In this document: in pieces, positions 1 through 16,884 of the stretch
How positions within the stretch are numbered: position 1 is the first letter of the stretch
Layout of the letters: every line of letters begins with the position of its first letter
IMG/VR virus record: IMGVR_UViG_2675903366_000007
DNA from: a virus
Taxonomy: Duplodnaviria; Heunggongvirae; Uroviricota; Caudoviricetes
Direction: 5' to 3' (one strand)
DNA: 16,884 nt
The notes under the pieces: model-generated
Seen by the model: the letters and a program-made list of their open reading frames with translations, nothing else
Told to the model about the DNA's origin: nothing
Databases searched by the model: none
Position numbers and translations under genes: made by a program

Positions 1-461
1 CTGATCCGCGCCTCGTCGTTAGACGGGAACGTCACCAGGCTGACTTCCCAGAGGTCGATTTCTTTCAGCAGAAAGGCTTCTTTGCTCCGGTCGTATTCCC
101 AGTCTTTCAGGACGTACCCAATAGAAAGGCCGGTTAACGAACCGGCCTTCATGTGTGCATGTGCGCGTTTTGCGAGGGGATCATCATCAATGAGCAACCG
201 CCCCCTGACGTAAAGCCCGACATCGTCTTCCTTCATTTCGGTGTAAACACCGATGGGTTCATCCATGCGGTGCTGCCAGAGCAGCGCAGGTAACGCTTTT
301 CTGTCACTCCACGCCCGCAGGGAAGCAGCAAATGCCCCGGACATCACCACATCATCGTGGCTGTCCTTTACACCAAAGACGGAGCCATACCCTTCAAACT
401 CACCGGAGTCACTGACAGATTTCAGACTCAGCGGTACATCAAGACGTTGTTTCGTCTGCAT
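1..461 (-). CDS. HK97-family prohead protease, 5' part only (runs off the window)
   Basis: Absent from the ORF track because it is open at the window edge. The minus-strand ATG at 461 overlaps the portal stop by 23 nt. My translation is MQTKQRLDVPLSLKSVSDSGEFEGYGSVFGVKDSHDDVVMSGAFAASL..LWQHRMDEPIGVY..GLYVRGRL..MKAGSLTGLSIGY, which matches the conserved blocks of HK97-type (S78/U35) prohead proteases as I remember them. It sits directly after the portal. Confidence 0.8.
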   Translation of the reverse strand, partial: MQTKQRLDVPLSLKSVSDSGEFEGYGSVFGVKDSHDDVVMSGAFAASLRAWSDRKALPALLWQHRMDEPIGVYTEMKEDDVGLYVRGRLLIDDDPLAKRAHAHMKAGSLTGLSIGYVLKDWEYDRSKEAFLLKEIDLWEVSLVTFPSNDEARI

Positions 462-1680
462 TGGCGTTATCCTTCTGCTTACCGGCTTTACTGCCATCGG
501 AGGGTTTCGTGGTCATGTTCATCGGTGTGAGATAGACATCACCACCGGGACGCGGATTCATATCTTCCAGGTCGCGGCAGTCATTGGGAGAGTAAATTCC
601 CCAGTTGATCCCGGTAGCGTAGGCTTCAAAACGGGACTTCATATCCCCGCGCAGTAAGGCCCCGGCGTTAAATTTGGCGTAATAAACGCCCTGCTTACTT
701 TTTCGTACCAGTCCGGTGTTGATCCGCTGCTCAATGCGGGTCAGATACGGCACCAGTGAATAGTTGATAAATCCCAGCCCCAGCTCTTCGATATTGTTGA
801 AGGTGGCGCGATCGGTGTTCTGCACCATGTGCAATGGCACCCGGAACAGACGACAGATTTCTTCAAGCTGAAACTTGCGGGTTTCCAGGAACTGGCTGTC
901 CTCGGCGTTCAGCGCCATCGACTTCCAGTCCAGCCCCATCTCAAGGATCATCGGGCGGTGAGCATTGCCAAGCCCGGTGTGACGCTCCTCAAAATCTTTC
1001 TTCAGGCGCTCGTAAGCCTGATCTGACAGCGTCTGCTCTGTACGCAACACACCCGACGTCACCGCACCATTGCTGAACAGTCTGGCCCCGTGCTCTTCGG
1101 TCGCTGCCGCCAGCGATATTGCCTCGCGGGCATAGGCGATGGGATTCAGCCCCACCAGTCCGTCCAGCGTCAGCGTACGCACATGCCAGATATCCTCCTG
1201 GCTCAGTACATCCGTGGAGCCATCCGGAAATGTGACCTGATAGACCGGTTCCCAGCTACTGTTAAGCTTCGGTACCACACAGCCGGGATCGACGGGCAGC
1301 AGTTCAGCCACTTCGCCAAATGCTTTCACTTTGTAGGCGTAAAAGTTTCCCCTCAGGCACAGACAGGTGACCACCAGCTCCCAGAACTCCTGCGGCGTCA
1401 TATAGCCATTGGGATGCGTGGAGATCAGCTTATGCAGACGTTCGCCGGTGGCTCTCTGCTTCAGGCTACCGTTCAGGTGATACAGATTGCAGGGCAACAT
1501 CCCGACCGACTCTGCCAGCACTCTGACGCAGGAAAAAACCGCCGTCAGTCGCATGGCCCGCTGACTGCTGATCTGCTTTCCGGTATAGGTGTCATACGAC
1601 AGCCCGATGGCATCCGCCAGCTCTGCTGGCGTGGTCACCGGTGCGTCACTTTTTCGTTGAAATAATCCCGAAAAGAACAC
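439..1680 (-). CDS. Phage portal protein, HK97 family
   Basis: 413-aa ORF between terL and the protease. Sequence character matches HK97-type portals. GTG start at 1680 lies 6 nt after GGAGG and overlaps the stop of the upstream small ORF (TAGTG). Confidence 0.9.
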   Translation of the reverse strand: MFFSGLFQRKSDAPVTTPAELADAIGLSYDTYTGKQISSQRAMRLTAVFSCVRVLAESVGMLPCNLYHLNGSLKQRATGERLHKLISTHPNGYMTPQEFWELVVTCLCLRGNFYAYKVKAFGEVAELLPVDPGCVVPKLNSSWEPVYQVTFPDGSTDVLSQEDIWHVRTLTLDGLVGLNPIAYAREAISLAAATEEHGARLFSNGAVTSGVLRTEQTLSDQAYERLKKDFEERHTGLGNAHRPMILEMGLDWKSMALNAEDSQFLETRKFQLEEICRLFRVPLHMVQNTDRATFNNIEELGLGFINYSLVPYLTRIEQRINTGLVRKSKQGVYYAKFNAGALLRGDMKSRFEAYATGINWGIYSPNDCRDLEDMNPRPGGDVYLTPMNMTTKPSDGSKAGKQKDNANADETTS

Positions 1681-1862
1681 TATTTACCTCCGCCGACAGA
1701 CGACTGTGTACGGTCGAGATATCGCGCCACCAGCCACGACCAGAACAGGCACAGCGCCCCGGCAACAACAAAACCCGCCGGGGGATAAATCAGCCAGGCA
1801 CCATACGCCAGCAAAAGCGCACCCAGCACGCCCACCAGAGGCGCGAGAATCAGCATGATCAT
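1680..1862 (-). CDS. Small membrane protein (60 aa, two predicted TM helices), function unknown
   Basis: ATG at 1862 follows GAGG by 6 nt. The protein is almost entirely hydrophobic ([44 protein letters not shown]). It is translationally coupled to the portal. Confidence 0.5.
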
Positions 1863-1873
1863 AATTACCTCAG

Positions 1874-3607
1874 TTAAAGCGAGCGGATCCCGTAGGACTC
1901 AATGTGATCAGACAGCGTGTCTTCTTTCTCGTACAGCATGGCTCTGCCAACCGCCATAATCAGCGCAACTGCACCATCGATTTTGTTTTCCGCCTGCTCC
2001 TTGACGGGCTTCACCACATCATCGTTACCCGGAATGGTTTTGCCGACCACGTTGCCGATACACCAGGTCATGATGGGATTGCCGTCATGATGAAAGCGCC
2101 CCGATTCAATCGCCGCTTCCAGCTCTTTCATCGGATCGGACATGTTGGTGTAGTTCTGAATGATGGTGACGGGGTTCAGGTCTTCATCAGCAAGGTCATG
2201 TGACAGCCCGGTCGCCCCGAAGGGGTCGATAGGTGACTCACTGACCGGGCTGATTTTGTTCGCCGCTTTGGCCTCTTCGAGGATGTAGCGATAATCCACC
2301 TCCGCACCATCGGTAACGGTCAGAACGCCCATTTTCACCCATTTCTGAAAGCGTTCGGCTGTCCGGCGATCTTCATTTTTCTCGACGCTGTACACCGTGT
2401 CATACGGTACCCAGAAACGCGGGGCCACACTGTAGTAATGCGTTTTACCGTCAATCTCGCGGGTATAAAGTCGCGCCATGCTGTTCATATCCAGCTTACG
2501 GGCCAGGTCAAAGGCCAGAATGCACGGCTGCCCCTCGAACTGCTCAAGGGTCAGTGATTTATCCTCGCAGCTCTGCCAGCTCACCAGGTTGAAATACGCC
2601 GAACGCGCCGACACCCAGATATTGAGGTGTTTTGTTTTAAAGACGTTTGCCAGACGGGCGTTATTTTTCGCACGCTGCTGCTGACTTAACAAAAATTCGC
2701 GATAAACCGACACGCCAATATTCGGGTTAGCTTTTTCCAGCACCTGCGGGTCGGTCCAGTCATCGCCTTCGTCAACGGTATAGATGATCCCGAACAGTTC
2801 ATCGTTGGGTACCGACCCGTTGAGCATCTCGATAACTTCCCGTCGCTTGTCGTAGCACGGCCCCTCAATGTTGTACCCGGCAGTAGTAATGGCCCACATC
2901 AGTGGCTGACGTCGCGCCCCCATCCCGGTAAGCATCGTGGTGTAAAGCGCATCGGTGGCGTGCTCGTGATATTCATCCACCACCGCACAGTGGGGTGATG
3001 AACCATCACCGGGGTTACCGATCAGCGGTTCAAACCGCGCGCCATCCTCCGGACGATTCATGTTTGAGGCGTTAACCTCAATCCCGAACGCTTCCGTCAG
3101 CATGGGTGTGCGTTTACACATCAGTCGCGCCGGGCGAAAGACTTCCCACGCCTGTTTCTCTGTCGTGGCACCGGAATACACTTCCGCGCCAAACTCGTTA
3201 TCACAGGCAAAACAATACAGGGCAACACCGGCAGAGATTGCCGATTTGCCGTTCTTACGGGGGATTTCGGTATACACCTCCCGGAAGCGGCGCAGCCGGG
3301 ACCCTTTATTGACCCAGCCAAACGCACAGCAGACCACAAATAGCTGCCACGGCTCCAGCGTGATGGGCATCCTCTTGAATGCCCACTCACCCTTGGTGTG
3401 CGGCAACAGCTGAATAAATTTGGCGGCCCGTTCAGCCAGGTCCTTGTCGAAGCGGTAACGAAACGACTTACTTTTTTCCGCCATCAGGTCATCAAGATGG
3501 CGCTGGCAGGCCTGAATCACAAACTGGCAGGCCACAATCTTTCCGCGCACAACATCACGGGCATACTGATTGGCAGCATTTACGTTGGGGTAAGATTTCC
3601 GGCTCAT
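1874..3607 (-). CDS. terL: Terminase large subunit
   Basis: 577 aa with a Walker-A-like [11 protein letters not shown] overlap with terS. Located upstream of the portal. Overall resemblance to HK97/Terminase_1-type large terminases. Confidence 0.93.
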
Positions 3608-4098
3608 GACTCGATGATTTTCAGAAACGGGTTAGTGGCTTTCTTCTGCCCCGCCAGGCCAATCAGACGCTGGCGGCTGCTGGGGTCGAGTCCGAGCATT
3701 GCCCCCGTGCTGCTCATCTCGGACTCCTGTTCTTTTTTGGCGGTCAGCTCCGGATTTTTGACCCTGCCGCCCATTGCACCGGTGATGGTGTTGCCCTGTA
3801 TGGCAATATTTTTCACGGCACGTCGCCAGAACTCATAGGCCACGCACCACCGCTCAAGCACCGCGAGGTCAGTCACGCACAACAGGCCCTGACCGCAGAG
3901 TTCTTTGGTTGTCAGTTGCCACATGATCGTGGCGAGAGGGAGATTTTCTTCTGCGAACCACTCCGGTGGCTCAACACCTTTGATGGGCGTAAAAACAGGT
4001 TCATCTTTATTCAGGGCTCGCTTGCCGGGGTTTCCGGCCAGCGCCTTGCGCGCCGTTGGCTTGGGGCGACGCCCGGAACGCCCCGCCGTTCCAGCCAT
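3604..4098 (-). CDS. terS: Terminase small subunit, P27-like family
   Basis: The N-terminal basic segment [22 protein letters not shown] is typical of P27-family small terminases. ATG at 4098 with AGGAG 8 nt upstream is preferred over the GTG at 4107 used by the ORF track. The stop overlaps the terL start. Confidence 0.8.
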
Positions 4099-4137
4099 AT
4101 GCGGCACTCCTGGTTAAATTTCATTTTTCGCGGGTAT

Positions 4138-4197
4138 AAAAAAACGATGGGGCGGGCAGTCCGGAAGACGTCAGGTCACAGGGATTTGACCCGCCCC
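4138..4197 (-). terminator. GC-rich hairpin plus T7 tract between HNH and terS; also the most likely location of cos
   Basis: GGGGCGGG (4149-4156) pairs with CCCGCCCC (4190-4197) around a 33-nt loop. On the minus strand the stem is followed by ATCG and then TTTTTTT (4144-4138). The loop is long for a canonical intrinsic terminator. Confidence 0.4.
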
Positions 4198-4224
4198 TCC
4201 CCCACATACAGTTGAGAATTATTA

Positions 4225-4575
4225 TCACTTTAACCGTTCACGGGCCGTCTTCGCCTTATGGCAGGGCCAGCACAGACTCTGCAGATTACTGTCGGCATCA
4301 GTGCCACCATGCGCTTTAGGAACGATGTGGTCAACGGTTTTCGCCTCACGCACCACACCAGCATGCAGACATGACTGACATAAACCTTTGTCACGCTTCA
4401 GGACGCGCTCGCGGATACCGTCCCACTTCGAACCATAACCGCGCTGATGACGAGACTGGCCCGGCTTGTATTGCTTCCAGCCTTCGCCTTTGTGGCTTTC
4501 GCAATAGCCTGACGGGTCTGTGGTTGTAGAGTGGCAGCCGCGAACACGGCAGGCTTTTGGGATTCGTGGGGGCAT
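4225..4575 (-). CDS. HNH endonuclease (terminase-associated type)
   Basis: DHIVPKAHGGTDADSNLQSLCWPCHKAKT is an HNH motif flanked by Cys pairs (CRVRGC, CQSC). ATG at 4575 is preceded by GGAG. The longer track ORF (to 4674) adds an unlikely N-terminal extension. Confidence 0.9.
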   Translation of the reverse strand: MPPRIPKACRVRGCHSTTTDPSGYCESHKGEGWKQYKPGQSRHQRGYGSKWDGIRERVLKRDKGLCQSCLHAGVVREAKTVDHIVPKAHGGTDADSNLQSLCWPCHKAKTARERLK

Positions 4576-4690
4576 ATGTACTCCAATGAAGAAGCCACCG
4601 ACATAGCCTCCTCCATTCATAGTGAAACTATTTTCATCTACCCAGTAATGAATTCTTTGAAGAGTCGAGATCAATACAACTCACTAATGG

Positions 4691-4732
4691 GGAGGCTTGT
4701 CTCACACGTGAAACAAGCCTCCTGTTTGATTT
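4691..4732 (+). terminator. Hairpin plus U-rich tract, repeat copy A
   Basis: GGAGGCTTGT (4691-4700) pairs with ACAAGCCTCC (4713-4722), with an inner 3-bp extension. It is followed by TGTTTGATTT on the plus strand. Confidence 0.35.
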
Positions 4733-4792
4733 ACTGGACAGTATAGGACTGCAGAATGCCTTCCTCACTCGAATAACATCAATTAAGGAGGT

Positions 4793-4861
4793 TTAACACG
4801 GGTCAGTAGTGGTATTGCGGCAGCCGCGAACGCGGCAGACTTTCGGGATTCGTGGGGGCAT
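4793..4861 (-). pseudogene. Duplicated 5' fragment of the HNH gene (22 codons then stop)
   Basis: The minus-strand ATG at 4861 has the same RBS context as the real gene. It encodes MPPRIPKVCRVRGCRNTTTDPC-stop, compared with MPPRIPKACRVRGCHSTTTDPSGYC in the intact copy. Confidence 0.7.
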
Positions 4862-4973
4862 ATGTACTCCAATGAAGAAACCAGCGAAATAGCCGCCTTC
4901 ATTCGTAGTAAACCTTCTTCATCTACGCAGTAATTAATTCTTTGAAGAGTCGAGATCAATACAACTCACTGAT

Positions 4974-5017
4974 AGGAGAGGTTTGTCCAACACGTTGGAC
5001 AAGCCTCCCGTTTGATT
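4974..5017 (+). terminator. Hairpin plus U-rich tract, repeat copy B
   Basis: GGAGaGGTTTGTCCAAC pairs with GTTGGACAAGCCTCC, giving about 14-16 bp with one bulge and one G-U pair and a 4-nt loop. It is followed by CGTTTGATTT. Confidence 0.35.
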
Positions 5018-5083
5018 TACTTGACACTATAGAAGGACAGAATGCCTTCCTCACTCGAATAACATCAATTAAGGAGGTTCAAC

Positions 5084-5206
5084 ATGTTTCATTCCACAAG
5101 TCATCAGTCTGTAATTATGGTAGCATCAGTTTGTGCCACATACCTTTTCCGCTTCACTTTGAGTATGATTCATTTCTACCTGACCGGTTCGCCTCTATCT
5201 TTCTAA
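5084..5206 (+). CDS. Candidate 40-aa hydrophobic peptide (below the ORF-track size cutoff)
   Basis: TAAGGAGGT lies 6 nt before the ATG at 5084. My translation is MFHSTSHQSVIMVASVCATYLFRFTLSMIHFYLTGSPLSF-stop. It is antisense to the 3' end of Rz1. Repeat copy A carries ACG where copy B carries this ATG. Confidence 0.3.
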   Translation: MFHSTSHQSVIMVASVCATYLFRFTLSMIHFYLTGSPLSF

Positions 5207-5429
5207 TCCCCGCTTTGTCAATATTGCATTGTCCCAACGCTGACAACAGACTCACATTCAACTCCAGACTGGCACCATACGTCAGCGGATTGGGTATAAA
5301 CGGTACAGGAGTATCAGAAGTCAGGCTGGCTGGCAGTGGTGCCACCGGAGTGCTCACGTAAACTGTCCGCGTACTTCCGCAACCGATCAGCAGCGGCAAC
5401 AGGCACAGGACGTGAAGCACAGTCATCAT
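5154..5429 (-). CDS. Rz1: o-spanin (Rz1-like outer-membrane lipoprotein), overlapped architecture
   Basis: Internal start MMTVLHVLCLLPLLIGC has a lipobox (LIGC) followed by a Pro-rich mature part. It starts inside Rz in the +1 frame and extends 160 nt past the Rz stop. Confidence 0.7.
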   Translation of the reverse strand: MMTVLHVLCLLPLLIGCGSTRTVYVSTPVAPLPASLTSDTPVPFIPNPLTYGASLELNVSLLSALGQCNIDKAGIRKIEANRSGRNESYSK

Positions 5430-5706
5430 CCGCAATGACCATTTTGATATCTTCCTGGGTTCTCTGTGACTCCAGTGCGATCTGCTGTTTTGCATGCTGG
5501 TTAGCCTCCAGAACTGTATTGAAGATTTGTAGTGATTGCAGGACGTTATTGGTAATGGCTGTTGCTGATTCAGCATTTCGTACAGTCTCATCAGCACGTT
5601 TCTTTTCGCGCTGATATTTGCTGTAGTAGTGGTTGGCAGACCAGATGAAAGAACCGATGACGGTAAAGAAGAATGCAGCGATAACCAGCTTATAGCTCAA
5701 CTTCAT
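5314..5706 (-). CDS. Rz: i-spanin (Rz-like)
   Basis: 130 aa with an N-terminal TM helix (LVIAAFFFTVIGSFIW) followed by a coiled-coil-like periplasmic part. It overlaps the endolysin stop by 17 nt and contains the Rz1 start. Confidence 0.8.
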   Translation of the reverse strand: MKLSYKLVIAAFFFTVIGSFIWSANHYYSKYQREKKRADETVRNAESATAITNNVLQSLQIFNTVLEANQHAKQQIALESQRTQEDIKMVIADDDCASRPVPVAAADRLRKYADSLREHSGGTTASQPDF

Positions 5707-6166
5707 TTACCACCCCACCAGCCTCTTTAAACCGGGAAATCAGGTCACCGATTTTATGTTCATACTGACCGTAACCTGCACCAGGTAGCGACGCCCAGAT
5801 ATTGCTGCAACGGTCGATAGCCTGACGGATATCACCGCGATCAATCATCGTTAAAGCGCCACGCTCTTTAATCTGCTGTAATGCCACGGAGTCCTGGCTT
5901 CTGGGAGAGAAGTCTTTCAGCCCTAGCTGCTTGCGGTAGGCATCCCACCAACGGGAAAGAAGCTGGTAACGTCCGGCGGCTGTTGATTTGAGTTTCGGGT
6001 TTAGCGTGACAAGTTTGCGAGGATGATCGGAGTAATCAGTAAACAGTTCACCACCGACAATAACGTCATAACCGTGGTTACGTGTCGGTTGTCGCCCGTT
6101 ATCCGTTCCTTCTGACCATGCCACCATATCGAGGAAAGCTTTACGCTGGGAATTTAGTGCCTGCAT
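5690..6166 (-). CDS. R: Endolysin, lambda R-type lytic transglycosylase
   Basis: Near-colinear with lambda R as I remember it (NQRKAFLDM.AWSEGTDNGRQ.TRNHGYDVIVGGELFTDYSDHPRKLVTLNPKL..GRYQLLSRWWDAYRKQLGLKDFSP). AAGGAG lies 7 nt upstream of the ATG. Confidence 0.93.
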   Translation of the reverse strand: MQALNSQRKAFLDMVAWSEGTDNGRQPTRNHGYDVIVGGELFTDYSDHPRKLVTLNPKLKSTAAGRYQLLSRWWDAYRKQLGLKDFSPRSQDSVALQQIKERGALTMIDRGDIRQAIDRCSNIWASLPGAGYGQYEHKIGDLISRFKEAGGVVNEVEL

Positions 6167-6169
6167 AAA

Positions 6170-6496
6170 TTACTCCTTCGTGCTACCAAATTTGTTACCG
6201 ATTACTCGCATTGCAGCCCCACGAATAGCATCGACACCGATCAGCCCAACACCGCCACCAATGGCTACAGAAAGCGATTTAGGCCATCCGACATACTCAA
6301 GAGCGGATGCAAAGGTCAGCGTCAAAGCGCCACAGAGCAAAATCTCGAGCGTTTTTCGCTTCCAGCCACCACCACCGCCAAAATAGGCAATGCGCAAGCC
6401 AGCCATAACGATCGACATAATCACTGCGCCCAGCGGTGTGTCTCCACGCCACCAGCTCTGGACCAACTCCAGCCAGGTATTTGGGTTATGAGGCAT
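6170..6496 (-). CDS. Holin (three predicted TM segments)
   Basis: 108 aa, directly upstream of the endolysin. It has three hydrophobic segments and a charged C-terminus. It is not the lambda S sequence itself. Confidence 0.7.
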   Translation of the reverse strand: MPHNPNTWLELVQSWWRGDTPLGAVIMSIVMAGLRIAYFGGGGGWKRKTLEILLCGALTLTFASALEYVGWPKSLSVAIGGGVGLIGVDAIRGAAMRVIGNKFGSTKE

Positions 6497-6647
6497 TTGT
6501 AGTTATCTCTCACCTCGCCGATACAGGAGGTGCAAATTGAGGGAGTACCACGAACCGCAAATCAGAAGCGGAAACGTAAAAGAAGCCGAGCCAATGGATA
6601 AGTACTAGATAGACCAAGCCCAACGAATACCAAGGCCCAGAAACGAC

Positions 6648-6670
6648 AAAACCCGCTCAATGGCGGGTTT
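6648..6670 (-). terminator. Intrinsic terminator upstream of the lysis cassette (tR'-like position)
   Basis: The minus strand reads AAACCCGCC-ATTGA-GCGGGTTTTGTCGTTTCT, a GC-rich 8-bp stem followed by a U-rich tract. On the plus strand the tail is weaker (TTTAAG). Confidence 0.6.
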
Positions 6671-6715
6671 AAGCTGTGTGGCGAAGTAACCACTCTTAAC
6701 ACGATACAATAATTT

Positions 6716-6744
6716 TTGCGTACGCGTTAGCGCTTTTGTATATT
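6716..6744 (+). promoter_or_regulatory. Candidate sigma70 promoter for the plus-strand cassette
   Basis: TTGCGT (6716-6721), a 17-nt spacer, then TATATT (6739-6744). It would place the transcription start near 6751, upstream of the ATG at 6778. Confidence 0.35.
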
Positions 6745-6777
6745 CAGCTTAATCCTATGTATTTATGGAAAAATAAG

Positions 6778-7809
6778 ATGAGCAAGCGTGAAATCAAAAC
6801 TAAAAAAATAATCTATAAAGAAGTCACAATGTCAGGTGTGTCAAAGACGCTCCAGTCGATGCTAATGGAGCTGCTCAAAAAACACACTAAAGCAGATTCT
6901 CGCAAGGAAATGGTCAACCCAGGAGAGGAAGACTTATTCCGATTAATTAATAAACATGAAGAGTTCCAGGGAATGCTGTTTTGCCAGCTTGTTGCCTTCG
7001 AACCAGGCCATTCTCAACGCTATATACAGCTTAAAAATGATGCTGAATCTTATGAAATAAGATCCGTAACATCAGATGAACTTTCTAAAATGACTGTTGA
7101 AGAAGCTGAAGAAGCACGCACAGAGAGGGAACAGGTTGTGCGTGAGTTTATAGATTCAATTCTTTATTTCGGTGTATTTGGTAACAGCATCGTAGTAATG
7201 CAATCCAGATCTCTTACAACAAGAGAACTTGAAACACATCTGAAATGGTTACTTGGCTCTTTAAGCAATTACTTAGGCGCAGAAAACATCTTAAAAGTTT
7301 CCGATAAGCCCAAAGAAGAGATCATTGAGGAAGTTCTAAAACGACCTGTAAAATCAGTTTCTATAGGTGCCCCTGTAACTGCCGTTAACGAATTTAGTCA
7401 AGGAAGCAAAAGCCCAGGCTGGGTTCCCGCAGGAACTGCCTCTGAACTCCTTAAAGCTATGTTAGCAGAGAAATGGGAAAGCTTCTTACGTAGTAGCAAG
7501 CTTGAAGATTGTCTTGATGACGCTAATCTTGAAGTAACGCTGAAAATCACATACAAGAGGAAAACTTCTGATTCAGGAGAAAGGATGTTAAGAAATCTTG
7601 TTGACGCTACCAGACACTACCCGGATGATGACGTCGTTGTTGAAATGGTTGGTGGGACGCGTTTAACTGGTAAAGAGATTCGTTTATGGAATACTGTTAA
7701 ACTCACAACTTACAATAGCTTAATTGATGAACATGAACTATATGGCCAAATGCATGATTGGATGGTCGCTCTGATCAACAATGGAGAAATAGAAGAGACC
7801 GATGAATAG
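6778..7809 (+). CDS. Cassette protein A: soluble, acidic, partly coiled-coil protein of unknown function (343 aa from ATG 6778)
   Basis: Long uninterrupted ORF in a low-GC island, antisense to all neighbours. Alternative starts are TTG 6736 (track), ATG 6757 and ATG 6829; 6778 is chosen because it lies downstream of the candidate promoter. I can recognise no catalytic motif. Confidence 0.7.
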   Translation: MSKREIKTKKIIYKEVTMSGVSKTLQSMLMELLKKHTKADSRKEMVNPGEEDLFRLINKHEEFQGMLFCQLVAFEPGHSQRYIQLKNDAESYEIRSVTSDELSKMTVEEAEEARTEREQVVREFIDSILYFGVFGNSIVVMQSRSLTTRELETHLKWLLGSLSNYLGAENILKVSDKPKEEIIEEVLKRPVKSVSIGAPVTAVNEFSQGSKSPGWVPAGTASELLKAMLAEKWESFLRSSKLEDCLDDANLEVTLKITYKRKTSDSGERMLRNLVDATRHYPDDDVVVEMVGGTRLTGKEIRLWNTVKLTTYNSLIDEHELYGQMHDWMVALINNGEIEETDE

Positions 7810-8341
7810 AGAGGCTGCTAAGTGCATATCCTACCAACAACCAAGTAGAGCATTCCACTTGGTTGTTGTAGTATTGCTTATGTCTACAGCCTGGTTTATC
7901 GCCAATAAGTACATCATTTTAACATCCATTCCTTGGGGCGTATTAACTATCCTCATCTTACCAATTGCAAGTAGCGCAACCCTGTTTCATAAGTTATCTG
8001 AAACCCAAAAAAACGTTGCTGAGGATTTATCTCGCAATGAACAAAGAAGGTTAACAAGGCTTATTAAAGAAAAAAGCCGGGCAACATTATTCATGCTTAC
8101 GCTACAAATTTCGATAATAATTTTTGTGGCATTGATTAGCCTTGGCAATGAGTCCTCTTTTGTTCAACAGCACATTCATACTATAAGTAAATTCGTTGTT
8201 TGTGCTTTGGTTTTTTCACTATACTCATTAATCCCTGTTTTACTAGGAGTAAAGGAAGTCATTGATTTTGAAGGGTTAATAAAAACACGAAAAACATTAA
8301 ATAAGCGTAAAAAATCTGCATTATCCAAGCTTGGGAAGTAA
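7802..8341 (+). CDS. Cassette protein B: 179-aa integral membrane protein, four predicted TM helices
   Basis: The start overlaps the gene A stop by 8 nt (ATGAATAG). Hydrophobic segments lie at roughly aa 17-38, 43-62, 94-115 and 128-150. There is a charged central loop and a Lys/Arg-rich tail. Confidence 0.7.
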   Translation: MNREAAKCISYQQPSRAFHLVVVVLLMSTAWFIANKYIILTSIPWGVLTILILPIASSATLFHKLSETQKNVAEDLSRNEQRRLTRLIKEKSRATLFMLTLQISIIIFVALISLGNESSFVQQHIHTISKFVVCALVFSLYSLIPVLLGVKEVIDFEGLIKTRKTLNKRKKSALSKLGK

Positions 8342-8353
8342 TCCAAGCTTGGG
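8323..8353. repeat. Twin palindromes: ATCCAAGCTTGGG repeated 18 bp apart
   Basis: Copies at 8323-8335 and 8341-8353. The core CCAAGCTTGG is self-complementary, so the two copies can also pair as a 10-12-bp hairpin. Its 8-nt loop contains the TAA of gene B. Confidence 0.6.
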
Positions 8354-8362
8354 TTAGCACTC

Positions 8363-8704
8363 TTAAACCATTCTCAGAACACCATCAATAAAACCTAAAG
8401 CAGTTTGCAATTCCTTTCTGATCGTACCATCTGAGCATTTCCGCTTCTTTGCAATTGTACGGAGCGAAACCCCAATAACAAAATGTGCGATTATCAGCTC
8501 ATATTCTTCAGGCCTATATTTACGCAACCGAGCCACACAACTGTCTATCATAATGCCTTCGTCATCATCACACTGAATCCGGGACTTTTTGCCATGAGGT
8601 AAAAGCCCCTTGAAGCCAGCGGCTACCGGTTGCCAGTCCACTCCGCTATTGTCTGAAGCAGCCCAAGCCCCCCAACGATCCATCACTTCATACATATCAC
8701 GCAT
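8363..8704 (-). CDS. Q: Late-gene antiterminator Q (QuuD/DLP12-type Q family)
   Basis: MRDMYEVMDRWGAWAASDN..AAGFKGLLP...SR.QCDDDEG aligns by eye with E. coli QuuD (MRDIQMVLERWGAWAANN..AAGFKGLI...SRPQCCDDDA). ATG at 8704 follows GGAG by 7 nt; the track start at 8719 is a TTG. Confidence 0.85.
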   Translation of the reverse strand: MRDMYEVMDRWGAWAASDNSGVDWQPVAAGFKGLLPHGKKSRIQCDDDEGIMIDSCVARLRKYRPEEYELIIAHFVIGVSLRTIAKKRKCSDGTIRKELQTALGFIDGVLRMV

Positions 8705-8721
8705 CAACTTTCTCCACAAAA

Positions 8722-9717
8722 TCAGGCCAGCACGCCAATTGCCAGCGCACGATCGATAAAACGAAATATCAGCTCCAGCTGGGAGCCATACATCTCTTCA
8801 AATGCCACGGTATCCGCATGCAGCTCGTCGTGATGCTTTCTGCACAAAGGCAACACAAAGAGGTCATGCGCTTTTGTACCCATTCCACCCTGACCGTGAC
8901 CTATCAGGTGGTGGGGATCATCAGCAGGTTTTCCACAACATGCGCACGGCTGCGTCTTAACCCAACGCGTGTACTTTTCGTTAACCCAGCGGCGACGTTT
9001 TGGGCGTAACATAAAAGAGTCCGGCGACTCCGGATCCACTTTCAGCGCCAGCACCTTTTTTGCCTTATCCTGGATGATGCTGGTGGCAGGAACCGAAGGC
9101 ACAAGGCCACTTTCCCGGGTGACAGACGGCACAACAGGCTTTGGTAATCTCAGTGCCTTACGGGCTGCACTTTCCGGTAAGGCATCCGCCAGGTCATTAC
9201 GAATCAGCCACCAGCACAGTTCCGGCATTGTCACAACGTGACTGTCATCAAAACCGAGATCCCGACGCACAACAGACAACACCCAGCGGGCACAGTTATC
9301 CGTTGCCATTGACTCCAGCCGTTCCGTGAACTGATCGCGCAGCTGGTTATCGCAGTGCCAGCACAGACGGATTGCGCCCGGAGCGTGTCGCATTGTGGTC
9401 ATGTTCTCGCTGTGCCAGTCGGAATGAGGCCACTGGCAGCCTTTTTCACGAAGTAACCAGCTTTCAAGACATTCCACGCCACCAGCACGACGGATCACTG
9501 CCTCATTGCGGAACACGGCCCGAACGGCAGGATCATCCGCCAGCGGTTGTGATGCCGCCGGAACGGCACCGCTGGCGAAAGATGAATAACGTTCCGGCTC
9601 AGGCTCCAGCAGGACACGCCCCTGCATAAACAGGGGCATCAGCTCTGAACCAGGTCTGAACAATACGATCCCCATACGCGGGGCAATTTCAGGGGTCAGT
9701 AGTGCTCTCACAGTCAC
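8722..9717 (-). CDS. DUF968-family prophage protein (YdfU-like) with a C-terminal Cys/His-rich motif
   Basis: The C-terminus CACCGKPADDPHHLIGHGQGGMGTKAHDLFVLPLCRKHHDELH matches my memory of DUF968 proteins from Rac/Qin/Gifsy-type prophages. The start is uncertain: GTG 9717, or GTG 9711 which has better GAGG spacing. Confidence 0.65.
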   Translation of the reverse strand: MTVRALLTPEIAPRMGIVLFRPGSELMPLFMQGRVLLEPEPERYSSFASGAVPAASQPLADDPAVRAVFRNEAVIRRAGGVECLESWLLREKGCQWPHSDWHSENMTTMRHAPGAIRLCWHCDNQLRDQFTERLESMATDNCARWVLSVVRRDLGFDDSHVVTMPELCWWLIRNDLADALPESAARKALRLPKPVVPSVTRESGLVPSVPATSIIQDKAKKVLALKVDPESPDSFMLRPKRRRWVNEKYTRWVKTQPCACCGKPADDPHHLIGHGQGGMGTKAHDLFVLPLCRKHHDELHADTVAFEEMYGSQLELIFRFIDRALAIGVLA

Positions 9718-9718
9718 C

Positions 9719-10516
9719 TCAATGAACGGTATCGAGCAGCTTTAACAGCTCAGGGAATCGGGATTCGAAGAAATGCGGCTGCGTCTCGCGCGGATTTGCG
9801 GGACTGGTGATGTTCTTGCCGAACATGCAGCCTTTCGCTGTCAGCGACCAGAATTTTTTGATGTTGTTAATCGAGGTACGGCTGTATCGTTCGCGTTGTT
9901 CAACGATCCCCAGCTTCGCCATCTGGTGATATGCCTGATTAGCCGTCAGGCAGATACCATACTGTTTCAGCAGTGCACTCAGTGACAGTGTCGGGCGACT
10001 TGAGCCATCAGGCGCGTCAGCAGGAGCATCAATGGCATAGCGCGGTGCCAGATTCGGTAAGCCAACAGCCTCCTGAAGCTTCTGACAGGCACCAAGCACT
10101 GAAGAGTTAGACAGGTTTAATTCCCGGCGCATAAAGTCCAGCAGAATCACACCAGCCTGCATCTTGTCAGCAGCCTGTCCGGATAATTTTTCCGGTGCGC
10201 TGGTTACCATGTCGAAAGTACGGATCACCTTCAGATGGAATGACGGGCTGATCCACATTGCATAGGCATACACCAGTTCTTTGCAGACATACGTCCCCTG
10301 GTTATTTCCGCCACGAATAACGTTAACTGGCTCTATATTGACCGAGTTGCAAATCTGCAACTCGCTTATTAAACGTTCAGTTTGCTCATTGCGGAGCCAG
10401 AATGCAGGCTTATGCTTATCCAGAGAACCGGCAGCCCTGTGCAGATCGTTCAGGCTGTAACGCCCATAAGCATCACGACGAACTTCAATACCATCAATGA
10501 CCATCAGATTATTCAT
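9719..10516 (-). CDS. KilA-N domain protein with a C-terminal antirepressor-like region
   Basis: YSLNDLHRAAG..KHKPAFWLRNEQT...GTYVCKELVYAYAMWISPSFHLKVI is a KilA-N signature. ATG at 10516 (MNNLMVIDG) follows GAGGAG and is preferred over the track start at 10549. Confidence 0.8.
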   Translation of the reverse strand: MNNLMVIDGIEVRRDAYGRYSLNDLHRAAGSLDKHKPAFWLRNEQTERLISELQICNSVNIEPVNVIRGGNNQGTYVCKELVYAYAMWISPSFHLKVIRTFDMVTSAPEKLSGQAADKMQAGVILLDFMRRELNLSNSSVLGACQKLQEAVGLPNLAPRYAIDAPADAPDGSSRPTLSLSALLKQYGICLTANQAYHQMAKLGIVEQRERYSRTSINNIKKFWSLTAKGCMFGKNITSPANPRETQPHFFESRFPELLKLLDTVH

Positions 10517-10535
10517 ACTTCGTTTCTCCTCTTGA

Positions 10536-10925
10536 TCAGGCGGCTGCACCCGCCGTTTTCTCGTACTTACTGATAGTGATCTCGACCTTCCCTTCCGGGA
10601 TAACCGGTCCCCACTCCACCAGCATTCTTTTCACCTGACTGTCGTCTTCCCACACCCCCGCGTGGGTCAGGGCGTCAAACAGCGCCTTGTTATAGTTGTC
10701 CAGATCGCGGATCCGGTTATCCGGAGGAAATAACACGATCTCCACAGAAGCAGGTGCCGACGTTGGTTTCGGCAGACGACGTAACTGTTCAACTATTGCT
10801 GCACACGCCGCGCTCTGGAATTTTCGCCCCGCCTCGCTTATCAGGCTCTTACCTGCAAACGCCCCTTTGTTGGGGTGTCGCCAGTACGTGTTCACGCTGG
10901 GCGGAAAAGGCAGAATCAGCTTCAT
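10536..10925 (-). CDS. rusA: RusA Holliday-junction resolvase
   Basis: LPFPPSVNTYWRH....RDLDNYNKALFDALTHAGVWEDDSQV matches the RusA conserved blocks (LPWPPS.N.YYRH, RRRDLDN..KA.FDALTKAG.W.DD.QV). ATGA overlap with the upstream gene. Confidence 0.9.
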   Translation of the reverse strand: MKLILPFPPSVNTYWRHPNKGAFAGKSLISEAGRKFQSAACAAIVEQLRRLPKPTSAPASVEIVLFPPDNRIRDLDNYNKALFDALTHAGVWEDDSQVKRMLVEWGPVIPEGKVEITISKYEKTAGAAA

Positions 10926-11248
10926 ACTTTCATACCCCTCTTATGTAACCAGTGGGTTGCACGCAGCCTGGCGTTTTCCTCACCGGCAAGCAGTGAGCGG
11001 ATAATCCCGACCGCCTCGCTGTCGTCGTCCTTCACCGCGGTATGAAGCGTTATCCCCCGGGCCACGCCACGCTTTATCGTGATGACGCCTTTTTTCTCCA
11101 GTGCGCGAAGATGCTCCACCGCTGCATTCACCGAACGGTATCCCAGCATGGTTGCCACCTCCTGATTGGTTGGCGGAAAGCCACGTTCTTGCTGGTAAGA
11201 AATCAGCATATCCAGCACCTGCTGCTGGCATTGAGTTAACGTCGTCAT
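10922..11248 (-). CDS. LexA N-terminal DNA-binding-domain-only protein (108 aa, no S24 peptidase domain)
   Basis: LTQCQQQVLDMLISYQQERGFPPTNQEVATMLGYRSVNAAVEHLRALEKKGVITIKRGVARGITL compares with E. coli LexA [65 protein letters not shown], about half identical by eye. ATG at 11248 overlaps the upstream stop (TAATG). Confidence 0.75.
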   Translation of the reverse strand: MTTLTQCQQQVLDMLISYQQERGFPPTNQEVATMLGYRSVNAAVEHLRALEKKGVITIKRGVARGITLHTAVKDDDSEAVGIIRSLLAGEENARLRATHWLHKRGMKV

Positions 11249-11742
11249 TAAGCCCCCACGTAATTCCCTGACAGATACCATTCATCACCCGATACAGCGC
11301 GCTTGCTGCTTTTCCGTAAGCACAGCTCACGACGCGCCAGAAAGTTGTTTCGTTCTGGCTGGGAGTGACTTTCACGGAATGCCGCCATCCACACCGTTGC
11401 AGCACGACGGTATAACCCCCTCGACTCCAGTTCTTCAGCCTGGCGGGTCAGGCATAAAATCACCCGGGGATCGTTAGTGCCGACATAGAAATTGCGCACA
11501 GGTCTGGTTTCACGAACTGGTTGTGGTTCCGGCTCCTGCGCTCTATCAGTCAGGCGCGGGAAATGTCTGCGTGTATCTCCTTCACAACGGTGAGCCACAC
11601 GCCCACTCTGACGTAACTTGCTTGCTGACTGCAGAACGCGCTGCCGTGAGTAATCTGCAAAAGCATCCGCAATGTCTGCGGAAGTACACCCCGGATGGGC
11701 TTCAATGAATTTCTGAACGTCATTCAAAAGACTCATGATCAC
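11248..11742 (-). CDS. PerC-family regulator domain protein with an N-terminal winged-helix-like extension
   Basis: QAEELESRGLYRRAATVWMAAF...ERNNFLARRELC resembles the PerC/Pch core motif (..GL.RRAA..W....R....C) as I remember it. Overlaps the stop of the replication gene. Confidence 0.55.
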   Translation of the reverse strand: MIMSLLNDVQKFIEAHPGCTSADIADAFADYSRQRVLQSASKLRQSGRVAHRCEGDTRRHFPRLTDRAQEPEPQPVRETRPVRNFYVGTNDPRVILCLTRQAEELESRGLYRRAATVWMAAFRESHSQPERNNFLARRELCLRKSSKRAVSGDEWYLSGNYVGA

Positions 11743-12557
11743 CCCCTGAATCCTGCCGGGATCTGGCTGTAGTCCACGTTGTCGTAACTGGCTTTGAAGT
11801 ACGGGTCCTCGCGTCTGGCTGCAGATACCGCAGGAACTTCCCAGGATTCTTCGAAATGACGATCCGGACCAAAGAACGTGACAGCCTGTTTCACAAATTG
11901 TGTGCCGCTGTTACCCATCGCAGATACCCAGCCCGCGTAGCGTTTCACACCTTCCAGCATGGTTTCGGGGTTTACCCCCTCATTCAAACGGGCTTTCCAG
12001 GCTTTGAAGGCTGCAGATTTTGAATTGCCACCAGCACGTTTGGGATATGCCAGCCATGCCTGCTCAAACTCCGGAGAGTATTCCGGTCGGTTTGAACGAA
12101 CTCGCACGGACTCATCAACTGATGCACCAACAGCTATTGGTTCATTGACTGATTCTTTGACTGGTTCAAAAGAGTGACTGGTTCTGGGTGAATCTCCTGC
12201 ACTACCCCCTGATGCAACTCCTGCACTACATGGTGAATTTGCTGCACCAGATAGTGAATTATTTGCACTACCCCCTAGTGAATCTCCTGCACCATCCAGA
12301 TGAAGGAGATAGATATTACTTGAGTTACCTTTTTCACCTTTCCGGGTGACTTTTTTTACCAGCCCGGACTCACAAAGGGCCGCAATATGATTCATCACAG
12401 AACGTTTGCTAATCTCGCACTGGTCAGCAATATGCTGATAGCTGGGCCAGCACTCCCCCTGATCGCTGGCATTATCAGCCAGCTTGATCAGAACCAGTTT
12501 TCGCAATGGATTACCCACTCGAATTTTCATCGCTTTAACCATCAGCTCCATACTCAT
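11739..12557 (-). CDS. Replication initiator (O-like; N-terminal HTH, central iteron-encoding linker)
   Basis: N-terminal wHTH (LRKLVLIKLADNASDQGECWPSYQHIADQCEISKRSVMNHIAAL). A low-complexity Gly/Ser/Ala linker is encoded by the iterons. It occupies the position of lambda O. GGAGG lies 6 nt before the ATG at 12557. Confidence 0.7.
   Translation of the reverse strand: MSMELMVKAMKIRVGNPLRKLVLIKLADNASDQGECWPSYQHIADQCEISKRSVMNHIAALCESGLVKKVTRKGEKGNSSNIYLLHLDGAGDSLGGSANNSLSGAANSPCSAGVASGGSAGDSPRTSHSFEPVKESVNEPIAVGASVDESVRVRSNRPEYSPEFEQAWLAYPKRAGGNSKSAAFKAWKARLNEGVNPETMLEGVKRYAGWVSAMGNSGTQFVKQAVTFFGPDRHFEESWEVPAVSAARREDPYFKASYDNVDYSQIPAGFRG
12188..12292. repeat. Candidate replication-origin iterons inside the O-like gene
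   Basis: Copies are GTGAATCTCCTGCAC (12188), GATGCAACTCCTGCAC (12211), GTGAATTTGCTGCAC (12233), GTGAATTATTTGCAC (12254) and GTGAATCTCCTGCAC (12278). Spacing is 21-24 bp. An A/T-rich stretch follows at about 12300-12360. Confidence 0.6.
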
Positions 12558-12778
12558 GCTGCACCTCCGAGATGCTTCATGTTTTTTCCGGAGCGAAAGG
12601 CTATAAGCGGCATACTGACGCGGTAATTACGGCCCAGCGGTTCACAAATCACCTTCTGACATTCACGGTCAACCAGGCTAACACGTAGAACATGCCCTGC
12701 AGGCGTGGTGTACCACTGACCCGGACGAGGACAACGGAAAGTCTGATTGGTAAACCGTTTGAAAATATTTCGGATCAT
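12554..12778 (-). CDS. Hypothetical protein (74 aa)
   Basis: Bracketed by ATGA overlaps with Rha (upstream) and the replication gene (downstream). No recognisable motif. Confidence 0.5.
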   Translation of the reverse strand: MIRNIFKRFTNQTFRCPRPGQWYTTPAGHVLRVSLVDRECQKVICEPLGRNYRVSMPLIAFRSGKNMKHLGGAA

Positions 12779-13292
12779 TTGCGCCCCCTTACCTCTGAAG
12801 AGTTCAGCGACGAATGAATAAGACGGGCAAGAAATGCCGCATCGTTAATTCGGTCATACAGACTTACTGCCAGCGGTGATTCAGCTTTTTCCAGCATGGG
12901 ATAAAGCTGCTGCAACCAGGCCTGATGAATTGATGAAATGTAGGAATAGAGAACGCTGGCGTTATGTGCAACGTCGCTCGGTACAGAGGGCTTTGAAAGC
13001 TGTTTCTCCATCTGGTTAAAGGCATTGATATATGCCTCTTTGAACTGGGCAGCACGTTTACCCGTGAAACCCATAGCAAGAAACGCAAAACCGTCGCGTG
13101 TGATTTGGTAGCAAGGAAGTTTGCGTCCTGTGCAATCAGTGTAATCACTCACCGAAAAATTGCGGGCAGTGAATGATGCTGAGCATTCAAGCGTGCGGAT
13201 CTTTTTCAGTACATCGTCATGACGTTTGGAGAAGAAGTTGGCAACAGCTAGGGATGAAGTAACAGCCTGACCATCAACGATGGCAATTTCAG
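12775..13292 (-). CDS. Rha-family phage regulatory protein, N-terminus lost in the assembly gap
   Basis: The track starts it at a GTG (13152), but the frame stays open up to the gap. My translation upstream is ..EIAIVDGQAVTSSLAVANFFSKRHDDVLKKIRTLECSASFTARNFSVSDY.., and with ..ITRDGFAFLAMGFTGKRAAQFKEAYINAFNQME this is the Rha signature. Confidence 0.8.
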
Positions 13293-13332
13293 NNNNNNNN
13301 NNNNNNNNNNNNNNNNNNNNNNNNNNNNNNNN
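13293..13332. other. Assembly gap (40 N)
   Basis: A run of n characters in the sequence. Confidence 1.
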
Positions 13333-13670
13333 ATGGCAGAATCAATGTGTTGGTGGTCCATCACACTCAACAAAATCACGCCTGAATTTCCACAAAGGAC
13401 TAAAGCACTCATGCGGGTAGTCTTTGCGAAGATAGATAACACGCTGTGTTTCTGGTTCCCAACGAATAACATGAACATAGAGCCCTCTTCCGTCACGAAA
13501 CCAGCGGTTAAGTTCCTGCACAACTCGCCCCCCACAGTCAGGTAAAGTTCTCTGTGGTTACTTACAGCCAGGTGATTTGGTAATCTGCATTCACGCCGTA
13601 ACAACAGGTGTTCAGCGGCACTGACCACCAGCTGTTGCGACAAACGGTTATTTGCCGTTAAACTGTTCAT
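13333..13670 (-). CDS. Hypothetical protein, C-terminus lost in the gap
   Basis: The ATG at 13670 overlaps the stop of the CII-like gene (ATGA). The frame is open to the gap. The X-containing tail in the track ORF is an artefact of reading through the Ns. Confidence 0.45.
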
Positions 13671-14230
13671 GCGTTAGTTTCTCCACAGACACAAAACGCC
13701 ACGACGCCCGGAGCTGCACACTCGCGGGCGTCACTCTTTTCTGGAGCGCAAAAGATTTTGTAGACCAGTGCTGCATGCTCCTGGAGCTTCGAAATTGACA
13801 GATACAACTCATCATTAATTGCTGTCTGCTCATGTGGCTCCACTACCCCATCTTCGATTGCCGAACGAATCTGCTTTGAGTAACTCCCGATCTGTTCGAT
13901 GACTTCCAGCAGGCGCTGGTTTATATCGGCGTTCTCTACTTCCTCAATTTCAGGAAGCGATACAAACACCCCACCAGCAGACTGTGCGACAGCATCCGCA
14001 ATGTAGTGAGTGCCAGCCGCGCGCTGTAAAATCATTGCCCATCCCAACGGGAAAATCTGATCACCATCTGCACGAAGGCGGTTGAATAAAGCATTCTCTG
14101 TTACATCAAGCCAGTCAGCCGCTTCAGCGTAACCACCCGGCAACGCCGCGATAGTTTTTCTGACAGCTTTCACGTACCACTCAGGCTGTTTTTCTACTTT
14201 CCAGTGATGCTTACCCACGGTTAGCCTCAT
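13667..14230 (-). CDS. CII-type regulator (186 CII/CP76, YdaT-like family)
   Basis: Directly downstream of cro. Segment ALFNRLRADGDQIFPLGWAMILQRAAGTHYIADAV parallels 186 CII LRNKLNPEQPHQFTPPELWLLTDLTEDSTLVDGFL (from memory). Confidence 0.6.
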   Translation of the reverse strand: MRLTVGKHHWKVEKQPEWYVKAVRKTIAALPGGYAEAADWLDVTENALFNRLRADGDQIFPLGWAMILQRAAGTHYIADAVAQSAGGVFVSLPEIEEVENADINQRLLEVIEQIGSYSKQIRSAIEDGVVEPHEQTAINDELYLSISKLQEHAALVYKIFCAPEKSDARECAAPGVVAFCVCGETNA

Positions 14231-14261
14231 CGTTCTGTGGTTAAAAATTGAAGGTGTTCTG

Positions 14262-14462
14262 TTAATCTTTCGGATAGATATCCGGTCTTAAGTCAGATTT
14301 CGTAATTGCACTTGACGTGCATTGCTCAAGTTTTTTAGCCAGCACAAAACTGGCTTTTTTATAACCATTGAAAACCAGCCGTAAGTAGCCAGGTGTTGAG
14401 CCAACTTTTCCGGCCAACTCGCCCTGCTGTTCTTTGGTTAAAGAGTCCCAATACGCTTTCAT
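14262..14462 (-). CDS. cro: Cro-like repressor (YdaS-type HTH)
   Basis: ATG at 14462 (MKAYWDSLTKEQQGELAGKVGSTPGYLRLVFNGYKKAS) follows GGAGG by 10 nt. Divergent from cI across an operator-rich 90-bp region. The track start at 14567 would run through the operators. Confidence 0.75.
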   Translation of the reverse strand: MKAYWDSLTKEQQGELAGKVGSTPGYLRLVFNGYKKASFVLAKKLEQCTSSAITKSDLRPDIYPKD

Positions 14463-14467
14463 ACAAC

Positions 14468-14546
14468 ATGTACCTCCAGTATACATACTACATGATTGAG
14501 ATGAACCTTCAAGATACTTGTACCTTATCGGTACAAAGGTTTTAAT
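14468..14546. promoter_or_regulatory. OR-like switch: three operators plus divergent pR and pRM candidates
   Basis: Operators are ATGTACC-N5-TATACAT (14468-14486), ATGAACC-N5-GATACTT (14501-14519, degenerate) and TTGTACC-N5-GGTACAA (14518-14536, perfect). The pR candidate on the minus strand is TTGAAG (14512-14507), 16 nt, TAGTAT (14490-14485). The pRM candidate is TTGTAC (14518-14523), 16 nt, TTTAAT (14540-14545), ending 7 nt before the cI ATG. Confidence 0.6.
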
Positions 14547-14552
14547 TTCGTT

Positions 14553-15227
14553 ATGAAAACAATCCATGACATCCGGCGGTCTAACGCCAGAAAACTGAGA
14601 GATGGTGTTGGCGGAAATTCATCCTTTGCCACCATGATTGATCGCGAGCCTACCCAGACCAGCAGGTTTATGGGGGATGGCGCTACTAAAAATATCGGTG
14701 ACAGCATGGCACGGCACATCGAAAAATGTTTCGACCTGCCTGTCGGATGGCTTGATCAAGAACACCAGACAACGAACATCACAAAAAAACCTGATGTTTC
14801 AATCACTAATAAAAAAATAACGTTAGTCCCTGTCATATCATGGGTACAGGCCGGAGCATGGAAAGAAGTTGGCTATTCTGAGGTTGATTTGAGCACAACA
14901 GAAACGTATCCCTGCCCTGTACCCTGTGGCGAAATGACTTATATATTGAGGGTGATTGGTGATTCAATGATTGATGAGTACCGTCCGGGAGACATGATTT
15001 TTGTCGATCCAGAAGTACCAGCCTGCCACGGCGATGACGTTATTGCATTGATGCACGATACAGGTGAAACCACCTTCAAAAGGTTGATAGAAGACGGGAC
15101 ACAGCGTTATCTCAAAGCATTAAACCCCAACTGGCCTGAGCCTTACATTAAGATAAACGGTAATTGCTCTATCATTGGTACAGTTATTTTCTCAGGAAAA
15201 CCAAGAAGATACAAAATTAAAGCCTGA
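14553..15227 (+). CDS. cI: CI-type prophage repressor (HTH plus S24 LexA-like autopeptidase)
   Basis: C-terminal S24 domain has an Ala-Gly cleavage site (VQAGAW), the Ser of GDSM and the Lys of TFKRL. The N-terminal domain is HTH-like. Divergent from cro. Confidence 0.9.
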   Translation: MKTIHDIRRSNARKLRDGVGGNSSFATMIDREPTQTSRFMGDGATKNIGDSMARHIEKCFDLPVGWLDQEHQTTNITKKPDVSITNKKITLVPVISWVQAGAWKEVGYSEVDLSTTETYPCPVPCGEMTYILRVIGDSMIDEYRPGDMIFVDPEVPACHGDDVIALMHDTGETTFKRLIEDGTQRYLKALNPNWPEPYIKINGNCSIIGTVIFSGKPRRYKIKA

Positions 15228-15239
15228 TCAATGTCTATG

Positions 15240-15263
15240 AACCTGCTTCGGCAGGTTTTTTTA
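15240..15263 (+). terminator. Intrinsic terminator after cI
   Basis: AACCTGC-TTCG-GCAGGTT followed by TTTTTTAT. Confidence 0.8.
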
Positions 15264-15266
15264 TAC

Positions 15267-15299
15267 TTGACAATGTACCCTGTAGGTACATAATGTACC
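15267..15299 (+). promoter_or_regulatory. pL-like promoter with overlapping OL operator(s)
   Basis: TTGACA (15267-15272), 16 nt, CATAAT (15289-15294). The perfect operator ATGTACC-CTGTA-GGTACAT (15273-15291) fills the spacer and -10. A further ATGTACC half-site lies at 15293-15299. Confidence 0.65.
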
Positions 15300-15371
15300 T
15301 ACATAAGATATCGAACAGGCAGGACGCCCACGAAGTAGCCGTCCGGGGCATACGAAGACCGGAATGATTCG

Positions 15372-15400
15372 TAAATAAAAAAGCGCCCAAATGGACGCTT
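15372..15400 (-). terminator. Intrinsic terminator of the small minus-strand ORF (weaker in the plus direction)
   Basis: The minus strand reads AAGCGTCCATTTGGGCGCTT followed by TTTTTATTT. On the plus strand the same hairpin is followed by CACTTTT. Confidence 0.65.
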
Positions 15401-15422
15401 CACTTTTGAACTGGATTTATAA

Positions 15423-15632
15423 TCAATTATTTTCTTCATAAATGTTTTGTAATGTATTTATGAGATTTGGTATTTCTTTTATGGGAAAAGAATATATTGG
15501 ACTTTCGATAATTTTATCAGATTCAAATGGTGGTTGTTTGCAGGACAGTTGAACTATAACTGAATTATGATCTTTAACTGGCACACAGTACCAACCACAT
15601 ACATCAAAAACAGGAGTATTTTGATTATCCAT
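15423..15632 (-). CDS. Hypothetical 69-aa protein in a low-GC island beside cI
   Basis: ATG at 15632 (MDNQNTPVFDVCGWYCVPVKDH...) follows GAGGA by about 5 nt. It has its own terminator and lies convergent with cI. The track start at 15665 is a TTG. Confidence 0.5.
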   Translation of the reverse strand: MDNQNTPVFDVCGWYCVPVKDHNSVIVQLSCKQPPFESDKIIESPIYSFPIKEIPNLINTLQNIYEENN

Positions 15633-15930
15633 TATGTCCTCGACAACTAAAAACACTGCGTACAAAACTCAAAAGCAGGGAGTTATTTATAAAATTTCAT
15701 AAAGAATAATTACCGATAGCGACAATTCATTGTTCTTGAATTTTGAAAAATAGCAAGACAAAACAATGTAAACTTATTTAAAAAAACTTCTTATTATGTA
15801 AACAAAACAACCAATTCGTTATATAGGAAAAACAAATAGTACACAAGAAAATATTCAACAGGGGTATTACATTCAACCATAAGAGTAATCGTCTCTTTGG
15901 TAACTAATACCGAACATTTTATTGTAACAC

Positions 15931-16340
15931 GGCGTATGGCACATGCGTCGTTAGCGGTCTGGGGACGTTAAAGGGGACAATCCACTCCTTGCTCGGGCAA
16001 ACAAACCAGGTAGCCGGAATGTGCAAGTCAATGATGATGCTGATAAGACGCCTAACCAGCGTGGCGATCCGGTTTGACGCCTGGGAAGAGACCAGGGTGC
16101 AACGATGAGGGTATTTATGGAGCCGCGACAAAGTGTGGTGCCGTAACTGGCTAAGTGCTCTCAGCGTTGTGGTAATCCGCGAAATGGCGCGGCGGTAAGT
16201 ATGGCGGGGTTACTCTTTCCCCGTTGAGGACACCGGATTGTCAGGTTGACCATACGCCTGAGTGACAACCCCACCACAACAGCCACTGCTTTGGCGGTAC
16301 CAGTTTGTACACTTGCTTCCGGCTGGTACCGCTCTTTTTA
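15931..16340 (+). ncRNA. Candidate structured noncoding RNA, about 0.4 kb (hypothesis only)
   Basis: A GC-rich stretch with stops in all six frames follows an AT-rich island. A candidate promoter is TTGGTA (15897-15902), 17 nt, TATTGT (15920-15925). The 5' GGCGTATGG (15931-15939) is complementary to CCATACGCC (16250-16258). Several local hairpins occur within it. It ends at the 16294-16340 terminator. Confidence 0.3.
16294..16340 (+). terminator. Intrinsic terminator (tL-like) whose tail resembles boxA
   Basis: GCGGTACCAG (16294-16303) pairs with CTGGTACCGC (16323-16332) around a 19-nt loop, followed by TCTTTTTA. The string CGCTCTTTTTACAA resembles boxA (lambda CGCTCTTA, rrn GCTCTTTAACAA). 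Confidence 0.55.
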
Positions 16341-16428
16341 CAAAACAGAGAAGAGCATCACCGGACGACGGGCTCATAACCCAATCCATCCGGGCGGCAG
16401 CCACCGCAGGTGTTCTTCTCTGTTTTGT
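16340..16428 (+). promoter_or_regulatory. Long 18-bp stem enclosing two small hairpins (leader structure of the early-left gene)
   Basis: ACAAAACAGAGAAGAGCA (16340-16357) pairs with TGTTCTTCTCTGTTTTGT (16411-16428), 17 Watson-Crick pairs plus one G-U. Inner hairpins are CCGGA/TCCGG (16361-16365 with 16389-16393) and GCGG/CCGC (16394-16397 with 16404-16407). Confidence 0.5.
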
Positions 16429-16476
16429 GGAGAAACTAATCGGCCTTGCAGGGTCGATATGATGAGGAGCAGCAAA

Positions 16477-16839
16477 ATGGCTAGCGAACGCAGTACTGAT
16501 GTGCAGGCATTTATCGGGGAGCTGGACGGCGGCGTATTTGAAACCAAAATCGGCGCAGTTCTCAGTGAAGTCGCTTCCGGTGTGATGAACACGAAAACCA
16601 AAGGTAAGGTCTCACTCAACCTGGAAATCGAACCATTTGATGAGAACCGTGTGAAAATCAAACACAAACTCTCATATGTTCGCCCGACTAACCGCGGGAA
16701 AATTTCCGAAGAAGACACTACCGAAACGCCGATGTATGTCAATCGCGGTGGTCGCCTGACTATTCTGCAGGAAGACCAGGGACAGTTACTGACTCTTGCC
16801 GGTGAACCTGACGGAAAACTCCGCGCAGCAGGTCGTTAA
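16477..16839 (+). CDS. Conserved prophage early-left protein, function unknown (120 aa)
   Basis: AGGAG (16465-16469) lies 7 nt before the ATG at 16477 (MASERSTDVQAFIGELDGG...). An in-frame ATGATG at 16459 is an alternative start. The part of the track ORF upstream of these is noncoding leader. I have a vague, unverified memory of YfdP-like proteins of E. coli CPS-53. Confidence 0.75.
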   Translation: MASERSTDVQAFIGELDGGVFETKIGAVLSEVASGVMNTKTKGKVSLNLEIEPFDENRVKIKHKLSYVRPTNRGKISEEDTTETPMYVNRGGRLTILQEDQGQLLTLAGEPDGKLRAAGR

Positions 16840-16884
16840 TATCGTTTTTAATTAACTGATTATTTATCTCATCACTGAATATCT

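What the first reader, a model, noticed from the sequence alone, without database searches (positions are those of the whole stretch)
4512..5083. Diverged 286-bp tandem duplication upstream of the HNH gene, with a hairpin that covaries between the two copies
SEEN: unit A (4512-4797) and unit B (4798-5083) abut exactly. Each contains the first ~21 codons of the HNH gene, its RBS and about 220 nt of upstream sequence; only copy A continues into an intact gene. The copies are roughly 85-90% identical by eye. The noncoding blocks (35, 35 and 42 nt, all perfect) are better conserved than the coding remnant. The hairpin differs between copies by paired substitutions that preserve pairing. Copy A inner stem T-A and C-G (4702/4711, 4703/4710) become C-G and A-T in copy B (4987/4996, 4988/4995), and a C/A mismatch in A becomes C-G in B. 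INFERENCE: the divergence argues against an assembly artefact or a very recent slip. Conservation of structure suggests a functional RNA or DNA hairpin. On the plus strand it reads as a terminator-like element (U-rich tail TGTTTGATTT); on the minus strand it would be a structure in the late mRNA ahead of the packaging genes. The duplication could also reflect recombination between two related phages at the lysis/packaging boundary.
Basis: seen in the sequence. Interest (0 to 1): 0.45.

Follow-up and report, generated by a model that had tools for sequence, protein, structure and literature searches.

The report
Duplicated T7/SP6-type promoter cassette
The repeated 286-base unit in this prophage carries look-alikes of the promoters used by T7-type and SP6-type lytic phages, then a conserved RNA hairpin and a tiny gene. 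It is therefore probably a cassette switched on by an invading phage's own RNA polymerase; clusters of such promoters were reported in 2006, and I found no functional test of them.

Summary
The tandem duplication is real: 4512-5083, period 286, 86.8% identity. It is not an assembly artefact. The same junction (AAC|ACGGGTC) occurs in 19 complete E. coli genomes and 7 viral contigs. It is nevertheless a rare variant of a single-copy module found in about 1,150 E. coli genomes.

Each unit holds, in order:
- a T7-type promoter look-alike;
- an RNA hairpin starting at the predicted +2, whose core in copy B is 27/27 identical to intergenic hairpins of SP6-group phages;
- an SP6-type promoter look-alike;
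- an unstructured leader and a 9-nt Shine-Dalgarno.

After copy B only, a 40-codon hydrophobic ORF (5084-5206) follows. The hairpin covaries across 16 alleles, and its G·U pairs fit plus-strand RNA.

Klebsiella prophages carry a parallel module with the hairpin and promoter type of Klebsiella SP6-like phages. SfV lacks the module entirely.

Most likely this is a cassette transcribed by a superinfecting phage's RNA polymerase. Its function (abortive infection or exclusion through the small peptide) is inferred, not shown. Tandem T7-like promoters in enterobacterial prophage-like islands were described by Chen & Schneider (2006). The duplication itself looks like a neutral by-product of recombination.

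The parts
4512..4797 (+). Unit A: the inner copy, next to the intact HNH gene and not followed by an ATG.
   Evidence: TRF; alignment.
4798..5083 (+). Unit B: the outer copy, followed directly by the ATG of ORF40.
   Evidence: TRF; alignment; junction AAC|ACGGGTC shared by all two-copy loci.
4225..4575 (-). Intact HNH endonuclease gene (116 aa). Its first 64 nt lie inside unit A.
   Evidence: Pfam HNH PF01844, E 4.6e-15; annotated as HNH in SfIV and E. coli relatives.
4793..4861 (-). Remnant of the HNH 5' end in unit B (MPPRIPKVCRVRGCRNTTTDPC*). It runs across the junction to a stop.
   Evidence: Read from the sequence. The same remnant with the same DPC* ending is in L002.
4672..4694 (+). T7-type promoter look-alike A (CAATACAACTCACTAATGGGGAG), positions -17..+6, predicted +1 at 4689.
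   Evidence: PWM built from 17 annotated T7 promoters: 23.3 bits. Natural leave-one-out range is 21.6-40; the next best site in the window scores 3.7; the shuffle maximum is 15.2. Pattern search: 0 expected by chance.
4957..4979 (+). T7-type promoter look-alike B (CAATACAACTCACTGATAGGAGA), predicted +1 at 4974.
   Evidence: 21.7 bits. BLAST of the box hits T7-group phages at 3-7 places each.
4690..4723 (+). Hairpin A (GGGAGGCUUGUCUCAC...GUGAAACAAGCCUCC), with one C/A mismatch.
   Evidence: -21.3 kcal/mol, z -3.6; covariation.
4975..5009 (+). Hairpin B. Its core GGTTTGTCCAACACGTTGGACAAGCC is of the SP6-group type.
   Evidence: -23.5 kcal/mol, z -5.1. 27/27 identical to Proteus phage PmP19 and 96% to PP1 and F5M1D. 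Nine related hairpins lie on the SP6 coding strand.
4729..4751 (+). Degenerate SP6-type promoter look-alike A (ATTTACTGGACAGTATAGGACTG).
   Evidence: 19.9 bits, just below the natural SP6 range of 20.2-37.1. All inner copies score 17.4-19.9.
5015..5037 (+). SP6-type promoter look-alike B (ATTTACTTGACACTATAGAAGGA), predicted +1 at 5032.
   Evidence: 30.3 bits, inside the natural SP6 range. 2 mismatches to ATTTAGGTGACACTATAGAAG, with 0 such matches expected by chance.
5038..5083 (+). Leader and Shine-Dalgarno of copy B (TAAGGAGGT at 5070-5078, 5 nt before the ATG). The copy-A equivalent is 4752-4797, with its SD at 4784-4792 and no ATG.
   Evidence: 30/32 leader columns are invariant among 32 distinct units (partly biased by how the loci were found). 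The leader is not significantly structured. The inner-copy SD has decayed to ACGGAGCTT in most two-copy loci.
5084..5206 (+). ORF40: MFHSTSHQSVIMVASVCATYLFRFTLSMIHFYLTGSPLSF, a small hydrophobic peptide and the presumed payload.
   Evidence: Intact and 40 codons long in all 55 loci. In the C-terminal half there are 7 synonymous and 3 non-synonymous changes in this frame, against 1 and 8 in the overlapping Rz1 frame. The module boundary relative to SfV falls at its stop codon. Hydrophobicity.
5154..5429 (-). Rz1 (o-spanin). Its last ~17 codons are encoded antisense to ORF40.
   Evidence: Lipobox LLIGC in the translation; annotated Rz1/LysC in relatives.

Best explanation
The 286-bp unit is a compact plus-strand expression cassette assembled from regulatory parts of T7-supergroup lytic phages. 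It sits between the lysis genes and the HNH/terminase genes of an SfIV-like temperate phage.

Anatomy (shown). Reading 5'->3' on the plus strand, the unit holds:
1. a T7-type promoter;
2. an SP6-group-type RNA hairpin beginning at the predicted +2;
3. an SP6-type promoter;
4. a ~50-nt unstructured leader;
5. a 9-nt Shine-Dalgarno;
6. after the outer copy only, a 40-codon hydrophobic ORF.

The window holds no recognisable sigma-70 promoter for this ORF and no ORF of single-subunit RNA-polymerase size.

Mechanism (inferred). The cassette is silent in the lysogen. The hairpin plus U-rich tract may additionally stop stray host transcription from the left. When a T7-like or SP6-like phage infects, its own RNA polymerase recognises the look-alike promoters, transcribes rightwards, and ORF40 is translated from the strong Shine-Dalgarno. 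The peptide is probably membrane-active and harms the infected cell or the invader (abortive infection or exclusion). Read-through could also reach the plus-strand cargo genes 1.6 kb downstream.

The duplication. It is a rare structural variant that arose once by illegitimate recombination (junction AAC|ACGGGTC, from just before the ORF40 ATG to HNH codon ~22). It has since been reshuffled by homologous recombination. It adds a second T7-type promoter and hairpin upstream, while the inner copy is losing its SP6-type box and its Shine-Dalgarno. I regard the duplication itself as neutral.
For: Promoter identity:
- The PWM scores (23.3/21.7 bits on the T7 model, 30.3 on the SP6 model) lie within or at the edge of the ranges of real promoters. 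They are far above the next best sites in 16.9 kb (3.7 and 5.6) and above all shuffles (T7 promoters from the annotated record; SP6 promoter set picked out by a core-motif search of the SP6 genome).
- BLAST of the T7-type box returns, besides the prophage relatives, almost only ~37-41-kb podophages of Yersinia, E. coli, Salmonella and other enterobacteria, at several places each. Some of those sites are annotated 'promoter'.

Hairpin:
- 16 alleles, 89.7% of cells paired, 12 double-change cells in 3 pairs, 0/500 shuffles, slid controls 36-50%.
- G·U asymmetry of 27 against 6 favours plus-strand RNA.
- The core is identical to intergenic hairpins of SP6-group phages.
- SP6 itself has 9 such hairpins on its coding strand. 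Three sit directly upstream of SP6 promoters and others upstream of Shine-Dalgarno sequences.
- The SP6 gene 37 leader resembles the window's leader.
- The T7 phi10 transcript likewise starts with a stem-loop at +1, followed by leader, SD and ATG.

Parallel module:
- Klebsiella prophages carry a T7-type box, the hairpin, and CAATAGTGGCGAGTATAGAA. The latter matches the hairpin-plus-promoter unit after the RNA polymerase gene of lytic Klebsiella SP6-like phages.
- This is followed by a Shine-Dalgarno and a 37-38-aa hydrophobic ORF.

Discrete module:
- SfV has only 26 nt between HNH and Rz1.
- The extra DNA in SfIV and the window runs from just right of the HNH ATG to about the ORF40 stop codon.

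Payload:
- ORF40 is intact in 55/55 loci.
- Its C-terminal half is constrained in its own frame, not in the Rz1 frame.
- It is hydrophobic.
- The Shine-Dalgarno is kept next to the ATG but has decayed in most inner copies.
- No sigma-70-like promoter is found in 4100-5500.

Duplication:
- The junction is identical in all two-copy loci.
- 19 of 5,426 complete E. coli genomes carry the junction, against ~1,150 with the module.
- Inner copies always have weak SP6-type boxes.
Against: - No experiment shows that any phage RNA polymerase uses these sites. The T7-type boxes score at the very bottom of the natural T7 range, and some alleles (O157 type, 15.9 bits) fall below it.
- Among the relatives, the promoter boxes are not clearly more conserved than their flanks: 0.87-0.92 against 0.90 mean pairwise identity.
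- The N-terminal half of ORF40 shows no coding signature. Segregating sites by codon position are 9/9/4.
- ORF40 has no homologue outside close relatives and no family hit.
- The SfIV allele of ORF40 is only weakly hydrophobic.
- A hairpin plus U-tract right after the T7-type start could terminate much of that transcript before the ORF.
- A single chromosomal copy must act within the few minutes before a T7-like phage degrades host DNA (my own knowledge of T7 biology).
Confidence: 0.55

Rival explanations
1. Functionless relic. A piece of T7/SP6-like phage regulatory DNA was captured by a temperate phage through illegitimate recombination and is simply carried along. The promoter look-alikes, hairpin and ORF40 have no present role, and the duplication is one more neutral rearrangement.
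For: - The hairpin and leader are near-copies of SP6-group sequences, as expected after capture.
- Promoter boxes are no better conserved than their flanks.
- The N-terminal half of ORF40 lacks a coding signature.
- SfV does without the module.
Against: - The module combines promoter types of two different phage groups.
- It is present in about a fifth of complete E. coli genomes.
- It keeps hairpin pairing through compensatory changes.
- It keeps the Shine-Dalgarno only where an ATG follows.
- It has a counterpart in Klebsiella prophages carrying the promoter type of Klebsiella phages.
- The ORF40 C-terminal half is constrained in its own frame.
Confidence: 0.2
2. Hijack for the prophage's own benefit (satellite-like). 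The invader's RNA polymerase is used to transcribe prophage genes on the plus strand, such as the cargo between holin and Q or antisense RNA against the lysis genes. ORF40 would be incidental.
For: - The promoters point towards the variable plus-strand cargo slot 1.6 kb downstream. In the window this slot holds a 357-aa plus 179-aa cassette, and in L042 the Kiwa defence system.
- As I recall it, Chen & Schneider 2006 proposed that such promoters drive a few phage-related genes. Only the citation was seen; the paper could not be read.
Against: - Many loci with the module have no plus-strand cargo downstream.
- The only constant downstream feature is ORF40 with its strong Shine-Dalgarno.
- The intervening 1.6 kb is antisense to the lysis genes.
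Confidence: 0.12
3. The hairpin is a host-polymerase intrinsic terminator on the plus strand, or a structure in the minus-strand late mRNA, unrelated to phage polymerases.
For: - The copy-B hairpin is called terminator-like by the consensus scan.
- The stems are stable on both strands.
Against: - The scan's count does not exceed the shuffles (2 found against 1.5 expected), and copy A is not called.
- There is no plus-strand gene upstream to terminate.
- The G·U asymmetry argues against the minus strand.
- The U-rich tail overlaps the SP6-type box.
- The hairpin sequence, not only its shape, matches SP6-group hairpins.
Confidence: 0.1
4. The duplication is an assembly or sequencing artefact.
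For: None beyond the general risk that attaches to repeats.
Against: - The copies differ at 13% of positions.
- The same junction is present in 19 complete E. coli chromosomes and in 7 independent viral contigs with different allele combinations.
Confidence: 0.01

Closest known systems
Tandem T7-like promoter regions in enterobacterial prophage-like islands (Chen & Schneider, Nucleic Acids Res 2006;34:1133; citation seen, paper not held)
   Same: Two or more T7-group promoter look-alikes lie in tandem within a few hundred bases. They sit in prophage-like DNA of E. coli and Shigella with no cognate RNA polymerase gene. Here there are 4 sites in 366 bp, and the module occurs in O157:H7 and in Shigella phages.
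   Different: I could not read the paper, so identity of the loci is unverified. What I recall of its abstract (2-3 promoters within 150-620 bases, islands of 4-13 kb, link to the sit island) is from memory. I cannot say whether it covers the 286-bp duplication, the link of the hairpin to SP6-group hairpins, ORF40, or the Klebsiella counterpart.
Intergenic hairpin-plus-promoter units of SP6-group phages (Molineuxvirinae)
   Same: The hairpin core is the same (GTCYAACRYGTTGGAC). The order is the same: hairpin, then promoter, then leader and Shine-Dalgarno. The strand relative to transcription is the same.
   Different: Here the unit sits in a temperate siphovirus-type prophage with no SP6-type polymerase. 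It is preceded by a T7-type promoter and drives only a 40-codon ORF.
T7 class III promoter expression unit (phi10 leader, as used in pET vectors)
   Same: A promoter, then a stem-loop starting at +1, an unstructured leader, a strong Shine-Dalgarno and an ATG.
   Different: The sequence of the stem-loop and the leader differs. The T7-type boxes here score at the bottom of the natural range.
Morons of lambdoid phages (e.g. bor/iss downstream of Rz)
   Same: An autonomous insertion sits between the lysis and packaging genes, antisense to late transcription, and is absent from the close relative SfV.
   Different: Classical morons carry their own sigma-70 promoter and are expressed in the lysogen. 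No such promoter is detected here.
Small hydrophobic toxins of type I toxin-antitoxin systems, and engineered phage-triggered suicide cassettes (Djordjevic et al. 1997, from memory)
   Same: A short hydrophobic ORF behind a strong Shine-Dalgarno, with a logic of expression only upon infection.
   Different: No antisense RNA antitoxin was identified, toxicity is untested, and the trigger would be promoter recognition by the invader's polymerase.

Membership tests
T7-group (Studiervirinae) phage promoter | A 23-bp match (-17..+6) scoring within the range of bona fide T7 promoters. | tested here: met
   23.3 bits (4672) and 21.7 bits (4957), against a leave-one-out range of 21.6-40 for 17 annotated T7 promoters. 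The values sit at the low edge. The next best site scores 3.7 and the shuffle maximum is 15.2. Some alleles in relatives score 15.9, below the range.
T7-group (Studiervirinae) phage promoter | Specific initiation by a T7-type RNA polymerase. | not testable with these tools
   Needs in vitro transcription or 5'-end mapping after infection.
SP6-group (Molineuxvirinae) phage promoter | A 23-bp match scoring within the range of SP6 promoters. | tested here: met
   Copy B (5015) scores 30.3 bits, against a leave-one-out range of 20.2-37.1. Copy A (4729) scores 19.9 bits and falls just below, as do all inner copies at 17.4-19.9.
SP6-group intergenic RNA hairpin | Palindromic core GTCYAACRYGTTGGAC closing a 12-14-bp stem on the transcribed strand. 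| tested here: met
   Copy B is 27/27 identical to PmP19. There are 9 copies on the SP6 coding strand. Copy A has a diverged core (GTCTCACACGTGAAAC) that keeps pairing except for one C/A mismatch.
Rho-independent terminator (plus strand) | A G+C-rich stem followed directly by a U-tract. | tested here: inconclusive
   Copy B is called by the scan and copy A is not. The number found does not exceed the shuffles. The U-rich tract overlaps the SP6-type box.
Tandem T7-like promoter islands (Chen & Schneider 2006) | At least 2 T7-group promoter look-alikes in tandem in prophage-like DNA, without a cognate RNA polymerase gene. | tested here: met
   Four sites on one strand within 4672-5037. The largest ORF in the window is 577 aa (terminase), so there is no ORF of single-subunit RNA-polymerase size, about 880 aa. 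Identity with the published loci is not verifiable because the paper is not held.
Type I toxin / small membrane toxin | A small hydrophobic peptide with a membrane-spanning segment. | tested here: inconclusive
   The best 19-aa Kyte-Doolittle window is 1.67 (window), 1.83 (Kp4864) and 2.31 (PDP110P1), but 0.90 in SfIV.
Type I toxin / small membrane toxin | A cis- or trans-encoded antisense RNA antitoxin, and demonstrated toxicity. | not tested
   There is no Rfam hit and no sigma-70-like promoter on either strand in 4100-5500. Toxicity needs an experiment.
Known anti-phage defence systems (PADLOC) | A protein match to a catalogued system. | tested here: not met
   ORF40 and the 357-aa and 179-aa plus-strand proteins have no PADLOC hit.

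The most novel reading that the evidence does not exclude
The cassette is a minimal, protein-free sensor of T7- and SP6-family phages. By mimicking their promoters, and an SP6-type mRNA hairpin, a temperate phage makes the invader's own RNA polymerase transcribe a 40-aa membrane-active peptide that aborts the infection. The transcript may also read through into the adjacent defence-gene slot. The promoter type co-varies with the lytic phages of the host genus: SP6/K1-5 type in E. coli and Shigella, Kp7/F5M1D type in Klebsiella.
Probability: 0.3. Interest if true: 0.8.

Novelty: new member of a known kind. Interest (0 to 1): 0.55.

Why it matters
If phage polymerases do fire these promoters, this would be a natural defence or exclusion device whose sensor is a DNA sequence rather than a protein. 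Escaping it would be costly for the invader, because escape requires changing promoter specificity genome-wide. It is carried by about a fifth of complete E. coli genomes, including O157:H7. It would also explain why lytic-phage regulatory sequences persist in temperate phages. It is directly testable with commercially available T7 and SP6 polymerases and standard coliphages. For annotation, the 'Rz1-HNH intergenic region' holds an unannotated 40-codon gene, and the Rz1 C-terminal tail is a by-product of it.

Tried and rejected
- Rfam, at gathering thresholds and at E<=1: no family.
- Both genome-contig scans returned nothing, so distribution across species representatives is unknown.
- ORF40: no PADLOC or Pfam hit, and no homologue beyond close relatives, either in 5.8 billion proteins or by tblastn against phages.
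- An 80-nt junction query meant to count two-copy genomes was confounded, because the tool joins separate pieces. It did uncover L070, a single-copy locus with an extra small gene. I replaced it with 45-nt megablast junction queries.
- Leader RNA structure or Shine-Dalgarno sequestration: not significant, z 0.76 and -0.04.
- 'Promoter boxes more conserved than flanks': not borne out.
- Coding signature in the N-terminal half of ORF40: absent.
- Retrieving Chen & Schneider 2005 and 2006 failed. The citing papers give only the reference, or a passing link to the sit island.
- Literature searches for a tested function of such promoters, or for phage-polymerase-triggered defence, found nothing relevant.
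- An sRNA or type I antitoxin promoter on either strand: none detected.
Full report
**1. The observation**

Tandem Repeats Finder reports one strong array in the window: 4512-5084, period 286, 2.0 copies, 86% matches, score 878. A MAFFT alignment of 4512-4797 against 4798-5083 gives 249 identical of 287 columns, with two compensating single-base indels. The genes here are on the minus strand:
- portal, 439-1680;
- large terminase, 1874-3607;
- small terminase, 3604-4107;
- HNH, 4225-4575;
- Rz1, 5154-5429;
- Rz, 5314-5706.

Two details need correcting. First, the coding remnant (57/66) and the noncoding part (192/221) are equally conserved overall. Second, the copy-B hairpin coordinates are off by one; the true pairs are 4988/4997, 4989/4996 and 4987/4998.

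**2. Not an artefact, but a rare variant**

The window resembles Shigella phages SfIV and SfV and many E. coli prophages. About 1,150 of 5,426 complete E. coli genomes match the region. Most have one copy, for example O157:H7 (L003). Some have two, for example strain B-JRPT-4119 (L002).

A scan of viral contigs with the 42-nt block found 53 loci. Seven of them have two copies, 286-287 nt apart. Every two-copy locus has the same junction...TT[C/T]AAC|ACGGGTCAG..., so the duplication arose once.

A 45-nt query across the commoner junction allele hits 19 complete E. coli genomes. The window's own allele hits none. Single-copy alleles such as L020, L026 and L044 read like A-left/B-right recombinants, which suggests collapse and exchange by homologous recombination.

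**3. What the unit really is**

On the plus strand, each unit contains CAATACAACTCACT[A/G]AT(A)GG... followed, after the hairpin, by ATTTACT[G/T]GACA[G/C]TATAG....

I built position weight matrices from two sets: the 17 promoters annotated in the T7 record, and 10 promoter sites that I picked out of the SP6 genome with a core-motif search and curated by hand (that record annotates no promoters). Results:

| Model | Site (start, strand) | Score (bits) | Natural leave-one-out range | Next best in the 16.9-kb window | Maximum in 100 shuffles |
|---|---|---|---|---|---|
| T7 | 4672 (+) | 23.3 | 21.6-40 | 3.7 | 15.2 |
| T7 | 4957 (+) | 21.7 | 21.6-40 | 3.7 | 15.2 |
| SP6 | 5015 (+) | 30.3 | 20.2-37.1 | 5.6 | 14.6 |
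| SP6 | 4729 (+) | 19.9 | 20.2-37.1 | 5.6 | 14.6 |

Degenerate consensus searches give the same sites, with zero expected by chance. A 33-nt BLAST of the T7-type box returns, apart from the prophage relatives, almost only ~37-41-kb podophages of Yersinia, E. coli, Salmonella and other enterobacteria. These match at several places per genome, and some of the sites are annotated as promoters.

**4. The hairpin**

It begins at the predicted +2 of the T7-type box and ends just before the SP6-type box.

Covariation across 16 distinct alleles:
- 89.7% of cells pair.
- Three pairs show changes on both sides (12 cells).
- No shuffle out of 500 reaches the observed pairing or covariation score.
- Sliding the partner by one to three columns drops pairing to 36-50%.

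Of the 37 non-Watson-Crick cells, 27 are G·U on the plus strand and only 6 on the minus strand. The selected structure is therefore plus-strand RNA, the strand the promoters would transcribe.

The copy-B core GGTTTGTCCAACACGTTGGACAAGCC is 27/27 identical to an intergenic hairpin of Proteus phage PmP19. It is 96% identical to hairpins in Pectobacterium phage PP1 and Klebsiella phage F5M1D. All three belong to the Molineuxvirinae, the SP6 group.

SP6 itself has nine such hairpins on its coding strand. Three lie directly upstream of SP6 promoters. Others lie upstream of ribosome-binding sites, and the gene 37 leader (…TATGAATGACATTAACTAAGGAGGTAACATG) resembles the window's leader (…CGAATAACATCAATTAAGGAGGTTCAACATG).

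The T7 phi10 transcript likewise starts with a stem-loop at +1, followed by leader, Shine-Dalgarno and ATG. No Rfam family matches.

**5. The payload**

The 42-nt perfect block is the leader plus a 9-nt Shine-Dalgarno (TAAGGAGGT). In copy B it sits 5 nt before an ATG at 5084. That ATG opens a 40-codon ORF ending at 5206.

- The ORF is intact and 40 codons long in all 55 loci examined.
- In most two-copy loci the inner copy, which lacks an ATG, has a decayed Shine-Dalgarno (ACGGAGCTT).
- Inner copies always have a sub-threshold SP6-type box.
- SfV has only 26 nt between HNH and Rz1. Aligning SfV, SfIV and the window shows that the extra DNA runs from just right of the HNH ATG to about the stop codon of ORF40. 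The whole cassette, ORF included, therefore behaves as one discrete insertion, and the last ~17 codons of Rz1 are merely its antisense.
- In that overlap, changes among 17 alleles are 7 synonymous to 3 non-synonymous in the ORF40 frame, but 1 to 8 in the Rz1 frame. The N-terminal half of ORF40 shows no coding signature.
- The peptide is hydrophobic and has no homologues beyond close relatives.
- No sigma-70-like promoter is found on either strand in 4100-5500.
- The leader is not significantly structured.

**6. A parallel module elsewhere**

Lambdavirus PDP110P1 and several Klebsiella prophages carry a comparable module next to the end of Rz1:
- a T7-type box (ATTAAGACTCACTATTAGGAAGG);
- the same hairpin core;
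- then CAATAGTGGCGAGTATAGAA;
- a Shine-Dalgarno;
- a 37-38-aa hydrophobic ORF.

The hairpin-plus-box stretch is 86-90% identical over about 50 nt to intergenic sequences of more than 20 lytic Klebsiella SP6-like phages. In phage Kp7 it lies right after the RNA polymerase gene, at the position where SP6 has its own hairpin and promoter. The second promoter type therefore tracks the lytic phages of the host genus. In these phages the neighbouring gene is not HNH. In some E. coli loci an extra gene separates HNH from the cassette. The cassette is thus independent of HNH.

**7. Interpretation**

Shown:
- the anatomy;
- the similarity to real promoters;
- the hairpin covariation and its strand;
- the discreteness of the module;
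- the single origin and rarity of the duplication.

Inferred:
- the promoters are used by the RNA polymerase of a superinfecting T7- or SP6-like phage;
- ORF40 is the effector;
- the outcome is abortive infection or exclusion.

Weak points:
- The T7-type boxes score at the low edge of the natural range, and lower in some alleles.
- The promoter boxes are not more conserved than their flanks.
- The leader's conservation is partly biased by how the loci were found.
- The N-terminus of ORF40 is unconstrained.

An alternative is that read-through matters. The plus-strand slot between holin and Q holds variable cargo. In the window this is a 357-aa plus 179-aa pair, and in L042 it is Kiwa. However, many loci have no such cargo.

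The duplication adds a second T7-type promoter and hairpin, but otherwise shows decay of the inner copy. I regard it as a neutral by-product.

**8. Relation to the literature**

[quoted passage not shown] I saw the citation and one review linking it to the sit island. The paper itself is not held, so anything further about its content is from memory.

The cassette fits that description: tandem T7-group promoter look-alikes in prophage DNA without a polymerase gene. I therefore file it as a new member of a known kind. I found no paper that tests the function of such promoters.

Noticed in passing
window 6736-8341 (+): A two-gene plus-strand cassette (357 aa, then a 179-aa protein with hydrophobic segments) sits between holin and antiterminator Q, antisense to the late genes. 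In relatives the same slot holds different cargo, including the Kiwa defence system KwaA/KwaB (L042) and an OmpC-like porin (L005). The window's pair has no PADLOC hit and only a sub-threshold Pfam hit, so it is a candidate uncharacterised defence pair.
   Followed up: partly
window 5154-5206 (-) / L066 436-774: The C-terminal tail of the o-spanin Rz1 after ...DKAGIRKIE is encoded antisense to ORF40. It differs completely in SfV, which lacks the cassette. Substitutions there are mostly non-synonymous for Rz1, which suggests the tail is dispensable.
   Followed up: partly
L063 (phage SP6) 493, 6093, 6264, 7071, 8547, 9383, 14255, 17752, 30569: There are nine copies of a conserved hairpin core, GTC[T/C]AAC[A/G][T/C]GTT[G/A]GAC, on the SP6 coding strand. 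Six carry a U·G pair that fits only that strand. Several lie directly upstream of promoters or ribosome-binding sites. I did not find its function in the papers I could reach.
   Followed up: partly
L003 3400-4000 (E. coli O157:H7): In O157:H7 the cassette and ORF40 are followed by a remnant of the SfIV-type Rz1 3' end, and then by the iss/bor lipoprotein gene on the same strand as the promoters.
   Followed up: no
L070 517-711 (-), also L014/L027/L037/L049: Some loci have an extra 64-aa minus-strand gene inserted between HNH and the cassette. The left boundary of the conserved cassette is therefore about 25 nt right of the HNH ATG.
   Followed up: partly
window 12188-12292: An array of 21-24-nt repeats (about 4.6 copies, 62-73% matches) lies inside a 272-aa minus-strand ORF (11739-12557). 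By analogy with lambda O, these may be origin iterons. Not examined.
   Followed up: no
window 4108-4224: The short gap between the small terminase gene and HNH is where the SfIV and SfV genome records end, 58 nt beyond HNH. The cohesive or packaging end of this phage type probably lies here, outside the repeat.
   Followed up: no

Follow-up and report, generated by a model that had tools for sequence, protein, structure and literature searches.

Two overlapping plus-strand genes, here called A and B, lie between the holin gene and the gene for Q, the late-gene activator, of an Escherichia coli lambdoid prophage; they probably form a two-component abortive-infection or exclusion module of the RexAB type, and the cassette, uncharacterised so far, is in all likelihood related to the classic Rex system. 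The Rex system of lambda, the first abortive-infection system to be found, about 70 years ago, protects against other phages through a shutdown of the cell that they infect; to our knowledge, the mechanism by which RexA senses infection and gates RexB is not yet established. A sensor combined with a membrane effector had already been proposed in the initial annotation of this DNA, and this reading is now supported by the predicted fold of A, by the conserved pairing of the two genes and by their genomic contexts. A–B would then represent a new sequence lineage of RexAB-type modules, with an anti-phage function that we infer by analogy.

The cassette and its surroundings

In the window, that is, the whole stretch of 16,884 nt that was analysed, the genes around the cassette (holin, 6170-6496; Q, 8363-8704; and a DUF968 gene) all belong to the minus strand. 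The stop codons of B and Q are separated by 21 nt and the starts of A and the holin gene by 281 nt. The open reading frames and the sequence thus confirm what had been described at first, namely, a plus-strand pair with an 8-nt overlap, antisense among minus-strand genes and close to the end of Q. The search for open reading frames gave 6736..7809 with a TTG start for the first gene and an ATG start for the second; the start of A was placed at the ATG at 6778, which is also the start used in RefSeq (Table 1). The low-GC island noticed earlier was confirmed as well, the GC content being 0.382 over the cassette (6741-8374; A 0.398, B 0.357) versus 0.501 in the left flank and 0.529 in the right, and the sliding profile dips likewise over the cassette. 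Near-identical DNA is carried by E. coli FDAARGOS_144 and by the Stx2a-converting phages 1447 and WGPS2.

Table 1. Features of the A–B cassette and of the adjoining DNA (positions in the window)
Feature	Position	Strand	Description
Intrinsic-terminator-like hairpin	6639..6670	-	stem 6670-6649, then TTTTGTCGTTT on the minus strand; terminator scan
Conserved non-coding block	6683..6738	.	GAAGTAACCACTCTTAAC at 6683-6700, TTTGCGTACGCGTTAG at 6715-6730, then a T-run
Putative sigma-70 promoter	6716..6744	+	-35 TTGCGT 6716-6721, 17-nt spacer, -10 TATATT 6739-6744
Gene A	6778..7809	+	343-aa soluble acidic protein, predicted RexA/RdgC-like fold; proposed infection sensor/activator
A/B overlap, 8 nt	7802-7809		ATGAATAG
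Gene B	7802..8341	+	179-aa membrane protein, four hydrophobic helices; ORF, PHROG 16807; proposed membrane effector
12-bp hairpin between convergent B and Q	8323..8354	.	palindrome (T)CCAAGCTTGG(G), present twice

The short distance to the holin gene and the nature of B, a small multi-pass membrane protein, would be compatible with a lysis-related function (holin, antiholin or spanin-like) for B, with A as its regulator. This explanation is extremely improbable, and a holin or antiholin was rejected: the cassette is opposite in strand to the lysis operon and foreign in GC content, B matches no holin model in Pfam, the prophage already has a complete set of holin, endolysin and spanin, and 30 loci of the family lie beside cI, far from the lysis genes.

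The conserved non-coding block upstream of A is common to phages with different plus-strand cassettes in the slot, as seen in an alignment of nine loci (the window, SfII, cdtI, mEp460, SfIV, Stx2a_1447 and three other loci), and the segment 6650-6747 was found in 1014 of 5426 E. coli genomes, with the full module in only 14. The promoter suggested in the initial annotation, TTGCGT-17-TATATT, is present as a motif and lies in this block, but it was not called by the consensus scan, in which it stays under the threshold because its -35 hexamer agrees at only three of six positions. Across cassette types, the -35 hexamer and the spacer are kept in the alignment, and a -10-like hexamer (TATATT, TAAGAT, TAAACT) occurs 17-18 nt downstream in the cassettes of the window type, of SfII and of mEp460, being less clear in the alignments of cdtI and SfIV. 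On sequence grounds, we infer that this element drives transcription of the cassette. A minus-strand sigma-70 late promoter was sought in the same block and no convincing match was obtained. To the left, the terminator-like hairpin (RNA fold dG -13.3 kcal/mol) marks the limit of the DNA common with Stx2a phage 1447, with which homology begins at 6648, and it possibly terminates minus-strand transcription out of the cassette in the manner of tR'. The hairpin between B and Q, whose loop includes the B stop codon, has a predicted RNA fold dG of -21.2 kcal/mol on the plus strand and -17.7 kcal/mol on the minus strand, and its role as a terminator is uncertain because the plus strand is devoid of a U-run.

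Predicted structures of proteins A and B

The predicted structure of A has the two-domain RexA (RdgC-like) fold, with a structural score of 12.1 for RexA versus 6.9 for RdgC, and the fold search places it among the folds of the DNA-clamp type; the weakest lead of the initial annotation, a fold shared by A with RdgC and RexA, was therefore borne out in the model. Confidence in the model is moderate, with residues about 200-290 at pLDDT 47-65, and the global TM-score against RexA is 0.29-0.37. The acidic nature of A, also noted at first, corresponds to a pI of 5.3, in contrast with the basic RexA (8.6) and the basic RexApp of P. putida (9.2), so that non-specific DNA binding is not assured for A. 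In the sequence searches, scans of A and B with the Pfam, NCBIfam and PADLOC models gave only sub-threshold noise (PtuA 0.018, SAC3 0.038, DUF3169 0.0044), neither RexA/RexB nor any other family rising above the threshold in the Pfam and PADLOC comparison that the initial annotation had proposed, and the sequences of the PDB, searched with single sequences and with two profiles of the A family, returned nothing meaningful. The lambda RexA models (Pfam PF15969, PADLOC PDLC02339) were matched neither by A nor by 56 diverse relatives; as a control, lambda RexA itself matches them at 1e-97 and 9e-110.

An RdgC-like role for A in the modulation of recombination or replication, through inhibition of RecA or protection of DNA ends, with B as a mere anchor or an unrelated gene, is very improbable. 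The Pfam model of RdgC (PF04381; PDB 2OWL) is unmatched by members of the A family, RexA is the better structural neighbour, two Providencia prophage loci carry a true RdgC gene besides the A–B pair, and on these grounds RdgC proper was rejected; this explanation also leaves the strict pairing with B unaccounted for, and we know of no membrane partner of RdgC.

B is a small four-helix inner-membrane protein. The four hydrophobic segments, the basic central loop (9 K+R) and the basic tail (10 K+R) match the helices, charged loop and basic tail of the initial annotation; the charge bias points, by the positive-inside rule, to an N-in/C-in topology, and the AF2 model (pLDDT 77.5) is all-helical. 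Conserved residues are found in the central cytoplasmic loop (residues 63-94), at E80, R82, R83 and L84, and just beyond the last helix; the C-terminal helix is basic, and the tail spans residues 151-179. Kinship of B with RexB is not detectable in sequence or fold: the lambda RexB models (Pfam PF15968, PADLOC PDLC02340) are unmatched by B and by the Perceval and Acinetobacter partner proteins, the comparison of a 70-sequence B profile with the RexB family profile gave a probability of 0.8%, and RexB is not among the 50 listed structural matches of the B model in BFVD. The first four of these matches are unnamed or uncharacterised proteins, and the fifth is a 165-aa Sbash protein, of the same length as the validated Rex-like effector gp31, with a probability of 0.99, a TM-score of 0.53-0.57 and a non-significant Foldseek E-value of 0.26; every listed fold match of B has an E-value above 0.01, and matches come easily to small helical bundles.

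Pairing, genomic contexts and proposed mechanism

The A family is large and unannotated, with 727 representatives at 50% identity, and it is hosted by prophages of E. coli, Shigella, Providencia, Pseudomonas and Acinetobacter and by Stx2a-converting phages of O157:H7. A is followed, at 95 of the 104 loci that bear it, by a gene for a protein of 150-200 aa with three to five hydrophobic segments (four in most); apart from two loci, the spacing from A to B ranges from -43 to +31 nt, the pairing persists down to 23-30% identity in A, and the B partners of distant A homologues are mutually homologous. Translation of A and B is coupled, and throughout this family the two are inherited together; as in the RexAB class, a four-pass membrane protein is directly downstream and co-inherited.

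The survey of neighbouring genes, also proposed in the initial annotation, placed 30 of the 95 intact loci, among them relatives at 65-72% identity, directly downstream of a cI-type repressor and on the same strand, which is the position of rexA-rexB in lambda, and 45 of the 95, including the window, in convergent orientation with Q. The order in phage Perceval is CI, the A homologue, a transmembrane protein and Kil-Gam-Bet-Exo; the window cassette is not beside cI and occupies the Q-holin slot. The A–B pair resides in hot spots of prophages, one of them being precisely the cI-rexA-rexB slot. These contexts bear on an alternative that is unlikely, in which the cassette serves mainly the prophage life cycle, A biasing the lysogeny-lysis switch and B modulating proteolysis or the membrane state at induction. 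The loci in the position of the cI transcript would favor it, as would the action of lambda RexA on the bistable switch without need of RexB (PMC11077077). Nevertheless, the Q-convergent loci are far from cI, the Q slot accommodates further cassettes of the defence type as well, PDC-M53 for instance, A and B are kept together throughout almost the whole set of loci, and in lambda the role in the switch coexists with exclusion and does not replace it.

Lambda RexAB, P. putida RexABpp and Sbash gp30/31 serve as models for the proposed mechanism, in which the lysogen would express the RexAB-type module from a plus-strand promoter of its own. A, probably dimeric, would detect a feature of the incoming phage, for which phage DNA, a phage protein and an intermediate of replication or recombination are candidates, and would next engage B at its cytoplasmic loop or tail; B would then oligomerise or open, the membrane would depolarise or leak, ATP would fall, growth would stop and the infection would be aborted. 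The reverse arrangement, in which the soluble A arrests growth, for instance by clamping DNA, and B restrains A until infection frees it, is quite unlikely. The gp30/gp31 pair of mycobacteriophage Butters operates in this manner (PMC12894663), the DNA-clamp-type fold of A would fit it, and the conserved cytoplasmic loop and tail of B could be a docking site instead of a gate; on the other hand, of the four remaining Rex-type systems described so far, three use the membrane protein as the effector (PMC12894663), the architecture of B is conserved as strictly as that of A, and A is acidic overall.

The Q-lysis slot of these lambdoid phages is an exchange site for Rex-type cassettes, and in phage SfII the same slot is filled by a cassette with a RexBpp-type effector. 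A broader reading, possible although doubtful, is that A and B are a separate and widespread Rex-type lineage, in which a RexA/RdgC-fold sensor is combined with a four-transmembrane effector of independent origin, and that the Q-proximal slot is a dedicated socket for defence cassettes. If this is true, Rex-type and other defence cassettes would replace one another in the slot of P27/SfII-type lambdoid phages, where a single conserved promoter block would drive all of them, and since the socket is located between Q and stx in Stx2a-converting phages, Q-antiterminated late transcription might cross the cassette antisense and turn defence off on induction. A large unannotated family with the Rex architecture but unrelated sequences opens a new way of comparing Rex systems, and does so in the best genetic host; the conservation across lineages of the RexA fold and of a charged central loop in the effector points to what matters mechanistically. 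PADLOC-DB 2.0.0, Pfam and NCBIfam, as scanned, miss the A–B family, and Acinetobacter phage phi1_092021 bears a 'DefenseFinder protein' label.

Comparison with Rex-type and other systems

The Rex-type systems described to date number only five (PMC12894663), and experimental work on the combination of a RexA-fold sensor with a four-transmembrane effector is found in that study and in PMC11077077. Neither RexA nor RexB of lambda (PDB 8TWQ; PF15969/PF15968) has detectable sequence similarity to A or B, and in the controls both lambda proteins match their own Pfam and PADLOC models at E <= 1e-60. A is 64 aa longer than RexA, B is 35 aa longer than RexB and has a basic C-terminal helix and a longer loop, and, unlike lambda rex, the window cassette is found in the Q-lysis slot and runs antisense to the genes beside it. 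The hhalign comparisons of the A family with RexA, as a single sequence or as a four-sequence profile (probability below 1%), and with Sbash gp30 and RexApp/SfII_50 (non-significant), as well as those of the B family with RexB, gp31 and RexBpp/SfII_49 (non-significant), are weak or uninformative evidence because the accepted pairs RexA/gp30 and RexB/gp31 also fail.

Kiwa (the four-transmembrane KwaA plus KwaB, DUF4868) is, like A–B, a pair of a membrane and a soluble protein, but the likeness raised in the initial annotation is not supported; Kiwa was rejected given the lack of Pfam or PADLOC matches, the absence of Kiwa chains among the listed fold matches and the opposite gene order, which in A–B is soluble protein then membrane protein.

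RexABpp of P. putida (PP_5643/PP_5644; Sci Rep 2026, PMC12894663) is validated and belongs to a different family from A–B: the A-family HMM does not match RexApp, the match of the B HMM to RexBpp is not significant, and RexApp is basic whereas A is acidic. The sequence of PP_5643 was recovered with a degenerate C-terminal pattern; its native start is GTG. The homologue of RexBpp is SfII_49 (37% identity, E 1e-32), not B; SfII_50 and SfII_49 match PDC-M53A and PDC-M53B at 2e-32 and 3e-54, respectively, and sequence similarity assigns the validated RexBpp effector to the PADLOC candidate family PDC-M53B; A and B match no PADLOC model, PDC-M53A/B included.

The gp30/gp31 pair of mycobacteriophage Sbash and gp44/gp43 of the related Gordonia phage CarolAnn differ from A–B in showing no sequence-profile similarity to them and in having actinobacterial hosts, and the Sbash genes are not beside the repressor. 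Both systems, like A–B, join a soluble protein, of 370-372 aa, to a four-transmembrane protein (165 aa in Sbash). In particular, Sbash gp31 is, like B, N-in/C-in with a conserved central cytoplasmic loop, and this loop is functionally essential in gp31, where the mutations R70A and D73A abolish defence (PMC6426596).

Setting and co-inheritance of the A–B cassette

By sequence comparison, the prophage has an essentially identical counterpart in E. coli FDAARGOS_144, and its gene order across the window is portal, terminase, HNH, lysis, Q, DUF968, KilA-N, RusA, replication genes and cro/cI. Genes A (soluble protein) and B (membrane protein), which overlap by 8 nt (ATGAATAG), are on the plus strand inside this otherwise unbroken minus-strand series, with 21 nt between the B and Q stops and 281 nt between the A and holin starts; their GC content is 0.398 and 0.357, respectively, against 0.50–0.53 in the flanks. 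The initial annotation, which had described two overlapping plus-strand ORFs forming a low-GC island amid minus-strand genes, was therefore accurate in all its sequence observations. A lysis function for the pair, so close to the holin, is most improbable. Where B and Q converge, two tandem CCAAGCTTGG palindromes, each including a HindIII site, fold into a 12-bp hairpin around the B stop, which could serve as an RNA 3'-end stabiliser or as a barrier against convergent transcription. Of 5426 complete E. coli genomes, only 14 contain the 1.75 kb of the cassette at ≥95% identity over ≥96% of its length; the Stx2a-converting phages 1447 and WGPS2 also carry this DNA, between Q and the methylase-tRNA-stx2 region, and a putative defence cassette adjoins stx in O157:H7 phages.

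Around 100 loci were gathered from genomes and viral contigs, and 104 A-bearing loci were analysed for pairing. In 95 of them A is followed by a gene for a 150–200 aa protein with 3–5 hydrophobic segments (four in most, usually arranged 2+2); with two exceptions, the gap lies between −43 and +31 nt, and the pairing persists down to 23–30% identity in A. The other nine loci include some ending just downstream of A, partial or frameshifted A matches, and two (L015 and L075) whose downstream protein falls outside the 150–200 aa window. A and B are translationally coupled and strictly co-inherited. The survey of homologue neighbours proposed in the initial annotation was run as a Pfam census of flanking genes and revealed two main contexts; per-locus classification of the 95 pairs placed 45 convergent with the antiterminator Q, usually with DUF968 next, 30 immediately after an HTH/S24 cI-type repressor on the same strand, and 20 in other or truncated contexts. 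The cI-context loci, present in Providencia prophages (65% identity in A), Acinetobacter phages and Escherichia phage Perceval (CI, A homologue, 'transmembrane protein', then Kil-Gam-Bet-Exo), match the lambda cI-rexA-rexB arrangement exactly. The pair sits in prophage hot spots, the rex slot among them; it is unlikely to serve primarily in the lysogeny–lysis switch of its own prophage.

Several individual loci deserve mention. In two hosts the module is disrupted by insertion sequences, ISVsa5 splitting gene A in E. coli OkiPb01677 and IS1 truncating the B homologue of Shigella phage SfIV to 108 aa, perhaps because the cassette, when intact, carries a fitness cost. The A homologue of Acinetobacter phage phi1_092021 (~33% identity) is recorded as 'DefenseFinder protein'; PADLOC gives no match for it and Pfam nothing beyond a sub-threshold LapA-domain hit (E 7.5e-4), and its partner matches a PADLOC '4TM effector' model weakly (E 0.0014). 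A HicB-type antitoxin gene adjoins the cassette in a Franconibacter prophage, HicB appears three times among upstream neighbours in the flanking-gene census, and in P. putida P1 hicAB2 (PP_3899-3900) lies near the rexABpp region (PMC12894663), so that toxin–antitoxin and Rex-type modules may be a recurrent pairing. Some source names (in the set P0195, P0200, P0202, P0213 and P0014) look misleading, several RexB homologues being called 'biopolymer transporter ExbB'; that of a Xenorhabdus A homologue, 'universal stress protein', looks equally so.

Coordinates of the cassette, the slot between Q and holin, and related loci
Feature	Location	Strand	Remark
Gene A ORF	window 6736/6778..7809	+	ORF call
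Gene B ORF	window 7802..8341	+	ORF call
Tandem-palindrome hairpin	window 8323-8354		between B and Q
Non-coding stretch (~90 nt)	window 6648-6740
Conserved non-coding block	window ~6683-6738
Putative promoter	window 6716-6744	+
Terminator-like hairpin with T-run	window 6670-6649	-	just beyond block
SfII_50/49, soluble 340-aa and 4-TM 194-aa pair	L114 (Shigella phage SfII, KC736978) 2082-3696	-	window's slot, 6741-8374
cdtI cassette, orf54 (313 aa) and orf53 (147 aa)	L115 (phage cdtI) 1651-3039	+ in window sense	after conserved block, next to Q
mEp460 cassette, single 308-aa gene	L116 (mEp460_4F5) 1637-2563	+ in window sense	after conserved block, next to Q
ISVsa5-split gene A	L118, 728-3097
IS1-truncated B homologue	L108, 3501-4324
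phi1_092021 A homologue	L107, 4001-5002
RdgC genes, Providencia prophages	L006, 2758-3666; L007, 2217-3125		early-right region
HicB-type antitoxin gene	L004, 7075-7482
rexApp/rexBpp	L120 (IMGVR_UViG_637000222_000004) 573-2134

A slot with a conserved non-coding block

Homology with phage SfII extends from the holin to window position 6740 and resumes at 8375, a PDC-M53 pair lying in between (SfII_50 matches the PADLOC candidate defence family PDC-M53A, E 2e-32, and SfII_49 matches PDC-M53B, E 3e-54). The cassettes of cdtI, whose orf54 matches DUF6731 above Pfam's cut-off (E 1.7e-10), and of mEp460 have no PADLOC match and may be additional uncharacterised defence cassettes. Common to the slot phages is a non-coding block with invariant GAAGTAACCACTCTTAAC and TTTGCG(T/G)AC.CGCG.TAG; the ~90-nt stretch around it, which holds the palindrome-containing TTTGCGTACGCGTTAG, occurs in 1014 of 5426 E. 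coli genomes. At 17–18 nt after TTGCG(T/G), a −10-like hexamer is present in the window-type (TATATT), SfII (TAAGAT) and mEp460 (TAAACT) cassettes, the cdtI and SfIV alignments being less clear. As judged from these motifs, the block fits a putative plus-strand promoter, a common driver for any cassette in the slot, in line with the promoter suggested in the initial annotation; nevertheless, it might instead or additionally be a Q-dependent late promoter or Q-binding site of the minus strand. The Stx2a phage, with a Q region ~98.6% identical in DNA, has homology with the window that begins at 6648 and shares only sequence rightwards from there, but no convincing minus-strand promoter was found within the block.

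Fold of A and topology of B

Neither A nor B matched any model in Pfam, NCBIfam or PADLOC when searched as the initial annotation had suggested; they fall in PHROG 3482 and PHROG 16807, neither with an assigned function. For A, the word-indexed search yielded just 28 clusters; when 1.84 billion representatives were searched with a profile, 727 were retrieved at E ≤ 1e-3, of which 233 reached E ≤ 1e-30, indicating a large family, and 56 diverse members gave zero matches to Pfam, PADLOC or PDB sequences. With the AlphaFold2 model of A (pLDDT 72.6, pTM 0.69), the Foldseek comparison likewise envisaged earlier gave two RexA chains as the sole significant matches among solved structures, both at prob 1.00 (E 5e-6 and 5e-5); the global TM-score is low (0.29–0.37), which is to be expected when a protein has two hinged domains and the model places them differently relative to each other. 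A is thus predicted to have the RexA fold. An RdgC-like recombination function is very improbable: Providencia prophages L006 and L007 carry a true RdgC (PF04381) gene and also an A–B pair beside cI, with SieB encoded close by, and A is therefore not simply an RdgC substitute.

The predicted model of B is all-helical (pLDDT 77.5), and the protein has four hydrophobic segments. Its positive charges are concentrated at the N-terminus (3), in the central loop 63–94 (9) and in the tail 151–179 (10); the two short loops have none, which indicates an N-in/C-in topology. Among distant partners the most conserved positions lie in or near the central loop (P44, P54, E80 and R82) and just past the last helix (E152, V153, F156 and R163), and R83 and L84 are almost invariant. 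B is a four-TM, N-in/C-in protein whose cytoplasmic loop and tail are conserved. Its model has no significant match in BFVD, and RexB is absent among the 50 matches listed; ranks 1–4 are unnamed or uncharacterised entries, two resembling B-family members by length, and rank 5 is a 165-aa protein of mycobacteriophage Sbash (prob 0.99, TM 0.53–0.57, E 0.26, not significant), equal in length to gp31, a four-TM effector that no longer defends when its central loop is mutated (PMC6426596).

Relation to Rex-type systems

Lambda RexA and RexB, the positive control, match their own Pfam and PADLOC models (E ≤ 1e-60); no A/B family member matches these models. Profile–profile comparisons of A with RexA, B (70 sequences) with the RexB family profile, A with Sbash gp30 and B with gp31 gave nothing significant, but this is uninformative, since the method also misses RexA/gp30 and RexB/gp31, pairs accepted as Rex-like. 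RexABpp, a recently validated Rex-type system of P. putida (PMC12894663; neither PADLOC nor DefenseFinder is mentioned in its main text), was recovered from the P1 prophage, three primers and 6 of 7 published residue positions agreeing; RexApp has a GTG start, 330 aa, 36.6 kDa and pI 9.2, and RexBpp 188 aa. Membership in the A/B family, plausible by size, was rejected by sequence comparison. RexBpp and SfII_49 are homologues (37% identity over 199 aa, E 1e-32), so PDC-M53B includes an experimentally supported Rex-type effector, whereas RexApp has no blastp similarity to SfII_50, suggesting that Rex-type cassettes shuffle sensors and effectors.

On the model of the lambda, RexABpp and Sbash systems, the cassette would be expressed in the lysogen, where A would sense an incoming phage (by its DNA, an intermediate of replication or recombination, or one of its proteins) and activate B via the cytoplasmic loop or tail; B would then compromise the membrane, growth would stop and infection would be aborted. 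This mechanism as a whole is probable, and a Butters-type reversal of the roles of A and B is quite unlikely. The RexA fold of A, the four-TM B and their co-inheritance support the RexAB-type sensor and membrane-effector reading of the initial annotation, function being assigned by analogy.

In summary, a RexA-fold sensor with a four-TM effector in a prophage is a kind already known and the cassette is unlikely to surprise a specialist, yet the family is new, lacking annotation in Pfam, NCBIfam or PADLOC, and, being native to E. coli and tractable, offers a point of comparison for an old mechanism that is still unsolved. Because RexABpp lies outside the A/B family and its effector is homologous to the PDC-M53B-matching SfII_49, the Rex architecture occurs in at least four lineages that differ in sequence: lambda RexAB, RexABpp (with a PDC-M53B-family effector), the actinophage systems and the A/B family. 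No relation in sequence between the last and any characterised Rex-type system is detectable; A is acidic and longer than RexA, B belongs to a different sequence family with a long basic tail, and the predominant location is the antisense socket beside Q.

Follow-up and report, generated by a model that had tools for sequence, protein, structure and literature searches.

What is encoded in the GC-rich interval that separates the pL-type promoter of this prophage from its first early-left gene? A preliminary description of the window, by which we mean the whole 16,884-nt stretch of DNA analyzed here, had left three readings of this interval: a discrete structured noncoding RNA (ncRNA), an antitermination RNA like the put elements of phage HK022, or the decayed remnant of a gene. 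From comparative sequence analysis, we consider it likely that positions 15929-16339 constitute an ncRNA precursor on the + strand, in which a structured RNA of ~245 nt is followed by a homologue of the precursor of DicF, a known cell-division sRNA. The ncRNA option is supported, in the form of two + strand modules: an undescribed, covarying RNA (15929-16172) and a DicF-type module (16165-16339).

The interval is a GC-rich noncoding block (15922-16345) with an AT-rich insert at its 5' edge and a terminator at its 3' edge. The abrupt end of the AT-rich island that had been described is evident as a rise in GC content from 0.27 to 0.52-0.55 at about 15920, and similarity to phages without the island (cdtI, Ayreon, mEp460) starts at 15922. 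No open frame runs through the whole segment from end to end, and the minus-strand ORF 15919-16131 lacks codon periodicity among homologues, so the segment was correctly called ORF-free and its ORFs non-protein-like. Compared with the mEp460 type, the full segment is 85.6% identical, with indels; in K-12 CPS-53, where yfdP got its name, it is entirely absent. The segment is a mosaic, and the borders of its modules fall at points where phage types have recombined. Because the MFE z-score of the whole segment is only -2.17, the case for structure is comparative rather than thermodynamic.

That comparative case was made with homologues of the upstream module. Across 21 diverse sequences, 98.7% of pair cells in the five helices of 15929-16172 (~245 nt) are paired, compared to 30 to 45% in a control in which the partners were slid. 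Compensatory changes occur in 16 pairs, and none of 500 shuffles reached the observed values; the covariation check that the preliminary description had proposed therefore favors structure. By our tally, the pair table holds 114 G.U cells (~12% of cells) versus 12 nonstandard cells, which indicates the + strand. A search of 15929-16172 against Rfam 15, also proposed earlier, returned no match at gathering score, and the matches at E<=10 (E 1.6-6.7) fell far below thresholds. ARAGORN detected no tRNA or tmRNA gene in the same interval. Literature searches on 16-mers of the invariant stretch, on sRNAs of yfdP/yfdQ, and on the P1 ban operon yielded only Sun et al. 2020 as relevant. On this evidence, the upstream RNA is a real, strongly conserved, and previously undescribed ncRNA locus.

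The 5' domain of this RNA (15929-16097, + strand), defined from two alignments (A4 and A5) with pair counts over the homologues and without an Rfam match, consists of four helices that covary while the junctions and loops remain invariant. Helix P1 is a hairpin (15930-15938 with 15942-15950). Helix P2 pairs 15955-15961 with 16007-16009 and 16013-16016, and an invariant 19-nt stretch, GGTAGCCGGAATGTGCAAG, occupies 16009-16027. Helix P3 (16027-16029 with 16063-16065) is followed inward by P3a (16048-16051 with 16059-16062; loop CTAACCA), and helix P4 pairs 16080-16084 with 16092-16096 around the loop GAAGAGA; all lie on the + strand. The CCTGG/CCAGG hairpin pointed out earlier (16080-16096) is real and covarying, being helix P4 itself. 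A proposed pairing of the RNA's 5' end, GGCGTATGG, with CCATACGCC fared differently: the complementarity is present in the sequence, but as a pairing it is not conserved. The 5' copy sits in helix P1 (15930-15950) and covaries there, with G-C replaced by A-U in 9 of the 21 sequences, while the 3' copy forms the apical loop of a DicF-leader hairpin. Counting further against this pairing, the DicF-leader module is unlinked to the core in phage P1 and occurs without a core in Qin.

Two other long-range contacts were considered. RNAalifold proposed a GCACAU/AUGUGC helix from close relatives only, and the local P1 hairpin prevails once diverse sequences are used. In the diverse-sequence alignment, all of the covariation of helix P1 lies in its lower stem. 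The 6-nt GCACAU/AUGUGC complementarity is at most a possible pseudoknot; both stretches are almost invariant, and a few sequences carry an uncompensated C-to-A change. We rejected a contact between UCACCA in the P3a loop and UGGUGA in the 3' tail, given that no correlated change was visible by eye and that phiV10-type RNAs have no tail.

The fifth helix, P5, is a long hairpin on the + strand (16098-16171; 16098-16116 with 16153-16171) with 17 pairs, 7 of which show compensatory changes, and it closes a variable apical insert. Its frame is repeated, with further copies in the window, in phage P1, and in mEp390. A P5-like hairpin also lies upstream of dicF in Qin, at the place where RNase III cuts. 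P5 is thus one copy of a "punctuation" type of hairpin, and it is a likely RNase III substrate. A second hairpin of this type occupies 16340-16428 (+ strand), between the terminator and yfdP; it lies outside the precursor proper, and its frame stems covary in homologues from Kosakonia and Pseudescherichia. Its apical part includes CGGGCTCATAACCC (16369-16382), which we take to be the anticodon stem-loop of the E. coli initiator tRNA, and T-arm-like hairpin tips are found in phage P1 and SPN1S. We also considered a small ORF starting from GGTGAATG after P5-type hairpins as a general feature. This candidate was dropped: by our reading it is present in mEp460 and phage P1 and missing from the window (GGTAATCC), and a GCGCA...TGCGC hairpin 3' of the GGTGAATG site covaries.

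Downstream of P5, the leader of the DicF-type module (16173-16289, + strand) was recognized by its similarity to the Qin sequence just 5' of dicF. Positions 16155-16288 match 116 of 134 positions (87%) of Qin L155 2741-2874, with 93% identity over the 107 nt of 16166-16272 (Qin L155 2752-2858); dicF itself lies at 2883-2935 in Qin L155. The leader contains the helices CCGCG/CGCGG, CGGU/ACCG, GGG/CCC, and GUUGUCA/UGACAAC, with compensatory changes. Of the leader hairpins suggested earlier, CCGCG/CGCGG (16177-16192) is invariant across all DicF-leader homologues. From CGGGG/CCCCG, the inner GGG/CCC (16207-16209 with 16219-16221) is predicted and invariant, and the outer pair changes on both sides in P1-type sequences (CUGGG/CCCAG). 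GACA/TGTC (16229-16242) gave way to CGGU/ACCG and GUUGUCA/UGACAAC, both with compensatory changes.

The module ends in a DicF-like sRNA body with an intrinsic terminator (16290-16339, + strand), identified by gapped alignment to DicF and as an MFE hairpin. The terminator proposed here was borne out. Its stem has 10 bp without a mismatch (16294-16303 with 16323-16332) and leads into TCTTTTT (T-run 16335-16339), it aligns with the DicF terminator, and its 19-nt loop explains why a simple scan passed over it. This part is 71% alignable with DicF in a gapped alignment, and both RNAs contain the motif UUUGGCGGUAyCAGUUU. The Rfam DicF model (RF00039, gathering threshold 48 bits) gave no match in the window even at E<=10, and it scored Qin dicF at 76.7 bits as a positive control; the term "DicF-like" is therefore based on the homology of the leader and on synteny. 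Duplex energies of the whole sRNA with ftsZ (-80 to +40) were no better than those of shuffles, either for DicF itself (z=-0.84) or for the window RNA (z=-0.50); by eye, the window sRNA keeps AGUUU and does not keep CUCCG. In Qin, DicF exists as a 190-nt product of RNase III, which generates its 5' end, and as a 53-nt product of RNase E, both accumulating in stationary phase (PMC10448788). Like DicF, the sRNA of the window sits at the 3' end of a module homologous to the 190-nt Qin precursor, with the conserved leader, in synteny with a cI-like repressor, and its 3' end is set by an intrinsic terminator hairpin and U-run. The annotation of the P1 record includes a "dicF-like region" that the phage P1 homologue overlaps.

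A product of this locus type has already been detected. In E. coli K1 strain RS218, sRNA-17 was mapped by RACE to 193 nt, detected by Northern blot, found to rise in stationary phase, and presented as a novel ArcA-controlled virulence sRNA (PMC7719688). The primers listed there (PMC7719688, Table S2) place its start at CGTTGTGG, equivalent to window position 16165 within the basal helix of P5, and its end at the window's terminator. In that study, the qRT-PCR amplicon begins at the core's 5' end and extends into the leader; the two parts are thus cotranscribed. Deletion of sRNA-17 raised yfdP 96-fold (PMC7719688), an effect that is hard to interpret because the deletion primers suggest that the terminator arm was kept and that a resistance cassette was possibly left in place.

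Our scan identified a pL-type promoter, TTGACA-16-CATAAT (15267-15294, + strand), directly 3' of the terminator of the cI-like gene, whose product has a Peptidase_S24 domain; the Ayreon record annotates a promoter at the equivalent place. In the relatives Ayreon and mEp390, which represent two immunity types, the RNA begins 46 to 48 nt 3' of the start predicted for a strong pL-type promoter, and in lambdoid phages, across at least three immunity types, the structured RNA comes first after this promoter. Within the window, pL and the RNA are separated by an AT-rich insert of 630 nt, which holds a convergent ORF and a hairpin, so transcription here may need read-through or a weak promoter at the junction. 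The nearer promoter given in the preliminary description, TTGGTA-17-TATTGT, did not hold up, as it agrees at only 8 of 12 positions, falls below the scan threshold, and extends across the insertion junction. Downstream, yfdP (16477-16839, + strand) is the first gene that codes for a protein, as located from the RefSeq annotation of an essentially identical prophage; its product matches no Pfam family.

The structured RNA was detected in 1,833 of 5,426 complete E. coli genomes and in at least 12 Enterobacterales genera, and its locus is blank in the PGAP annotation of the E. coli genomes listed. Carriers are lambdoid prophages, phage P1 (in the trnI-ban interval), and phiV10/SPN1S-type phages, in which the element abuts tRNA-Arg. 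Roughly 70 of 141 distinct contexts show the order core, DicF-like module, yfdP, 3' of a cI-like repressor. In 28 of the 141 the core passes directly into tRNA-Arg, and in 22 a tRNA(CAU) lies a few nucleotides 5' of the core in the P1 ban operon; a same-strand tRNA gene thus adjoins the element at a fixed distance in 50 contexts. The orientation of the element always agrees with that of the flanking tRNAs and genes, and the element is always flanked by a processing signal, either a tRNA end or the P5 hairpin. An nhmmer profile (run with --max, as for the HK022 comparison) found a single copy in the 16.9-kb window, including the cro-side operon. To judge from these settings, the upstream RNA is a portable module, with a tRNA gene taking the bounding place of P5 in other phages.

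We infer the following scheme, including the cleavage sites in the source phage. The precursor 15929-16339 would be the first product of the early-left (pL-type) transcription unit of the prophage. A cut by RNase III at the base of P5 would split the upstream structured RNA from a pre-sRNA of ~175 nt, which RNase E would trim to a short terminator-hairpin sRNA. The short sRNA would act in trans via base pairing; its loop sequence is unlike that of DicF, so its targets probably differ. The terminator would also limit transcription into yfdPQR. For the upstream RNA, we tentatively favor as the most likely role that it is excised, remains stable, and binds a host macromolecule; action in cis on RNA polymerase and self-processing are less likely. 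Slightly more tentative still is a broader suggestion, that the 5' module (15929-16097, with or without P5) represents a complex-fold RNA of a new class, be it a ribozyme, an RNA that binds RNA polymerase or an RNase, or an antidefense decoy, within a phage RNA toolkit against host systems that target tRNA or translation. Such a class would be carried by phage P1, lambdoid phages, and epsilon15-like (phiV10/SPN1S-type) phages, and hence by about one-third of complete E. coli genomes. Traveling with it would be punctuation hairpins that are probably cut by RNase III and that show pieces of tRNA at their tips.

Two alternatives deny that the segment works as RNA. The idea of a protein gene, decayed or intact, such as the minus-strand ORFs annotated in mEp460, cdtI, and UTI89, draws on a stop-free minus-strand frame across the whole core in the window and several homologues and on hypothetical proteins annotated over the segment in GenBank records (mEp460_037-type). 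Variable columns are spread evenly over codon positions (36/35/36 on A4 and 57/57/54 on A5) with flat entropies, indels of 1, 2, and 4 nt divide the homologue groups (by eye), and the open frame differs, is broken, or is absent in many genera; in addition, the 16 compensatory base pairs, the strand-specific G.U pairs, and the missing PGAP annotation in the E. coli genomes listed all oppose a gene. We therefore rejected the decayed-gene option as very improbable. It is even harder to credit that the structure belongs to the DNA, as a single-strand initiation signal or a recombination "boundary". The mosaic borders at recombination breakpoints and the location before the helicase gene ban in phage P1 would fit such an element, but its constant orientation with flanking tRNAs and genes, its continuity with a known sRNA precursor, and G.U cells that would be destabilizing in DNA would not. 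Moreover, qRT-PCR amplified RNA across the element, and a Northern blot revealed its 3' neighbor (PMC7719688).

Among roles for the RNA itself, one alternative is that it processes itself or guides processing, as a new self-cleaving ribozyme or as a scaffold for an RNase, and so sets the ends of neighboring tRNAs and sRNAs in noncoding operons of phages. The 50 contexts with a tRNA at fixed distance, the constant boundary at a tRNA end or P5, and the invariant junctions amid covarying helices, together with a placement independent of neighbor genes, speak for it, yet known ribozyme families gave no match and the sequence offers no inferable cleavage site; we consider this role unlikely. Marginally more doubtful is a put-like cis element that, once made, stays on RNA polymerase and allows read-through of the DicF-type and later early-left terminators in place of N; put RNA itself acts in cis on the beta' zinc-binding domain of RNA polymerase to suppress termination. 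The element does come first after a pL-type promoter, 46 to 48 nt beyond the start predicted for Ayreon and mEp390 (the window has the 630-nt insert), a strong intrinsic terminator stands between the upstream RNA and yfdPQR, and invariant junction and loop nucleotides fit a macromolecule-binding surface. Against it, blastn and nhmmer searches of HK022 22000-32000, where pL/putL and pR/putR are expected, gave nothing better than E=0.5, and the architecture differs: put RNA has two stems (PMC9378689) in ~70 nt, versus five helices in ~245 nt here. There is also one copy in the window with the cro/pR side included, compared to one put element each after pL and pR. Genomic settings weigh in the same direction. 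The phiV10/SPN1S-type unit consists of the core, tRNA-Arg, and then terminators within ~250 nt, leaving little to antiterminate; in phage P1 the element lies 2.3 kb into the ban operon, directly after a tRNA; and Qin passes the DicF terminator to dicB without the upstream RNA. The put-like option of the preliminary description is therefore disfavored, although the upstream RNA may have a functionally analogous role. An excised RNA that binds a host macromolecule continues to be our preferred reading, and RNAs of complex fold whose junctions are invariant usually have a specific binding partner, which makes the upstream RNA a concrete target for biochemistry.

If our interpretation is correct, sRNA-17 is a DicF-family precursor whose 5' end most likely arises by RNase III cleavage, and its "promoter fragment" is a conserved structured RNA, such that the reported regulation and deletion phenotypes would need rereading. 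An unannotated, covariation-supported RNA of ~170 to 245 nt would be present in phage P1, just 5' of ban, and in about one-third of complete E. coli genomes. Temperate enterobacterial phages might then carry, in their early regions, trains of ncRNA modules (structured RNA, tRNAs or tRNA-like hairpin tips, and DicF-type sRNAs, with reusable processing hairpins between them), an organization now masked by the spurious "hypothetical proteins" of gene callers.

The locus has several close counterparts among known systems. It shares with sRNA-17 the position 5' of yfdP in an mEp460-type prophage, the + strand of the window, the 5' start CGTTGTGG, and an identical 3' part of ~70 nt with the terminator. 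The two differ in the middle ~100 nt, where RS218 has its own leader and the window a Qin-type leader; the authors place window-like sequences in a class of "degenerative sRNA-17", draw no link to DicF, and treat the structured RNA as the promoter fragment of the sRNA. With DicF of Qin, the locus shares its position 3' of a cI/DicA-type repressor and a pL/dicBp-type promoter, a leader of ~115 nt that is 87 to 93% identical, a long hairpin where RNase III forms the 5' end, an intrinsic terminator at the 3' end followed by further genes, and, through the homologous sRNA-17, accumulation in stationary phase. In contrast, the terminator-hairpin body aligns only with gaps, has another loop, and goes unmatched by the covariance model; the predicted ftsZ-pairing stretch of DicF (AGUUUUACUCCG) is not conserved; and Qin has the ydfABC genes where the source phage has the structured RNA.

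HK022 putL and putR resemble the locus in being cis-encoded structured RNAs right after pL, with a terminator downstream, in a lambdoid phage showing no N gene; the element of the source phage differs in also occurring outside early operons, in phage P1 and in the small tRNA islands of phiV10-type phages. Clusters of phage ncRNAs provide a further comparison. One such cluster is that of the T4 tRNAs, which includes the stable species 1 and 2 RNAs, and the P1 ban-operon tRNAs with the "dicF-like region" are another. The element itself, negative with both ARAGORN and the Rfam tRNA model, is no tRNA and matches no described stable phage RNA, but, as in these clusters, several structured RNAs and tRNAs are cotranscribed with processing signals between them, and in phage P1 and phiV10-type phages the element directly adjoins tRNA genes.

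The GC-rich segment 5' of yfdP (window 15922-16345, + strand) is a noncoding precursor locus that combines a new structured RNA (module 1, 15929-16172), a DicF-family pre-sRNA (module 2, 16165-16339), and a terminator, and we were able to establish most of this architecture. For module 1, we aligned 21 diverse sequences with mutual identity below 93%, and the consensus structure comprised five helices spanning 15929-16172. Helix P1 is a local hairpin with covariation in the lower stem (G-C to A-U in nine sequences) and an almost invariant apical UGGCACAUG; helix P2 encloses variable hairpins and changes from U-A to C-G in 10 sequences. GGUAGCCGGAAUGUGCAAG is an invariant single-stranded sequence. 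P3/P3a is capped by a 7-nt loop, Y-U-(A/C)-ACCA, with a conserved linker, GCGAUNCGGUKUGAC, on its 3' side; helix P4 has the loop GAAGAGA, and helix P5 (16098-16171), with 17 pairs, is a long stem around a variable insert. Across the alignment, pairing held in 98.7% of 944 cells, compared to 30 to 45% when partners were slid by 1 to 3 columns. Covariation among homologues, which the preliminary description had named as a check, was found, with changes on both sides in 16 of 45 pairs, and none of 500 shuffles reached the observed values on any measure. The pair table held 114 G.U cells versus 12 nonstandard cells; therefore, the fold belongs to the + strand. Together, invariant junctions and loops, covarying helices, and freely varying tips indicate that module 1 adopts a specific tertiary fold that putatively binds something.

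By MFE, the whole segment scored only z = -2.17 (+ strand) and z = -1.31 (- strand). As reported before, no frame is open across the whole segment. We rejected the suggestion of a gene remnant, given that variable columns are spread evenly over the codon positions of the minus-strand ORF (36/35/36) and that an open minus-strand frame over module 1 is not conserved across genera; the minus-strand ORF annotated over module 1 in several GenBank records is, on the same grounds, not coding. Several local hairpins in the preliminary description stood up to comparison: CCTGG/CCAGG (16080-16096) shows compensatory changes, CCGCG/CGCGG is invariant, and CGGGG/CCCCG has a predicted and invariant inner GGG/CCC, with the outer pair altered on both sides in phage P1-type sequences. 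The place of GACA/TGTC is taken by other helices. Conservation did not extend to the long-range pairing GGCGTATGG/CCATACGCC, whose halves sit in different, separable modules, the 5' half within a covarying local hairpin. The terminator is real: 16294-16303 pairs perfectly with 16323-16332 (10 bp), and TCTTTTT comes next. A simple scan overlooked this terminator because its loop is 19 nt long. Module 1 had no match in Rfam 15, the search proposed earlier, or with ARAGORN, and a full-text literature search for its invariant sequence returned nothing.

By blastn, the segment is a mosaic. Its nucleotides 1-172 are approximately 78 to 88% identical to phages P1, P7, D6, and SJ46, and 8-251 approximately 82% identical to phiV10/TL-2011b-type phages. 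Nucleotides 85-194 have counterparts in SPN1S, Tyrion, and mEp390, and additional phage sets match 245-367 and 370-424. In phage P1, the matching stretch begins 8 nt past trnI (tRNA-Ile2, anticodon CAU) and precedes ban, and in phiV10-type phages it directly abuts the 5' end of a tRNA-Arg gene. We surveyed 141 nonidentical contexts from a homologue set seeded by an exact 19- to 22-mer, which covers relatives keeping that match. Approximately 70 of these contexts have the core (module 1), the DicF-like module, a second hairpin, and then yfdP; 28 have the core and then tRNA-Arg, 22 have tRNA(CAU) and then the core (phage P1 type), and 20 have other arrangements. The structured RNA followed by tRNA-Arg is seen in epsilon15-like phages (phiV10-type locus L004, 2742-2897; SPN1S, L127). 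At 2862-2897 of L004, a terminator hairpin, GGCGGTGATGG...CTATCACCGCC CTTTTTACAG, follows the tRNA; in our reading, this hairpin is similar to the DicF-type terminator, which would put the tRNA in the place of the DicF leader there.

The 22-mer CCAGGTAGCCGGAATGTGCAAG recovered at least 120 IMG/VR contigs. Searching GTDB species representatives with its 19-nt core gave 23 genuine loci (Kosakonia, Phytobacter, Citrobacter, Klebsiella, Kluyvera, Enterobacter, Buttiauxella, Pseudescherichia, Pseudocitrobacter, Superficieibacter, Erwinia dacicola, and Escherichia spp.), with one locus on an apparently misbinned, Bacillota-labelled MAG contig; one further match was due to chance. Module 1 is present in 1833 of 5426 complete E. 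coli genomes (1474 at ≥80% coverage), on chromosomes and on plasmids (554 places; among the matches listed, partial and of the phage P1 type). Among the E. coli matches listed, no annotation covers it, save an adjacent tRNA-Arg.

The window covers the early region of an E. coli lambdoid prophage of the e14/cdtI/Ayreon type, and in E. coli 377323_2f an essentially identical prophage carries yfdP, yfdQ, and yfdR downstream. A cI-like repressor gene with a Peptidase_S24 domain (14553-15227, + strand) is closed by a terminator (15239-15258) and directly followed by a strong promoter, TTGACA-16-CATAAT (15267-15294), at the place occupied by pL in lambda and by an annotated promoter in the Ayreon record. 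Homology to the segment in Ayreon, cdtI, and mEp460 begins at window 15922, approximately 45 nt past the promoter in Ayreon; therefore, 15295-15921 is a lineage-specific insert. This AT-rich insert (27 to 34% GC), which separates the RNA locus from the pL-type promoter and is absent from Ayreon and cdtI, holds an 80-aa ORF without a Pfam family (15423-15665, - strand) with its own terminator (15401-15380, - strand), and is a typical moron, antisense to pL transcription. The GC jump noted earlier at the start of the segment is real and is explained by the insert. We did not retain the promoter proposed at this boundary, which spans the insertion junction and has 8 of 12 matching positions. In this phage, the 630-nt insert may separate the RNA locus from pL control; in Ayreon and mEp390, the element starts 46 to 48 nt past the predicted pL start. 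In lambdoid phages of varied genera and immunity types, a cI-like or DicA-like repressor gene (Pfam) on the same strand immediately precedes it. An Escherichia whittamii locus (L131, ~1380-1800) has the structured RNA downstream of a 137-aa HTH_3 repressor, which we take to be DicA-like, and then an apparent 3' tRNA half (T-arm CCCGGTTCGATTCCGGG plus acceptor strand). C4 antisense RNA and isrK RNA scored above the Rfam threshold in the Rha/ant regions of both phages, at 3784-3972 of the Ayreon locus (L001; annotated "immunity region") and 213-401 of the mEp460 locus (L006; annotated Rha). Neither has an Rfam match within the window, so the pR-side immunity module differs from those of Ayreon and mEp460.

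Window 16155-16288 is 87% identical (116/134) to the stretch directly preceding dicF in prophage Qin of K-12, reaching 93% over 107 nt at 16166-16272, and the leader helices CGGU/ACCG and GUUGUCA/UGACAAC show compensatory changes. The phage P1 ban operon has this leader too, overlapping the "dicF-like region" annotated in its record. The terminator part aligns with DicF itself at 71%, with UUUGGCGGUAyCAGUUU common to both. The Rfam DicF model gives Qin dicF 76.7 bits and leaves the window unscored; thus, the sRNA body is a diverged variant. Window-, Qin-, Citrobacter-, and phage P1-type bodies have little in common beyond CCAGUUU (UCAGUUU in Qin), and an ftsZ pairing test gave no discrimination, even for DicF.

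The published sRNA-17 of E. coli K1 RS218, 193 nt long and mapped by RACE and Northern blot (PMC7719688), is encoded by an mEp460-type prophage and is identical to module 2 in its first nucleotides and its 3' ~70 nt. The primers of that study map to the window + strand, with the start CGTTGTGG at 16165 and the end at the window terminator. Its "promoter" fragment (window 15917-16169) is exactly module 1; ArcA gel shifts on this fragment used 20 to 80 µM protein (PMC7719688), and any promoter inside it is putative. The qRT-PCR amplicon runs from the forward primer site at the module 1 5' end into the leader; therefore, the two modules are cotranscribed, and the reported oxygen/ArcA regulation was measured on the precursor. 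The sRNA-17 authors did not make the link to DicF (PMC7719688).

In Qin, processing of the dicBp transcript yields a 190-nt DicF species, and RNase III generates its 5' end (PMC10448788). Counting back 190 nt from the DicF 3' end leads into the 3' strand of a long hairpin that corresponds to P5, and the basal helix of P5 contains the 5' end of sRNA-17; from these two ends we infer cleavage of P5 by RNase III. Cleavage there would separate module 1 from a ~175-nt pre-sRNA.

The P5 frame, ACAACRGRUAAGAGCAUU ... AGUGCUCUYNNCGUUGUGG, is also found in free-standing "punctuation" hairpins, at window 16340-16428 (+ strand, between the terminator and yfdP) and three times after tRNA-Thr in the ban operon of phage P1 (AF234172, L003 1480-2080, + strand), with a further weak profile match in mEp390. 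The phage P1 copies overlap or adjoin plp and upl, annotated on the opposite strand, and these annotations may merit re-examination. The frame stems of the 16340-16428 hairpin covary (Kosakonia, Pseudescherichia). Punctuation hairpin tips vary and are often tRNA-piece-like: those of the ban operon include one near-canonical T-arm (GGGTTCGAATCCC) and two with GGGKTCATATCCC, and the P5 inserts of SPN1S and locus L093 carry near-canonical T-arms, that of SPN1S holding two T-arm-like hairpins. The tip of the 16340-16428 hairpin (apical motif 16369-16382) shows CGGGCUCAUAACCC / CGGGCTCATAACCC, which we take to be the E. coli initiator tRNA anticodon stem-loop, with three G-C pairs and a CAU loop. 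The motif occurs with CAU-type loops in approximately 40 distinct homologue contexts, including two ban operon sites, and the hairpin could be a decoy or regulatory tRNA mimic. After P5-type hairpins there is often GTGGTGAATGC with a small hairpin, GCGCA-GGCTGA-TGCGC, which covaries (GCACA...TGTGC in phage P1). This unit, found after dicF in Qin (L155 ~2955-2990) and at ~1800-1835 and ~2060-2090 of L003, is replaced by GTGGTAATCC at window 16166-16175 and could serve as another reusable element for boundaries or processing.

Placement independent of neighboring genes, together with flanking processing signals, indicates that module 1 is an excised, portable RNA. We tentatively favor a trans-acting stable RNA with a putative host partner. 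Self-processing by module 1 ranks below this and seems unlikely, and a cis-acting role is also less likely than action in trans. A put-like function, raised in the preliminary description, we consider quite unlikely, since it failed the available tests: the element does not resemble the part of HK022 where putL and putR are expected, differs from HK022 put in size and fold, is present in a single copy in the window, and also occurs where there is nothing to antiterminate.

The closest known system for the locus is the Qin dicF region, to which the precursor locus is homologous. By analogy, it is probably processed in the same way. In Qin, RNase E makes a 53-nt DicF species, and both this and the 190-nt species accumulate in stationary phase (PMC10448788), as sRNA-17 likewise rises in stationary phase (PMC7719688).
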